Source: Methanobacteriota archaeon (GTDB taxonomy: Archaea; Thermoplasmatota; Poseidoniia; Poseidoniales; Poseidoniaceae). From it: a stretch of 64,000 bases of DNA. Shown one piece after another: positions 1 through 64,000 of this stretch. Position 1 is the stretch's first letter; each line of letters begins with the position of its first letter. Made by a program: the position numbers and the translations under genes. Below the pieces are notes generated by a model. It searched no databases. It saw nothing but the letters and a program-made list of their open reading frames with translations, and was not told where the DNA came from. The DNA lies in contig PBDU01000018.1 in NCBI GenBank assembly GCA_002718195.1, positions 16,108 through 80,107 on the forward strand. The letters run 5' to 3'.

Positions 1-138
1 AATCTAATCGGTGGGACATTGAATCGAACAATCTTAGTTACAAGATTTTTGAGAGCAGCGGGTCCTGTCCAGTCAACAATTGGTTGGAGAGTTGAGCCTG
101 GAATGGGGTTCATTGTAGATATTACAGCCGTAAGCTGA
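1..138 (+). CDS. flaH: 3' end of archaellum accessory ATPase-like protein ArlH/FlaH (partial)
   Basis: Frame 1 reads NLIGGTLNRTILVTRFLRAAGPVQSTIGWRVEPGMGFIVDITAVS*, resembling the FlaH C-terminus (xFRVEPGxG); lies directly upstream of flaI-flaJ. Confidence 0.75.
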   Translation, partial: NLIGGTLNRTILVTRFLRAAGPVQSTIGWRVEPGMGFIVDITAVS

Positions 139-148
139 GGTGCATGTT

Positions 149-1861
149 ATGGTTGATGATGGTGGTTTTGCAAAAGGAGACTTGGCGGGAGTCATGTCAA
201 AGCATCCGCACGTAGAGAAGTGGGTTCAAGACTTTGAAGCTAGATATGGCTCAAGACCAGAGTATTATGGACCACTAGATAGGGATGCAAAAAAGCAGAG
301 ACCATTCAACTTAATTTACATCACAAAAGAGCCCATTTTTGTACACATTTACGAGCCACCAAAAGATGAAGAAGGAGGCGGGCAAGTTCTGTGGTTTGGT
401 CTAGAGCCACAATTGACCGAGGAAGAGGAAAATATTCGCAGAGATTTAGTTGAAGTATTACTACAAGAAGCACCAAGTGCTCCATCTTTCACAACTGACG
501 ATGAATTCGAGAATATACTCAGTCAGATGATCGATAGGCATACCGTACTAGACACCGAAGTAGTTGGACCTCGGAGACAGGGAAGATTATGGTCAGTGGT
601 AGGTATGGAAGATAGACGTCTGACTGTTACCCAGAAACAAAAAGATAGACTAAATTACATAATCATAAGAGATTTAATTCGTAACGGACCTCTTGAACCA
701 TTGTTGAGCGATGAAATGCTCGAAGATATTCACTCTGTGGGATTAAAACATATTCACATGGATCACAAGGTATTCGGAATGGTTACCTCAAACATTAGAT
801 TTAGAGAGCGGGATTTGCTTGCAAAATTCCTTAGAGCAATGTCTGAAAGAATTGGTCGACCAGTTTCTGATAACAAGCCAATTATTGACGGAGCTCTACT
901 AGATGGTTCACGTATTAACATCGTTTTCTCCGATGACGTGTCCATGCTCGGTCCATCATTTACAATCAGAAAATTCGCTGAGGAGACGATTTCAATCACT
1001 CAATTAATTCAATGGGGTACCATCTCTTCTCAACTCGCAGCATACATTTGGATATGTCTCGAATACGGTATGTCTGTACTCGTATCAGGGGAGACTGCGT
1101 CAGGTAAAACCACAACTCTAAATGCGATTCTTCCGTTTATTGATCACAATGTGAAAATATACTCTGCCGAAGATACTCCTGAGGTAAAAGTTAGGCACAA
1201 GATTTGGCAGAGACTTGTAACTAGGGATTCCAAGAACGAGGATTCCAGAGTTGAAATGTTCGATTTGCTAAAGGCAGCGCTAAGAAGCCGTCCGAGATAC
1301 ATTATCATCGGTGAGATTAGAGGTGTTGAGGGTGCTACAGCCTTCCAGGCTATGCAAACTGGACACCCCGTTATCGCTACTTTCCACGCATCTTCTATCG
1401 TAAAGATGATCCAGAGATTTACTGGTGACCCTATCAATGTTCCAATTCGTTTCTTTGATAACTTGAACTTCGCCATTTTCCAAGAAGTTGTAGAAGCTCC
1501 GGGTGGAGGAATTGCACGTAGAGTTACTGGAATTGATGAGGTAATCGGATACAACAAACATTCCGATGGTGTCCTCACTAGAGGTATGTTCGAATGGGAC
1601 CCAGTCAAGGACAAGCACTACTTCCGTGGAATGTTCCAATCCCATTTGCTGGAAAATAAAATTGCGGCTATGGCTGGATTTTCAAACAAGAGAGACATCT
1701 ATGATGACATGATGAAAAGGGCTGAGGCAATCCAAAGGATGGTCGATCGAGGTTTGACTCATTACGATGATGTGTTTGATTTATTGGGAATTTACTACAA
1801 CAGTGGTTTTGAGATGTTTAGTAGTGCTATCGATTCATGGGTCGGGATAAATCAAGACTGA
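149..1861 (+). CDS. flaI: Archaellum/type IV pilus motor ATPase ArlI/FlaI
   Basis: Walker A GETASGKTT, Asp box AEDTPE, Walker B IIIGEIRG, His box TGH..ATFHA; GAGGTG RBS before ATG 149; flaH-flaI-flaJ order. Confidence 0.9.
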   Translation: MVDDGGFAKGDLAGVMSKHPHVEKWVQDFEARYGSRPEYYGPLDRDAKKQRPFNLIYITKEPIFVHIYEPPKDEEGGGQVLWFGLEPQLTEEEENIRRDLVEVLLQEAPSAPSFTTDDEFENILSQMIDRHTVLDTEVVGPRRQGRLWSVVGMEDRRLTVTQKQKDRLNYIIIRDLIRNGPLEPLLSDEMLEDIHSVGLKHIHMDHKVFGMVTSNIRFRERDLLAKFLRAMSERIGRPVSDNKPIIDGALLDGSRINIVFSDDVSMLGPSFTIRKFAEETISITQLIQWGTISSQLAAYIWICLEYGMSVLVSGETASGKTTTLNAILPFIDHNVKIYSAEDTPEVKVRHKIWQRLVTRDSKNEDSRVEMFDLLKAALRSRPRYIIIGEIRGVEGATAFQAMQTGHPVIATFHASSIVKMIQRFTGDPINVPIRFFDNLNFAIFQEVVEAPGGGIARRVTGIDEVIGYNKHSDGVLTRGMFEWDPVKDKHYFRGMFQSHLLENKIAAMAGFSNKRDIYDDMMKRAEAIQRMVDRGLTHYDDVFDLLGIYYNSGFEMFSSAIDSWVGINQD

Positions 1862-1871
1862 GGTGAATTGA

Positions 1872-3677
1872 TTGGAGCGAATGGCAGATTGGCAAATCGC
1901 CCTAAGGCGAATCGAGATGCCTTTTCCTCGGTACATTTCGTTTTATGTTTTACCAGCTGCGATGGCTGGTCTAATTACTTCTTTAATCCTGATTTTTTCA
2001 TCAGGTGGTTTTTCAGAAGGTGCTCTATTTTCTGGAGTAGCAGGAATATTACTACTCATTATGCTCCCTATTCTTTTAGGTGGTTCTGCTCTAGGTTATC
2101 CTCTTCTTGAGGTCCAACGGAGTGCGGTAAAAATCGAGAAAGAAATGCACATGTTCATCACCAGAATGGGTATATTATCACTGGGAGAGGTTGGAGCACA
2201 ATCAATGTTCGATATCCTCAAACAGATGAGTGATTATGGTGAATTAGCAAATGAGGTTAAGAGAATTGAAATCCTCGTAGATAGATGGAATACCTCGCTT
2301 CCTGAAGCATCAAGAATAGTTGCTCAGCAATCTCCCTCCCCGTTGTGGGCAGATTTCTTGGACAGAATGGCTTTTTCCATTGAAGCAGGTCAACCAATCG
2401 ATGAATTCATGAGAGCTGAGCAAGAAACGATCGCAGAACAATATGATACATTATACGATACGAGGTTGGAAAGCGTAGACAACATGAAGGAAATTTATGT
2501 GTCATTGGTCAGTGCAGGATTATTCGGTTTAGTTATTGCTGGAATTCACCTTGTTTTATTCGAAATTGGAAGTCTAGACGATCCACCTATCGAAGTTGCC
2601 AGTAGACTTAGATTCCTTTTACTCGCTGGATTACTATTTACCACAGTGCAAGTAATTGCTGTTTTTGCCTTTAGGGCCACAATTCCAGATGATCAGACAT
2701 TTGCAAGGGATGATTTTGATACACCTTACAGGACTTTACAATCCAAGATGCTTATTTTCTCAGCCATTGCTACAGTATTCATGGTTGTCTTAACGACGCT
2801 GTTTGTAGTGATTGCGTGGGAGGCAATTGCTCCAGCCTGGGATAAGTGGGGATTACTTTTGATTGCAATTCCTCTTTCTCCAATGTTAATCCCTGCAGGA
2901 TTTGTTTCAAGGGAGGAAAGTAAGGTTCTTCGCCGAGATGAAACGTATCCTGACTTTATCAGGGCATTGGGCGGTACAGCACAAGCAAGGTCGGCAGAAC
3001 CCGTGGCAACCATCAAAGCCCTAAGGGGAATTGATTTTGGTGTTTTAGACCCGAGTATTGACCGCCTTGAGAAGAGGCTTGCTACTAGAATTGATTCCGA
3101 TAGGGCATGGGATTACTTCAACGCGGACACGAATTCAGCAGTTATTTCCAGGTACACTAGAATCTATATCGAAGGTTCACAATCATCTGGTCAGCCAGCT
3201 TCAACTGCAGAAATGGTTTCAAGGTCCGTTGGTAGTCTACTTTCATTGAGAAATAGACGGTCACTTTCTGCTAAAACCATGTGGGGAGTTGCATTAGGTT
3301 TGCTAATTGCCAGCGTAACCTCGTTGAATGTAACCATCTCAATCGTATTACAACTGGGAGAGGCAATAGCAGGTGTAGCAACCGGACTTACCGAGTCAAC
3401 TGATACCTCTGAATTAACTTCATTCGGTGCAGGAGTTGCTCTTCCAGTCATGGAAAACCCAGAGGTTGTGCCACAAAATATACGGCTCTTCAAAATTGTA
3501 TCCTCAATTTTGATCATGATTCAGATAGCAGCAGTTTCACTCATCGCTACAAGACTTCGTGGTGGTGGATTAACCAGTGCTATGGGTCAAATGATTCAGT
3601 TACTTTGGGTTGCAGGAATTGCTTCTTTCATTACTGCGGTTATTCTTGAAAGAACAAGCGGAATCTTTGGAATTTAG
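1872..3677 (+). CDS. flaJ: Archaellum membrane platform protein ArlJ/FlaJ
   Basis: Multi-TM protein with two GspF/TadC-like cytoplasmic domains (FLDRMAFSIEAG, YPDFIRALG); follows flaI. Confidence 0.88.
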   Translation: MERMADWQIALRRIEMPFPRYISFYVLPAAMAGLITSLILIFSSGGFSEGALFSGVAGILLLIMLPILLGGSALGYPLLEVQRSAVKIEKEMHMFITRMGILSLGEVGAQSMFDILKQMSDYGELANEVKRIEILVDRWNTSLPEASRIVAQQSPSPLWADFLDRMAFSIEAGQPIDEFMRAEQETIAEQYDTLYDTRLESVDNMKEIYVSLVSAGLFGLVIAGIHLVLFEIGSLDDPPIEVASRLRFLLLAGLLFTTVQVIAVFAFRATIPDDQTFARDDFDTPYRTLQSKMLIFSAIATVFMVVLTTLFVVIAWEAIAPAWDKWGLLLIAIPLSPMLIPAGFVSREESKVLRRDETYPDFIRALGGTAQARSAEPVATIKALRGIDFGVLDPSIDRLEKRLATRIDSDRAWDYFNADTNSAVISRYTRIYIEGSQSSGQPASTAEMVSRSVGSLLSLRNRRSLSAKTMWGVALGLLIASVTSLNVTISIVLQLGEAIAGVATGLTESTDTSELTSFGAGVALPVMENPEVVPQNIRLFKIVSSILIMIQIAAVSLIATRLRGGGLTSAMGQMIQLLWVAGIASFITAVILERTSGIFGI

Positions 3678-4342
3678 CGTTTCTTCTTCCTGTTCTTTCT
3701 CGCTTCTTGCTCGATTCTTTTCTTTGTAGCAGCCCATGAACAAATTGGACATGTGGTCAAATCGTGCCAACGGGCAGGACAGTATTCTCTTCCAAAGAAT
3801 ATTATTTGCAAATGCAACTTATTCCATGTGTTCTTGGGGAAAATTGCTTTGAGGTCTTTTTCTGTTTTCTCAACTGTAGTCCCATTGCTAAGTCCCCATC
3901 TTGCTGCAAGTCTGTGAATATGAGTGTCAATAGGAAATGCTGGTACACCAAAGGCTTGTGAAATGACTACCCCTGCTGTTTTGTGTCCAACTCCAGGCAG
4001 AGACTCCAAACCATCCATTGTCTCAGGAATTTCTCCATGATATGATTCTACCAATATTTCACTTAATCTCTTGATGTTTTTTGCTTTAGTCGGTGCTAAT
4101 CCAACCTCTCTTATCATTTCTCTAATCTCATCGACTGACAACTTCGACATTTCTGTAGCATCAGGACCCTTAGTGAATAATTGAGGAGTGACTTGGTTTA
4201 CCTTCAGGTCGGTTGTTTGTGCACTCATCAATACTGCAATCAAAAGTTGGAATGGCGTTTCATGGTCTAGTGGGGTTGGAGTTTCAGGGTATAATTCTTC
4301 GAGCATTTGAAGTATTTTCTCAGCCTTATCTGCTCGCTTCAT
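3674..4342 (-). CDS. nth: Endonuclease III (HhH-GPD DNA glycosylase/AP lyase)
   Basis: LLIAVLMSAQTTD, HhH LPGVGHKTA with catalytic Lys, IDTHIHR with catalytic Asp. Confidence 0.93.
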   Translation of the reverse strand: MKRADKAEKILQMLEELYPETPTPLDHETPFQLLIAVLMSAQTTDLKVNQVTPQLFTKGPDATEMSKLSVDEIREMIREVGLAPTKAKNIKRLSEILVESYHGEIPETMDGLESLPGVGHKTAGVVISQAFGVPAFPIDTHIHRLAARWGLSNGTTVEKTEKDLKAIFPKNTWNKLHLQIIFFGREYCPARWHDLTTCPICSWAATKKRIEQEARKNRKKKR

Positions 4343-4351
4343 TTGAAATCC

Positions 4352-4561
4352 TCACGATTGCATAGCATATTCTTCCCCTGTTTTCCACCCAAAGAATATT
4401 CCCAGTAAAACGCTAGAGATTGGAATCAAATTGCAAGCAAAAATTGTTGCTAGACTTAAATTATCATCGGGTCTGCCAACTAAAATCCACACTAACAAAC
4501 CCAAAAATAATCCAGGAATCAACATTACAAATCCAAAACTCAAAGCCCTTGTCATTCTCAT
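4352..4561 (-). CDS. Small two-TM membrane protein
   Basis: 69 aa with two hydrophobic stretches, tightly packed between polX and nth on the same strand. Confidence 0.65.
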   Translation of the reverse strand: MRMTRALSFGFVMLIPGLFLGLLVWILVGRPDDNLSLATIFACNLIPISSVLLGIFFGWKTGEEYAMQS

Positions 4562-4571
4562 TTAATCACCT

Positions 4572-6512
4572 TCATTTTGCAAGTATTTCGAAAATTTCAT
4601 TGTGGTCAAGTGAATTCAAAACATCTGATGATTCAAGCCAACCTTTTCTAGCATTCATCACTCCAAACCTTATGTCATTGAGACCAGAAATTGAATGTGC
4701 ATCAGGGTTGATGATCACTGGAACTCCCAAATCTTTCGCTCTCTTGCAGAATTTCCAATCTAGGTCTAGTCTGTAAGGGCTTGCATTCAACTCTACTGCT
4801 TTCAATTTTCCATTGGCATTATAATCAGCCATATGCTCTAAAACAGCCTGAAGGTCAATTTCGTAACCATCCCTTCCTTGGAGAATTCTTCCGGTGGGGT
4901 GTCCAAGAATTGTTGTTGAAGGGTGATCAATTACTTTGCACATCTCCTCTGTATTCTCAAATTCACTCCTTGCTCTCCATTTTGTCATCGCATGAACGCT
5001 AGCCACAACATAATCCAACTGCTCAAGTACTTCATCTGGATGGTCTAATTTGCCTCCAGCAAGGATGTCAGATTCAACACCGTGAATTAGTCTGAAGTCC
5101 ACACCTTGTTCTTCCCACTCTGAATTGTATCGCTTGATTTTTGCACCCTGCTCAAGTAAATCATCAGCAGAAGCACCATTTGCAATCTTCAGTGTAGGTG
5201 AGTGGTCGGCAATTCCAAGCCATTCCCACCCCATGCCACGAGCAGCATGAGCCATTTCTTCCAGACTTGCTTCACCATCGGAAAGGGTTGTATGATTGTG
5301 CAGGCTTCCTTTGATTTGGTTTAGAGTTATTAGATTGGGCAGTAAACCAGATTGAGCAGCAGAAATTTCTCCCAAATCCTCTCTGAGTTCCGGTTCAACA
5401 TATTCCATTCCTAGATGTTTGTAGATATCCGATTCTTCAACTGCGGGCAGAGAAAACTTAGCAGCTGCTTCTCCCTTCAAGTCACCGATTTTATCTTGAG
5501 GTGATAGTCCCCATTCGCTCAATGTAAGACCTTTTTCGATTGCTTTTTGCCTCATTACTATGTTGTGCTCTTTTGAGCCAGTAAAGTATGCGAGTGTGAA
5601 TGGTTCGACATGAGGCTCGACAATTCTAATTTGAGCATCGATAGTTCCTCCACTTTCCAATTGCTCATACTCTGCTCCACCGATAGCATCAAGCACATTT
5701 TTATCGATGTGTCCAACTGTGAATTCTTCCATAAATAGCGAAGTATCTAGAATTAAACTGATCTTGGAATCACCTGCACCTTTCACGTCTGCTATTCCTG
5801 GTAAGGAAAGGACTTCCTTACTAATTTGAGCGTGGTGTTCGGATTCAGCGGATACTACTATGTCCAGGTCTCCAATTGTTGACTTTCTTCTTCTTGCTGA
5901 GCCCGCGAGGGTTGCACTTTTGACATTTTTAATTTCAGAAATTCGACTTTCAAAAGCAAGGCCATACATCAATCCGATATCGAGTCTTCTTCTCGATCTG
6001 AATCTTGCGAGTAATTCAATTCCGTCCAATATTTTTTGTTGTGATTTAGCTCCAAATCCACTTAGTGGCGCAATTTTCCCATCCTCTGCAACTTCCTTTA
6101 GTTCAGCGATACTCTCCACGCCAAACTCTTGATTTAAGCGCTGAATTTTCTTAGGTCCCATTCCGGGTATGCCTAGCATTTCGATTAGTCCCGGGGCTGT
6201 ATCTTCGTGTAGTCGAACCCAATCTTCCGGCCATAGTCCTGTGGACATTGCTTCTGATATAGCGCTTGCAAGACCTTTACCAATTCCTTTGATGTTAATC
6301 AGTTCTTTAGTTTGCACAAGTTCCCAAAGATCTTGATTCATCGTACCAAGTGTTCTACTTCCGTTTTGATATGAACGAATTCTGAATACATTTGCTCCAT
6401 CTAATTCTAGGAGAACTCCAACTTGGTGCAATACTTTTGAAACTTGATTTCTTGAGAAATATGGCGCAGCATCCCCCCTTGGCTTGGGTAGTGTGAAAGT
6501 TGACTGCGCCAT
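4572..6512 (-). CDS. polX: Family X DNA polymerase-PHP exonuclease fusion (possibly non-canonical)
   Basis: GIGK and GMGPKK HhH motifs, AGSARR, GDLD, YFTGSKEHN; C-terminal PHP domain (HNHT..SDG, DHS, GVE, HPTGR, DAH). Confidence 0.92.
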   Translation of the reverse strand: MAQSTFTLPKPRGDAAPYFSRNQVSKVLHQVGVLLELDGANVFRIRSYQNGSRTLGTMNQDLWELVQTKELINIKGIGKGLASAISEAMSTGLWPEDWVRLHEDTAPGLIEMLGIPGMGPKKIQRLNQEFGVESIAELKEVAEDGKIAPLSGFGAKSQQKILDGIELLARFRSRRRLDIGLMYGLAFESRISEIKNVKSATLAGSARRRKSTIGDLDIVVSAESEHHAQISKEVLSLPGIADVKGAGDSKISLILDTSLFMEEFTVGHIDKNVLDAIGGAEYEQLESGGTIDAQIRIVEPHVEPFTLAYFTGSKEHNIVMRQKAIEKGLTLSEWGLSPQDKIGDLKGEAAAKFSLPAVEESDIYKHLGMEYVEPELREDLGEISAAQSGLLPNLITLNQIKGSLHNHTTLSDGEASLEEMAHAARGMGWEWLGIADHSPTLKIANGASADDLLEQGAKIKRYNSEWEEQGVDFRLIHGVESDILAGGKLDHPDEVLEQLDYVVASVHAMTKWRARSEFENTEEMCKVIDHPSTTILGHPTGRILQGRDGYEIDLQAVLEHMADYNANGKLKAVELNASPYRLDLDWKFCKRAKDLGVPVIINPDAHSISGLNDIRFGVMNARKGWLESSDVLNSLDHNEIFEILAK

Positions 6513-6602
6513 GGTATCAGCACTGGTTTTCAGTAGTTAAGGCTTGATTAAGGAAAAGTAAGCAAAGGTTTCCTTTGTTAAGGTGGACCTTTTGGTGAAT
6601 AC

Positions 6603-6929
6603 ATGGCAGTTGCCGAGTTCATGGTAGGGTTAACCGAAATCCTGTGTGGTCTTAGTGCGATTTTGTTTACTTTCATTGCTACATTTTCACGATCTGAGAG
6701 ACTTGAATTGACAATGCAAAATGTTCTATTTTTCCTGCTTATTGCGAGCGCAGCAAGCCTCTGGGGTGTTTCTCTAACAGGTGGTACAATATGGGGTGAC
6801 GACTATATCGCTAGGCCACTTTCCCTGATTTGTATCGTTCTGGCTATATCTGCTAGATTAAACATCAAAGGCAAAAATGTCTCTTTTGGCGCTAACCCGC
6901 ATTCCATTGGCAGGACTGAAGAAGAATAA
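6603..6929 (+). CDS. Hypothetical membrane protein (3 TM)
   Basis: 108 aa hydrophobic ORF filling the gap before mvk. Confidence 0.65.
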   Translation: MAVAEFMVGLTEILCGLSAILFTFIATFSRSERLELTMQNVLFFLLIASAASLWGVSLTGGTIWGDDYIARPLSLICIVLAISARLNIKGKNVSFGANPHSIGRTEEE

Positions 6930-6973
6930 CTAAAACCGTATTATATCACAATTTGGACAAGGAAGTAGTTAAC

Positions 6974-8161
6974 ATGGGTAGAGTAGTTGCAAGTGCCCCA
7001 GGTAAATGCATTCTATTCGGTGAACATGCTGTCGTTTATGGACAACCTGCTGTGGCTGTAGCAATCGAGCAACGGATGATTGTGGAGATTTCAACAGAGG
7101 ATGAAATTTCTGAGTGGAAATTAGATGGAAAAGAGTTTGATGGCTCAAAACATCCTCATGTGCAAGCACTGAGGGACCGAATGTGGCCTAAATCTGTGGG
7201 TGCTACTCCTCTCTCTGTAAAAATACATGGAGACATACCTGCTGCAAGTGGTTTAGGTTCATCTGCAGCCCTTTCCGTTGCTGCCTGTGCAGCACTAAGG
7301 GCTGCGAGAGGAAGATGGATTAGGAAAAATGGTGATTTTTCTGTTCCAGAAGACTGGGCAGAAGGTTATCATTCCTCAATTGAAGATACTAATTCGTACG
7401 CTGATTCTGAAAATATCAGAGATAGCGCAAGAAGGAGCGGACAAAATGGTGTGGGTCACCTCCACATATTCGGGCAGGATTCTATTGACGTAGAGGAGTG
7501 CTCTATTGTAGGTCATTCGATAGAAGCAGTAGCCCAGGGTGGAAGAGCTAGTCCTATGGATGCTACCACATGTGCTTATGGTGGTATAATTTTGCTCTCC
7601 GATAAATTGGAACCTGGGGTTGATTGGACAGGCACTAGGAATCTTTCTACGCCAAACGGTGATGTCTCTTGGGAAATACATTCAGTTAGTGCTAAAAGTC
7701 CGGATGACCTATTTTTGGTCATAGGTCATACCGGTGATTATTCATCTACCGCTCAGCAAGTAAAATATGTAGCAGAACTTTTGGAAAAAGATCCCTTGCG
7801 AATGAAAGAAATTGAAGCGATTGGGCACGTTGCTAGAAGGGGTGTCGATGCTTTACTCAAAGGAGATTACACTGCTGTAGGTCATGCTATGAAAGAAAAT
7901 CAAGTTCTTTTGTCGTTGTTGGGAGTTTCTTCAGAAAAATTGGACAGATTGGTTGAAGCTGCTAATCCCTCCTCTCTTGGTGCGAAACTAACCGGAGCAG
8001 GTGGAGGTGGTTGCATGATAGCATTGACTCGGAACCCAAAAGAAACCTCAGAAGCAATTGAACTTGCAGGGGGAAGAACTTGGATTTCAAAATTTAACAA
8101 TAAAGGATTGACTTTGGATGCAATATCGGATTTACCAATATGGTTTCCTCCCGGAAATTAG
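6974..8161 (+). CDS. mvk: Mevalonate kinase (GHMP family)
   Basis: APGKCILFGEHAVVYG, PAASGLGSSAA, ASPMD, GAKLTGAGGGG motifs. Confidence 0.9.
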   Translation: MGRVVASAPGKCILFGEHAVVYGQPAVAVAIEQRMIVEISTEDEISEWKLDGKEFDGSKHPHVQALRDRMWPKSVGATPLSVKIHGDIPAASGLGSSAALSVAACAALRAARGRWIRKNGDFSVPEDWAEGYHSSIEDTNSYADSENIRDSARRSGQNGVGHLHIFGQDSIDVEECSIVGHSIEAVAQGGRASPMDATTCAYGGIILLSDKLEPGVDWTGTRNLSTPNGDVSWEIHSVSAKSPDDLFLVIGHTGDYSSTAQQVKYVAELLEKDPLRMKEIEAIGHVARRGVDALLKGDYTAVGHAMKENQVLLSLLGVSSEKLDRLVEAANPSSLGAKLTGAGGGGCMIALTRNPKETSEAIELAGGRTWISKFNNKGLTLDAISDLPIWFPPGN

Positions 8162-8192
8162 AGGAAAATGTGTGATAATATTCCGGTTGCTC

Positions 8193-8201
8193 TTTTATAT
8201 A
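8193..8201 (+). promoter_or_regulatory. Putative TATA box of tbp (leaderless transcript)
   Basis: TTTTATATA ending 20-23 bp upstream of ATG 8221/8224. Confidence 0.55.
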
Positions 8202-8220
8202 CTCGACTTTTTTGGAAGGC

Positions 8221-8838
8221 ATGATGACCACCGATGAAGAGAGGCTAACAGTCGTAAACGTTGTAGCAAGCACAAGAGTTGCAGAAGAACTTGACCTTCC
8301 AGATATTGCGATTCAGTTGAATTGTGAATATGAGCCAGAGCAATTCCCTGGTGTTGTTTACAGAGTCACAGAGCCAAAATTGGCTATTCTAATGTTTAGA
8401 AGCGGTCGTGCGGTTTGTACTGGCGGAAAAGATGAGGATAACATCCACACTGGTATCGACAGAATGATCCAGGACCTGAGAGGGGCTGGAATCACAACAT
8501 GGGATTTGAAGGATGTTGAAATCGAAGTCCAAAACATGGTTGCAACATATGCTTTGCACTACCCGGAAGATTATGACGGAAATGACAAATTCACAAACGA
8601 GCCTCTTGCAGGTCAACCAAGAAAGCTGAACCTGAACCACTTGACATTCCACCTTCCATTTGACAAGGTTGAATATGAGCCAGAGCAATTCCCTGGATTG
8701 ATCTACAGGCTTGATTACCCAAAGGTTGTCTGTTTGATTTTCGGTTCCGGTAAGATGGTTATTACCGGAGCAAGGCACAAGGATGAAATTCTCGAGGCTG
8801 TCGAAATCATCAAGGACGAATTAGCAGATCTTCTGTGA
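8221..8838 (+). CDS. tbp: TATA-box binding protein
   Basis: Two repeats NVVAS/NMVAT, YEPEQFPG twice, FxSGxxVxTG twice. Confidence 0.97.
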   Translation: MMTTDEERLTVVNVVASTRVAEELDLPDIAIQLNCEYEPEQFPGVVYRVTEPKLAILMFRSGRAVCTGGKDEDNIHTGIDRMIQDLRGAGITTWDLKDVEIEVQNMVATYALHYPEDYDGNDKFTNEPLAGQPRKLNLNHLTFHLPFDKVEYEPEQFPGLIYRLDYPKVVCLIFGSGKMVITGARHKDEILEAVEIIKDELADLL

Positions 8839-9194
8839 AAAAGATGAAAATTTTCCTTGCAAGAGTGTTAACAACACTCCACCTTGGACTGTTCATTTTC
8901 GGTTTACTAGGTTGGTTATTGCCATTTCCGTTTGTTACTACACATACAGTTTTCATGATAGGACTTAGAGTTCACTGGGAAGTCTACAATGGATGTATCT
9001 TAACAGATTGGGAAAAATCACTGCTAGGCAAAGAATCAAATCCAGATCGCCATTTTACCAGAGATTTATTGGTAAGGATTGGTTTCAAAAATGTCAGTGT
9101 TGAGTTAGCCTCAAAGTTGCTTAGAATTTTTACTAATTCACTGATATTGCTCTCCGTAATTGTATCTATTTCAGGATTTTTAGCATCTTCTTGA
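8835..9194 (+). CDS. Small membrane protein, DUF2784-like
   Basis: Hydrophobic protein with GCILTDWEK motif resembling CxLTxWE; overlaps the tbp stop codon. Confidence 0.6.
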   Translation: MKKMKIFLARVLTTLHLGLFIFGLLGWLLPFPFVTTHTVFMIGLRVHWEVYNGCILTDWEKSLLGKESNPDRHFTRDLLVRIGFKNVSVELASKLLRIFTNSLILLSVIVSISGFLASS

Positions 9195-9231
9195 CTATTA
9201 TAATCAAGTATTGGAACATTCTCGGGTGAAC

Positions 9232-12200
9232 ATGGACAGTAAGTTGACATGTGTTTTTCTGGTTTTGGTAATGGCTCTTGCGCCAGTTATCGGATTGGTC
9301 GAAAATACAAACCAGCTAGATGATATATCGATTAACAGGTCAGGTTCTGCAGATGGCTCCGTGGATATTTCATCCTGGAGAATCGGAGACACATGGGTCT
9401 ATGATACACAATTTGACGTAGCACAATTAATCGCACAAGCGGAAGTTTCTGCCTCCCTGAATACATTAACTGGAGATACTGATGTCGAAGTTGTCGACAT
9501 TTATTTCATCGATATAAACGGGACGACAACTCTTGTCTATGAGGTTGAATATGATGGAGACTTTTCTTCAGGAAACAGTGGGGCAACCCTTGAAGGAGTT
9601 AGTGGTAGACTGGATATTTCTTATGATGGGACGGATGTAATTAGAGTAAGGGATAATGCGGTTGTATCCTCTGAATTCTCCCTTGGTGTTGATTTTTATC
9701 CGTTCAACATTGGGTTCTTGAGGCAAGATATTGCAGATTTAACTTTCAACACAACATATGATTCTCCAAAAGAGCATAGAGATTTTCCCATGAGATATGG
9801 TGATCAGTGGTACAAGAACTACGAAGCTGCAACAACTGTTAGCGGAAGTTCAGATTATTTCGACCCATCCCTTTTCGACACAACAGAGCAAGAAAATACA
9901 TCGTGGCAGATAACCAAAGAAGGTGTGCCAACAGAAAACGGAGCCTCGCCTTCTTACTCAGGTTGCGATGATTCTTACAAGCTAATGCAATACAACACTA
10001 CTGGAGTAAATACAGGATTTGAATGGTATTGCCCCGCAGTGAGAAATTACGCTTGGTTGAAGGTTATCAACTCTGCAGGGTTTGAAATTGATTGGCTTCT
10101 CAAGAGATACAGTCCAAGTGATTCTTTCGGCGTAGACGCAGCCTCAGATCCAGGGCAAAGAAATGTAGTAATTGATATTGATTTGCAATACCTTGCAGTT
10201 CTTCCCAACTCAGAAGAATATGTGAATGCAACGTATGAGACTGCTCAAGGGCAAGCACAAACCAACAAAAATTTGCAACTTAGATATGAATCAGCGCAAA
10301 CCATCCTCAGTCCTACAACAAACTCATTTGGAGAAACATCGACTCTGTTGAATGTTTCAGATGAAGTGGACAATTCACCTTCAAGTGATGACCACACCAG
10401 CAATGGAGTGATAGTTTGGGACCCACAGCAGGAGATTATCGGTGTTGCAACAATTTGGATGGACCTTTCATTGGTCGCAGTCGATTTAGTTGCACAAACC
10501 GAATCTGTAATTGTGGAAAGAACAAGAGATAACCAAACGATTACTCTGACACAATCTATTGGATTCAACGCTCTTCCTGGGGATGTTTTGTCTTTCTCTC
10601 TGCCCGCACAAAATAGAGGATTGCTTGCCTCTGTAGCAACAGAAATTGAAGTCTTAACACCCGATGGCGTCACTACACGCCAACTAATATCTTCGATTGG
10701 ACCATATTCTGAGCAGAGAGCATTAGTTGAATGGACGGTTCCTGAAGGATCTGAAATTGGAACCCAAACAGTTCAATTTAGCGTCGACCCAGATGGCTAT
10801 GAAAGCAGAGATGCCAACCTATCAAACAATGTTGGACAGTTTGACATATTCATTGGTAGGGCTCCAACTGGAGTTTTTACTGCCCCTTCCGGATTCTACA
10901 CCTTTGACAATGTGACTTTAGATGCAAGCTCCTCCTTTGATGAGGATGGTGGGGATGTTTCCTGTCTATTCGAGATTGAATCAAGGCCTGGTTTAATCGA
11001 CAGATTTGACGAAGAGGATTGCTTGGCAAGTTGGAATTGGAGTAATGGTGGAGAATGGACTATTACCATCACAGTGACTGATGATGAACTTGACACATAC
11101 GTAATAATGGAAATGATAACTATTCTAAACAGAGCACCTTATGCAAACTTAACCCATCCAGAATCTGTTTTAGTTGAATCACCGATTACAATTGATGCCA
11201 GTGATTCTGGTGACGTAGACACAGTTTCCCCATTGGGACAAGATGTGATCATATCATGGCCGGGATTAACGTGTCAAGAAGGAACTACTCAAGATACATG
11301 CACATTCACTCCAACTGAAGAGGGTGAAACGGTTGTAACAGCGAAGGTTACTGATGACGATGGTGAATCGATTTACGTCAATTCGACTTTCATGGTTCTC
11401 AACAAGGATCCTACAGTCTCAGCAGTCTCGGTTGTTGTAAACGGTATTCCAATCGATGTAACTTCTCAGGTTGTCAACGTCGAAGAAGATCAGGAGGTTA
11501 CCCTGGTTGCTCAGGCTATTGATTCCCTCAATGATTTGGATGATATAGTGGTTGAATGGACTCCTTCTGACCGTGATACAAACTGGACAGTCTCTACAAT
11601 AGGAGCTGATTCATCTGTAGATGTTTCTTGGTCGGAACCAGGTCAACACATAATGTCGGTACGAGCATATGACGACGATGGCTCATCATCAGAATCAACA
11701 ACCGCTGTAGTCAATGTTCTGAATGTTGACCCTGAAATTTCCGGATTAATGGGCGATAGAGCAATTTTCGAAGATGAGATGGTAAATCTATCTGTTAGCG
11801 TAAGTGATACACCTTCAGATGTTGAAGAATTGGTCATCTGCTGGGACTTAAACACAGCATTGGACTCAGATGCTAATGGCTTTTCAGATGATGATTGTGA
11901 CAGGACTGGATTATTTACAGAAGTTGTTTGGACGACCTCTGGAATAAGAAATGTTAGAGCTTGGGTTACCGATGACAACGGAGCATTTGCTGAAATGTTC
12001 ACTAATCTGAGTGTTGTAAATGCAAGACCAACAGCAGATATATCAAACATTACAGATATCACAGTAATCTATGAAGGTGATTCAATCAACTTGACCGCTG
12101 TTGGTTCCTCAGATACGCCTGGTGATAGAGCGAGTCTGATATTTTCATGGGATGCATCTTCAATTCCAGGAGGTCCTGATGCTACAAATGAGGTATTCGA

Positions 12201-13032
12201 AATTACGAACCTTCCTTTGGGTACGGTTTATGTCAACCTAACAGTAATTGATGATGATGGCGAGACCAACACAGATAGCTTCACTTTTGAAGTGATAGAA
12301 AGACCTAGCACAGGTCTAATTTCAACTTTAGAGGACAACCTTGGGTCTAAGGGTGCTGCATACGCAGTTCTCGTATTCGTTCCATTGATTTTCGTATTGG
12401 GAACAGTTCTTCTTCTATCAAGGAGAAAATCAGAAGATGATTTGCCAGTATTGGAATCATTCCTTCCACCCGGAGGAATGCCAACTGGAGCCCCTCCTGC
12501 GCCTCTAAAGGAGACGCCAGCTATTCCTGTGCCAGATTATTCTGCACAGCCTGAAGGCTATGTCCAAGATCAATCAGTTTCGGCATTTGCGCAAACTAAT
12601 TATCAAACCCAGAGTCAGACCGATTTCTACCAACAAGCGCCTGCACTGCAGCCAGAGCCGGTTGCACCAGCAGGACCACCACTTCCTTCAACTGGTCTGC
12701 CTGATGGATGGACGATGGAGCAATGGAATCATTATGGTCAGCAGTGGTTAGATGCAAATCCACAACTGGCAGTACAACCTGCTAATCAACCAGCAGATCC
12801 GTTTGCTGCTCTACAGCCAAATCCTGTTCAGGATGTTGCAGTTAATACGCAACCTGTCGAAACTAATCCTGCTCAGCCTGCAGTTGAAGCAAATCCTTTC
12901 GGAGTATCACAAGCCGCAAATGAATTCGCAAGCCCTCAATCTTCAAACGAATTCGCTATACCTAACCAAAACCAGCAACCAGTAAACCAGGACAATAATT
13001 TTTCAGATTTACTGGACGGGTTAGACATTTGA
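9232..13032 (+). CDS. Large secreted, membrane-anchored protein with CARDB-like and multiple PKD/Ig-like domains
   Basis: N-terminal signal peptide; VDPDG...SNN CARDB end; repeated VTDD(D/N)G PKD strands; C-terminal TM followed by RRK and a Pro/Gln-rich tail. Confidence 0.85.
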   Translation: MDSKLTCVFLVLVMALAPVIGLVENTNQLDDISINRSGSADGSVDISSWRIGDTWVYDTQFDVAQLIAQAEVSASLNTLTGDTDVEVVDIYFIDINGTTTLVYEVEYDGDFSSGNSGATLEGVSGRLDISYDGTDVIRVRDNAVVSSEFSLGVDFYPFNIGFLRQDIADLTFNTTYDSPKEHRDFPMRYGDQWYKNYEAATTVSGSSDYFDPSLFDTTEQENTSWQITKEGVPTENGASPSYSGCDDSYKLMQYNTTGVNTGFEWYCPAVRNYAWLKVINSAGFEIDWLLKRYSPSDSFGVDAASDPGQRNVVIDIDLQYLAVLPNSEEYVNATYETAQGQAQTNKNLQLRYESAQTILSPTTNSFGETSTLLNVSDEVDNSPSSDDHTSNGVIVWDPQQEIIGVATIWMDLSLVAVDLVAQTESVIVERTRDNQTITLTQSIGFNALPGDVLSFSLPAQNRGLLASVATEIEVLTPDGVTTRQLISSIGPYSEQRALVEWTVPEGSEIGTQTVQFSVDPDGYESRDANLSNNVGQFDIFIGRAPTGVFTAPSGFYTFDNVTLDASSSFDEDGGDVSCLFEIESRPGLIDRFDEEDCLASWNWSNGGEWTITITVTDDELDTYVIMEMITILNRAPYANLTHPESVLVESPITIDASDSGDVDTVSPLGQDVIISWPGLTCQEGTTQDTCTFTPTEEGETVVTAKVTDDDGESIYVNSTFMVLNKDPTVSAVSVVVNGIPIDVTSQVVNVEEDQEVTLVAQAIDSLNDLDDIVVEWTPSDRDTNWTVSTIGADSSVDVSWSEPGQHIMSVRAYDDDGSSSESTTAVVNVLNVDPEISGLMGDRAIFEDEMVNLSVSVSDTPSDVEELVICWDLNTALDSDANGFSDDDCDRTGLFTEVVWTTSGIRNVRAWVTDDNGAFAEMFTNLSVVNARPTADISNITDITVIYEGDSINLTAVGSSDTPGDRASLIFSWDASSIPGGPDATNEVFEITNLPLGTVYVNLTVIDDDGETNTDSFTFEVIERPSTGLISTLEDNLGSKGAAYAVLVFVPLIFVLGTVLLLSRRKSEDDLPVLESFLPPGGMPTGAPPAPLKETPAIPVPDYSAQPEGYVQDQSVSAFAQTNYQTQSQTDFYQQAPALQPEPVAPAGPPLPSTGLPDGWTMEQWNHYGQQWLDANPQLAVQPANQPADPFAALQPNPVQDVAVNTQPVETNPAQPAVEANPFGVSQAANEFASPQSSNEFAIPNQNQQPVNQDNNFSDLLDGLDI

Positions 13033-13033
13033 G

Positions 13034-13579
13034 GTGATTAGTCTGGGAGGACTTTGGGAATTTTTTGGGCTACCTGACCCGGACCCGAAAAGAGAACCAG
13101 TTGCAACCACTAGTAATGACTCACAATCTAGCGATGTCTTGAGCAATGGTTCAGGGGATTCTGATGCTCCAATTGATACAGTTGAGGGTTCCAGCAAGAA
13201 GAATATTCCAGAGAACTGGATAGGTCCAAGATTGCCAAATGGTGAAGCATTTCATGATCTCGAATCTCTAAATTTTAGGAAAAACCAAATTCCAACGAGG
13301 GCATTAAGAATGGTTACACCAAATGAAAAACACAGAATCGATTTAGAGGGTATTGCTCAAAGGTCCATACAAGGCGATATCTCAATAGTAAATTTGGGTG
13401 AACTGACTCACATGCAGAGCCAACAGAATTTTTTGCGTAGAGAATTGCGGATGCTCTCTGAAAATACCGGATTACACATTTATTCTTTAGATAAAGACGA
13501 GAAATTGATGTTAGTCCCTGGAATTGATGTGGTTGTAGATATCACAAGACACGAGTTGGGTATGAACGGCTTGCTGTGA
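13034..13579 (+). CDS. Hypothetical protein with a SepF-like C-terminal domain
   Basis: GDISIVNL...LRRELRML...IYSL...LMLVPG pattern resembles archaeal SepF/DUF552; short N-terminal amphipathic segment plus disordered linker. Confidence 0.5.
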   Translation: MISLGGLWEFFGLPDPDPKREPVATTSNDSQSSDVLSNGSGDSDAPIDTVEGSSKKNIPENWIGPRLPNGEAFHDLESLNFRKNQIPTRALRMVTPNEKHRIDLEGIAQRSIQGDISIVNLGELTHMQSQQNFLRRELRMLSENTGLHIYSLDKDEKLMLVPGIDVVVDITRHELGMNGLL

Positions 13580-13633
13580 AAATGTAGGTAGTGTCTTAGA
13601 AATTTTTTTGTACAGAAGTGATTTGTATTCACT

Positions 13634-14932
13634 ATGGAAAATGACTCAAAAGTAGACCTTCGGGAGTTCGAAGGCTCTTACCTTGAGTTATTCCTTGCTT
13701 CCGGGATAGTATTTCTGCTGTTCGTATTCGCAGTACTATGGCAGGCAACGAATTACTTTGAGTACTGGGAAACCAACGATTTCGCTAAGCCTCTGTTTCT
13801 ATTTTTTGTGATGTCTACCTATGGTTGGCTATTGCTAAATGCACTTGGATGCGCTTACACTCTTTTACCAATTATTCACCAAACCCAGTTTTTTAGAAAG
13901 AAGGATTTGAGGGTCCAAATGTCATTTTGTATGGCTGGTCATGTTTTCATTACATTCGCTTTACTGCAAAGAAATATCGATTATGTCACCGTTGCCGGTT
14001 TAATTGGATTGATTCTAAATGCAATTGGATTGGCTAGTTTATCAATACCGACTTTCAGAGTTTCAAGAAGAAAATTGAAGAATTTTGATCAGTTAGGCAA
14101 GGTAGCATATTCTCTTGGAATAATAATGCCTATATTTGGAATCATACCAATAATTTGCTGGATTTTAGTCTATGGCAAAACTTCTCTGGAAGTTTCTATG
14201 TATATCATATCAACGTTTATGATAGGTTTAGTGAACCTTACTTTTTTGGTATCTCACTTTGAACGCAGGTTAGGATGGGATTTGATAAGAGATGGCAACA
14301 CAATTAGAGTTTTCAAAATATATTTGTTATTTACCATAATTGGTATTACAGGAACTATTTTTTCAACCTTTTTTGAGGCTATTCCGGAGTATCTTGTTAG
14401 GTTGTCTCAGGCTTTGCCATTCTTTTGGATGTTTTATGCATTCAATCCGTCAAAAGTGTTGTCAAACATTAGAAAGAAATACCCAGTTTCTAAACCAATT
14501 TTAGTTGGTTATTTCATACTATTTTTCAACGGACTGGTATTTCTTATACCCCAGCAAAATGTAACCGATTTTTCGATAACATTCCAACCTTGGATATTCC
14601 TAATTAGCAGTGCTCTACTGATCAACATCGGGTATGGTTCATACATGAATGATGACCACCTACACCTCTCCCTTCAATCAAGGAGCAACCATAGATTATT
14701 CATTTACAGTGTAGTTGCCTCAAAGACATTACTGTTCTACTTATTATTCACATATAACTTTGAGACTTCAATTAATTTCTTCTTGACAATAATCTGGATT
14801 ATTTCTTTGGTGATTGTAATCTTTGTCACTTCACAAATGCTTTACAAAAATCTCGGAGTGGGTTCTGAAGGAAGGAAATGGAGCAGTACGCCGATGTTTT
14901 ACACTAAATATCAAATTAAGCGTGAAGAATGA
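13634..14932 (+). CDS. Polytopic membrane protein (about 12 TM)
   Basis: 432 aa, highly hydrophobic; GW..G..Y..LP motif. Confidence 0.7.
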   Translation: MENDSKVDLREFEGSYLELFLASGIVFLLFVFAVLWQATNYFEYWETNDFAKPLFLFFVMSTYGWLLLNALGCAYTLLPIIHQTQFFRKKDLRVQMSFCMAGHVFITFALLQRNIDYVTVAGLIGLILNAIGLASLSIPTFRVSRRKLKNFDQLGKVAYSLGIIMPIFGIIPIICWILVYGKTSLEVSMYIISTFMIGLVNLTFLVSHFERRLGWDLIRDGNTIRVFKIYLLFTIIGITGTIFSTFFEAIPEYLVRLSQALPFFWMFYAFNPSKVLSNIRKKYPVSKPILVGYFILFFNGLVFLIPQQNVTDFSITFQPWIFLISSALLINIGYGSYMNDDHLHLSLQSRSNHRLFIYSVVASKTLLFYLLFTYNFETSINFFLTIIWIISLVIVIFVTSQMLYKNLGVGSEGRKWSSTPMFYTKYQIKREE

Positions 14933-15486
14933 AGCTTGCTATCTTGTATCACCTTAGGAGTTAATCCAAGAACTGTTGCTTCTTCTCCTTTAATCAGATT
15001 TGCAAATTTCTTCATCTCTCCTGCTAAGTCATATCCGCCTGCTTTTCCTAACCAAGATTTTGAGATTAGCAATTCTTCTAATTCTTGGTTTGAATAATTA
15101 GATATCAGAACCTCTGCAGTACTTTGACTAAACTCCCAATTGCCGTCGATAAACAATCCCGAAGACGTAACCACAGTGTGTTTTCTGCCTCTTAGATGTT
15201 CTAGAATCATCCTTGCATGGTGTATACTATCCGGCTTTCCGATAGCTTTGGTTTCATCATCTGGATCGACAATCATGGTGTCGGATACAATGATAAACTC
15301 GTAATCTTTAGATTTTGCAGCTTCAGCTTTACGCCTGCAAATTTCGTCTATTGCTTTCAAAATAGGCATTCCTTTTGGTATGCTTTCATCAGCATCTACC
15401 CCTTTGGAAAAAATAGTTGGAATAATCGGTTCAAGCATCTCCTTTCTTCTGGATGAATTAGACGCTAACCATGCTCTCATCAACAC
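14911..15486 (-). CDS. maf: Maf family nucleoside triphosphate pyrophosphatase
   Basis: LASNSSRRKEML, KA, SDT, GKP, GKAGGY motifs. Confidence 0.88.
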   Translation of the reverse strand: MLMRAWLASNSSRRKEMLEPIIPTIFSKGVDADESIPKGMPILKAIDEICRRKAEAAKSKDYEFIIVSDTMIVDPDDETKAIGKPDSIHHARMILEHLRGRKHTVVTSSGLFIDGNWEFSQSTAEVLISNYSNQELEELLISKSWLGKAGGYDLAGEMKKFANLIKGEEATVLGLTPKVIQDSKLHSSRLI

Positions 15487-15586
15487 ATGGCAAGCGTGAG
15501 TGGTGAATATATGTTAAGAGTAAATTCAAAATATTTGTGCGTAGGTTTCAAGTCATCTAGATTTCTAGCACATCCGGGGCAAGACT

Positions 15587-16306
15587 ATGTCTGATGTCAA
15601 TAGAATTCCTACGCACATTGAAGGATTAGATGAAAATATGCAGGGCGGCATACCTAAGAAGCACATTTGCATTGTAGCAGGAGCTTCTGGAGCAATGAAA
15701 TCTTCTCTAACTTTTTCGCTATTGTACAATTCTGTTTTGTACGGGGACACTAGTGGAATTTACGTGACCTTAGAACAGGGTAAGGAATCTTTGAAATCAC
15801 ACATGTCAAACATGGGAATGAACGTAGAGGATGCGAGAGTAAGGAATCGTATTGCGATTATTGACTTAGCCGATTTGAGAGTACAGTTAGACGAACAAGG
15901 AATGTCTGATCGAGTCGACTGGATGGGACAATTGATTAAACAACTCACATCATACAGAAATTCGATTGGTTTTGAGGTACTGGTTTTCGATTCTCTTGGT
16001 GCCTTCTTTACATTAACAAAAATGGAAAATCCTAGAGATGAAATTTTCAGGCTCTTCGAAGCGGTAAGAAGACTAAACCTCACTGCATTCTTCATCTGTG
16101 AGATGACTGGTGACGACCACAAACAGTTCGGTGAATACGGAGTAGAAGATTATCTGAGCGATGGTGTTCTTCATTTGGTAATGGAAAGAGAAGGAGACGA
16201 TGTCAAGAGGAAGTTGGGTGTTGTAAAGATGAGACACACTAACCACATGCTTGGATACAAGCCATTTTGGTGGAAGGAAGATGAGCAAAGGTTCTCTGTC
16301 CTTTGA
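15587..16306 (+). CDS. Single-domain KaiC/RAD55-like RecA-superfamily ATPase
   Basis: IPTHIEGLD..GGIP, Walker A GASGAMKSS, YVTLEQ, VFDS, DGVLHL, KMR. Confidence 0.85.
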   Translation: MSDVNRIPTHIEGLDENMQGGIPKKHICIVAGASGAMKSSLTFSLLYNSVLYGDTSGIYVTLEQGKESLKSHMSNMGMNVEDARVRNRIAIIDLADLRVQLDEQGMSDRVDWMGQLIKQLTSYRNSIGFEVLVFDSLGAFFTLTKMENPRDEIFRLFEAVRRLNLTAFFICEMTGDDHKQFGEYGVEDYLSDGVLHLVMEREGDDVKRKLGVVKMRHTNHMLGYKPFWWKEDEQRFSVL

Positions 16307-16307
16307 T

Positions 16308-16955
16308 TCAGTACAGATTCCCTAAAATTATCCTAGGATCAGGATATTTTTCAATAGCCTCATCTCTGTCCCCAATATTTACCACTCCGGGCATGTTTGC
16401 CACTATTGGTTTTTCGAACGTGATTTGGATATGCACATGCGGTTCCCAATTACCGTTTTCGTGTCTATCTCCCATCCAACAATATGTTTCCCCTGCTAAA
16501 ATGTCCTTTCCAACATGAATATTTTCTATACTATTCGAGGATAAATGTCCACACAGAACCCATACTGTTTTCTCTTTTCCTGCCCACTCGTGTTCGGCAT
16601 CATCCGGAAATTTGACATTATGTTGAGTGATTATAAGGTTGCCATAGCCACCTTCTTCCTCCTCGTAAGCGAATGAATGAATCTTGCCGTCAGCAAATGC
16701 TCTAATCGGAGTTCCAACCGGTGCACCGATATCTATGCCCACATGATGATTCCTCTCTCCTTTGAATAGTTCAGTTTCATACATCCCAGGTCTAGTTTCA
16801 TCATATCTTCCAATTTGGAAATCATAAGGGCAATCCCATTCTGAAAATCTCCTTGTGAAATCATAAACCCAGTACTCATTTGGCAGCTCAACCATGTCGA
16901 AGAATGGTGAGTGCATGATGTGCCCATTGTTATACAACATTTGAACTATGCTCAT
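16308..16955 (-). CDS. M23 family metallopeptidase
   Basis: HVGIDIG (HxxxD), GGYGN, GHLS, NGNWEPHVHIQ (HxH); true start may be the Met near 16919. Confidence 0.85.
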   Translation of the reverse strand: MSIVQMLYNNGHIMHSPFFDMVELPNEYWVYDFTRRFSEWDCPYDFQIGRYDETRPGMYETELFKGERNHHVGIDIGAPVGTPIRAFADGKIHSFAYEEEEGGYGNLIITQHNVKFPDDAEHEWAGKEKTVWVLCGHLSSNSIENIHVGKDILAGETYCWMGDRHENGNWEPHVHIQITFEKPIVANMPGVVNIGDRDEAIEKYPDPRIILGNLY

Positions 16956-19199
16956 GTTGATTTACCTACTTCCTTTGGTAAGTATGTGTGGTTAGCCCTA
17001 TTGACATTGATTTTGTCAACGGTCTTGCCTGGTTTTGTCATTTCATCTTACATGCTAAAATCTGCAAATTCTTCAATAAAAATCGCATCTTCGCCGTTGT
17101 TTGGGCTTCTTTTCTTGTTTGTGTTAACGGGTGTTGTTCAGATTCTAGGATTTTTCTCACCAACATTTCTCGTTGTTTTGATATTAGTAATGAATATGAT
17201 TTGTGTACTGTTATTAACGAAATTAGAGCAAGATATTAGATCATTATTTGGAGAAGTTTACTCGAGTCATTTTTCTGAAAGACCAAACAGAATTTATTCT
17301 TACCTCTTCTTAATGTTATCATTTCTTCTGTTGAGTCCTGTCTTTGTGCTCGATATCCCATATGGCGTTGATTGGATTGGATTTTCCAACGTTTTAGTTG
17401 CTCTGAACCAATCTGGTACAATGGGCTTCACGGAACCTAATTCAGGTGTCTGGATTTACCCTCCAGCCTTTATTTCAGCCGCAGGTGTGTTTTCAGTTAT
17501 CCCTAACGTACATGAATTCCAAGCACTAATGATTCTAGGATTCTATTCTCTTTTTGCCATAGTGCTTGGGGTATTCGCAGTTGGGGAGAAATACAATGCT
17601 GGGATTTTTTGTGGTTTGGTGATGTTCCTCGGAGTTGGATTGTTTGCAAAATCCTTTGATTCAGGATGGCCGACAATCGCAAGCCAAATACCTGTGTTAG
17701 TTGGTTTATTGATCCTGCAGGAATCAGATTTCACTATAGGAATTGGTAACAGAGTTACACTTTTGTTGACAATTTTAGGGGCATTAATTATTCATCCTAC
17801 AGGTGCAATTTCTTTGTTGATACTAATTTTCGTGGTCCTATTTTTTCAAACAAATAAGGTCAGGAAAAGAGAGCATAGAGTGGCATTCATTGTTATTATT
17901 TTTCTAATTATTTTTGTCTCAAGTCTGCTCGCCTCCAATTTAAGCAATCTTGAACAATTTTCTGAATATGGTTGGCAAGGGGGCACTGTTTTGATAAAAT
18001 ACAATGCGCCCCTTTGTTTCATAGCATTTTATTTCATGGTCAAACATCGAGAAGATTCAGCCTTGAATATTTTGAGTAAGTGGTTAATTATCACCTGGAT
18101 TTTTTCCTTCCTACACTTACTTCCGATTTTAGAAGAATTGCCCGTATTCAAACTTCTTGGATATTTATGCTATTCAATGGGATTACACATGTTCCATATT
18201 CCATTTTCACTGATATCTGGAATTGGATTAATGCTGGGTTTGCAGTCGATTAAAGAAAAAGAAGGTTCGGAAAATGATTTCAATCATTTTAACTCTAAAC
18301 AAGCCATATCTCTTCTTTTAGTGTGTTGCTTATTGGTACCAATTGGGATGCTTGCACTCATTCAAACAGAGGAAAATAAGCACAATTTTGCAACTACTTC
18401 CTCGACATTAGCACTGATAGATCAGGTCAATTCTATGGAGATTGATTCTGTGGTTTATACCGAAAATAGTCATTGGGGATATTTGCAAATAGAAGATTTA
18501 AATTTCCAAACAACATCATTACCTAGGTTAGGATTAATGGTTGAGAACAATTATGTTCAATCTGAGGCTACCCGAGCTATTTTGTCAAATGATTTCCAAA
18601 CTCTGGGAGAACTTGGAATTGAATATGCGATTACTTCCCCAATGGGTTCATTGCATTACTCTTTGATTGAATCAGGTAGTTGGAAAATTGTGTTAGATAT
18701 AGATGGTTCTCGGCTATGGAAACTTGATGCAAATACTAGCAGTATTAACATTCAGGCTTTTGCTTTGGGTGAATTGGATTGTGGTGAGAAAGATTGCACT
18801 AAGGTCAAGGATCTCTGGAGAGATTACAGGTATAATGACCAGTTGCTATTGGGTGATGATAGAGTGAAACTTTCCAAAGAAGCGACAATGAGCATCCCTG
18901 TGAATATAGTTAACCAGAGCGTTGAAGCCTGTTTATTGTACGAGGTAAGAGGAAATGTTGATGAGTTTAGTTTGAAGTTTTCAAGTAATAACATTTCCAT
19001 AGATGCTAATTTCAACACCTCGCCTGGCTGGCATTTAGATTGCGCAAATAATATTTCATCTGGTTCAATTGAATTACAATTCGATGTTCAAATATCAAAC
19101 GGTATTAGATTTGTCAATCCCTCGGGTTTCAGTGGTCGTGGAGATTACTTATTGGAAAAACCAGGAATTGTTTTGCATCATTTTGAGTTTCACTTCTAA
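16911..19199 (+). CDS. Large polytopic membrane protein, possible GT-C-fold glycosyltransferase
   Basis: Many TM helices, loop with DIPYGVDW and YPP, soluble C-terminal domain; adjacent to a GT2 gene; start codon uncertain. Confidence 0.55.
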   Translation: MHDVPIVIQHLNYAHVDLPTSFGKYVWLALLTLILSTVLPGFVISSYMLKSANSSIKIASSPLFGLLFLFVLTGVVQILGFFSPTFLVVLILVMNMICVLLLTKLEQDIRSLFGEVYSSHFSERPNRIYSYLFLMLSFLLLSPVFVLDIPYGVDWIGFSNVLVALNQSGTMGFTEPNSGVWIYPPAFISAAGVFSVIPNVHEFQALMILGFYSLFAIVLGVFAVGEKYNAGIFCGLVMFLGVGLFAKSFDSGWPTIASQIPVLVGLLILQESDFTIGIGNRVTLLLTILGALIIHPTGAISLLILIFVVLFFQTNKVRKREHRVAFIVIIFLIIFVSSLLASNLSNLEQFSEYGWQGGTVLIKYNAPLCFIAFYFMVKHREDSALNILSKWLIITWIFSFLHLLPILEELPVFKLLGYLCYSMGLHMFHIPFSLISGIGLMLGLQSIKEKEGSENDFNHFNSKQAISLLLVCCLLVPIGMLALIQTEENKHNFATTSSTLALIDQVNSMEIDSVVYTENSHWGYLQIEDLNFQTTSLPRLGLMVENNYVQSEATRAILSNDFQTLGELGIEYAITSPMGSLHYSLIESGSWKIVLDIDGSRLWKLDANTSSINIQAFALGELDCGEKDCTKVKDLWRDYRYNDQLLLGDDRVKLSKEATMSIPVNIVNQSVEACLLYEVRGNVDEFSLKFSSNNISIDANFNTSPGWHLDCANNISSGSIELQFDVQISNGIRFVNPSGFSGRGDYLLEKPGIVLHHFEFHF

Positions 19200-19227
19200 C
19201 ATTAGTGAAAAATACTAATTGTAAGAA

Positions 19228-19995
19228 TTGACTCGGAGAGTTGTGAAATCACTGTTGATATTGCTACCTACTCTCAACGAAGAGGGTGGTCTATCAAAGA
19301 TTGCGACAAGAATTCCAATTGAGAATCTTAGAGAGCATGGTTGGAATCCATCAATTCTTGTCGTTGACGGTGATTCAAAGGATAAAACAAAACAAATTGC
19401 GATTGAAAATAGGTTCAAATTAATTCAACAGGCAGGCAAAGGCAAAGGTGCTGCATTGAGGTCCGGGTTCAAATATGCTTTATCGCAAAAATTTGATGCA
19501 TTGGTGATGCTCGATGCAGATGCAACTTACGATCCTGGGGACATCATCAAACTAGTTGCAAAATTAGGGAAATTTGATGTTGTAATAGGCGACAGATTAA
19601 ACGGTGAACTAAAGGATGAATCAATGGGTGTTGTCAATTTCTTCGGTAACCATGCACTATCTTGGATTGCTAGAACTTTGTTCTCCGAAGATATTGGAGA
19701 TTTATGTACGGGCTATTGGGCATTTACAAAAAAGGCTCTCAGTACATTGGAGTTGAATAGTATGAGTTTTGAAATCGAGGCAGAAATGTTTTGCTCGAGT
19801 ACAAAAAACGGGCTTAGAATAGGCTCTGTTCCCATCTCTTACTCAAAAAGAGAAGGAGAAGCAAAACTAGGTTCTCTTACTGATGGTGGAAGGATTTTGC
19901 GAAAATTGCTTGTAAGAAGGTTATTTCCAACACCTGCAGAGTCAAAAATTAACAATGACAAATTAGCACTTGGTTCAGATAACGAATCACAGTGA
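19228..19995 (+). CDS. GT2 glycosyltransferase, dolichol-phosphate-sugar synthase-like
   Basis: LPTLNEE, VVDGDSKD, GKGAAL, MLDADATY (DxD), DLCTGY, FEIEAEM. Confidence 0.9.
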   Translation: MTRRVVKSLLILLPTLNEEGGLSKIATRIPIENLREHGWNPSILVVDGDSKDKTKQIAIENRFKLIQQAGKGKGAALRSGFKYALSQKFDALVMLDADATYDPGDIIKLVAKLGKFDVVIGDRLNGELKDESMGVVNFFGNHALSWIARTLFSEDIGDLCTGYWAFTKKALSTLELNSMSFEIEAEMFCSSTKNGLRIGSVPISYSKREGEAKLGSLTDGGRILRKLLVRRLFPTPAESKINNDKLALGSDNESQ

Positions 19996-20049
19996 AGAAA
20001 CCTTTCTTCTTGAGAACTACATGACATTACACTAAAGAGTCATGCTATA

Positions 20050-21150
20050 TTGGATACTGATGATAACATGGGTATTACAGCGATGATTCCTGATATGTCG
20101 TTGGACCAACTAATCATCGACGCCCCCAAAAATTGGGCTGAGATATGGGACTCCAACGCAGCAAGGACTAGGGTTATGCTGATGTGCCCGAGAAAAGAGA
20201 GAAAGATCATGGAATTGCACGGTGATTTCATCGAACACGGGCAACCAGTTATGGGAATTTTTCACAGACCGAGGGTAGAAGAAGATTTGTTGAGAGAACA
20301 AGGCTTTGATCCACGTTCTGCTTCATTTCAATTCCTTGACATAAGCACCCCCGACCTTGGGCCATGGTTACAAGACCTAATCAAAAATGATGGTTGGGTT
20401 AGGTCAACAATCCAGATATCTCCATTGCCGTTCAATATTGGAAGCCCTGCTCAAAGGCAATTCGAAAAAGAGAATATTCTTTGCTTCAAACACCCCAGTT
20501 TAGGAGATTTAGCAACTTACTATCTTCCTTTCCCTATCGGGTCAGTTCCGGGTAAATGCTTCATTTCACTACCAAGAAAGCAAGCTGCTGAAATGGCAAG
20601 ACAGCAAGCAGAAATACTTGGTGTTGGTAGACTCCCAACAAAACAAGAAGTCGAAGAAATAAGGAATCAAGAAGAGGAGCAAATTATTATTGTCAATGAT
20701 GAACCAGAGATAAAGGTTGAAGCAACTAAAGTTGACCCAGTGCCCCTACCTAGTGATGCTAATTTAGAAAAATCAAACACATTGGCAGAGGAAATCATCG
20801 ATACGGTAAATCAGCGTGTTGAACAAGCAATGACTGATCTATCTTCTCACAGCGAAGAGTCTGAACAAAATATCGACCTCACTCCAAATGAATCTGCGGT
20901 TCCATTACCCCTAAGCGAATCCCAAACTGAACAAATACCTGAAGTTGAGCAAGGAGGGATGCAAGATGAAGTATCCGGGGTAGAGGTCAGTGATGTCGAA
21001 AGAGAATTCCGCGCTCTAATTGCCGAGTTGATTGAAGCAGGTGTTGAACCCGCGGGAATGATGGAAGATGCAAGATTTGAGATTTTGAATGAACGAGCAA
21101 TTGCGGAAGGTTTTGAGACCTGGCCTGTGTTTGTTGAGATGACGCAATAA
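20050..21150 (+). CDS. Hypothetical protein (globular N-terminus, acidic linker, small C-terminal domain)
   Basis: Long ORF with normal composition; no recognised motif. Confidence 0.7.
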   Translation: MDTDDNMGITAMIPDMSLDQLIIDAPKNWAEIWDSNAARTRVMLMCPRKERKIMELHGDFIEHGQPVMGIFHRPRVEEDLLREQGFDPRSASFQFLDISTPDLGPWLQDLIKNDGWVRSTIQISPLPFNIGSPAQRQFEKENILCFKHPSLGDLATYYLPFPIGSVPGKCFISLPRKQAAEMARQQAEILGVGRLPTKQEVEEIRNQEEEQIIIVNDEPEIKVEATKVDPVPLPSDANLEKSNTLAEEIIDTVNQRVEQAMTDLSSHSEESEQNIDLTPNESAVPLPLSESQTEQIPEVEQGGMQDEVSGVEVSDVEREFRALIAELIEAGVEPAGMMEDARFEILNERAIAEGFETWPVFVEMTQ

Positions 21151-21194
21151 TAAACATTCAAATGATACCTAGATTAGCAAGGATTGGTGAGGAA

Positions 21195-21374
21195 ATGGGT
21201 TATTGCATAAACTGTGGTCAAGGACACGTAGATGGCACAAGATTTTGCAGGTTCTGTGGAAGCCAACAACCCGGAGAGCAATTGCTTGCTAGACTTAGGC
21301 AAGAAGCTCTTTACATTCAACAGATGAGATTCGGCCAAAATCAGAATTTTGGTTACGGAAATCAGCGCTGGTGA
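21195..21374 (+). CDS. Small zinc-ribbon protein
   Basis: CINCG...FCRFCG; GGTGAGG RBS before ATG 21195. Confidence 0.75.
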   Translation: MGYCINCGQGHVDGTRFCRFCGSQQPGEQLLARLRQEALYIQQMRFGQNQNFGYGNQRW

Positions 21375-21378
21375 TTAA

Positions 21379-21990
21379 TTGAAAAAGAAACACCTAGCAA
21401 TTACTCTCTCGAAGTTAATTCCTCATCCGCATCTTAATGTTAATCTTGAACAATATGCAACCGAAGGTGATGTGGCGAGTAACTGGATTTTTGCTATTGC
21501 AGAAAAATTTGAGTTTGTCGATTCAAATATTCTTGACTTGGGTTCCGGTAATGGTATCTTGGGGATTGCTGCATATTATGCTGGAGCCTCGAGGATAACT
21601 CTGGTCGAAACAGATACTAATGCCCATGAGGTCGCTCAATCAAATGTTGATAATTTGGAATTCAATAATCGATTTACCCTGCTGAATTCTAAGATTTCTG
21701 ATATTGAAATCGATTGGAAAGGCATTGATCTAGTCATCTCTAATCCGCCTTGGGGATATCAGATGGAGAAGGCAGATAGAGAATTTATTGAAATTGGTAT
21801 GCGGAATAATGTCGCAGAAATTCACATCTTACATAGTTCAAAAGCAACGCACTTAGAGAAAATTGGGAAGGAATATGGGTATGATACTGAAGTTATTTTG
21901 CAAGGAAGCTTCAGACTTCCTGCAATTTATTCTCATCATACAAAGTCATCTGAATTTACTGAATTTTCAGCATGGAGATTTTTCAAATAA
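21379..21990 (+). CDS. METTL5-like SAM-dependent methyltransferase
   Basis: LEQYAT, DLGSGNGILG, NPPW motif; sits upstream of csl4 as in many archaea. Confidence 0.85.
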   Translation: MKKKHLAITLSKLIPHPHLNVNLEQYATEGDVASNWIFAIAEKFEFVDSNILDLGSGNGILGIAAYYAGASRITLVETDTNAHEVAQSNVDNLEFNNRFTLLNSKISDIEIDWKGIDLVISNPPWGYQMEKADREFIEIGMRNNVAEIHILHSSKATHLEKIGKEYGYDTEVILQGSFRLPAIYSHHTKSSEFTEFSAWRFFK

Positions 21991-22075
21991 CCCTTATTCA
22001 TAGGGAGAGGGGTTCAAAAGTCGAGAGCATTTGGGAAGGAATGTCCAGGGGTTAACTCTGGCATTGTGTGATATT

Positions 22076-23440
22076 ATGACGACGAGCCTCGTCACCCCTG
22101 GTGAAATTATTGGAAGCGCTACTGAACTTACACCTGGTTCAGGAACAACCGAACATAATGGAAATGTCATTTCCATATACACTGGAAATTTGAATATAGA
22201 TTCTGGTGTTGCTACAGTAACCCCACAATCAGTTATCATCGCTCCAAGTGTTGGAGAGTTGGTACTCGCAGAGGTCACAAAGGTACAGGAGAAAAGTGCC
22301 GAGGTTAAAATTCTTGAATTCTGCGATAAAAAAGGAGATGTAGCGGCAGAGTTCCTCTACGCTCAATTGAGGGTCACTGAAGTTGTCGATCGATTCCTTC
22401 ACAATCTTGGAGATGGTCTAAAATTAAGAGATGTGGTCAGAGCAGAAATCACAGAGATTGACCCAACGATCAGAATTTCCCTAAGAGGCAGAGATGAGTG
22501 CGGTGTGATTAGTGCAGTTTGTTCTAACAGTGGTGAAAAATTAGTAATCGATGTTCAAGGGGATACGAATCTTGTTTGCCATACAAGTGGTACTCGATAC
22601 TTCAGGGCAATAGCATCTGATTATGGAAATTACGGCAATCATTTCGATGGAGAACTGAAATCTCTTACGTTATCTGGGAAAAGATGGGATAGGGCTACAG
22701 AGGCAGAATTTGCGAAAGGTCCTGCAGCAAGAGCCGCATATCCGATGGCTGACATCAGGAATGATGGTCGAGAAAAGAAGATGTTCAGATTTGAAGGCGA
22801 ATCTGGAAAAGGTCAGAGAAGAAGAAATACACATGCTCCTGGTTCGAAATTATTCATTGGTGGATTGTCGTATGAGGTCGATACAGAGGAACTAAAAGGT
22901 TTGATGACTAAGTTGGGATCTGTTGAAGATTGTGTGGTAGTTAATGATGAAAATGGTAAATCAAGAGGATTTGGATTCGTTACTTTTTCCTCCAAAGAGG
23001 AGGCTCAAGCGGCTATCTCAAAGTATGATGGTTACAGGCTCAAGGGTCGAAGGATTTCAGTGAAGGACGCAGATAACAAAGGCGAAAAGAAGGAGAAAAA
23101 ACCTGAGGTAAAAGGTCAGAAATTGTATGTCGGCAACCTTTCTTTCAAACTATCATCCGATGACCTCATCAAACACTTTTCAGAAATCTGCGGTGTTGAA
23201 GGAGGCTTCATTGTTTCAGACCCCAGAGGTAAATCCAAAGGTTTCGGATTCGTATTTGTTAATCAATCTGAAAATATTGATGATGTTATTTCGAAGGCTA
23301 ACGGCTCAGAATTAGGAGGACGAAATCTCAAGGTGGCAAAGGCTACTGAGAATAAATCCAAGGGAGATTCAAAGAAGAGCCAACCAAAGAAAAGACTCAG
23401 CAGAGAAGAAATGGCTAAAAAAGAAGAAGGCTATGAATGA
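22076..23440 (+). CDS. csl4: Exosome cap subunit Csl4 fused to two RRM RNA-binding domains
   Basis: N-terminus VTPGEIIG/PGSGT, S1 domain (PSVGELVLAEV...DVVRAEI), Zn-ribbon remnant (GVISAVC...R..ASDYG); then LFIGGL/RGFGFVTF and LYVGNL/KGFGFVFV RNP2/RNP1 motifs. Confidence 0.85.
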   Translation: MTTSLVTPGEIIGSATELTPGSGTTEHNGNVISIYTGNLNIDSGVATVTPQSVIIAPSVGELVLAEVTKVQEKSAEVKILEFCDKKGDVAAEFLYAQLRVTEVVDRFLHNLGDGLKLRDVVRAEITEIDPTIRISLRGRDECGVISAVCSNSGEKLVIDVQGDTNLVCHTSGTRYFRAIASDYGNYGNHFDGELKSLTLSGKRWDRATEAEFAKGPAARAAYPMADIRNDGREKKMFRFEGESGKGQRRRNTHAPGSKLFIGGLSYEVDTEELKGLMTKLGSVEDCVVVNDENGKSRGFGFVTFSSKEEAQAAISKYDGYRLKGRRISVKDADNKGEKKEKKPEVKGQKLYVGNLSFKLSSDDLIKHFSEICGVEGGFIVSDPRGKSKGFGFVFVNQSENIDDVISKANGSELGGRNLKVAKATENKSKGDSKKSQPKKRLSREEMAKKEEGYE

Positions 23441-25236
23441 AATTAGTTTCAAGGTGTCAGTACATGGTTGAGAAAACCGAACTGAAGTGGCTTGTCTTAG
23501 ATGGCTATGAAGATGAACCAGCTGCCTTCGGAGTACCACCTTACATCGGTTTTCATGTAAGATATGTTTGTGGAGTCTTTGAGAAATTGAAAATTGACTA
23601 TGACTTCATAACCGTAGATGAATACAGGATGAAGTTGTTATCCGGCGAAGATGCTGATGAATATCTAAGTAAATACTCCGGGTTTGTTTGTATTGCAGGG
23701 GCTGTCGTTCCTGGAAAGTATCTCCGTGGAACTCCTATTTCGCTAAAAGAATTACAAAATGTCGTGAAGAACCTACCAAATCAAATACCAACTTTACTGG
23801 GAGGATGGGCTGTAAGGGCTTGGAGGCAGCAAGGTTGGAATCCCCTGAGAAAAAACATGTTCATTGCTCTACAAGATACGGATGCATCACTATTTCATTA
23901 TCTTCAGTGCGAAGAATGGAAGCATAAACGCAGAACTAGTGAGCAATGGGATGATTATGCACTCCTAGGAGCAAAATCCAAAGCAGTAAAACAGCATCCA
24001 GATTCATTAACCTTCAATGCTAATTCACCGCTTACTTACGAGGTCGAGGTATACCAAGGCTGTGTTAGATACAAGCAAGGATGTAAATTTTGTATTGAGC
24101 CCAAGAAAGGAGTTCCAATCTTTAGATCTCCTGAGAGAATCATTCAGGAAGTCCAATTAGCATTAGACTCAGGTGTTCAAAATGTACGGCTAGGGGGAAT
24201 GACCGACACTTACACTTACATGGCTGAGGGAGTAACTGAACTAGAGTATCCAATTCCTAATCCCGAACCAATAGCAAAGTTGTTACACGGTTTGAGGGAG
24301 GATGAGAGGTTGAAAATACTTCATACCGACAACGGCAATCCAAGCATAATTGCCGAAAATTTAGAACCTAGTGAAGAGATAACTAAAACTCTAGTAGAAA
24401 CATTATCAGACGGAGCGGTCTTATCCTTCGGTTTGGAATCAGCAGACCCGGAAGTTCACAAGATTAATTGGCTAAACTGTTCATCAAATCAACTGAAAAC
24501 CGCTGTGAATTTAATCAACAAGTACGGTAGGGGTAGAGGTGAAAGAGGTCTGCCAAAACTTCTGCCCGGACTTAACTTCATAGCAGGTCTGAATGGTGAA
24601 ACCATCCAATCATACGATATGAATCTCAAACTACTTCGTGACTTACGCTCCAACGGTTCATGGCTTAGAAGAATCAATGTCAGACAGGTCGAAGGAGAAG
24701 GATTCCAAGAAATTCCTGAGGGCAAATTCAAGGATTTTAAAGTTGCAGTTAGGGATGAAATAGATGCACCATTGCTGGAAGAATTATTTCCCGTAGGTCA
24801 AATCTTGCGAGATGTTCACTGGGAGTCCCATGATAACAGGACTAGATTGCCTTCCAATCTTGCTCAATCGCATCAAGAAGAAGCGATTAGAGGGAAATCT
24901 GGAGTGACTTTTGGAAGGCAGATTGGGGCTTATCCTATACTAATTGGTGCTAACTACAAAATTCCTTTAGAAACAAGAAGTGACGTAGTGGTTACCTCTC
25001 ACGGGAAAAGATCGATTACTGCTATCGAGATAGGAATGTCGTTGGATGAAGTATCGCAATCTCAACTTTCTGCTCTGCCGGGAATAGGAGAAAAAACAGC
25101 ATGGAATATAATCTCGAAGAGAGCAAAATCCAAGAGGAAAAATCCTAGTCAAAAAGCATTTGAATCGGTACCCGATGCTTTCGAATCGATTAATTCCCCA
25201 ATACCAGAATTAGCAGAACTTGTGTTCGTTGCGTGA
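23437..25236 (+). CDS. Radical SAM protein with C-terminal helix-hairpin-helix (COG1031-like)
   Basis: LDGYEDEPAAFGVPPY N-terminus, GCVRYKQGCKFC, SFGLES, GRQIGAYPIL, LPGIGEK HhH. Confidence 0.85.
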   Translation: MKLVSRCQYMVEKTELKWLVLDGYEDEPAAFGVPPYIGFHVRYVCGVFEKLKIDYDFITVDEYRMKLLSGEDADEYLSKYSGFVCIAGAVVPGKYLRGTPISLKELQNVVKNLPNQIPTLLGGWAVRAWRQQGWNPLRKNMFIALQDTDASLFHYLQCEEWKHKRRTSEQWDDYALLGAKSKAVKQHPDSLTFNANSPLTYEVEVYQGCVRYKQGCKFCIEPKKGVPIFRSPERIIQEVQLALDSGVQNVRLGGMTDTYTYMAEGVTELEYPIPNPEPIAKLLHGLREDERLKILHTDNGNPSIIAENLEPSEEITKTLVETLSDGAVLSFGLESADPEVHKINWLNCSSNQLKTAVNLINKYGRGRGERGLPKLLPGLNFIAGLNGETIQSYDMNLKLLRDLRSNGSWLRRINVRQVEGEGFQEIPEGKFKDFKVAVRDEIDAPLLEELFPVGQILRDVHWESHDNRTRLPSNLAQSHQEEAIRGKSGVTFGRQIGAYPILIGANYKIPLETRSDVVVTSHGKRSITAIEIGMSLDEVSQSQLSALPGIGEKTAWNIISKRAKSKRKNPSQKAFESVPDAFESINSPIPELAELVFVA

Positions 25237-27495
25237 TTAATCTAGAGAAATTCCGCCTCTTGTTTTCACAGCAATTCCTTTAGAGAAACTCAATAGGTCT
25301 TCTGGAGTAGATTTAGAAATGCCATAGCCCAATAAATCTCCATTAGAATTGACGATTAGTGCTGGTTGGTCAATAGTCAGCCAAGGATCGCATGCTTTGA
25401 CAAATCCGTGGAATACATTACGTCCTTTTCTAACAAATGGTTCTGCATCATCTTCGACAACAACGACAGGAAGACCGGCTCCAGAGTTATTCCATGGCAT
25501 GTGCGGTTTGAAGGCATCTGGAATGGGTTTTGTTCTTGTGCCGTAAATTTTCTTTGCACCGGCTGAGGTAAGAGATAATCCACCATCATTCAGCCTTGGA
25601 CTTGCGATGTGTTCACCACTTTTATCGATGATATTCTTTATCCTACCAGTGCTTGACATTATGTATGTACAGCCTTTTGACAAATTTTCTGCATCGGTTA
25701 TCGAGATGTTAAAGTGTACTGCCAACTTATCTCTAACTTGATTTTCCTTCAAGGAAGTCTTTGCCTCAGTTTTTTGCTCATCGCTCATCAAATCAAGGAA
25801 TTTAGATTTATCATCTAATATCTCATTTTCAAAAAGCAGATCATAACAACGTGAAAGTAGATCTTTAGGACCAAGGTCGAGCTTGATAATTTTTGCATCA
25901 TGTACTCCAAGCCGTTCCAATTCTCTTCTAGCCCACGACAAATCGAGTTTTCTCTCCCAAATCCATTCTGGTCCCTCAACATGAGCAAATGGGTTGTTGT
26001 CTTCTAATGAATAAGGAATCAGACCAATTGGAGTCTGGATAAAAACCTGCAAATCTGGTGTGAATGTTGTCAATCTCATCAGTAGATCTAAGGTGAAATC
26101 TCTCCATGGCCCTTGTCTGCCGTAAAGAACTAAAGCAATATTGTTGTCACTATTACCGCCTATTTGGGAATATCTGGAATGAAGTAACCTTCTTGCTTGA
26201 ACCACATATGGTCTTGAGAATGTGTCTTCCTCAGCCCAATGTATCCCACCTGTCCTAAATTGTGATTGTCCTGCGACAACCCAATCCCAAGATGGCTCCC
26301 AGGAGCCCTGGGATGAACCACTTTCTTTAGCAGCACCTCTATCTGTGATCTTCATGTCTTGGATAATTTCTAATTCAAACCTCGGCATATGTGGATTTGT
26401 TGTTAGCCACAAGAATGCTTCTCTAAGGGCTGGGTGTTGGTGACTTCTTCTTTCTGCAAGCCTCCAAATCGAACCATCTCTAACTGCTTGCTTACATCTG
26501 CTTATCTCTTGAAGAGTAATTTCTAGGTTATATCTTGCAAGTAATTTAGTTCTCTCCTCCTCATCTAATTTTCTTACCTCTTGAGGTGAGATCTGAGAAA
26601 CAGAAGGCATAATAATCGGCCAGTGTTCTAGTTTTTCCAATTTTTCAGTACCCCATGGGCACAAAATTCTACCGTCTCGAGCAAATAATGCATAAGCAGC
26701 TGAGTCAAACAAATCAGCTCCAAGAGCGACTAGCATGGGGAATAACATTGGATGACCACAGCCGAACATATGTCTTGGCCTTGAAGATGGCAAATGAGGA
26801 ATTGAAGAGAGCATTATTTTGACTAAATCTTTGTACATGTGCTGTTCCATAATGGGCACAATTCCACCTATTGGATGAACGGCAAAATCATAATTGCCCA
26901 TTCCAAACGCAGATTTTTCTCTTAGATCTTTGAAGGTGCCTCCCTGAATTGGTCCATTCAGCATTGTCTTATCGGCACAAGCAATACTCGATTCTGCCCT
27001 TGCAATCGTATCATCAACTGCTTGCTCAACTTCTTGCTTAGTCATGTCCGGTCTTGTGAAAACATCTAGCATAGTAGCAATATCCACGCCAATATTTTTC
27101 TGAAATTTTACAATTTCCTCAACCCCAACCTCAACATCTCCGTAAATGTAGGATTGGAATGTACCAGAATCGGTCATAATTACGCCGGGAAAGTCGATTA
27201 ATTCATGAACTCCTGAATTGAGCGCTTTTTCCCTTAGATTGTCGTGCTTCCAAATGATGTATGAATTTGTGATTAATGCACCAATTCCATATCTGTCCCA
27301 CATCTCCCTTGGTTCAATGGTTCTTATGTTTGGATTAATCACTGGTAACAGAGCAGGTGTCTCTAAGATTCCATGCTCTGTATGCAATTTTCCAATTCTT
27401 GCTCTCCCGTCTAGAGCGACAACCTCAAATTTGCCTTTGTCAACTTCTCTACATGGTTTAGGGTCTTCCCTACGGCCATCAGTCCAACTAGACAT
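25237..27495 (-). CDS. tgtA: Archaeosine tRNA-guanine(15) transglycosylase with C-terminal PUA domain
   Basis: TPALLPVINP, ITNSYII, MTDSGTFQ, HMFGCGHP, DLFDSAAY; PUA EPFVRKGRNVF; start taken as MSSW. Confidence 0.93.
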   Translation of the reverse strand: MSSWTDGRREDPKPCREVDKGKFEVVALDGRARIGKLHTEHGILETPALLPVINPNIRTIEPREMWDRYGIGALITNSYIIWKHDNLREKALNSGVHELIDFPGVIMTDSGTFQSYIYGDVEVGVEEIVKFQKNIGVDIATMLDVFTRPDMTKQEVEQAVDDTIARAESSIACADKTMLNGPIQGGTFKDLREKSAFGMGNYDFAVHPIGGIVPIMEQHMYKDLVKIMLSSIPHLPSSRPRHMFGCGHPMLFPMLVALGADLFDSAAYALFARDGRILCPWGTEKLEKLEHWPIIMPSVSQISPQEVRKLDEEERTKLLARYNLEITLQEISRCKQAVRDGSIWRLAERRSHQHPALREAFLWLTTNPHMPRFELEIIQDMKITDRGAAKESGSSQGSWEPSWDWVVAGQSQFRTGGIHWAEEDTFSRPYVVQARRLLHSRYSQIGGNSDNNIALVLYGRQGPWRDFTLDLLMRLTTFTPDLQVFIQTPIGLIPYSLEDNNPFAHVEGPEWIWERKLDLSWARRELERLGVHDAKIIKLDLGPKDLLSRCYDLLFENEILDDKSKFLDLMSDEQKTEAKTSLKENQVRDKLAVHFNISITDAENLSKGCTYIMSSTGRIKNIIDKSGEHIASPRLNDGGLSLTSAGAKKIYGTRTKPIPDAFKPHMPWNNSGAGLPVVVVEDDAEPFVRKGRNVFHGFVKACDPWLTIDQPALIVNSNGDLLGYGISKSTPEDLLSFSKGIAVKTRGGISLD

Positions 27496-27538
27496 TGGAC
27501 GGTGCTGACAGGCTTTGCGTTTGAACCCAGCGGCATTA

Positions 27539-27988
27539 TCAGACAAATTCTACATTTCCATGAGCCAGAATGAATTCTCTGCCCAGCTCGTCAAATGTGT
27601 CAAGCAATTTAGAATCAAATCTTACTCTCCAAACTTCTGGATCATTCTCTAAATCTTTCTTAATTCCATCCAGAGTTCCAGGTGCAGCACCACAAGATAG
27701 ACAAGCTCCAGTCAGATCAAGCACGAAATCTATTCCATTGTCGTTCTCCACTGCCGCTACGCACAGAATTCCTCCTCCATGACCAGATAATGCTGCTCGA
27801 ACATCCCCGAGCCTTGTTAGCAGTCCTGGAACAAGATATTCAGTGCCGATTAAATCAGTCAATAGTGAATTTTTAAGTCTCAATTCCTCTTCAGGGTCAA
27901 GGATACTTTCCTCAATTCTTTTTTCTGCTTCTTGGCGCAATGAATCCTTTGCTTGCTGGGCATACATGTTTACCAAGTCATCGTCCAT
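27539..27988 (-). CDS. NifU/NfuA C-terminal-like Fe-S carrier protein
   Basis: VRAALSGHGGG..LTGACLSCG (CxxC); divergent from the suf operon. Confidence 0.8.
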   Translation of the reverse strand: MDDDLVNMYAQQAKDSLRQEAEKRIEESILDPEEELRLKNSLLTDLIGTEYLVPGLLTRLGDVRAALSGHGGGILCVAAVENDNGIDFVLDLTGACLSCGAAPGTLDGIKKDLENDPEVWRVRFDSKLLDTFDELGREFILAHGNVEFV

Positions 27989-28106
27989 ATCATGCCGATG
28001 ACACGGTCCTATTTTGGTTAAACGATTTCACATTACAACAAGTGAGTTAATTATTCTAAACCAGCCATTGATAAGGGTGGAACTGAACGGATAATCGGGG
28101 AGGAGT

Positions 28107-28844
28107 ATGTCCGAGTTGGTCCTAGATGTGAAAAACTTGCATGTGAGCATTGAAGGCTCACCTATTCTCAAAGGGTTAGACCTTCAAGTTAAAGAGGGAG
28201 AAGTCCATGCTATTATGGGAAGAAATGGAGCAGGGAAATCAACACTAGCAAGCGTTGTTATGGGTCACCCAGCATACGAAATCACAGATGGCGAGATACA
28301 CTATCGTGGAACAGATATCAAGGAGATGGATGTCTTTGAAAGAGCAAGAGCAGGTATGTTCCTTTCTTTCCAATACCCTGCAGCGGTACCTGGGGTGAAG
28401 GTTGGAACTTTCCTCAAGAAATCCACTGAAGCGGTGCAAGGAGATAACTTCAATGCTAGAGAATTTCGCTCTGACATGAAAAACAACATGTCCTCATTGG
28501 ACATCGATAGGTCTTATCTGAACAGATATGTCAATGATGGATTCAGTGGTGGAGAAAAGAAAAGACTAGAAATTCTTCAAATGATGATGTTGAAACCAAA
28601 AATGGCTATACTCGATGAAACCGATTCAGGTCTTGACATCGATGCAATGAAGATTGTGTCTGCGGGTGTCAACTCTGTTATTGATGGGAGTGGAGTTTTG
28701 GTAATTACTCACTATCAGAGGCTGCTGGATTATATCAAGCCAGACTTCGTCCATGTTATGATAGATGGTAAAATTGTCAAAAGCGGTGGACCAGAACTTG
28801 CTTTGAAACTTGAAGAAAAGGGCTACGACTGGTTGGATAACTGA
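28107..28844 (+). CDS. sufC: Fe-S assembly ATPase SufC
   Basis: GRNGAGKST, FLSFQYP, FSGGEKKR, LDETDSGLDID, ITHYQRLL. Confidence 0.96.
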   Translation: MSELVLDVKNLHVSIEGSPILKGLDLQVKEGEVHAIMGRNGAGKSTLASVVMGHPAYEITDGEIHYRGTDIKEMDVFERARAGMFLSFQYPAAVPGVKVGTFLKKSTEAVQGDNFNAREFRSDMKNNMSSLDIDRSYLNRYVNDGFSGGEKKRLEILQMMMLKPKMAILDETDSGLDIDAMKIVSAGVNSVIDGSGVLVITHYQRLLDYIKPDFVHVMIDGKIVKSGGPELALKLEEKGYDWLDN

Positions 28845-28853
28845 GGTGTTTGT

Positions 28854-30260
28854 ATGAGCGACGAAGCAAGAGAAGCGGTAGGAGATTACCAATTCGGATT
28901 TCATGACCCTGAGCACTCAACCATTAGGTTTGACAAAGGACTCAGTGAACAAGTTGTGAGAGATATCTCCGAACTAAAAGATGAGCCTGAATGGATGACT
29001 GAAATTAGGGTCAAAGCATTTCATCACTTCATGAAGGTAGAGATGCCGAAGTGGGGGAATACCGAATTGCTAGAATCAATCAATTTTGATAATGTTACAT
29101 ATTTCTTGAGGTCAAGTGACAAGACCGAGAAATCATGGGACGATGTTCCTGAGGATATCAAAAATACGTTCAATAGACTAGGAATTCCAGAGGCAGAACA
29201 AAAATGGCTTGGTGGTGTTACTGCTCAATATGAATCAGAAGCAGTATACCATTCAATTCGAGAAGATCTTGAAGAACAAGGAGTGATATTCCTTGACATG
29301 GATTCAGGTCTGAAGCAGTACCCTGAAATTGTGAAGGAATACTTCAACTCCGTTGTCCCTTATACCGACAATAAATTCTCAGCATTGAATACCGCTGTTT
29401 GGTCTGGAGGTTCATTCATTTACGTTCCAAGTGGCGTTAATGTGGAAATGCCTGTTCAATCATACTTTAGAATAAATTCGAAGAACATGGGTCAATTTGA
29501 AAGAACTCTTATCGTAGTGGATGAGGGCTCATCACTGCATTATGTAGAAGGATGCACTGCTCCAACATATTCTACTGATTCATTGCACGCTGCAGTTGTA
29601 GAATTAGTAGCCCTAAAAGGTGCTAAAATCAGATATTCGACAATCCAAAATTGGTCTGCAAATGTGTACAATTTGGTGACTAAGAGGGCTGTTGCACATG
29701 AAGATGCAACTATCGAATGGGTTGATGGAAACATTGGCTCTAAATTGACAATGAAGTATCCTGCGGTTATTCTCAAGGGAGAGCGCTCCCATGCTGAGGT
29801 AATTTCAGTCGCATATGCAGGCAAAGGTCAACATCAAGACGCTGGTTCAAAGGTTCACCACTTAGCAAGCCACACAACCTCTAACATTCTATCTAAATCA
29901 ATTTCAAAAGATGGAGGAAGATCGACTTACAGAGGCATGCTGCAAGTTCTTCCAAAAGCTAAAGGCTGCAAATCAAAAGTAGTTTGTGATGCATTAATGC
30001 TTGATGAATATAGCCAGTCGGACACATACCCAACAATGGAGGTTGGTAATTCTTCAGCAGATTTAGAACACGAAGCGAGTGTTTCCAAGGTTAGCGATTC
30101 ACAATTGTTCTACCTGATGAGTAGAGGATTGAATGAAGAGCAGGCTATGGGAATTATAGTTAACGGATTCTTTGAGCCATTCACTAGAGAGTTACCGATG
30201 GAATATGCATCTGAATTGAACAAATTGCTCAATATCGAGATGGAGGGTTCCATTGGATGA
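28854..30260 (+). CDS. sufB: Fe-S assembly protein SufB
   Basis: [48 protein letters not shown]. Confidence 0.96.
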
Positions 30261-31318
30261 TGTATCAAAAAATGCAAAGTCCACCAAGATACAACCACCT
30301 CTGGAAGTACACCCCTTGGAGGGAGGTATCTCCAGGTAAGTTATCGGACAAACCGGAATTCCAAGAATCTGGTTTAGTTTATCTTAATTCTGAAAGCGAG
30401 CAATCGATGGGTTTCTCTGTACAAACAGAGGGTTCTGTTCCTCTATCCAGCGAAGATATAGCACGTGCATGTTTGTCCCAAGAGGCAACTAAAACACATG
30501 TAATTGATTTGAACGGGAACGAGGATATGGTAAATTTGAGAATTGATGCCAATTCGGAATTTTCTATAATGAGGATTCATTTCAACGTAAAGCAGTCATC
30601 AAAAGTTTGCGTGGAGGTAGTTGGTACTGCCTCCTGGTTCGGGCTTTTGATAACAGGGAAAATAAATTCAAATTGTCACTTTGATTTTGGTTATTCAGAG
30701 AAGCTTCCTGAGTCTTCAAGAGTTGTTAGATGCGAGGATTGGAGGTTAAACAGAAGCTCAGTCTTTAACATGGCAGGATTATCTACTCAATCATTTAGGC
30801 GCAAATCAGACCTAAGAATCTCATTGGAGGAAAGTTCTTCAGAGTTCTATGGTAGTCTCGCAGTTCATGGTCTTGGAAGTAAGAAAGATGATACTCACGT
30901 AGAAATCGATCATCAAGTTGGTAATACATTCTCTGATTTGAATATCAAAACTGCATGCGATGAAAGCAGTCGCAGTATCTCTACGGGTAGGTTGTACATC
31001 AGAGAAGGAGCAGACGGAGTCGACTCGGGTCAGGTTTTCCGAAATCTTTTGCTTAGCGAAAAAGCAAGGGCTGATTCAATACCTGAGTTGGAGGTTTACG
31101 CAGATGATGTGCAAGCCCGTCACGGTGCGGCAAGTGCTCCTGTTGATGAAGAGTTGATTTACTATCTAATGAGTAGAGGTTTAGACAGAGAAAATTCAAT
31201 ATCTACACTTGTTGAAGGTTTCTTAGCAGATGCTTATAGTAACTTGAAAAGCGAGAAATTAAGAGAAGAGATGAGAACTAGGCTTAGGATTCATCTTGAC
31301 TGCCTAGCAAATCATTGA
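30257..31318 (+). CDS. sufD: Fe-S assembly protein SufD
   Basis: [28 protein letters not shown]; operon position. Confidence 0.9.
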
Positions 31319-31327
31319 GGTGGAAAT

Positions 31328-32524
31328 GTGGTCGTACCTAGAACTGATTTTCCAATCCTGAACAGGGAGATTCATGGTAAGAAATTAGTATATCTCGATA
31401 ATGCGGCTACGACTCAAAAGCCAAAGGTAGTAATCGATGCTATGAATAATTATTATGAGAATTATAATTCAAATGTTCATAGAGCAGTACATCTAATGGC
31501 TGGTGAAGCAACCGATTCTTATGAGTCATGTAGGACTACCTTGAAGAATTGGTTCAACGCTGAAAGGGCTATCTTCACATCTGGGACTACTGAAGCAATC
31601 AATTTGGCTGCACACGCATGGGGTAAAGAAAATCTCAGGTCAGGAGATGTAGTATTGATGACTGAGATGGAGCATCACTCCGACATAGTTCCCTGGCAAC
31701 TTCTTGCTGACGACTTAGATATAGAATTAAGATATATCCCTGTGAAGGAAGACTTCACTTTAGATTTGGAGGCCTTTGATGCCTCTTTGGATGGTGTGAA
31801 ATTAGTGTGTATCGTACACACATCCAATGTATTAGGCGTCAGAAATCCGATAGAGTACGTAATCGAAAAATCTCACTCCATAGGTGCGAAAGTACTGATT
31901 GACGCTGCTCAAGGTGTTCCGCATAAACAGATTGACTTCGAAAAATCTGGTGCCGATTTTATGGCTATGTCCGCTCATAAGATGATGGGTCCAACTGGAA
32001 TAGGGGCACTCCTAGTCACAGAAGAAATATTTCAGTCCATGAGACCGTTTATGGGTGGAGGAGATATGATTCAGACGGTCACTCTTAAAGGATCAACATA
32101 CCAAGACAATGAGCACAAGTTCGAAGCAGGTACTCCTAAAATTGCAGAAGCAATTGGCTGGAAGGCAGCCTTAGATTACATGGCAAATATCGATTTGGAA
32201 GCAGAACACTCAAGACTAGTCGAAATAGCGAAATGGACTTCAAGTCAACTTGAGGACTTGGGTGCAACAATCTATGGCAGATATTCTGAACAAGATGCTG
32301 CAGTGGTCTCATTCTTATTCGATAATTTACATCCTGAAGATTTAGCTCATTACTTGGATGCGATGGGATTTGCAATAAGAACGGGTCACCATTGTGCTCA
32401 ACCATTACTTGAGAGACTTGGAGTTAAAGGCACAGCCAGGGCATCGTTTTACCTTTACAACACAATGGAAGAAGCAGTTGAATTTATTGAAGCAGTAAAA
32501 TACGTCCTGGAAAAGTTCGGTTAG
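31328..32524 (+). CDS. sufS: Cysteine desulfurase SufS
   Basis: YLDNAATTQKP, EHHS, SAHKMMGPTG, RTGHHCAQP. Confidence 0.95.
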   Translation: MVVPRTDFPILNREIHGKKLVYLDNAATTQKPKVVIDAMNNYYENYNSNVHRAVHLMAGEATDSYESCRTTLKNWFNAERAIFTSGTTEAINLAAHAWGKENLRSGDVVLMTEMEHHSDIVPWQLLADDLDIELRYIPVKEDFTLDLEAFDASLDGVKLVCIVHTSNVLGVRNPIEYVIEKSHSIGAKVLIDAAQGVPHKQIDFEKSGADFMAMSAHKMMGPTGIGALLVTEEIFQSMRPFMGGGDMIQTVTLKGSTYQDNEHKFEAGTPKIAEAIGWKAALDYMANIDLEAEHSRLVEIAKWTSSQLEDLGATIYGRYSEQDAAVVSFLFDNLHPEDLAHYLDAMGFAIRTGHHCAQPLLERLGVKGTARASFYLYNTMEEAVEFIEAVKYVLEKFG

Positions 32525-32532
32525 GTGAGAGC

Positions 32533-32931
32533 GTGAACGAGGCACTTGAGGAGATTCTTGATGAATTTGAAGAAATCGAGGATAGAATGGAAAAATTTGA
32601 ATTCCTGCATGATCTTTCCGATGAATTAAACCAATTGCCTACTGAAGAATGGACTGATTCCACAAGAATCGATGGCTGTCAGAGTGAAGCCCATGTAAAG
32701 GTCTGGATTGATTCTGGTCTTGTTCAATTTCGAGGGGGAGCAGATGCTTCGATTGTAGCTGGACTAATGGGTATAATTTCCATTGCAGTTCATGGGCAAA
32801 CAGTTGAATATGTAAGAGCCCTTCAACCAGAATTCCTTGCCAGGACAGGTCTACTAAATTCCCTAACCCCTTCTCGGTCCAATGGATTCAGAAATATATT
32901 TTCAAGAGTCAAAATAGCAATAGGTGAGTAA
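32533..32931 (+). CDS. sufE: Sulfur acceptor SufE
   Basis: GCQS, DASIVAGL, LTPSRSNG. Confidence 0.9.
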   Translation: MNEALEEILDEFEEIEDRMEKFEFLHDLSDELNQLPTEEWTDSTRIDGCQSEAHVKVWIDSGLVQFRGGADASIVAGLMGIISIAVHGQTVEYVRALQPEFLARTGLLNSLTPSRSNGFRNIFSRVKIAIGE

Positions 32932-33250
32932 AATGGTTACCAAGCAAGACGTACTAGATTCTCTGCAAGAAGTATTTGACCCAGAATTACAAATTACCAT
33001 AGTGGAATTAGGACTTGTTTATGACGTCAAGTTTGAACAAAAAGAGGAGGGTACTCATGCTGAAATAGATTTGACTCTAACAAGCCCGGGATGTCCTGTG
33101 GCTCCGGAAATAATGGCTAACACTCATAGAGCTGCATTGAAAACCGAGGGAGTAGATTCCGTGCATGTGAACCTTGTTTGGAGTCCAAGATGGGATCCAA
33201 AAATTCATGCATCAGATGATGCTAAAATGGACATGGATATCTGGGATTGA
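32924..33250 (+). CDS. sufT: SufT/DUF59 (MIP18) Fe-S maturation protein
   Basis: DPEL...IVELGLVY...TLTSPGCP...W. Confidence 0.9.
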   Translation: MSKMVTKQDVLDSLQEVFDPELQITIVELGLVYDVKFEQKEEGTHAEIDLTLTSPGCPVAPEIMANTHRAALKTEGVDSVHVNLVWSPRWDPKIHASDDAKMDMDIWD

Positions 33251-34366
33251 TTATCTCTTTGTCACAATAGTCAACAAATCACCATCTTTCAAAAGGTGGT
33301 CTATTCCAACCCTCTGCCAATCGAATTTAGCACTTGGTCCCTTGACTTTTGCATATCTGAATTTCCTGACGAAATCTCTGTGTAATTTATTACAAATAGT
33401 CTCAACAGTAGAGTCGTCTTTTACTATCAGTGGTTCCTCTAAGTCTGCTTCGCCACCCTGGGGCTTCAAAAATACCCTCATGAAACCTAGATTATCATAG
33501 ATGAAGTCCTTCAATTCTTCTAATCCCCATTCCTTGAAAGCAGATATTCGCATAATAGGCCAACCTTCAGGAAGGGTAGATTCTGAATGTTGCAGTTGTT
33601 CTTCAGTTGCTAAATCTATCTTGTTAATTGCAACAACCGCTTTTTCATAAACTCGATTTTGTGCTAAAGCATCAACAATTTGTTCTGCGGTAGCGTTGTG
33701 TCGAAGTGTTACAAGAGCGCTAGTATAGCCAAACATTCGAATGATATCACCCATCTCTTCAGTGGTTAGGTGAGTTTGTTCTATGGTTGTACGAATGTCT
33801 ATCCCACCTTTGTCGACTCTCTTAATGAAAACAGGAGGTCGGGTTTCATTCAATCTCAATCCAGCATTATGCAATTCCCTGTAAAGAACGTTGAAGTGAG
33901 AATCTTGGAAAGGATCTACAATGAACAAAACCATGTCGGCAGCCCTAATTACACCAATGATTTCTTTTCCTCTGCCTTTTCCTTCAGCAGCACCTTTAAT
34001 CAGCCCAGGCAAGTCCAAAATTTGGATTTTAGCACCCCTGTGCTCCATTAATCCAGGAATGCAAGTAAGGGTAGTAAAAGCGAAGTTTCCTGCCTCTGAG
34101 TCCGCACCGGTTACCTTAGTGATCAGTGTAGATTTACCAACGCTAGGGAAACCAACAAGGGCTACTGTAGCATCACCTGACTTTTTTACTTCAAATCCTT
34201 TTGCTGGACCACTAGCTCTGCTGCTTGCAGCTACTTTCTCTTCCTTCAGTTTTAATTGCGCAATCTTCGCTTTAAGTCTTCCAATGTGGGCATTGGTTGC
34301 TTTGTTTTTCTGGGTTTTATGTATTTCATCATAGAGTGCCTGGATTTGCTCTTTGATAGTAGCCAT
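33251..34366 (-). CDS. DRG-family OBG GTPase with TGS domain
   Basis: TQKNKAT, GFPSVGKST, FTTLTCIPG, DLPG, NKID, C-terminal TGS. Confidence 0.93.
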   Translation of the reverse strand: MATIKEQIQALYDEIHKTQKNKATNAHIGRLKAKIAQLKLKEEKVAASSRASGPAKGFEVKKSGDATVALVGFPSVGKSTLITKVTGADSEAGNFAFTTLTCIPGLMEHRGAKIQILDLPGLIKGAAEGKGRGKEIIGVIRAADMVLFIVDPFQDSHFNVLYRELHNAGLRLNETRPPVFIKRVDKGGIDIRTTIEQTHLTTEEMGDIIRMFGYTSALVTLRHNATAEQIVDALAQNRVYEKAVVAINKIDLATEEQLQHSESTLPEGWPIMRISAFKEWGLEELKDFIYDNLGFMRVFLKPQGGEADLEEPLIVKDDSTVETICNKLHRDFVRKFRYAKVKGPSAKFDWQRVGIDHLLKDGDLLTIVTKR

Positions 34367-34420
34367 AGCACTCCCCCCAAAACCAATGCCGTAGTACCAT
34401 ATTCTTCAATCTCCCGCTGA

Positions 34421-34822
34421 TTGTCCACCTTATCGATTAGAAAAAGTCAATACAGAGATTCATGTGGTTATTTCATGGACTATGTTTGTCCCAACATAGG
34501 GCTTCTACCAATATGGGATGAGTTGACAAAACATTGTAAGAAATATGAGGCAATTATGTCGATTAAGAAAGATGAAATCGGATATTATAGATTGGAAACT
34601 CCGTCTAAGAAACCCTTCATTGCGACCTGTGTTCAGAAAAAGCATGTTGGATTATATTCGGTAGTTATGTATAGGCATCCGCAAGTAATTCCTAAAGAAC
34701 TAGAGGATTTCAGAATAGGTAAGTCCTGCATGGGATTTGTTGATTTTGACGAGAGTTTTGACTTAATCCCTCAATTGCTTGACAATATCTTCCAGCATTA
34801 TGCGAGTACTGAAAAATTCTGA
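34421..34822 (+). CDS. DUF1801-like protein
   Basis: QKKHVGLY and GKSC motifs; start codon uncertain. Confidence 0.5.
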   Translation: MSTLSIRKSQYRDSCGYFMDYVCPNIGLLPIWDELTKHCKKYEAIMSIKKDEIGYYRLETPSKKPFIATCVQKKHVGLYSVVMYRHPQVIPKELEDFRIGKSCMGFVDFDESFDLIPQLLDNIFQHYASTEKF

Positions 34823-34833
34823 AGGGTGAAAAA

Positions 34834-35523
34834 ATGGGATTGGAAGTAGTTTGCAGGCTAGTACATGCTCCTACTTTTGATGAGATATGCTCAATGAGTT
34901 GGGAGGATGTTTATGCTTCTCTGGAATCTAATGAATTAAGGAAGTTGAGACCTGAAAAAGATGAGCGTCTTGAAAGGAAATTTGACATCGATGCAGAAGC
35001 AGAACTTCTTGATTGGATGGATTCATTTAACCATAAGATATCGAATAGGGCAAATTCATTTTTAGATTGTTTATCGGGGATTAATGATTCAACAGACGGT
35101 TTGCTTTTGATCTCTGAATGGTGCAGCGTCGGTGCTTGGGAAGTTTGGGAAGCAAGGGCTATCCTGTATTTTGAGAATGCAACTGGCGAGCGTGTTGAAA
35201 ACTCTAATGACTTAATCTCTTTAGATACATGGACTCAAATTTTTGAATCCTTGAATGGAATGAATGAGTCTGAATTTTCTGATAAAGTCTGCATGGATTG
35301 GATGCAGAGAAGGCTAGACTTGGGAGAGACCTTGGATGAAACTAAAGATCCAAGAATAGCACCTACATTTGAGGCTCATAGCAGAAATAGTAAAACCTTA
35401 GTCCATGCAGTAAATGTCCTAGAAAATAATACAGAACTGAAGCCACTATTTGGTAGGGAATATCTCCCAGCGTTCCAATGGCACTATGGTTTGAAAACTC
35501 TTGGAATGATAAGTAATGAGTAA
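34834..35523 (+). CDS. Hypothetical protein
   Basis: 229 aa ORF with GGGTGA RBS; no recognised motif. Confidence 0.7.
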   Translation: MGLEVVCRLVHAPTFDEICSMSWEDVYASLESNELRKLRPEKDERLERKFDIDAEAELLDWMDSFNHKISNRANSFLDCLSGINDSTDGLLLISEWCSVGAWEVWEARAILYFENATGERVENSNDLISLDTWTQIFESLNGMNESEFSDKVCMDWMQRRLDLGETLDETKDPRIAPTFEAHSRNSKTLVHAVNVLENNTELKPLFGREYLPAFQWHYGLKTLGMISNE

Positions 35524-35568
35524 ATTTGGCGCTGGGTTCAAATCTAACCTTTTATCGCATGTAATTTG

Positions 35569-36129
35569 ATGAGCGAAGAAGATGTTGTCGAGGACCTAGT
35601 TGACTCCGATATATCTGAAGTCGAAGAAACTTCAACTGAAGGCGAGCCTGTTGAGCAGAATCAGCCCGAAGAGGTAGTTGATCCCTTAGAGGAAGCACTA
35701 CGAAGGGCTGATTTCGCTGAAAAAGAAATCGTTTACAAAGAAGCAGAAATTCAGAATTTAAGAAAGCGCTTCTTATCAGAAAAATCTGAGATGATCAAAT
35801 ATTCATCCCAAGGCCTTGCAAGAAGAATCATTCCAATCTTAGCTGATGTGGAAAGAGCCGTATCGAGTATCGAGGAAGGAGATGAATCCCCGGTTGCTCA
35901 GGGACTTAGAATGATGCATCATAAATTATTGAAAGAGCTCGAGGAGGATGGAGTCAAGAGAATCGAGACAAAGGGTCAGAAATTCGATCCTAAATGCATG
36001 GAAGCGATTACAACTATTCCTGCTAGCGATGCTTTCCCTGCAGACCAAGTAGTCGATGAACTTGAAGCAGGTTATATGTACAAAGATAGAGTTTTACAAG
36101 CGGCAAGAGTTGTTGTTGCGAGTGAATAA
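35569..36129 (+). CDS. grpE: Nucleotide exchange factor GrpE
   Basis: AEIQNLRKR, FDP..MEA, GYMYKDRVLQAARVVV. Confidence 0.92.
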   Translation: MSEEDVVEDLVDSDISEVEETSTEGEPVEQNQPEEVVDPLEEALRRADFAEKEIVYKEAEIQNLRKRFLSEKSEMIKYSSQGLARRIIPILADVERAVSSIEEGDESPVAQGLRMMHHKLLKELEEDGVKRIETKGQKFDPKCMEAITTIPASDAFPADQVVDELEAGYMYKDRVLQAARVVVASE

Positions 36130-36169
36130 ACTAAGGAAATTTAATGACTATTACCTATGATGCATTATC

Positions 36170-36424
36170 ATGGTGAAGAAGTTAGCGGGTAAAGCGGCAG
36201 GAGCCGTCGGTAAGGCAGGAAAAAAAGCTGCCAAGGAAGTTGGAAATTCAATAAAGAGAGAAATTGTTGACACCGTAACTAACCCTATCAAAGAAAAAGT
36301 CAAAGAAGAAATTAATGCTGCTACAGACAAAATCAAGACCAAAGCAAAAGAAAAAGTTCGGGAAGTTGCTAAAGAAGCGGTAAAGAGTGAATTGAAGAAA
36401 AAATTCTCTCGAAACAAGGATTAG
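36170..36424 (+). CDS. Small Lys-rich helical protein
   Basis: 84 aa, very K/A/E-rich; converges on nadM with a 4-bp overlap. Confidence 0.6.
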   Translation: MVKKLAGKAAGAVGKAGKKAAKEVGNSIKREIVDTVTNPIKEKVKEEINAATDKIKTKAKEKVREVAKEAVKSELKKKFSRNKD

Positions 36425-36975
36425 CCTACAACTGCCCCAACCATAGTGCTTAGTCGAAATAAGGCATCATTATCTATCAGCCAATCTATTACAGGTTTTG
36501 GAATTGATTCTCCTAGTACCTGCCTTACCGCTTGGTCATCGTAAATTGTTGAAACCATCTTAGCAGAGTTTCTCACTCTCCATCCTGCTAGGTTTTCTCG
36601 ATTTTGAAGAGTAATATGTATTGTCCCAAAATTTGACTTATTATACAACTCAAGAGTCATTTCATCAGAGCTGACTAGTACTCCTTCACCATGGAACTGT
36701 TTTGCATGTTCCACCCAATTAGGTGGGTCATTTATGTCCTCAATAGTTACAATATCAATTTTTAATTCAGTGTCTTGACTCTCAATCCATTGCTCTATCA
36801 TTGCTTTTCTCTCATCAGCAAACCAAGGATTAAGCATCTCTCCCCCTGCCTGAGCAGACCCTATTGCAATGGTTATCTTGTCATCTTCGCCAACAAGTTT
36901 TGCTGCTTCATTTACAAGGAATTCATGACCGATGTGAAAGGGCTGAAATCTTCCAAGGATTATGTAATTGGTCAT
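36421..36975 (-). CDS. nadM: Nicotinamide-nucleotide adenylyltransferase (NadM-like)
   Basis: GRFQPFHIGH, IGSAQ, NP....ER motifs. Confidence 0.85.
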   Translation of the reverse strand: MTNYIILGRFQPFHIGHEFLVNEAAKLVGEDDKITIAIGSAQAGGEMLNPWFADERKAMIEQWIESQDTELKIDIVTIEDINDPPNWVEHAKQFHGEGVLVSSDEMTLELYNKSNFGTIHITLQNRENLAGWRVRNSAKMVSTIYDDQAVRQVLGESIPKPVIDWLIDNDALFRLSTMVGAVVG

Positions 36976-37011
36976 CTAAAAGCCTCTGAACTATTTTGGT
37001 AATTTGTGCAT

Positions 37012-38196
37012 TCACTGGAAATAGGATTCTACATCTACTTGAGGCAAATCAACATCAAAATCTCTGAAACATTGTAGCATTCTGTTACATCCTTCTATCA
37101 TCTCAACAAGCGTTGTTTCTCCCATTGACCCAACTCTGAACATTTTTCCCTTCAAGTGGTCTTGTCCACCAATAACTTGAGTATGGTAAACATCTTTCAG
37201 TCTTGACCTCCACTTGTCGTCAACTCCACCAGGATACATGATTGCCGTAACTGAATCAGATCTTTGCTGTTCATCTGCTAATAGTTCGAATCCACAATCG
37301 AGGAATAAATTTCTCACACCGTTAGCCATTTTCGTTGCTTTATTCCATCTGCTTTCAAGCCCTTCATGTCTCAAAACCTTCAGCGCTTCAGACCAACCCA
37401 TTGCCAGATTAATTGCTGGAGTCCAAGGAGTTTGTTCATCATCTCCTTTTTTCAATGCAGGGATTAAGTCAAGATAGAATAGGGCATTATTGTCATCTTG
37501 ACCTCTTATTTTCTTCACCCTTTCAATGAAGGATTGATTAATCGCGATTGCCGCAATTCCTGACGGCCCAGCCGTACATTTTTGGGCACCGACAACCAGT
37601 GCTTCAGCATTCCATTTTTCAGGATGAACTGGCATCCCACCTATCGAGGTGATTCCATCCAAAATGAAAGCAACGTCATGTCTCTGACACATTTCTGCAA
37701 TCGCTTCTGCATCTTGTGTAATTCCTGCTGAGGTTTCGTTATGGCAGATCAAAACTGCCTCGTAAATTCCCTTTTCCAATTCCATCTCCATTTCGTAGAG
37801 GTCAAAGGCTCTGCCCCATTCATATCTCATGTGCTTTAGATTACAATATCTATCGCACATTTCGGCGACTCTCTCACCAAACTTGCCATTGGTTGGAACC
37901 AAAACTCGATCATTTCTTCTGAATCTATTTGCAACAACCATTTCCATTCCTGCAGTTCCAGAACCAGATACAACAACAACGACATAATCGTCATCTCCTG
38001 CCCAAGTATTATTTCCTCTTTTATCACTTGACGGTGATAAATTGAAGGCATATCTTAGTCCTGAATTTAATTCAGCCATGATGTCTCTGAACTCGGTGCC
38101 CCTTGCAGTGATAACAGGTGTTGCCATAGCATCTAAGCACTTTTGATTCATTCTTGTTGGGCCTGGAACGAGAAAACAATCACCATCATGGCTCAT
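37012..38196 (-). CDS. Class V PLP aminotransferase (serine-pyruvate/alanine-glyoxylate type)
   Basis: PGPT, GSGTAGME, HNETS, DGITS, GAQKC, TPWTP, FRVGSMG. Confidence 0.9.
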   Translation of the reverse strand: MSHDGDCFLVPGPTRMNQKCLDAMATPVITARGTEFRDIMAELNSGLRYAFNLSPSSDKRGNNTWAGDDDYVVVVVSGSGTAGMEMVVANRFRRNDRVLVPTNGKFGERVAEMCDRYCNLKHMRYEWGRAFDLYEMEMELEKGIYEAVLICHNETSAGITQDAEAIAEMCQRHDVAFILDGITSIGGMPVHPEKWNAEALVVGAQKCTAGPSGIAAIAINQSFIERVKKIRGQDDNNALFYLDLIPALKKGDDEQTPWTPAINLAMGWSEALKVLRHEGLESRWNKATKMANGVRNLFLDCGFELLADEQQRSDSVTAIMYPGGVDDKWRSRLKDVYHTQVIGGQDHLKGKMFRVGSMGETTLVEMIEGCNRMLQCFRDFDVDLPQVDVESYFQ

Positions 38197-38301
38197 GCTA
38201 CTAGCGTTCTGTAGACGGTTTTTGAACTAAATTATCGAATGGTATCAAATTGTGTAAATTACGATGCTTATTTTGATAGGCAAGTTGCGCCAGCATAGAC
38301 C

Positions 38302-38985
38302 ATGCTCAGCGTTGGAATCGCTATGATTCAGGGTGCCCGACATGAGCATGGGCAAGCAGTTCAACAAGCAGCAGAAGAACTAGGATTAGAAATAGAAATA
38401 ATTTATCTAAGGGAGCAAGATGATGTCAGCAATGAACTTGATTGCATAATCTTGCCTGGCGGGGAATCTACAACTATGCGACTGGTTAGCACGAATCATA
38501 ATGTTCTTCCAGCCATATTTGATTGGATAAAAGAGAACCCAGAGAAGAAAGTGCTTGGAACTTGTGCAGGTGCTATATTACTCTCAAATCCTGGAGATGG
38601 CATAGAACCTTTCATTCAAACAGGGATTTCAAGAAATGCTTGGGGTCGGCAGAGAATGTCATTCGAAGCTGAAATTGATGTTGACCTGCATGTCAAAGAA
38701 CCAGATTTGGAATCAAAACCCTTGAGCCAACTACCATTAGACAAAGACGACCATAGGCCGTTGGTAGTTAGAACTGGCGATCATGACGGATTTGAGGGTA
38801 GTTTCAACGGAGTTTTCATTAGAGCGCCAAGATTTGATTCAGAATCATGTACAGACCAAGTAATTGCCAAACTAGGTGAGGAAGTCGTCGGTGTGAAATC
38901 TGGGAATATTTTAGCTCTAACCTTCCATCCGGAGTTGACAGGAGATGCTTTTTTTCATCGCTGGTTGCTACAAAATGAGAGTTGA
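38302..38985 (+). CDS. pdxT: PLP synthase glutaminase subunit PdxT
   Basis: QGA..EH, PGGESTT, GTCAG, FIRAP, FHPELT. Confidence 0.92.
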   Translation: MLSVGIAMIQGARHEHGQAVQQAAEELGLEIEIIYLREQDDVSNELDCIILPGGESTTMRLVSTNHNVLPAIFDWIKENPEKKVLGTCAGAILLSNPGDGIEPFIQTGISRNAWGRQRMSFEAEIDVDLHVKEPDLESKPLSQLPLDKDDHRPLVVRTGDHDGFEGSFNGVFIRAPRFDSESCTDQVIAKLGEEVVGVKSGNILALTFHPELTGDAFFHRWLLQNES

Positions 38986-39015
38986 ATTCTTACGCTAAAG
39001 GAGAGTCAGGTATAC

Positions 39016-40095
39016 ATGCGCTTGAGAATGGCAACTGAAATCCTGCCCCCAGAAGAGGGTGAGGCAGAGGGTTGCATTCAATGCCAAGAAGGCAGTAAGA
39101 TGGTCTTGTTTGTGACAGGAAAGTGTCATTGGGGATGCGATTATTGTCCTTTGAGCGACAATCGCAGGGAATCTCCTGATATGTTTGCAAATGAGCGTAG
39201 GTGCACGGATTTTTCAGAGGTAATTCAAGAAGCTAGGGCTATGAATGCTACTGGAACAGGCATCACTGGTGGAGATCCATTGCTTGATGCTCAAAAGAGT
39301 ATTGAAGCAATATCTGTGCTCAAGGCAGAGTTAGGAAAACAACATCACATTCACATGTATACATCTATTCCTTTCGAGTTAGACTTAGTTCCAAAGTTTG
39401 CAGAGGCTGGATTGGATGAAATTAGATTTCACTTATTGAATTTGAAAATCGAGAAATATCTAGATGTTATTTCAGCCTGTAGTAAGGCAGGCATATACAC
39501 AGGAGTAGAACTGCCTTGTGAGCCAGATAAACGTAATGAATTAATCGCTTTATTAGATGATCTTGATGCGAGTGATGTCTCGTTTTTGAACCTTAATGAA
39601 TTAGAAATTACCGTTGGTAATCAGGACAATATGGATGTTAGAGGATTCAATCTAAGTGGTGGAATAACCGCTGCTGCTGAAGGAAGTGCTGAACTTGCTC
39701 TTCAGTTGAAACAAATGTCTGAGAAGCTCAATTTTCACGTAAAATTCTGTACCGCTAAATACAAGGATGCTGGGCAGTTGAGAAATAGATTTAGGCGTCG
39801 AGGTCAGGCAAATTTGAGACCATATGAGGTTCTAAGCGATGATGATACTATCCTGTTTGGCGCAATTCCATGCAGAGAACAAGATTCTGAGGCTGACTTA
39901 GATGAACTAAAGAGAGAATTAGAATTGCCTGATGGATGGATAAAGTATGATTTGGACAATGAGAGGATTGAGTTACCATTGTCCGTTGCAGAAGAAATTG
40001 CAGACATGATTGAGGTCCCAGTGCAAATGATTGAAATTCATCCGACATACGAAAGATTAGAGGTAGGATTAGTACATCTTAACGAATGCCGATAA
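39016..40095 (+). CDS. Radical SAM protein (archaeal PFL-activase-like, COG2108-like)
   Basis: GCIQC..GSKMVLFVTG, CHWGCDYC, TGGDP, GLDEIRFH, NLNELE. Confidence 0.85.
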   Translation: MRLRMATEILPPEEGEAEGCIQCQEGSKMVLFVTGKCHWGCDYCPLSDNRRESPDMFANERRCTDFSEVIQEARAMNATGTGITGGDPLLDAQKSIEAISVLKAELGKQHHIHMYTSIPFELDLVPKFAEAGLDEIRFHLLNLKIEKYLDVISACSKAGIYTGVELPCEPDKRNELIALLDDLDASDVSFLNLNELEITVGNQDNMDVRGFNLSGGITAAAEGSAELALQLKQMSEKLNFHVKFCTAKYKDAGQLRNRFRRRGQANLRPYEVLSDDDTILFGAIPCREQDSEADLDELKRELELPDGWIKYDLDNERIELPLSVAEEIADMIEVPVQMIEIHPTYERLEVGLVHLNECR

Positions 40096-40140
40096 ACATC
40101 ATACGGAATCTTTGATGTAGGTTCTTGCATTGGAAGGAGC

Positions 40141-41607
40141 ATGGGAGTTCTCTCCAAGGCTGACTTCTCTGTTTTCAAGCAGGCTGACACCTACAAGGCT
40201 CTTGGAATCTCTATTGCGTTATTTCTTGTAATCGCATATGGATCACTTACCCTGTACGGGAATTTAGGTACATTATTCGGGGCTGACGGTGAGCCAGAGG
40301 AAATTCCAGACTTCGTGTTCCAATCTTTGAACAGAACTGATGTTGAGCAACAAGGATATGTTAACGAAACAGGCTGGTTCAACACAAGTCAATTCCGCGG
40401 AGAGGTTCTTGTAATCGATTTTATGGCTGCAGATTGTTCAAACTGCCATGTAGTCCAAGAAAGACTTGAGACTAATATGGCCAATTGGATGTCTGAAGCG
40501 GAGGCTAATGGAACCAAACTAAACATAATTGCCTATGGTGCTTGGTATACTGAAAGCCTTTCGAAATTAAACTCAAGCAATATTGAATACACCGTACCAA
40601 CATACCCCACAGGTTTGGGAACTACTGATTCGGCTGTGTATGAAAATGGAACAACAACAGATCCAGTCAGACTTTTCACTCCAAAAGGTGCTGGAGCAAT
40701 CCCTGTTGTTATCATAATTGATCAAGAAGGATATATGATCTACCAACAAACAACAGGAGTCCCATCTGATGGCTGGAAAGGGTTCGATAAAGCATTAAGA
40801 GAAGCATGGAATGATGATGGTGACACTACCGACATGAGACTAGCATGGGAAGAGCCTGATACTTCACTCGGTGCGATATGGATATTGGGAATGATCCTCT
40901 CAATCATGGTCTATTTCTCACCCTGTGCATTCCCAGTTCTTCCTGGTTTCATCTCCTATTATTTGTCCTTAGGTGCAAGAGAAGATGAGTTAATCGAAGA
41001 GGGTAAATTGAAATCAAGAATGCCTAGATCCTGGGTTTTCGGTCTGCTTGCTGGGTTAGGCATGTGGACCTTTTTCATCATTATTGGAGTTGTTGCAGCA
41101 CTGATGGGACAAGCCTTTGTTGATTCGGGAATTATACACTATATTGCGATAGGGATTGCGGTTTTACTGGTCATATTAGGTAGCATGATGTTGATTGGAA
41201 TCACTTCAGAATTGATGGGCTTTGTTCAGAAATACATAGATAAGTGGTCAACTACTGAGATGGATGAAACCTTTACTCCAAGAAGAAATATCTACCTGTA
41301 TGGAATTGGTTATGCTGCTGCATCTATCGATTGTACTGCAGCAGCTGTACTTCCATTCATCGTATTCTTGGTTACATTAGGTCAGCAATCCGTAATTGTC
41401 GGATTAGGTGGATTGATGGTTGGGCTCTTACTATTGATGATTGTAGTTACCGTACTCGTTGGGCTTGGTAGGCAATCGATGATCAGTTTTTTGCGCAGAG
41501 CAACTGGAATGATCAAGATGGTTGGTTCTTGGATGATGATTATGGCAGGAATTGCCTTAACAATTTTCTTAACTAATGCTGAACTTGTAAATTCGATATT
41601 TGGCTAA
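40141..41607 (+). CDS. Thioredoxin-like (CxxC) domain fused to a CcdA/DsbD-type transmembrane domain
   Basis: VIDFMAADCSNC; SPCAFPVLPG and ASIDCT in the TM region. Confidence 0.8.
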   Translation: MGVLSKADFSVFKQADTYKALGISIALFLVIAYGSLTLYGNLGTLFGADGEPEEIPDFVFQSLNRTDVEQQGYVNETGWFNTSQFRGEVLVIDFMAADCSNCHVVQERLETNMANWMSEAEANGTKLNIIAYGAWYTESLSKLNSSNIEYTVPTYPTGLGTTDSAVYENGTTTDPVRLFTPKGAGAIPVVIIIDQEGYMIYQQTTGVPSDGWKGFDKALREAWNDDGDTTDMRLAWEEPDTSLGAIWILGMILSIMVYFSPCAFPVLPGFISYYLSLGAREDELIEEGKLKSRMPRSWVFGLLAGLGMWTFFIIIGVVAALMGQAFVDSGIIHYIAIGIAVLLVILGSMMLIGITSELMGFVQKYIDKWSTTEMDETFTPRRNIYLYGIGYAAASIDCTAAAVLPFIVFLVTLGQQSVIVGLGGLMVGLLLLMIVVTVLVGLGRQSMISFLRRATGMIKMVGSWMMIMAGIALTIFLTNAELVNSIFG

Positions 41608-42305
41608 ATTGTCTCACTTGAGAAAAGTGCTTTCTTTGCTATCAATATCCATGGCACATAAGCAATAGCAAGACCTGCAATGAAATCCAACAGGTAATGT
41701 TGTTTTGTAAATAAAGTGGATAATGCAAGACCAACGTAAAGCATGAAAACATAAATTCTTGCTTTTTTGTGGTCAGGGAAATTTTTCAAAAAGAAAATTG
41801 TAATGAATGTTGAGTGCAATATATGCAAGCTCGGCCAACCATTCCAAGCTGTGTCAACTCCGTGAAGTAAATTCATTGACACTTCTGCAGCTCTATTTTG
41901 CGTAATTATCTGGTCTCTTAAGTCGACTTCTACAGGTATGATCAAGAAAATAAGGAATGCCAGCATCGTCGGCAATATAGTAATCTGCGTGAACCTTATT
42001 GATCTGGATAGTTGCTCATCAGTTTGTTCTACAAAGAATGGAAATAAGAAGAAAAAGTAGTATGTAACATAAGGGAAAATCATCCACCAGATGAAGGGAA
42101 TATGGGAATCAAGACTAATTTCTGGGAAGAAATATTGGTAGTCTCTTGAAGCATTGTATCTATTTATTGAAAAATAAAGAATTCCATAAAACACCCATGT
42201 AATCAAGAAAACTTTCAAGATTAGGGGTCTTCTATTTCCTTGCAAAAATTCTGTCTTTGCATCTTTCCAAAATTCCCACTCTGTGGTTAGTTTAGAAATC
42301 AGCAT
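41604..42305 (-). CDS. PAP2-superfamily membrane phosphatase/phosphotransferase
   Basis: NGWPSLH and STLFTKQHYLLD motifs; multi-TM. Confidence 0.85.
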   Translation of the reverse strand: MLISKLTTEWEFWKDAKTEFLQGNRRPLILKVFLITWVFYGILYFSINRYNASRDYQYFFPEISLDSHIPFIWWMIFPYVTYYFFFLFPFFVEQTDEQLSRSIRFTQITILPTMLAFLIFLIIPVEVDLRDQIITQNRAAEVSMNLLHGVDTAWNGWPSLHILHSTFITIFFLKNFPDHKKARIYVFMLYVGLALSTLFTKQHYLLDFIAGLAIAYVPWILIAKKALFSSETI

Positions 42306-42337
42306 GGCATAAACGGTAGGATACTAGTTTGAAAACA

Positions 42338-43558
42338 TCATCCTCTAAAATCATGACCGCAATATGGGCAAAGCAGCCAATCCATTTGTCTACTTTTACC
42401 ACATTTTTGACAATTCAAATCTAATGTTTCACTCTTCACGCTTTGAAGATGATTCATTCCTTTACCAATGGCTTTTTGAGCGCTCTGTTGCTCAAGTAAT
42501 GTATTCATCACAGATGGGTCAAGTGCGTCATTTTGGGCAGCTAATTGCATCATTTTCTCTTGGAAAATGTTCTGTTGCTCGATAATTTCTTTTTCATTAG
42601 AATGCTGATTATTAATTCGTAGCCTTTTAGCTTCCTGGACACTTTCAAATAATTTCATTGCATTTTCAGTTTTATTTTTATTTATTGATTTTAAAATTTC
42701 AGACTTCTCTCGTAATTTATTTAGCTCAGACTGCCAATGTGCCTCTTTTACCCTCAAATCTTTGAGTTCCTTTTCAAGGTCAACATCAACTTCTCCTCTT
42801 GCTTTCGCTTTGGCTATGTTTACTTCGCACTCAATTCTTCTAAGCATACTTTGCTCTCGGATTTCAATCCTTTCTGCAAGTGCTTTTGCATTTTCACCTT
42901 CGATTTGGGTGGCGTTTCTCATCTCCGCTCTCAACTGCAATATTCTTTCATAATCGGTTTTACCAATTATTGCAAATGCCGATAGTAATTTCATTCCAAT
43001 TACTGAAAGAATGGGTCTTAATTCTGTTTCAGCGATTGATTCTATTATTGATTGGAAAGAATTTTGCCTTAATTCATCATTATGTTCTATGTTTGAAAAA
43101 ACAGGTTCGATTAGTCTTGAATTAACTTCAGTTTGAAGAATTTTTACAACACCGTCCCTTGTTAAAACCGATGATTGATTTGAGAAAATATTCAATAATT
43201 TTGGAATATTGTCTTCTGATATTTGTAATCTCAAATTTAGATGACCTTTAATTGCTGAACCATCCTTGATTTGTGAGTTGAATGGGATCCAAATATCCAT
43301 CGGTCCTGTCATAGCGAATATGATTCTTCTATCATCAGCAGTCAATTTTAGGATGTCTCCAAGAAATCGAGAAAAACCTCCTCCAATATCTCTGACTGTT
43401 TTTCCAGTAATTGCATTACCAATTTTCCCCTCGACTAGAAATACTGCTGCTTCATTTGGTTTGAGCGTCACTTGCCGAGAAAAGTATGTTTGAATTTTGT
43501 CTAAATTTACTAGCCTTGCTACTACGTCTGGGGATTCTCTCCAATGGTATTTACTCAT
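42338..43558 (-). CDS. SPFH/Band-7-like protein with coiled coil and C-terminal zinc ribbon
   Basis: VARL...VTLKPNEAAVFLVEGK N-terminus, long heptad-rich region, CQKCG...CPYCG. Confidence 0.6.
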   Translation of the reverse strand: MSKYHWRESPDVVARLVNLDKIQTYFSRQVTLKPNEAAVFLVEGKIGNAITGKTVRDIGGGFSRFLGDILKLTADDRRIIFAMTGPMDIWIPFNSQIKDGSAIKGHLNLRLQISEDNIPKLLNIFSNQSSVLTRDGVVKILQTEVNSRLIEPVFSNIEHNDELRQNSFQSIIESIAETELRPILSVIGMKLLSAFAIIGKTDYERILQLRAEMRNATQIEGENAKALAERIEIREQSMLRRIECEVNIAKAKARGEVDVDLEKELKDLRVKEAHWQSELNKLREKSEILKSINKNKTENAMKLFESVQEAKRLRINNQHSNEKEIIEQQNIFQEKMMQLAAQNDALDPSVMNTLLEQQSAQKAIGKGMNHLQSVKSETLDLNCQKCGKSRQMDWLLCPYCGHDFRG

Positions 43559-43562
43559 TATA

Positions 43563-44099
43563 TCACTTCTTTTTTCTTAGACTTGATAAAAATAAACCTC
43601 TTTCCGAGAAAAACCCTCTGCATGAAGTTATTTTTTGTTGACAAGCACCTATTTTCTTTATTGTTTCATTTTGATTCCCTGTACTCAAAGAAAGTTCAGC
43701 ATCATTTGAAATCCTTACTGCTTCAACAACCATCTGAATTACATCATGGTCATGTTTAATCAGTTTGTTCATGTCTCTTTGCGTCATCGACCTTACTCCT
43801 GAAATGAAGCCATGTGTTACTCCGACTCCTCCCTTGTCGACATCTTCAATCAATCTATCAATCTCTTGCATACACTGTTTTGCAGTTCCTGCATTTTCGA
43901 ATGACCCATTTTTTACGAATCTGTCATGTATGTTTTCAATATGGCTACGCGCTCGTTGTGCAGTTCTCGCAATCTCTCTTCTGATCAATAAATCAGATTC
44001 AGATTTTTTTTCCTTAGCATAGCCTTGATATCCGCTTATTAGAATCTGAAGGCCTCTGACATAATCTAGGATGTCACCAGGTCCTAACATGAGTATCAA
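43563..44099 (-). CDS. Hypothetical helical protein
   Basis: ISGYQGY..E...SDLLIR motif; 4 bp upstream of the SPFH-like gene. Confidence 0.7.
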   Translation of the reverse strand: MILMLGPGDILDYVRGLQILISGYQGYAKEKKSESDLLIRREIARTAQRARSHIENIHDRFVKNGSFENAGTAKQCMQEIDRLIEDVDKGGVGVTHGFISGVRSMTQRDMNKLIKHDHDVIQMVVEAVRISNDAELSLSTGNQNETIKKIGACQQKITSCRGFFSERGLFLSSLRKKK

Positions 44100-44156
44100 T
44101 TACAAGTTGGCATATGTTACCTTTTGTTTGTATCGTTAATTTGCTATTGGTTAAAT

Positions 44157-44780
44157 CTAAAGTTTATCAAAGCGAATAACTCGATCAGCAATCCTTGTAG
44201 CCTCGTTTTCATCGTGAGTTACATGTATTACTGGGATCTCCATCTCCTTGAGAAATTTCCTCGTCCAGTCACACAATTCGTTTCTGATCTCATTATCAAG
44301 GGCACTAAATGGTTCATCCATCATTAGAGCCTCAGGCTTAGACAACATCGCTCTAGCAAAAGAAATCCTCTGTTTTTCCCCTCCTGATAACTCATCGACT
44401 TTCCGCTTCTCAAATCCTTCTAATTGTACAGTTGCAAGAATTTCTTCTATCTGCTTCTTACCATCCGTTTTGGTTGTGCTTTTAGGAAGACCAAGTTGAA
44501 TATTTTTTTCAACAGATAGATGTGGATAGAGGACTGGCTTTTGGAATATCATCCCGATTTTCCTTTTTGATGGATGAATTTGCGTGATGTTTTTGTCGTG
44601 CAAGTATATTTGCCCGTCATCCAAATTTTCAAGGCCACAAACAATTCTCAACAGTGTGGATTTCCCGCAGCCCGAATTTCCAAGCAGGGCCACAATCTCA
44701 CCTTTTTCGACTTCCAAATCCAAATTTTCAAACAATATATCATCAAATAATTTGCTGGCATTCTCAATTTTTAGACTCAT
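44157..44780 (-). CDS. thiQ: ABC transporter ATP-binding subunit (thiamine, ThiQ-like)
   Basis: GNSGCGKST, LSGGEKQR, MDEPFSALD, VTHD. Confidence 0.8.
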   Translation of the reverse strand: MSLKIENASKLFDDILFENLDLEVEKGEIVALLGNSGCGKSTLLRIVCGLENLDDGQIYLHDKNITQIHPSKRKIGMIFQKPVLYPHLSVEKNIQLGLPKSTTKTDGKKQIEEILATVQLEGFEKRKVDELSGGEKQRISFARAMLSKPEALMMDEPFSALDNEIRNELCDWTRKFLKEMEIPVIHVTHDENEATRIADRVIRFDKL

Positions 44781-46534
44781 TAGAATCCTCCCCTTCCATT
44801 TTCATCTCTGAATTTTTCTGATATAATGAATAAAATCAATGTCATTAACATCAAGCATGTAGCAACAGCCATAGCAGAACTTCTGACTTCTGGAAAGTAG
44901 TTTGGTCTTGACATCAGTTGGTCGGTTAGAGTTGACAACGTGACCCAGTTACCTATCCCACTCAACATCCAGGATGCGCCAAATTCTCCTAATGAAAATG
45001 CCATGCTCAACGCTGCTGAAACAATAATTTGGGGCTTAAGCAATGGTATTTTGATCTTCCAGAATACCTCAGCATCCGTCATTCCTAGAACCCTAGCCTG
45101 GTCCGAGTATAACTGGTCGAGCGATCTGAAAGATGGCAGCATTATTCGAACAACAAATGGACATACCATCATGATATGAGCCCAAACTGGCAGAAATCTC
45201 CAGTTCAGTAATTCTGGAAATAGATTCAACAAACCGATCAGGATTCCTAAACCTACTGTGATTGCAGATACAATTAACGGCAGAAATGAGACAAAATCAA
45301 CTGTTCTAGCAAGTATTTGCTTTCCTGCATCCTCGAGTTGTTTTATGGTTGCTGCGATAGTTGTACCTACAACTAATGCAATAACCATACACACTATTGC
45401 GTAAGTAACTGAATTTGTCATTGCTTCAGGAATTCCAGCGTAGCTCAAATCTCCTCTCCATGCAATCCTCCAACCATCAAAACTCCATGTCTTAACTGTC
45501 TCAGAACCAGTTCTTTCGATTGATCTAAAGGAATTTGAAAGAACTGCGAGCAGCGGTGAAATAACATAGATGAATGAAATTGATAGTCCTATTTTTCTCA
45601 GAGGGGTGAGTTTCCCTCTCTGTTTTCTAGAATAGTTTTCATTCACTAATTCAATCCTGCTGTTGTGCTTAGATTGCAAAATTGTTGACAAAGACATTGC
45701 AATTCCAAGAACAAGGAATTGAATTATTGTTGCAGATAATACTAATTCAGAGGACCATACTCTATATCCTTCTATTCCTGCGGAAGATGAGTAAATTGAA
45801 ACTAAAGTTTCGATCGTGTTATTTTGTGGAGAAAGCCACTTTGGTAAAGCAAATGAGGTAAATGAAAATATGAAAGTAAGGGACCATGCAACAAATATTC
45901 CTGGACCATATAGTGGTAAGTAAAAATAACGAAGTTTGAATAGAGCAGAGTCACCTTTCGGTAGGATGTTGAATTGATCTTCCCAATCCTTGTCCAATCT
46001 AGCTATCATCGGCTCGATTAAACGAATAACAAGAGATATGTTGAACCAACTTAGAGCGAGTATCAGGGCAATAAAATTACCAAGATTTTCAGCCCCTACA
46101 ACCTCGCCTAATTTACCAATGAATCCACTTTGCGTATAGAGGTCTATCCCAAGTCTAGAAAGAATTGAATCAGAGTCGATTATTGCTAGAAATCCTACTG
46201 CCGCTACTATGGCTGGAGTTACAAATGGGAGTACAAAAAAGGCTCTAATTAGACTAACATGCTTAATCTCATATTTTGCTAAAGTACTTGCAACCCAAAA
46301 CCCAATCATGCACGTAAAGGAAGCAGTTGTAAAAGCCACAAGAAGAGTAAATGATAGCACACCATCTGTTTGGTTAGCATTCTTCCATAAACTCCAAGCA
46401 TCAAAAATTGTTGAATCCGTTACCCTTGTCAATCTTTCAAGTGCTAGAAAAACAGGGCCAAGTATTACAACCGCAAAGGCAAGGCACACAAGTGCCTGCA
46501 AAGTTTGGCGAATCATTTGTTCACCATCATGCAA
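44780..46534 (-). CDS. thiP: ABC transporter permease with duplicated domain (ThiP-like)
   Basis: LPFVTP, FSFTSF, FSLGEFGAS; about 12 TM. Confidence 0.8.
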   Translation of the reverse strand: MHDGEQMIRQTLQALVCLAFAVVILGPVFLALERLTRVTDSTIFDAWSLWKNANQTDGVLSFTLLVAFTTASFTCMIGFWVASTLAKYEIKHVSLIRAFFVLPFVTPAIVAAVGFLAIIDSDSILSRLGIDLYTQSGFIGKLGEVVGAENLGNFIALILALSWFNISLVIRLIEPMIARLDKDWEDQFNILPKGDSALFKLRYFYLPLYGPGIFVAWSLTFIFSFTSFALPKWLSPQNNTIETLVSIYSSSAGIEGYRVWSSELVLSATIIQFLVLGIAMSLSTILQSKHNSRIELVNENYSRKQRGKLTPLRKIGLSISFIYVISPLLAVLSNSFRSIERTGSETVKTWSFDGWRIAWRGDLSYAGIPEAMTNSVTYAIVCMVIALVVGTTIAATIKQLEDAGKQILARTVDFVSFLPLIVSAITVGLGILIGLLNLFPELLNWRFLPVWAHIMMVCPFVVRIMLPSFRSLDQLYSDQARVLGMTDAEVFWKIKIPLLKPQIIVSAALSMAFSLGEFGASWMLSGIGNWVTLSTLTDQLMSRPNYFPEVRSSAMAVATCLMLMTLILFIISEKFRDENGRGGF

Positions 46535-47648
46535 TTATCTGCGCATAAATTTCAACAAGTGCTTCAATATCGACTTGATCTAAATCAACATCTGCTGGCT
46601 GCTCAGGTACTGGTGAATGGTATCTGTAACCATTTTCTTCCGGTAAATCTGTATCACTTAGAACGCTGTACATGTAATTATTTGCAGGCATGTTTGTATT
46701 CACGTCTTCAGAAAGCAGGAAACCAATGAATTGATTTGCGTAATCAACGTTGGCTGCACCGTTGATGATTCCAGCGTATTCAATTTGATGAAGAGATGCT
46801 TTTGGAAGGTCTAGTGCTACCGATGTTGTATAATTCTCACCAAAGAATGCTTCAACACCCGGGGAATGACAATACGATACTGTTGCATGAGCATCTCCAA
46901 TAAATCCGTCATACCATTGCCCATAGCCTGCGCTATAATGTACTTCGTATGCCTCAGTCCACCCCGATGTGATAATGGCATCATTAGCGATCATCTGAGC
47001 CCACCAATCCCATTCTGTTTCATTTTCGAAATAATCAGTTGTTGCAAGCATAAACGCTCTTCCCGGAGAGGATGATACCGCTGAAGGGAAGGCTACTTTT
47101 CCTTTCCAAGCCTCTTCAGTAAAGTCCCACAATGATGTTGGCACTGTTACATTTTCGCCATCAACGTAGGTTGAATCATAATTTATGCAAATGTGACCGT
47201 GGTCAAATGGGACTAATTCGTTTGTTTCTCCAAATACATTGTCGCCAAGATCTTCTGTGATATTTTGCCTACTGACTGTATTTTCCTGTAGCAAACAATT
47301 ATCCATTGCAACCCCGGAATATGTATTGTCCAATCCAATCATCAAATCTGCCTGAGGGGCATTCTTTGTTAGCATCATTTGGTCCAATATGCCACCAGCA
47401 TCTTCTGTTCTTATGAATTCGACTTCAATGCCAGTTTGATTTGTAAATTCTTGGACCACTTCTTCGCTCAGAGCATAGATGTCATAGGTAATTATTCTCA
47501 ACGTACCGTTAGATTCTCTTATCACCGGTAAATCACCAGCGCATAAATCTAAATCGGTATCAAGTAAGTTCTCTAATTCAGCCTGTTCTATGCATCCAGC
47601 GGTAGAAACACAAATCATCATCAATGCTATTAAAAATTGTTTTTTCAT
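46527..47648 (-). CDS. thiB: Thiamine ABC transporter substrate-binding lipoprotein
   Basis: Lipobox-like TAGC, DAG, ADLMIGLDN, SSPGRAF, GWTEAY, VSYCHSP, QIEYAG. Confidence 0.87.
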   Translation of the reverse strand: MKKQFLIALMMICVSTAGCIEQAELENLLDTDLDLCAGDLPVIRESNGTLRIITYDIYALSEEVVQEFTNQTGIEVEFIRTEDAGGILDQMMLTKNAPQADLMIGLDNTYSGVAMDNCLLQENTVSRQNITEDLGDNVFGETNELVPFDHGHICINYDSTYVDGENVTVPTSLWDFTEEAWKGKVAFPSAVSSSPGRAFMLATTDYFENETEWDWWAQMIANDAIITSGWTEAYEVHYSAGYGQWYDGFIGDAHATVSYCHSPGVEAFFGENYTTSVALDLPKASLHQIEYAGIINGAANVDYANQFIGFLLSEDVNTNMPANNYMYSVLSDTDLPEENGYRYHSPVPEQPADVDLDQVDIEALVEIYAQIIA

Positions 47649-47657
47649 TTATTCACC

Positions 47658-48512
47658 TCAATATATTTTATCAATTAATCTGTGAGTTTTATCTATCAAG
47701 TCAAGCGGATTTTCGCTTAGTATGTACAATGATGGCGCCCAGCCAAATGACCCCTCATCTAATATGACGTCAAGTGATTTTGCTGAATGCTTTAATTCTC
47801 CTTTCGGGGCATAACCTATGTTCCAAGACATGTCTTCACATGCTTTAGTAATTACCTCAACATCGACTTCTTCTCCTCTAAGCGGTGGGCTGACATTGAT
47901 GATTGCGTACTTGTCACCATGGATATCTCTGTAATCCAATAACATATTTGCAAGGGTATTGCTTGAGCCAAAAGTAGGCTTTTCATGGTGCCTTAGTTTT
48001 CCAGAGACCACTGATAGTTTTCCTGGGAAAGCTGCAACGTCCTCTATCTCCATCGCTCCAGGTGCGCAGCAGGCAATATTCATTCCCACTGCGGGCATAG
48101 CAATTTCTAATTTCTCAGCATCTATTCTTGTTGCTGCCCATTCTAGCCTCTTAAGCAGAGCAGAGTTTGTTTGGTCTTCTCCTAGATCTTTGCCTGTTAG
48201 TGTCTTATCGAATAAGATTGGTTGTTGGTCTTCGAATTGGAATTCTATAACAATACGTTGTTTGATTAAGTCTATACCTGGCCCCATGCGGTCTAATTTT
48301 TCGGAAATATCTCTAGCTAAATCATCGATAAGTATCTCATCTGCGCTCCCGTGAAGTTTAGGTGCCTCACGATGGTATTGTCTTGAGATAGTTGATTGAG
48401 TGGTTCCTAGAACCTCAGCAATCTCTGATTGTGACCATTCCATAGCCCTCAAATCTTTAGCAATTTGAAATTGTAGCCTTTCTACCCAATTTAACCCATC
48501 TGAGCCCAGCAT
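47658..48512 (-). CDS. thiR: ThiR-like transcriptional regulator (HTH plus ThiN-like thiamine-phosphate sensing domain)
   Basis: HTH WSQSEIAEVLGTTQSTISR; PAVGMNIA, VAAFPGK, FGSS, DEGSFG; first gene of the thiBPQ operon. Confidence 0.8.
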   Translation of the reverse strand: MLGSDGLNWVERLQFQIAKDLRAMEWSQSEIAEVLGTTQSTISRQYHREAPKLHGSADEILIDDLARDISEKLDRMGPGIDLIKQRIVIEFQFEDQQPILFDKTLTGKDLGEDQTNSALLKRLEWAATRIDAEKLEIAMPAVGMNIACCAPGAMEIEDVAAFPGKLSVVSGKLRHHEKPTFGSSNTLANMLLDYRDIHGDKYAIINVSPPLRGEEVDVEVITKACEDMSWNIGYAPKGELKHSAKSLDVILDEGSFGWAPSLYILSENPLDLIDKTHRLIDKIY

Positions 48513-48654
48513 AATGTATCCTAAGGGATTTACTTATTCAATATTACTCAAGCAATATGCATTATGCATTGAAATCTAGTTACAGATTGTTGTAAGGACG
48601 AAAAACCATCTAATTCAAAGGCTTGATTGCACCCATTAGTAATGAGGGGAGATA

Positions 48655-50061
48655 ATGGAGAGTCATGAGTTTTTGGACTCTGCTTTTGCCATGATTAAGG
48701 ATTATGTCCTTGATAACCAGGGCAAGGTAAACCAGCATATTGAACCCTCGTCACGTTCTAAAACAACTGATACTCTTCTTCCGCTTGAAGGATTTTCTCA
48801 AGAGATGTTACTCGAAGATGTGTCATCTTACCTTCAAAATACTGTAAAAACACACAAAGGAGGTTTCATGAATCCCTTGTGGGGTGGTTTCAACGCAGCA
48901 TCTTTTGCTGGAGAAGTTATTGCAGCGGCAACAAATACCTCGATGTACACTTATGAATTAGCTCCAGTTGCTACGATGATCGAGAAAGCAATTTTGAAGA
49001 GGATGAGAGAATATGTTGGCTTTGAATCTGGGTTTGGTACTTTCACAACCGGGGGTTCGAATGGTAATATGTTAGGCGTTTTGTGCGGCAGACAAAGCGC
49101 ATTCCCAAATTCAACATATTCTGGTATTGATGGCACAAAACTTGCCATATTTGTCTCTCAGGAGTCTCATTATTCAGTTCTCATGTCTGCTAATGTAATT
49201 GGCATAGGACATGGTAATGTCATCAAAGTAAAGTGTGATGAGGATGGTATAATGATACCCGAATCCTTGGACATAGAGATAAAATCAGCAATATCCAATG
49301 GACTTACTCCTGTATGCGTTATTGCAACAGCGGGCACTACCGTACGTGGTGCTTTTGACCCGCTAAAAGAAATCGGGGAGATCTGTGAAAAATTTGGAGT
49401 TTGGTATCACGTTGATGCCGCATGGGGAGGTGCTTGCCTCTTTAGTGCGAAGCACCGTTTCCTGATGGATGGAGTTGAGTATGCCGATTCAGTTTGTTGG
49501 GATGCTCATAAAATGATGGGTGTGCCCTTGATATGCTCAGCGTTCATTATCAAACACCCTGATATCTTGAGAGCGGTATCATCTCACGGAGATAGTGCTC
49601 ACTACCTATTCCATGACGATGCTGAAGAGATTGATCTTGGTAGGTTCTCTCTACAATGTGGTAGGAGAAATGACGCGCTAAAGTTGTGGTTCGCTTGGAG
49701 GATGATGGGTGATTCTGGTTGGTCTTCCTTGGTTGAAAATTACATGGATTTAGCTAGCCACTTGGAAGGTCTGATTGAGCAAAGTGATGAACTTGAGATG
49801 ATGTCTTCAAGACAATGGACTAATGTTTGCTTTAGGTATAACGACAAATCAATCGAAAATCTAAATCAATTCAATTCCGAACTTCGTACTAGATTGATTG
49901 AAAATGGAAATTTCATGATTTCTAAGTCCAACATCGGTAATGATGTAATATTGAGACCAGTCATTGCTAACCCAGCAGTTGAAAAAAGTACCCTGGAAGG
50001 TTTGGTTGAGGAAATCCTGCAAATTGCTCATGAGATGAAATCAGGAATTCCACACTCATGA
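48655..50061 (+). CDS. Group II PLP-dependent amino acid decarboxylase (GAD/CSAD-like)
   Basis: NTSMYTYELAP, GGSNGN, ESHYS, TAGTTVRGAFDP, HVDAAWGG, DAHKMMG, QCGRRNDALKLW. Confidence 0.88.
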   Translation: MESHEFLDSAFAMIKDYVLDNQGKVNQHIEPSSRSKTTDTLLPLEGFSQEMLLEDVSSYLQNTVKTHKGGFMNPLWGGFNAASFAGEVIAAATNTSMYTYELAPVATMIEKAILKRMREYVGFESGFGTFTTGGSNGNMLGVLCGRQSAFPNSTYSGIDGTKLAIFVSQESHYSVLMSANVIGIGHGNVIKVKCDEDGIMIPESLDIEIKSAISNGLTPVCVIATAGTTVRGAFDPLKEIGEICEKFGVWYHVDAAWGGACLFSAKHRFLMDGVEYADSVCWDAHKMMGVPLICSAFIIKHPDILRAVSSHGDSAHYLFHDDAEEIDLGRFSLQCGRRNDALKLWFAWRMMGDSGWSSLVENYMDLASHLEGLIEQSDELEMMSSRQWTNVCFRYNDKSIENLNQFNSELRTRLIENGNFMISKSNIGNDVILRPVIANPAVEKSTLEGLVEEILQIAHEMKSGIPHS

Positions 50062-50121
50062 AGGACTTTGTCTAAGATAGTAGAGAGTCAACTTCTAATC
50101 ATATTCTAATTTGGGGAAATC

Positions 50122-51231
50122 ATGGGCGGCTCATTGATTCGGACAGCATTGTACTCAGAGCACTTAAAATCTAATGCAAATATAGTGGACTTCCACGGAT
50201 TTGAGCTGCCAATTTGGTATACCAGTATCAAAGAGGAGCACCTGGCATGCAGGTCTGGTGCAGGAATATTTGATGTGTCCCACATGGGTTCGTTCAGATT
50301 TACTGGTGCAAATGTCCGGGCCTGGCTTGAAACCCTGTCAACTCAAAAGGTGACATCAATTACTCCTGGTAGATGTGCTTACACGCATTTCCTAGACGAT
50401 AATGGGTATCTTATTGATGATATGATCTTTGCAGTAGTGTCGGAAAACGAAATTTTGGGCGTACCTAATGCAAGTATGATCGACGTTATGTGGGATTGGT
50501 TCATCTCCCATTTACCTGAAGACGGTTCTATCATCTTAGAAAACTTAAGCACGGATACATCCATCGTAGCTTTGCAAGGTCCAAAGTCGAAAGAAATAAT
50601 CACAGATGCACTCGGGGAAGATTCTCATGTTGGTCGTTTCAAATGGAAGGAAATTCCTGAGAACAAACTTGGCATTACCGGATGGATTCAAGGCACAGGT
50701 TATACGGGTGAATCAGGGTATGAAATATTCGTTCCTAATTCGGATTCTCCTGTTCTGTGGAACTCCCTATTGAATGCAGGGGCAACACCTGTTGGATTAG
50801 GTGCAAGAGATACCCTTAGGTTGGAAAAAGGATTCTTACTCTCTGGAGTAGATTTCTGCTGGCCAGAGTTGCCTGAGGCAGATGACTTCCTTGCTAGAGA
50901 TTCATGGGAATCTAATGTTCCGTTTGGTTGGGGATTCGACCACCAATACATTGGGAAGGGTAAAGTGGAATCCCATTCGCAAACCGATGCAAGACTCTTG
51001 GGAATTAAGTACACAGGGAAAGGACCACTCCCTCGTCCGGGTAAAATCGTCACAGATTTAGAGGGGAATAAAATTGGTATGTTGACTTCAGGCGCTCCTT
51101 CACCTTCCCTTGGAAATGTTGGAATTGGGATGGGTTATATCTCTGGAGTAGTAGAAGGAGATAAGGTTTTGATAGTCGCATCTGAGAGACGTTCTGTCGA
51201 GGCAATAATCGTCACACCGCCTTTCATTTGA
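50122..51231 (+). CDS. gcvT: Glycine cleavage system aminomethyltransferase T
   Basis: FDVSHMG, IDD, ALQGPKS, TGYTGESGYE, GLGARDTLRLEKG. Confidence 0.93.
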   Translation: MGGSLIRTALYSEHLKSNANIVDFHGFELPIWYTSIKEEHLACRSGAGIFDVSHMGSFRFTGANVRAWLETLSTQKVTSITPGRCAYTHFLDDNGYLIDDMIFAVVSENEILGVPNASMIDVMWDWFISHLPEDGSIILENLSTDTSIVALQGPKSKEIITDALGEDSHVGRFKWKEIPENKLGITGWIQGTGYTGESGYEIFVPNSDSPVLWNSLLNAGATPVGLGARDTLRLEKGFLLSGVDFCWPELPEADDFLARDSWESNVPFGWGFDHQYIGKGKVESHSQTDARLLGIKYTGKGPLPRPGKIVTDLEGNKIGMLTSGAPSPSLGNVGIGMGYISGVVEGDKVLIVASERRSVEAIIVTPPFI

Positions 51232-51347
51232 GTAGTATTTTCCTCGAGAAAAATTACTTTCTATTTTATCGTGTATTACTGTTCAAGCACATAGATTATG
51301 ACTTGCCGATTTCTAGCCGGGTTGCCTTAGGCGTTAGTGGTGATGTT

Positions 51348-52724
51348 ATGGTAGACCAGTTACCTAATCTTGGAAGAGAAAAAGAAATGCTAGAAGCCAT
51401 GGGGATGAAAGAAATTGCGGATTTGTTTTCTGATTTACCCAAAGAAGTTGTTATGGACCAAGAACTACCACTTCCAGCACCACAAAGCGAGGAAGAAATC
51501 CTGCATGATGCAAGAAGATTACTCGGAGGAAATGTCCCATTAGAGCAAAGAACATCGTTTCTGGGTGCAGGGTTGTACCAGAACTTTGTACCTTCAGCAA
51601 TCTTCCAACTTATCACTAGGGGAGAATTCCTCACCTCTTACACTCCGTATCAACCTGAGGTTAGCCAAGGAATGCTTCAGTCTATGTGGGAATTCCAAAC
51701 TCTGATCTCAGAGTTGGTTGAACTTCCTATTGCAAACTTGAGTATGTATGATGGTTCCACGGCTGCTGCTGAGGCTCTAACAACTGCAGTAAGGGTTCTA
51801 AACAGAAAAGCTGAGCAAAAAGATACAGTCTATGTTTCTCGTTTGGTGCCACCAGATAGAATGTCTGTAATCTACAATTACACCCAAGGGGCTGAGATCA
51901 AAATTGAATACATCGAACACAACCAAGATGGAAGCATCAACATGGATTCGCTGGAAAAGGCAAGAGGCTCGTGTGGAATTTACGTGGAATATCCGAATGC
52001 TTTAGGAATAATTGATGAAGGTATGAAGCAAGTTAAGGAAATCATTGGTGATGTAACTGCATTTATCATCGGAGCAACACCATTAGCTCTTGGTCTGATA
52101 GAAGCACCTGGCAAATTCGGAGCAGACATAGTTGTCGGGGAAGGACAAGCATTTGGTTCACCAATTACAGGCGGTGGTCCAATCTATGGTTTCTTTGCTG
52201 TAACCAAGCCGTTCCTCAGACAGATGCCTGGAAGAATTGTTGGAAAATCTATTGATGTTGATGGTAATGAGGCATTTTGCTTGACTCTATCTACGAGAGA
52301 ACAGCACATCAGAAGACAAAGAGCCACATCTAATATCTGTTCTAATGAGACATTGATTGCACTAATGGGTGCAATGCACATGGCATTATTAGGTCCAGAA
52401 GGGCTTGAAAAACTGGCTTACAGAAACCTAGCAGCGATGCAGATGCTGAAAGATAAATTATCTGCGGTAGAGAACATATCAATCCCACACGGAGATTCTT
52501 TCCACTTCAATGAGTTCGTTATTGAGTTGCCAAAATCTGCTTCTTCATGCATTACAGAATTGGATGAGTTCGGAGTAATCGCTGGAATGGATATGGCTGC
52601 TTGGGGGCTGAATGAGAATTGGCTGTTGGTAACTTGCACTGACCAAACAACAGAGGTTGATATCGAGGAGTTCGTTGATATCTTGAGTGCTTGGGCAAAC
52701 GATGAATTGGAGGTGTTGCAATGA
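51348..52724 (+). CDS. gcvPA: Glycine dehydrogenase subunit 1
   Basis: FLGAG, TSYTPYQPEVSQG, SMYDG, TREQHIRR.RATSNICSN; GGTGA RBS before ATG 51348. Confidence 0.94.
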   Translation: MVDQLPNLGREKEMLEAMGMKEIADLFSDLPKEVVMDQELPLPAPQSEEEILHDARRLLGGNVPLEQRTSFLGAGLYQNFVPSAIFQLITRGEFLTSYTPYQPEVSQGMLQSMWEFQTLISELVELPIANLSMYDGSTAAAEALTTAVRVLNRKAEQKDTVYVSRLVPPDRMSVIYNYTQGAEIKIEYIEHNQDGSINMDSLEKARGSCGIYVEYPNALGIIDEGMKQVKEIIGDVTAFIIGATPLALGLIEAPGKFGADIVVGEGQAFGSPITGGGPIYGFFAVTKPFLRQMPGRIVGKSIDVDGNEAFCLTLSTREQHIRRQRATSNICSNETLIALMGAMHMALLGPEGLEKLAYRNLAAMQMLKDKLSAVENISIPHGDSFHFNEFVIELPKSASSCITELDEFGVIAGMDMAAWGLNENWLLVTCTDQTTEVDIEEFVDILSAWANDELEVLQ

Positions 52725-54217
52725 GTCATTTGTTCGAATTTAACGGGGCAGAAGGCAAAGGTTACTCTCAACCCTCGCCGATAATGGATGTCTCAAAACT
52801 CAAACTTCCAGGGTCTATGAGGAGGGAATCACTACCTCGTTGGCCTAGAGTATCAGAGCCTGAAATGGTAAGGCATTACACCTGGCTATCAAAGAGAAAT
52901 TTCGGTATTGATACTGGTTTTTATCCACTCGGTAGTTGTACAATGAAGCACAATCCAAGAGTAAACGAAGCTATTGCTCAAATGCCGGGTATTGCAAATA
53001 TTCATCCACATCAACCAGAATCACATCTTCAAGGATTGCTTTCAATCTATCATGAGATGCAAGAGATGTTGGCAATTTGTGCAGGTATGGATGCTGTAAC
53101 TCTACAGCCGGTTGCAGGAGCTCAAGGGGAATTTACTGCAATCCGATGCTTCCAAGAATATTTCAGAAAGACTGGACAGACCCAAAGAACCAAGGTAATC
53201 GTTCCAGATTCCGCTCACGGAACCAATCCTGCTAGTGCTTCGATGTGCGGGTTTGAAATCATCGAAATTCCTTCATCCGCAGATGGAAGGCTGGATTTAG
53301 ATGCACTTAGAGCAGTAGTTGGTGAAGATACTGCTGCAATGATGATCACTAACCCAAACACGCTGGGTATCTTTGAAGCAGATGTTGTGGAAGCATCTCA
53401 AATAATCCACGATGCTGGAGGTTTGATGTATTATGATGGAGCGAACTTTAACGCAATTCTAGGCTGGACAAATCCTGGATTGATGGGCTTTGATGCAGTC
53501 CATTACAACCTACACAAGACCTTCAGTCAACCCCACGGCGGTGGAGGACCGGGAAGTGGTCCAATTGGTGTCAAAGCCCATCTGGCAGAATTCTTGCCTT
53601 CTCCGATAGTCGGTAAGAGGGAGATAGAATCAGAGGATGAACACCTGTATGCAGTTGATGATTGCTGGTACACCTGGCAGACTCCAGAATCGACTATCGG
53701 TAAAGTCCAACAATGGCATGGTAATGCTGGAGCGGTTGTCAGATGTTGGGCATATTACAGAAGATATGGAAGAGATCTGAAAACAATGTCTGAGCATGCG
53801 GTACTGAATGCGAATTATTTGCGTCATGCAATCCTCACAAAAGCTGAGGAGGCAGGCGTTACTCACATGTTTGTAGAAGGAGCACCAATCAACGTTTGTA
53901 AGCACGAGTTCACAATTTCGATGTCCCCCGCTAAAGAAAGTATGGGAATCTCTGCAATGGATGTTGCAAAGGGACTTCTTGATATGGGATACATGGCTCC
54001 AACAGTTTACTTCCCACAAATTGTACCTGAATGTTTGATGATTGAACCAACCGAAACAGAATCAAAAGAGACACTGGATGAATTTGCAACAAATTTCATC
54101 AAAGTTCTGCAGACAGATGCCGAAGCATTGCATGAATCCCCAACAACGACTCCTGTTAGAAGAGTTGACGAGGTATATGCTGCTCGTAATCTAATTTTGA
54201 GATATGAAATGGATTGA
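52721..54217 (+). CDS. gcvPB: Glycine dehydrogenase subunit 2
   Basis: YPLGSCTMKHNP, SAHGTNPAS, NLHKTF..PHGGGGPG, MIEPTETES. Confidence 0.95.
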   Translation: MSHLFEFNGAEGKGYSQPSPIMDVSKLKLPGSMRRESLPRWPRVSEPEMVRHYTWLSKRNFGIDTGFYPLGSCTMKHNPRVNEAIAQMPGIANIHPHQPESHLQGLLSIYHEMQEMLAICAGMDAVTLQPVAGAQGEFTAIRCFQEYFRKTGQTQRTKVIVPDSAHGTNPASASMCGFEIIEIPSSADGRLDLDALRAVVGEDTAAMMITNPNTLGIFEADVVEASQIIHDAGGLMYYDGANFNAILGWTNPGLMGFDAVHYNLHKTFSQPHGGGGPGSGPIGVKAHLAEFLPSPIVGKREIESEDEHLYAVDDCWYTWQTPESTIGKVQQWHGNAGAVVRCWAYYRRYGRDLKTMSEHAVLNANYLRHAILTKAEEAGVTHMFVEGAPINVCKHEFTISMSPAKESMGISAMDVAKGLLDMGYMAPTVYFPQIVPECLMIEPTETESKETLDEFATNFIKVLQTDAEALHESPTTTPVRRVDEVYAARNLILRYEMD

Positions 54218-54269
54218 TGAGTTCAAGATTGTCATGAATCTTATTAAACGATAATTATGCCTTCAAACT

Positions 54270-54836
54270 ATGACAGGTGTGTGGGTAAGACAGAACACAC
54301 CGGTTGGTGCGGGCTCTGCAATTTTTCCTAATGCCTATGCAATGTTATTTTCCGTTCTTGCAATACTGCTCAGTTTTCTGGAATATGGAATTATAACTAC
54401 CATTCTAGGATCCATTGCATTTATTTTGGTGGTAGTTCCGATGTATCTGCTAAAAGAAGTAGTCATCTCTCCTAAGTATCACCTATATTTTTGGATATAT
54501 GTTGTGAGTTGTTTGGTATTGATTTACGCATCAGTAGATGATGTTTCATTCTCCACTCCAGTTCTTGCATTGTTTGCATTAAGTGGGATAATACTGCAAA
54601 ATCAACAATATTCTAACTACTATTTCTATGAATTTGAGGGCAAGGATGGTAGCAAAGATTTCAGCAATATATTAATCGAAAATGGCTGGAATCGAATTGC
54701 AAACGACAAACATGATTACGTTCTAAGGGATAATGGTCGAAATAATTACATTCGCATATCCTCTAAATTAACAGCACAATTGGTCTTGGATTTTGATTCT
54801 CGAGATTTACCTAAGCCGGAAGCTGAAGAAGAGTAA
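54270..54836 (+). CDS. Hypothetical membrane protein
   Basis: About four TM segments then a soluble tail. Confidence 0.65.
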   Translation: MTGVWVRQNTPVGAGSAIFPNAYAMLFSVLAILLSFLEYGIITTILGSIAFILVVVPMYLLKEVVISPKYHLYFWIYVVSCLVLIYASVDDVSFSTPVLALFALSGIILQNQQYSNYYFYEFEGKDGSKDFSNILIENGWNRIANDKHDYVLRDNGRNNYIRISSKLTAQLVLDFDSRDLPKPEAEEE

Positions 54837-54871
54837 TCACTTTCAGTTTACTCCCCGCTTATCATTTATGT

Positions 54872-55474
54872 ATGCTAATTCAATGCGACCTTGTTATGTC
54901 TTCTTGTTTACCTATGGATGTGCTTGGAGTTACCAAATCAATACTTAGTGGAAATGATTCTCATTCGTGGATTCAATCTATTCTGATGACCGAGGATGAC
55001 AAGAGAAAACTAATTCGTGATATAGATAAATTAACACATATTTTACTTAATAGTCAAGAAAAAATCAGATTACGTAAATTGATTAATTCAAAAACTAAGG
55101 ACATACTACCTTTTTACGAAGTGAATAATGCACTCGCTAGAAATAGCCTGCAAACATCTTCAAAAAAATTAGTTGAATCATATATCTTCAATGGAGAATT
55201 AAATTTTGACTCCTTGGAGTACATGTCTGGAAAAATGATTCTTAATTACGAATTCGATAGGGCAATTACTTCGCTAAAGGCAGGAAGAGAGTGGCCAGAA
55301 AATCATTTTCATATCGAAGATTATCCTATTTGGTATCTGAACACATTCATCAAATGCATAAGGTCGATGCTCACGGAGAAATTGATTTATCTTTACACAG
55401 CATCTACGAAAACAAAAGAAAATTGCATTATTTGGAAAGTTGAAAATAAATCTTGCAAGCCTGTAAAAATATGA
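54872..55474 (+). CDS. Hypothetical protein (AT-rich)
   Basis: 200 aa ORF filling the gap; no motif; start uncertain. Confidence 0.55.
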   Translation: MLIQCDLVMSSCLPMDVLGVTKSILSGNDSHSWIQSILMTEDDKRKLIRDIDKLTHILLNSQEKIRLRKLINSKTKDILPFYEVNNALARNSLQTSSKKLVESYIFNGELNFDSLEYMSGKMILNYEFDRAITSLKAGREWPENHFHIEDYPIWYLNTFIKCIRSMLTEKLIYLYTASTKTKENCIIWKVENKSCKPVKI

Positions 55475-55542
55475 CGCTGTGCTTGATTTCTTGAAAATTC
55501 ATTATCGGATTATTCAAGAACCTAATTCTGTTGCCTTGGGAT

Positions 55543-56022
55543 ATGGATGTAACAATACTTCTTGGGTCCAAATCGGACATGCCTGTTGCCGAAAAGTGTA
55601 CAAAAATTCTGGAGCACTTCGATGTTCCTTACCAATTGAGAGTCGCAAGCGCTCATCGCTCCCCTAAATTTGTTGAGTCAATCGTTTCTGATGCAGAAGA
55701 AAGTGGTTGCACCGTCTTCATTGCAATGGCTGGACTTGCTGCTGCTCTTCCCGGTGCAGTTGCTGCTATCACAACTAAGCCAGTAATCGGTGTTCCATGC
55801 GGTGGAAGAGTTCCATATGATTCTCTTCTTTCAATTGCTCAACTACCACCTGGTGTACCTGCAGCAACCGTTGGTGTCGACAGAGGAGATAACGCAGGTT
55901 ACCTTGCTGTCCAAATGCTTGCTCTTGCCAATGACAAATATGCTGCTGCACTCAAGCAGAACAAACTAGACCAAATTGAGAAAGTCAAGCAAATGGATAG
56001 AGAAGTGAACGGAGGAGTTTGA
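55543..56022 (+). CDS. purE: N5-CAIR mutase / AIR carboxylase PurE
   Basis: GSKSD, SAHRSP, AGLAAALPG, PVIGVP, PPGVP. Confidence 0.95.
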   Translation: MDVTILLGSKSDMPVAEKCTKILEHFDVPYQLRVASAHRSPKFVESIVSDAEESGCTVFIAMAGLAAALPGAVAAITTKPVIGVPCGGRVPYDSLLSIAQLPPGVPAATVGVDRGDNAGYLAVQMLALANDKYAAALKQNKLDQIEKVKQMDREVNGGV

Positions 56023-56023
56023 G

Positions 56024-56971
56024 GTGTTTGATGCCCAATCCTTCATCGAGGAATCGATTGAAGAGTTGAAGGCAAAAATTACCCAAACTGCGATCATTGC
56101 TTGCTCAGGCGGAGTTGATTCCACAGTTGCTGCGGTCCTTGCCCATAGAGCGGTTGGAGATTTATTGCACTGCGTATACGTAGATACAGGATTTATGCGA
56201 AAGGGAGAAACCCAAGAAGTCGAGCAAATGTTTGCAGATGCGGGAATTGACCTAATCACAGTAGATGCAAGTGACAGATATTTTGATGCCTTGGTTGGAG
56301 TTACCGAACCAGAGCACAAGAGAAAGGTAATCGGAGAGATGTTCATCAGAATTTTCGAAGAAGAACAAGTCAAGGTCGATGCCCATTGTTTAGTTCAAGG
56401 AACAATTGCTCCTGACTGGATTGAGTCAGGTGGCGGAGTTAGAGACACAATCAAATCACATCACAATGTTGGCGGACTACCAGAAGATATGACTTTGGAA
56501 GTCGTAGAACCATTGAGAGAATTGTACAAAGATGAAGTTAGGGATTTAGCAAGGGCACTAGGAATCAAAGTTGCCGAGCGTCAACCCTTCCCAGGACCAG
56601 GTCTAGCTGTAAGAACGCTTGGTGACTTAACCAAAGAAAGAGTAGCGGTGGTTAGAGAGTGCTGTGCCATAGTTGAGGAAGAATTCCAAGCGGCTTCTGA
56701 AAGGGGTGAAATGGACCTTCCGTGGCAGTATTATGCTGCATTACTTCCTGTTCGTAGCGTAGGTGTGCATGGGGATGTTCGTGCCTATGGTGAAACAATC
56801 GTTGTAAGGGCTGTAAAATCAATGGACGGAATGTCGGCTAGATATTCGGAAATTCCTCACTCCATTCTCCAAAAAGTTTCAACAAAGATAACCAATGCTT
56901 GCAAGGGTGCTGTCAACAGAGTAGTCTACGATATTACCCACAAACCACCAGGTACAATCGAGTGGGAATGA
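56024..56971 (+). CDS. guaAB: GMP synthase subunit B (ATP pyrophosphatase)
   Basis: SGGVDS, QGTIAPDWIES, IKSHHNVGGLP, PFPGPGLAVR, KPPGTIEWE; no glutaminase domain. Confidence 0.94.
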   Translation: MFDAQSFIEESIEELKAKITQTAIIACSGGVDSTVAAVLAHRAVGDLLHCVYVDTGFMRKGETQEVEQMFADAGIDLITVDASDRYFDALVGVTEPEHKRKVIGEMFIRIFEEEQVKVDAHCLVQGTIAPDWIESGGGVRDTIKSHHNVGGLPEDMTLEVVEPLRELYKDEVRDLARALGIKVAERQPFPGPGLAVRTLGDLTKERVAVVRECCAIVEEEFQAASERGEMDLPWQYYAALLPVRSVGVHGDVRAYGETIVVRAVKSMDGMSARYSEIPHSILQKVSTKITNACKGAVNRVVYDITHKPPGTIEWE

Positions 56972-57053
56972 TCAAGAATTTTCATCTCAGTGAATTAAAT
57001 TGCAACACAAAATAGGCGAATCCGTCATATATGGGATGCTTGTCGGCGAAGTT

Positions 57054-57129
57054 GCCGATTTAGCTTAGCTGGTGGAGCGTGGGACTGTTAATCCCAAGGT
57101 CATGGGTTCGAACCCCATAATCGGCGCCA
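57054..57129 (+). tRNA. tRNA-Asn (GTT), intronless, CCA encoded
   Basis: Acceptor GCCGATT/AATCGGC, anticodon arm TGGGA-CTGTTAA-TCCCA, T arm ATGGG-TTCGAAC-CCCAT, discriminator G then CCA. Confidence 0.96.
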
Positions 57130-57136
57130 ATCATTA

Positions 57137-58477
57137 TCAATTGGACATTTGTTTTGAACCGATTCTAGCAATCAGTCTTGAATCAGTTTTCTGTGGCTGA
57201 GTCTCGATTAACCTAAAGGAATTTTGAATTATTGAAACCTCTTCCGAGGTAGGTTTGTAATCGTAATACATGGTTAACAACGCTTCATCAGATTCAACCT
57301 TTGAGCCCTCATTTTTGTGCAGTATGTACCCCGTAAATTGGTTAATTTCCTCTCCAAAGACGAACCTTCCTGCTTTGTGCTTTCTTGCTATTTTTGCAAG
57401 TTCCATCGCATCGATACTCTCGACATATCCAGAGTTTGTTGCTTTTATTTCCAAATAATCATCTCCAAGCAAAACATCAGGATTGGAGATTACATTATCG
57501 ATGTAGGATCCTTCGACTCCTTGATTAACACACATTTCCCTAAATTTTCGAATGACGTTGCCTGATTTCATTTCTTTATCCATCTTCGAAAGTATAGTTT
57601 GATCATCACTGTACAATCCTGATAATTTGAGCAGGTCTAGTGCTTGGAGATACACAATGTCTCTGCAATCTGTATTTTCTTGTTCACATTTCATCACTAA
57701 AATTGATTCAATCACTTCCAATGAATTTCCAATGTAATCACCAATTGGGTTAGACATATCAGTTATCTGGGCAATGCAATCTATTCCAAGTAATTGGGCA
57801 ACCTTTTGCATAGAGGAAGCAAGGGCTTTTGCATCATCTTGATTTTTCATGAATGCAGCATCTCCGCATTTTACATCCAATACAAGGCAATCTAAACCTT
57901 CTGCTGCCTTCTTAGAAATAATCGAGGCTGTAATCAGTGGAATAGAGTCAATTGTATGACTGATATCTCTTAGGGCATAAAGTAAGGAGTCAGCAGGTGC
58001 AATTTCACTTGACTGTGCGCTTATGCAACAGCCCACAGTTTCAAGAGATGCAGCCATTTCCTCTGGTGTTAAGTCAGTCCTAAATCCAGTCAATGATTCC
58101 AATTTGTCAATTGTTCCTCCAGTATGCCCTAAACCTCTGCCAGCAAGCATTGGCACCTTGAGTCCACAACAGGCCAAGAGTGGTGCCAATATTAATGACA
58201 TTTTGTCACCGACTCCTCCGGTACTATGTTTGTCAACTACAATGTTTTGATAATCTGGCCATTCGAGAACACTTCCTGAATGCATCATCTTTTGTGTCAA
58301 AAAAGCAGTATCTTCAGGTGATATCGAATTCTCATGAACAGCCTTTAGCCAGGTGATTGCTTGTTCATTTGGTATGCTTCTATTAGCCACTGCATCAATA
58401 AATTTCGAAAGCAGTTCACGATCTTGAGCCTTCTTATCCTTAATTGCCGAAACTAAAGTATCGACAATTTCTTGCAT
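57137..58477 (-). CDS. deoA: Thymidine / pyrimidine-nucleoside phosphorylase
   Basis: DKHSTGGVGDK, GRGLGHTGGTIDKLES, LYALRD, SIPLITASIISKK, DVKCG..AFM. Confidence 0.9.
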   Translation of the reverse strand: MQEIVDTLVSAIKDKKAQDRELLSKFIDAVANRSIPNEQAITWLKAVHENSISPEDTAFLTQKMMHSGSVLEWPDYQNIVVDKHSTGGVGDKMSLILAPLLACCGLKVPMLAGRGLGHTGGTIDKLESLTGFRTDLTPEEMAASLETVGCCISAQSSEIAPADSLLYALRDISHTIDSIPLITASIISKKAAEGLDCLVLDVKCGDAAFMKNQDDAKALASSMQKVAQLLGIDCIAQITDMSNPIGDYIGNSLEVIESILVMKCEQENTDCRDIVYLQALDLLKLSGLYSDDQTILSKMDKEMKSGNVIRKFREMCVNQGVEGSYIDNVISNPDVLLGDDYLEIKATNSGYVESIDAMELAKIARKHKAGRFVFGEEINQFTGYILHKNEGSKVESDEALLTMYYDYKPTSEEVSIIQNSFRLIETQPQKTDSRLIARIGSKQMSN

Positions 58478-58479
58478 TT

Positions 58480-59415
58480 TTATTCCTCAATTAGACCGAT
58501 TTCGACCAATCTTTGGTGCAAGAATTCACCAGCGGTAATGCCTTCATATTCAGCGACTCCAGTGGTTGCATGTATGAATTTTTCATGTGGTGTTAAATCT
58601 ATTTCATTGCGTGGATGAACGAACATTGGCATTGAATATCTAGACGTTGAATTATCTTCTGGATTTACCACTCGATGGGTGGTTGATTTGAACAAACCAT
58701 TTGTCAAGTTTTGAATCATATCTCCTGAATCGACAACGATTTTGTCTGAGCCTGCTTTCACATCATGCCATTTGCCTTCATTGTCTAAAACCTGCAAACC
58801 AGAGGCTGTGGAGCCGACTAACAGAGTGATGAAATTGATATCTTCATGTTGAGCAGACCTAACCGCACCAGGTTCGGCACCAATAGTTGGTGGATAGTGA
58901 ATCAGCCTCATGATGGTATTTCCCTCAATTGCCATTTCCGGCAGCCAATTTTCCTGCATACCCAAATACAATGATGCGGCTTTGAGTAATTCTTTTGACA
59001 AATCTTCCATTTTGTCGTATAGTGGATCAAATGACTGTCTGAATTGAGGTACTTCCTCGTCCGGCCATACGTTTTGAGGATAAGTTGCAGAACTATTGTT
59101 TGTGGTTCTTCCTGTCTGCCAGAATTCCTTCAAATCTGGAATGTTAGTATCCTTTGCATGCTCAGTTCCGAACGGAGTCCAACCTCTTTGGTGACCAATA
59201 TCTGATAATTTGTACCTTGATTTTTGATTCCTATCTAGGGCAAAAAAATCCGCTCCAGTTGAATAGGTTGAATCAATGAGCTCCTGTGGGATCCCGTGGT
59301 TTGATAGTGAAAAGAAACCTATGTCGGAAAGCGCATCTCCCAGTTTTTTTACAAACTCACCCTTGGTTTCATCCTTGAGCCATAACCTGTAGTCGATTTC
59401 TGGGACTTTGCTCAT
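58480..59415 (-). CDS. 2-oxoglutarate/Fe(II) dioxygenase, isopenicillin N synthase (PcbC) family
   Basis: GFF..NHG, DLKE, RLIHYPP, HED (HxD), STTHRV, RYSMPMF (RxS). Confidence 0.9.
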   Translation of the reverse strand: MSKVPEIDYRLWLKDETKGEFVKKLGDALSDIGFFSLSNHGIPQELIDSTYSTGADFFALDRNQKSRYKLSDIGHQRGWTPFGTEHAKDTNIPDLKEFWQTGRTTNNSSATYPQNVWPDEEVPQFRQSFDPLYDKMEDLSKELLKAASLYLGMQENWLPEMAIEGNTIMRLIHYPPTIGAEPGAVRSAQHEDINFITLLVGSTASGLQVLDNEGKWHDVKAGSDKIVVDSGDMIQNLTNGLFKSTTHRVVNPEDNSTSRYSMPMFVHPRNEIDLTPHEKFIHATTGVAEYEGITAGEFLHQRLVEIGLIEE

Positions 59416-59424
59416 CCTATTCCC

Positions 59425-60168
59425 TCATCTCTTTGATGCCAGCTTCATTAGTAATCTCAAGACTTCGAAATAAATCCAAACAACTGATACCAATAATCCA
59501 TGAGCACCATACCACTCATACTTTTGAGCAGAACCACCTTTTATACCATTTTCAATGAATGTGAAATCTGACAATAAGGTAAGGGATGCAATTGCAATTA
59601 TGACAACTGAAATCCCAATTCCTATCGGTCCATTAGAGTGAAGGAAAGGAACTTCTAAGTTAGTTCCTGCCAAGAATAAAACCATTTGAATTAGGTAAAC
59701 AAACATGATTGCCATCACCGCAGAACCCAAAACCATGTTGAATCCTCTAGATGCTCTGAATCCCGTGAATTTGAAGAAAGCAAACATTGATCCTACTATT
59801 CCTGTAGTGATTAAGCCTGCATTTAATGCAATACCCGGATAGAACATTTCGGCAAATAGCGAAATTCCACCCACAAATAAGCCCTCAAGGAAAGCATGTG
59901 GTAGGACGACCATCTGCGGATTTTCTGGCCTTGCAATCCAAAGTACTAGTGATAGAATGAAACTTCCAATTGCCCCAACTAACCAGTACATCATCATCAT
60001 TGATGGGTTGTTAATTGCCGTTGCAAATACAACAAAAACTCCCAATAGCATTACTCCAAATAGAGTGAGTATCTTTGAGATAGTTCCCTCGAAAGTCATC
60101 CTTTGCTGAGTTTGACCATATTCCCAAAATTTTTGACTCAAGAAAGGATTTGTCGTATTCGCTACCAT
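59425..60168 (-). CDS. Bax inhibitor-1/YccA family membrane protein
   Basis: MT..GTI.K, FLEGLFVG, DF..IE, EWY.A.GL.VS.VW.Y.E.LRLL. Confidence 0.85.
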   Translation of the reverse strand: MVANTTNPFLSQKFWEYGQTQQRMTFEGTISKILTLFGVMLLGVFVVFATAINNPSMMMMYWLVGAIGSFILSLVLWIARPENPQMVVLPHAFLEGLFVGGISLFAEMFYPGIALNAGLITTGIVGSMFAFFKFTGFRASRGFNMVLGSAVMAIMFVYLIQMVLFLAGTNLEVPFLHSNGPIGIGISVVIIAIASLTLLSDFTFIENGIKGGSAQKYEWYGAHGLLVSVVWIYFEVLRLLMKLASKR

Positions 60169-60206
60169 CTTAATCGATTTTACCGATTAGGCGATAGTTT
60201 GTAAAT

Positions 60207-63200
60207 CTAAGCCTCGTTTTGATGCTTACTAACCTCTTCTTGATAGTAATTTGACAATTGTTCCACAGTCCAGCCTTGTTCGAGGTAACCTTCAATCAAA
60301 GCTCTATCCCATCCAGGGAATTTAGCAATATCGTCATCGCTTAAGCCTGAGCCAGAGTTAGGCTCTTCCTGGTTATGGTTCAATACTGGACTAGACCACT
60401 TTGAATCAGCAACATTTGCCTCTTCAAATACAGATTCATTATACTTCGAAAATTCCTCATTTGCGCTTGCTAATTTATCTTCAGAGTTCTTACCTGCCTG
60501 AGTTATTCCGTAAATTGCCACCGCAAATAAGACCACAGCAAGTAGCATCATTATTGTCATGAATGGGAATCCTGCCGATTCCTCTTCGCTCTCAGATTCT
60601 ACATTTAGTTCAGACCTCTGAGCGTTGGTGCATCCTCCTGCGTCAACAAATTGACCCGTGGGCGTGTCTAAGCACTCATCCACAGAGTCAATTACCCCAT
60701 CATTATCAGAATCAACTTCCTCGGTTTGATTGGTGTTGTTGTTCTCCCCTCCAGTTTGGTTATTTCCATTCTGAGTTTGGTCGGTGTCGGTATTATTTCC
60801 TTCATTAGGGTCGACAATCTCCCCATCTTCGTTGAAAACATTTGGATCAGTTCCTGCTTGGAATTCAGCAAGGTTATCCAATTCATCATTGTCTGGGTCT
60901 AGGCTTGATTCTAAAACACCAGGTCCACCAGCAAATCTCCAAGTTCTGTTCATTCCATGCTCAATTTCCCAGTAATCAGGAAGACCATCGTTATCAGTAT
61001 CTGTTTGGGAATCAAGTCTATTCCAATCTTCATACCATGATGCCAAGTATGGTGCTGTCACTTCTGAAGATGTCAACAATACCCCGTATTCTCTATTCCT
61101 GAGTAGGGCAGAATCTCCCCAGTTGATGGACGAAATCAGAACCGATTCTCCATCGATTATGGCACCTTTGTTGTGCAATTTTTCGACAGACTCATCACTG
61201 CTCATAATTACAGCAGATACGTCATATCCCATGGTAGCATTCCAATCCTCATTGAATCTATCAACGATGTCTTGGATGTCCTCGTCAAGGAATGCTCCAT
61301 TGACAATCAATCTGATTTCAACACCTCTTTGCGCAGCCTCTTCTAGAGATTGAAGAACTGGATTTGTTGACCATCCCCAGTACCAATCAATTTCTAAATA
61401 TTGAAGTGAAAGCAGAATTTGAGAATCTGCGTTGGATATCATTGTGGATATTTCCTCTAGACATGTATCTGGGCAAGTGAATAGATCAGCTGACACATTT
61501 GCGGTTATGCCGTCAGTTGTTGGACCAATTACTCCAGACCATTGTGGCATAGTCCATCCAGTTGGTCTGTCAGAACTTCTTGCTTCATCGATATAGGATA
61601 AGGAGGAATCAAACTCAATCATCATGTTTTGTTTTACTTGCAGAGCAAAGGCTTCGCTGTGAATAATTGCAGACCACTCTCTGTTTCCAGAATCGCTTGG
61701 ATTTGGCAAGGATGAAGATTTCCAATTTCCAGAAGAAATCCAAACGCTGCTTGAATCTCTGACCGCAATCTTGGCGTGAAGATACGCATAAGCGTCATCA
61801 GAGTCAATACCAAACCAAAATACCTCTGCTCCGTTATCGACTAATTCAGCAGCCATCCCTTTCTGAGTTTCCAAATCATAATTCTTCCACCATGATTCTC
61901 CAGCATCGAGTACTATTGATACCTCAACGCCTCTTTCTTCAGCATCTATTAGTGCCTCGACGATTAGAGGGTGCTGAATTTGATACATCATTATCTCGAG
62001 AGTTGAAGTTGCTCCTTGAATCCATGCTAAAATATCTACTATTCCAGTTTCAGGTCCCAGTAGTGGTATTACCTCCATTTCTGATTGCACGGTATCTTGG
62101 TTGCAAATTGTAGTAGCTCCAAGAACCGACCATCTGTGCATCCAATCAGAAGAGGTATTGGTGTCACCAAACTCTCCACAATTATCACCTCTGTGATAGA
62201 TGTAATTGTCAATGTCTGAAACAGACATCATGACTGATGTCCCGCTCCATCCCTCGATTGTGGTGTCTCCATTACCCCAGACTACTGTGTCGGCAATTTC
62301 GCCACTTGAGGTAATCAGCTGCAATGCACCACCCTCATCTGGAAGGTAGAGAGGTACGGTCATCACTTCACTCATGGATTGAACCGCTCCGGTTTCGAAT
62401 ATTGAGAGAGCAGAAGCATCAGCACCGATGATAACTGATTTACCAGATTCGAGATTTATGTTTTCAAAGGTTGATGAGAAGGTGCTTCCTGAACTTGTAA
62501 CTCTTGTAACCTGCCATGATGATAGAACAGCATTCTTTTGTCCTACGTTAGACAATTCAAAGAATTCCATGTTTGAGGACAGACTGTGCGTTCCATCCGG
62601 CATTATTCTCGAGAACTTGATGTCCTCTGCACCAGCATAATCTGAAAGGGTTGGTTCAGGCATTCCTGGTGTAATCCATGGATTTCTTACCCAGTTACCA
62701 TTCTCGTCCTGAGAAATTGACTGGCATTCGCTTACTGTACTCCAAGAGTAAGTTTGTACCAAGACTGAATCTGGATTTCTAATCTCAATAGAATCACCTA
62801 AACCAGAAACCGACCAGTTATCTAATTGCACCACTATTCTGTGATCTGGAGCGACCGGAATTGGTGATTGTGGACCGCTGTTATTGTGAATCCTGTCGCC
62901 ACGAATGAACCATTTTTCACCATCTGAGTTTATGATTTGCCATCTTGCTAAGTCAATAACTTCAGTACCCGTATTGTGGAATTCAAACCAATCATCCTCA
63001 TATTCCTCATTAGTATTAGGACAGAATGGATAAACCTCTGTCAAGTTGAGAGTAATTGGACCGGTATAAGCCGGCCATTGTGGATTTTCTTGATTTGGTG
63101 TAGGCCATGCAGATGGAATCAAAACACTGATTTGTCCGTTAGCAGTTCCATCGGGACCAGCTCCAGCGTGGCTTGAAGATGGGTCGATCATTGTCTCTCC

Positions 63201-64000
63201 TTCTACCGTGGCTGTCCAATCAACTGAGTCTATGATGTAATCATTTGATGTCACTAAGGCAAGACTGTCCTGACCAGAATTCTTCAGGTAAAAGGAGGAA
63301 CTTGTAGAAAGAGATACTAGTGCTACTTGCCCACTTTGCAGAACGGTGTCATTAGTGTAGGGTAGTCTATTTGAGTCAAGGGTTAGTGTTCTGCTGCTAG
63401 CTTTGAGTTTGAAACCAGCGATATCAATCGCATCACTACCATAATTCAGAATTTCAACCCATTCGCCTTGTGGGTACGCATTCTCATCGTTTCCAAATGG
63501 GTTCGGCATTATCTCATGGATTGAAAGGTTGTACGTTGGGACATCTACTTCTCCTGGTTGTGGTTGATGTGGAGTTTGGAACACTGCCTCCTTCCAGACA
63601 CCAGTAGGATCAGAGTCTCTAATCAATGCTGCATCTATTGTTGGAATAGTTCTCCAAGTAGCTGTGTCGATTACATTCATAGCATTATCCATCAAGAATA
63701 TGTTGTTACTTCTGTTCCAAAGTTCTGTATCCTCAGTAAACTGAATAATTCTATACTCATCTGGAGCAATAAAAGTAGAGTTTTGTGTTTCATTAGTGAC
63801 TATGTTTGCTTGGGTAAGTTGAGTGACATTCCCCATTGCATCCATGATCATGTAGTCGATTAAGTTCAATGTCATGCTTCCATTATTGTAAAGTTCAATC
63901 CATTCTCCTGCTGGGAAGTTTTGTCCTTCGCCATTTGCATGAGGAACAATTTCAGACAACTCAAGATCAGAAATTTGCACTGGTTGTTGGATAACAGGGA
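60207..64000 (-). CDS. Large membrane-anchored surface protein: multiple lamin-tail domains plus phospholipase D/nuclease domain (5' end outside window)
   Basis: Repeated E(I/V)xP..EW(I/V)E(L/I)xN LTD motifs; two HKD motifs (HAKIAVRD, HNKGAIID); DTDNDG/DSDNDG Ca-binding repeats; C-terminal TM; frame open to the window end. Confidence 0.88.
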   Translation of the reverse strand, partial: PVIQQPVQISDLELSEIVPHANGEGQNFPAGEWIELYNNGSMTLNLIDYMIMDAMGNVTQLTQANIVTNETQNSTFIAPDEYRIIQFTEDTELWNRSNNIFLMDNAMNVIDTATWRTIPTIDAALIRDSDPTGVWKEAVFQTPHQPQPGEVDVPTYNLSIHEIMPNPFGNDENAYPQGEWVEILNYGSDAIDIAGFKLKASSRTLTLDSNRLPYTNDTVLQSGQVALVSLSTSSSFYLKNSGQDSLALVTSNDYIIDSVDWTATVEGETMIDPSSSHAGAGPDGTANGQISVLIPSAWPTPNQENPQWPAYTGPITLNLTEVYPFCPNTNEEYEDDWFEFHNTGTEVIDLARWQIINSDGEKWFIRGDRIHNNSGPQSPIPVAPDHRIVVQLDNWSVSGLGDSIEIRNPDSVLVQTYSWSTVSECQSISQDENGNWVRNPWITPGMPEPTLSDYAGAEDIKFSRIMPDGTHSLSSNMEFFELSNVGQKNAVLSSWQVTRVTSSGSTFSSTFENINLESGKSVIIGADASALSIFETGAVQSMSEVMTVPLYLPDEGGALQLITSSGEIADTVVWGNGDTTIEGWSGTSVMMSVSDIDNYIYHRGDNCGEFGDTNTSSDWMHRWSVLGATTICNQDTVQSEMEVIPLLGPETGIVDILAWIQGATSTLEIMMYQIQHPLIVEALIDAEERGVEVSIVLDAGESWWKNYDLETQKGMAAELVDNGAEVFWFGIDSDDAYAYLHAKIAVRDSSSVWISSGNWKSSSLPNPSDSGNREWSAIIHSEAFALQVKQNMMIEFDSSLSYIDEARSSDRPTGWTMPQWSGVIGPTTDGITANVSADLFTCPDTCLEEISTMISNADSQILLSLQYLEIDWYWGWSTNPVLQSLEEAAQRGVEIRLIVNGAFLDEDIQDIVDRFNEDWNATMGYDVSAVIMSSDESVEKLHNKGAIIDGESVLISSINWGDSALLRNREYGVLLTSSEVTAPYLASWYEDWNRLDSQTDTDNDGLPDYWEIEHGMNRTWRFAGGPGVLESSLDPDNDELDNLAEFQAGTDPNVFNEDGEIVDPNEGNNTDTDQTQNGNNQTGGENNNTNQTEEVDSDNDGVIDSVDECLDTPTGQFVDAGGCTNAQRSELNVESESEEESAGFPFMTIMMLLAVVLFAVAIYGITQAGKNSEDKLASANEEFSKYNESVFEEANVADSKWSSPVLNHNQEEPNSGSGLSDDDIAKFPGWDRALIEGYLEQGWTVEQLSNYYQEEVSKHQNEA

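Follow-up and report, generated by a model that had tools for sequence, protein, structure and literature searches.

The window, a stretch of 64,000 nucleotides of DNA from the archaeal order Poseidoniales, contains a single open frame (22031-23440, plus strand) that runs without interruption through a Csl4 gene joined in frame to two RRM domains. From N- to C-terminus the product consists of Csl4 (N-terminal domain, S1 and Zn ribbon), a linker motif, a Gly/Arg stretch, two RRM_1 domains and a Lys-rich tail (Table 1). In the AF2 model of the protein there are three confident globular units, with low-confidence linkers between them. Alignment shows that the Met equivalent to ATG 22076 is where the orthologues begin, so the coordinates of the original prediction, which described one uninterrupted ORF at 22076-23440, yield the correct product of 454 amino acids.

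Table 1. Features of the Csl4-RRM locus and its flanking genes, in window coordinates.
Feature	Position	Strand	Basis
MTS-type methyltransferase gene, upstream	21379..21990	+	Pfam MTS, E 1.8e-11
Whole Csl4-RRM-RRM gene	22076..23440	+	454 codons plus stop; ORF, orthologue-supported start, independent contig without indels
Csl4 N-terminal domain (residues 5-42)	22088..22201	+	Pfam ECR1_N, E 2.5e-10
S1-like beta-barrel of Csl4 (about residues 57-137)	22244..22486	+	inside NF034126 match; AF2 strands; aligned to 2BA1
Zn-ribbon domain of Csl4 (about residues 143-180), S152 and S171 in place of two of four Cys	22502..22615	+	alignments
Order-wide conserved linker motif (residues 196-232; G201, R203, W204, E209, D226, R228)	22661..22771	+	orthologue alignments
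Disordered Gly/Arg/Lys-rich spacer (residues 233-257)	22772..22846	+	AF2 pLDDT <50; G/R-rich in orthologues
RRM1 (residues 259-327), canonical RNP2 and RNP1	22850..23056	+	Pfam RRM_1 positions 1-69 of 70; 80.8 bits
RRM2 (about residues 350-419), canonical RNP2 and RNP1	23123..23332	+	RRM_1, 51.2 bits
Lys-rich disordered tail with terminal conserved short helical motif (R443, E444, A447, E450, E451)	23342..23437	+	AF2, alignment
Radical-SAM gene, downstream	23437..25236	+	ORF; Pfam Radical_SAM, E 3.3e-10

The first 190 or so residues had been predicted to have Csl4 architecture, and the profile, domain and fold matches all bear this out. In a Pfam and NCBIfam scan of the protein the NCBIfam Csl4 equivalog, NF034126, matches over its full length (101.7 bits against a cut-off of 90, residues 5-184 on model positions 2-179 of 180), and it scores 104.1 bits for the same protein in a genome-wide profile search. 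The best solved relative by sequence is the Csl4 of A. fulgidus, 2BA1 (phmmer, 2ba1_A, E 1.9e-12, residues 5-185 against 3-176), and the top Foldseek match is the same chain in the exosome core (E 6e-17, TMt 0.69). The three-domain Csl4 fold is modelled with a pLDDT of 80-92 across residues 1-185. Within it, the strands of the S1 region span residues 62-135 (pLDDT 80-92), and Pfam EXOSC1 gives a weak score there (15.4 bits, cut-off 21.2). The N-terminal domain is reported to be the ring anchor in the archaeal exosome (PMC4227792); its residues V6, P8, G9, G21 and G23 are invariant in 45 orthologues.

Compared with canonical archaeal Csl4 (A. fulgidus AF0206, PDB 2BA1/3M7N/3M85; NF034126), the three modules align colinearly along all 180 model positions. 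As with the canonical gene there is one genomic copy, and a methyltransferase gene is the neighbour as it is at stand-alone genes. However, canonical Csl4 is about 185-200 amino acids long, whereas the protein described here reaches 454 with its linker, two RRMs and basic tail. The bit score of its Csl4 part is about half that of other Thermoplasmatota Csl4s, and more generally the module scores 75-128 bits across the Poseidoniales as against 140-205 for most of the remaining phylum. Judged by these scores, the Csl4 module of the order has evolved fast.

The Zn ribbon is degenerate, as had been described from the motif CSNS...CHTS: the two pairs read C149-S-N-S152 and C168-H-T-S171, so that the four-Cys zinc site used as a mark of archaeal Csl4 is here reduced to two of its four Cys. 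This is a peculiarity of the clade and not of the fusion. Among the 45 aligned orthologues C149 and C168 are present in every one, C152 in 43 and C171 in 42; both of the latter are missing only in this protein and its 99%-identical twin, and a relative at 76% is without one. In at least one stand-alone Csl4 (our locus L044), too, each pair is without its second Cys, and we therefore do not take the four-Cys site as strictly defining for Csl4.

The segment between the ribbon and the first RRM had been taken for a basic linker. A basic, G/R-rich stretch does exist, but this segment also holds a motif conserved across the order, with R203, W204 and D226 present in 45/45 orthologues. No Pfam family matched the motif when the protein was scanned. 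It is modelled as two short helices (206-213 and 216-220) at a pLDDT of about 60-70, and residues 220-252 fall below 50. The Lys-rich tail is likewise present. It is disordered over residues 426-441 (pLDDT <50) and ends in a helix (443-450) within a conserved C-terminal motif, for which R443 is kept in 42 and E444 in 36 of the 45 orthologues.

The two RRMs had been called canonical, which holds at the level of profile, motif and fold. RRM_1 (PF00076) matches the protein twice (E 2.2e-36; 124 bits against a cut-off of 20.7), and both domains have the order E-H-E-E-H-E in the AF2 model, at a pLDDT of 86-89 for RRM1 and 80-87 for RRM2. The RNA-stacking aromatics of the RNP motifs are present and conserved (F260, F299 and F301 in RRM1; Y351, F390 and F392 in RRM2), with those of RRM1 kept in 35-36 of the 45 orthologues and F390 and F392 in 44. 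After Csl4 itself, the next Foldseek matches are tandem-RRM proteins such as Sxl, HuD, hnRNP A2/B1 and PABP. The two-RRM module on its own resembles this group (Sxl, HuD/HuR, hnRNP A2/B1, PABP RRM1-2 and the chloroplast RNPs cp28/cp29) at E values of about 1e-13 to 1e-14; the difference is that here the module sits on an exosome subunit, in an archaeon.

The RRM-bearing Csl4 is a feature of the order. A Csl4 match was found in 118 of 121 sampled Poseidoniales genomes, and in 116 of these 118 it lies in a frame of 407-598 amino acids. At least one RRM is present on the Csl4 ORF at all 18 of the order loci inspected, and in the window besides. Elsewhere in the phylum, sister family included, an RRM on Csl4 was seen at 0 of the 21 loci examined; the sister-family proteins are RRM-free and measure 184 and 186 amino acids in two genomes. 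The fusion is order-wide in our survey and conserved lineage-wide.

The appended module varies by family, being either two RRMs or a zinc finger with one RRM. The latter arrangement is found in a family of the same order (f3 in our labelling, probably MGIIb, the name being inferred), which shares the Csl4 module, the linker motif, the C-terminal motif and the gene neighbours. It differs in carrying zf_Tbcl_2 (PF23477) and one RRM in place of the two RRMs seen here, and that single RRM is nearer to RRM1, with which it shares 40-44% identity, as against 28-34% for RRM2.

Some other Thermoplasmatota Csl4s (L051, L052 and L042) have long, RGG-rich C-terminal tails, which shows that the Csl4 C-terminus repeatedly gains RNA-binding appendages. 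A set of long-frame Csl4 outliers outside the order (L036-L042) was considered and set aside. Their apparent N-terminal extensions gave no Pfam match where they were scanned, and the long frames are likely to be earliest-start ORF calls that are over-extended.

The gene neighbourhood helps to place the origin of the extension. The MTS methyltransferase gene lies upstream of Csl4 at 17/18 order loci and at 9/21 loci elsewhere in the phylum, and because this neighbourhood is shared with stand-alone Csl4 genes, the extension must have arisen where the gene already lay. The radical-SAM gene is found downstream at 17/18 order loci and at 0/21 outside. The ATG of this gene and the stop of Csl4 overlap by 4 nt, so the two genes are probably co-transcribed. 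We conclude that the fusion gene is a true orthologue of Csl4 and occupies the ancestral locus.

The original prediction also spoke of "this exosome", and that part needs qualification: Rrp4, Rrp41 and Rrp42 are encoded by relatives, whereas none of the three was found in this assembly, so the exosome itself is inferred from related genomes. The only RNase_PH-domain gene in the assembly encodes a bacterial-type RNase PH (TIGR01966, 243 bits) and is neither Rrp41 nor Rrp42. Of 120 related genomes, 116 have Rrp41. The gene order Rrp4-Rrp41-Rrp42 of the operon is the same at all 21 loci examined (20 by blastp and one, L013, by NCBIfam). In a complete relative the genes psmA-SBDS-Rrp4-Rrp41-Rrp42 are consecutive. 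When 47 ORFs of that relative's 20-kb exosome block were used as tblastn queries against the present assembly, which is 91% complete, 2 weak paralogue-level matches were returned, and none of the real genes of the block, including proteasome alpha, SBDS and purB, was found. Since a whole block of at least 20 kb is missing, and Rrp41 is so widely retained, we read the absence of the ring genes as an assembly gap. We also considered that the exosome had been lost, leaving Csl4 orphaned or capping a ring of the bacterial-type RNase PH; as a trait of the lineage this is rejected on the same two grounds.

We consider it likely that the protein is a Csl4 cap subunit with a permanent C-terminal RNA-binding extension, gained at the base of the Poseidoniales (Marine Group II). 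From its domain composition, the exosome of these archaea probably carries its own RNA-catching arms. As in other archaea, the N-terminal Csl4 module would be seated on the ring of Rrp41 and Rrp42. A complex prediction from alignments, with Rrp41, Rrp42 and Csl4 residues 9-200 of one relative (G003), gave a high but non-specific score, a control replacing Rrp42 scoring almost as high, and is not counted as evidence for this placement. The Csl4 C-terminus would face away from the ring and be extended by a linker of about 70 residues, in which the conserved motif is followed by the disordered Gly/Arg stretch. This linker would tether the two canonical RRMs and the basic tail, which may capture single-stranded RNA and so concentrate it locally at the S1 pore. 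The captured RNA would then undergo more phosphorolytic 3'-5' decay and, in the reverse reaction, more tailing. With up to three Csl4 subunits per cap, there could be up to six RRMs per exosome.

The eukaryotic exosome has RRM cofactors, such as RBM7 of NEXT and Nrd1/Nab3, whose RRMs deliver substrates to it. Rather than being fused to a cap subunit, these cofactors are proteins in their own right and work by way of helicase adaptors (Mtr4). It is plausible that the Poseidoniales protein plays a like part as an adaptor that selects RNA and is built into the exosome; the analogy is functional only, with homology seen here for the RRM fold alone. An experimental precedent is the engineered S. 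solfataricus Csl4-NT fusion, in which the N-terminal RNA-binding domain of DnaG was placed on the C-terminus of full-length Csl4. The exosome reconstituted with this fusion was reported to be active, to bind poly(A) more strongly and to decay poly(A) and A-rich RNA faster than with plain Csl4 (PMC4227792). The engineered protein is alike in carrying an RNA-binding domain at that position. It differs in being artificial and in the RNA-binding fold used, whereas the natural protein has tandem RRMs on a long linker.

One alternative is that the Csl4 module has been repurposed, and that the protein acts away from the exosome as a free multi-domain RNA chaperone or RNA-binding regulator (S1 + RRM + RRM), like the bacterial cold-induced RRM proteins. 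Some DPANN archaea are reported to run an exosome without any Csl4 (PMC7414124), so that in principle Csl4 might be available for a different function. The strong divergence of the module from the rest of the phylum, the eroded Zn site of this clade and the lack of ring subunits in this assembly would also fit, as would the 116 bits that an NCBIfam model for a bacterial "RNA-binding regulator" RRM scores on the fusion RRMs. However, several of the invariant positions lie in the N-terminal domain, by which Csl4 is anchored to the ring in solved structures, genomes that retain Rrp4, Rrp41 and Rrp42 have no Csl4 gene besides this one (which is also the sole Csl4 match in the present assembly), and the ring genes missing here fall within the gap that also removed proteasome alpha, SBDS and purB. 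We therefore regard repurposing as unlikely.

A further possibility concerns where the RRMs came from and what they now do. A query with both RRMs returned mostly eukaryotic two-RRM proteins at 30-41% identity over both domains, with canonical RNP motifs in the present protein, in a ranking that is biased to proteins with two RRMs. In a single-RRM query, for which 54 candidates were scored, the best matches are unnamed, and the small RRM protein encoded by the assembly itself shares only about 31-32% identity with the fusion RRMs. The RRMs may derive from small RRM proteins of bacterial type or from eukaryotes. The nearest named relatives are eukaryotic two-RRM proteins such as algal or plant chloroplast RNPs, and horizontal transfer from phytoplankton may be the source. 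If so, the module, together with putative docking motifs in the linker and at the C-terminus, could confer sequence-selective decay or tailing that takes over part or all of the DnaG route, and the swaps between families could retune this selectivity between MGIIa and MGIIb. As a whole we hold this scenario to be quite unlikely.

A separate alternative is that the RRM arms have replaced DnaG, the usual Csl4-bound, poly(A)-preferring recruiter, which would no longer dock on Csl4 in this order. The idea draws on the coverage of the archaeal DnaG model, which matched only positions 1-277 to 1-285 of 419 in this assembly, G003 (family f1), G027 (f3) and G004 (f2), whereas two sister-family genomes match it over 1-418; the C-terminal domain is reported to be important for binding to the Csl4-exosome (PMC4227792). 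Although this coverage suggested that the DnaG C-terminal domain had been lost, alignment shows it to be present, diverged and alignable with that of the sister family (19-28% identity, against 42-53% for the remainder), and loss was rejected. Other families with stand-alone Csl4 have equally short coverage of the model (e.g. 1-272 to 1-284 in f5), so the signal is not specific to the fusion. DnaG itself is kept in 35 of 36 sampled genomes of the order (the present assembly, 21/21 in f1 and 13/14 in f3). Outright replacement of DnaG is accordingly improbable.

A last alternative is an artefact, in which faulty assembly or sequencing, or a chimeric contig, had run a Csl4 gene into an adjacent gene for an RRM protein. 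It has a negligible chance of being right: its sole basis is a source that is a metagenome-assembled genome of 29 contigs. Against it, the same long frame is present in 116 of the 118 genomes that gave a Csl4 match, all assembled independently, and at least 92% of the query is covered by about 40 protein clusters (450-520 amino acids). Further evidence against it is the conservation of the joining linker itself and an independent metagenome contig (2025 run) that covers 21900-23600 and spans the whole gene with 23 substitutions and 0 indels. Among the 20 differences listed within the gene there are 17 synonymous ones; from residue 190 to the end, all 17 differences are of this kind, and this pattern indicates that the fusion is under purifying selection. 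In two RNA-library runs three short contigs lie on the gene (22441-22653, 22743-22958 and 23087-23263), with DNA carry-over possible, and none of the three bridges Csl4 to the RRMs. They are a weak indication that the gene is expressed.

The original prediction was made without knowledge of any description of this fusion, and our literature search likewise found no paper describing it. The main texts of two comparative-genomics papers on MGII make no mention of the exosome, RNA-binding, RRMs or RNA recognition.

Marine Group II are described as the most abundant archaea in the plankton of the surface ocean, and none has been brought into culture (PMC6461757). In the archaeal exosomes studied, substrate preference is reported to come from Rrp4 and from a separate protein, DnaG (PMC4227792). 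If our reading is true, this would be the first archaeal exosome that our search has turned up with adaptor domains built into its core, in the form of a natural, order-wide RRM fusion. The protein would be the natural counterpart of the engineered Csl4 fusion shown to speed decay, and it would parallel the RRM cofactors of eukaryotic exosomes. The two family-specific architectures, RRM-RRM and zinc finger-RRM, would offer a natural comparison.

The original prediction held that this gene joins the archaeal exosome cap protein Csl4 in frame to two RRM domains. The fused architecture is real, as follows from the Pfam and NCBIfam matches, the likeness to a solved Csl4 structure and the separate units of an AlphaFold2 model (see the table). 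We place the start of the gene at ATG 22076 because the orthologues begin at this methionine. In both sequence (E 1.9e-12) and fold (Foldseek E 6e-17, TMt 0.69) the nearest solved structure is the A. fulgidus Csl4 (2BA1), after which the Foldseek ranking continues with the tandem-RRM proteins Sxl, HuD, hnRNP A2/B1, HuR and PABP. The AlphaFold2 model, built from a 45-sequence alignment, has a mean pLDDT of 76.8 and a pTM of 0.42 over the whole protein.

Features of the Csl4-RRM gene, its product and related genes (G000, source genome; C, contig; L, locus)
Feature	Position	Strand	Length	Evidence
Open frame	window 22031-23440	+		ORF call, single frame
Csl4-RRM gene	window 22076-23440	+	454 aa	orthologue alignment
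ECR1_N	residues 5-42			Pfam, E 2.5e-10
Csl4 equivalog NF034126	residues 5-184			NCBIfam, model positions 2-179 of 180, 101.7 bits (cut-off 90)
RRM_1, two copies				Pfam, E 2.2e-36
Csl4 module	residues 1-185			AlphaFold2, pLDDT 80-92
Linker, two short helices	residues 190-220			AlphaFold2, pLDDT about 60-70
Disordered stretch	residues 220-252			AlphaFold2, pLDDT below 50
RRM1	residues 258-331			AlphaFold2, pLDDT 86-89
RRM2	residues 348-422			AlphaFold2, pLDDT 80-87
Tail	after residue 422			AlphaFold2, mostly disordered, short helix 443-450
Small ORF	window 21162-21374	+	70 aa	PF13240, 24.1 bits, slightly below cut-off
Radical-SAM gene	window 23437-25236	+	599 aa	
Archaeosine tRNA-guanine transglycosylase TgtA	window 25237-27546	-	769-aa ORF	TIGR00432, 451 bits
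Bacterial-type RNase PH	G000:C11:109470-110294 (= L008:6471-7295)	-	274 aa	TIGR01966, 243 bits (cut-off 141.5)
DnaG	G000:C8:25804-27063 (= L053:931-2190)	+		346 bits
RRM_1 match in a small stand-alone frame	G000:C15:1843-2067	-	frame of 111 aa	RRM_1, 38.8 bits
RRM_1 match in a small stand-alone frame	G000:C16:12687-12806	-	frame of 96 aa	RRM_1, 22.4 bits

Neither a stop codon nor a chimeric join separates the Csl4 and RRM parts. One contig from a metagenome run of a different study (X7) covers 21900-23600 with 23 substitutions and no indels, a second run (X6) covers every bin, again without indels, and long frames are found order-wide. The X7 differences listed within the gene are synonymous in 17 of 20 cases, and each of the 17 at or beyond residue 190 is among these, which indicates that the extension is under purifying selection. 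Two RNA libraries gave three short contigs on the gene, none of them across the Csl4-RRM junction and all open to DNA carry-over. The source genome (2.03 Mb, 29 contigs, 91% complete) holds a single Csl4 match in a profile search. A protein search returned about 40 clusters of 450-520 aa, with at least 92% query coverage and 37-76% identity. Some of these bear the name ‘exosome complex RNA-binding protein Csl4 [Candidatus Poseidoniaceae archaeon]’ at NCBI or ‘RNA recognition motif-containing protein/exosome complex RNA-binding protein Csl4’ at JGI; the Csl4 identity of the protein is thus already in database annotation. The fusion is not known to have been described before, and the literature that we searched holds no published description of it; in the main texts of two comparative-genomics papers on MGII, exosome and RRM both go unmentioned.

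We surveyed the fusion across Poseidoniales and beyond. Csl4 is present in 118 of the 121 sampled genomes of the order, i.e. the source genome and 58/59, 2/2 and 57/59 genomes of the families f1, f2 and f3. Its frame spans 407-598 aa in 116 of these, the two short exceptions being one 278-aa frame and one fragment at a contig start. In the phylum sample 170 of 201 genomes have Csl4, and the frames outside the order are mostly 185-260 aa. We regard the fusion as a synapomorphy of the order, because at least one RRM lies on the Csl4 ORF in all 18 inspected loci of the order and in none of the 21 inspected outside it (10 top matches, 9 outliers with long frames and the two genomes of the sister family f4, with Csl4 proteins of 184 and 186 aa). 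The order name Poseidoniales follows the organism names given for the protein clusters, and we infer that f3 is MGIIb and f4 is MGIII. According to Pfam the appended module varies between families: it is RRM-RRM in f1, a treble-clef zinc finger (PF23477) plus one RRM in f3, and two RRMs in one f2 genome and one in the other. The single f3 RRM is 40-44% identical to RRM1 versus 28-34% to RRM2. The source genome also has two stand-alone small-RRM frames, and the Csl4 RRMs share about 31-32% identity with the product of the one on C15.

An MTS-type methyltransferase gene lies upstream of Csl4 in the window, as it does in 17/18 loci of the order and 9/21 outside. Since this linkage is also found at stand-alone Csl4 genes, it speaks for an in situ origin of the extension at the ancestral Csl4 locus. 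A radical-SAM gene is found directly downstream in 17/18 loci of the order and 0/21 outside; in the window its start overlaps the Csl4 stop. Its protein is 55-67% identical across the order, a Pfam scan assigned it no specific family, and its C-terminus resembles, by eye, a helix-hairpin-helix motif. The TIGR00432 match leaves out the first 39 residues of the TgtA ORF, which may reflect an over-extended TTG start. The small ORF directly upstream of the methyltransferase gene carries a zinc-ribbon motif.

The degenerate Zn ribbon noted at the outset is borne out by the alignment of 45 orthologues. C149 and C168 are invariant, while positions 152 and 171 are Cys in 43/45 and 42/45; Ser stands at both positions in the window protein and in its 99% twin, and a 76% relative lacks one of the two Cys. 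The erosion is a peculiarity of the clade and no part of the fusion. Residues 196-232 of the linker form an order-wide motif (G201 in 44/45, R203, W204 and D226 in 45/45, R228 in 43/45) that no Pfam family matched, and a G/R-rich stretch comes after it. Both RRMs keep the RNA-stacking aromatics of RNP2 and RNP1. A short motif at the extreme C-terminus (R443 in 42/45) is conserved and present in both architectures. The Csl4 module itself scores 75-128 bits against the Csl4 model in the order versus 140-205 in most other members of the phylum.

A search of the source assembly for the ring genes Rrp41, Rrp42 and Rrp4 found none. Their absence is no lineage trait, since Rrp41 is present in 116 of the order's 120 other genomes, each time with an E-value of at most 5.5e-78. 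The three genes are adjacent in 21/21 loci (20 by blastp, L013 by NCBIfam), and in a single-contig relative (L013, G003:C1:1188000-1207900) the order is psmA-SBDS-Rrp4-Rrp41-Rrp42. None of the genuine genes of this 20-kb block, including proteasome alpha, SBDS and purB, was found in the source genome. An assembly gap explains this most simply, because the block, at least 20 kb long, is missing as a whole and Rrp41 is so widespread among the relatives; absences in this genome are therefore not to be read as gene loss. The sole RNase PH-domain gene of the assembly is of the bacterial type. RNase PH is unusual in archaea. Many genomes of the order have a second, weaker RNase PH-like match, which may be this same bacterial-type gene.

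DnaG is present in the source genome and in 35 of 36 sampled genomes of the order. The archaeal DnaG NCBIfam model (419 positions) is matched over 1-277 in the source genome, and over 1-277 to 1-285 when three further genomes of the order are included, versus 1-418 in the sister family. A lost DnaG link is unsupported, because families with plain Csl4 show equally short matches to the model; moreover, the C-terminal domain of DnaG in the order is still present and alignable, though fast-evolving.

RGG-rich C-terminal tails occur on stand-alone Csl4 proteins of other Thermoplasmatota, of about 110-120 aa in L051 (G147) and L052 (G277) and about 50 aa in L042 (G134); the two that were scanned gave no Pfam domain. 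These tails are another type of RNA-binding appendage, independent of the RRM extension, and the C-terminus of Csl4 appears to receive such additions repeatedly. According to Hou et al. (2014, PMC4227792), Csl4 itself binds poly(A) poorly, and placing an RNA-binding domain on its C-terminus yields exosomes with faster decay of poly(A) and A-rich RNA. The natural counterpart of that engineered fusion is the Poseidoniales protein. Given this precedent, the conserved anchor domain and the two canonical RRMs, which are carried, along with the G/R stretch and the basic tail, on flexible tethers of about 70 residues, we consider it probable that the RRM arms bind single-stranded RNA and deliver it to the S1 pore to be degraded or tailed.
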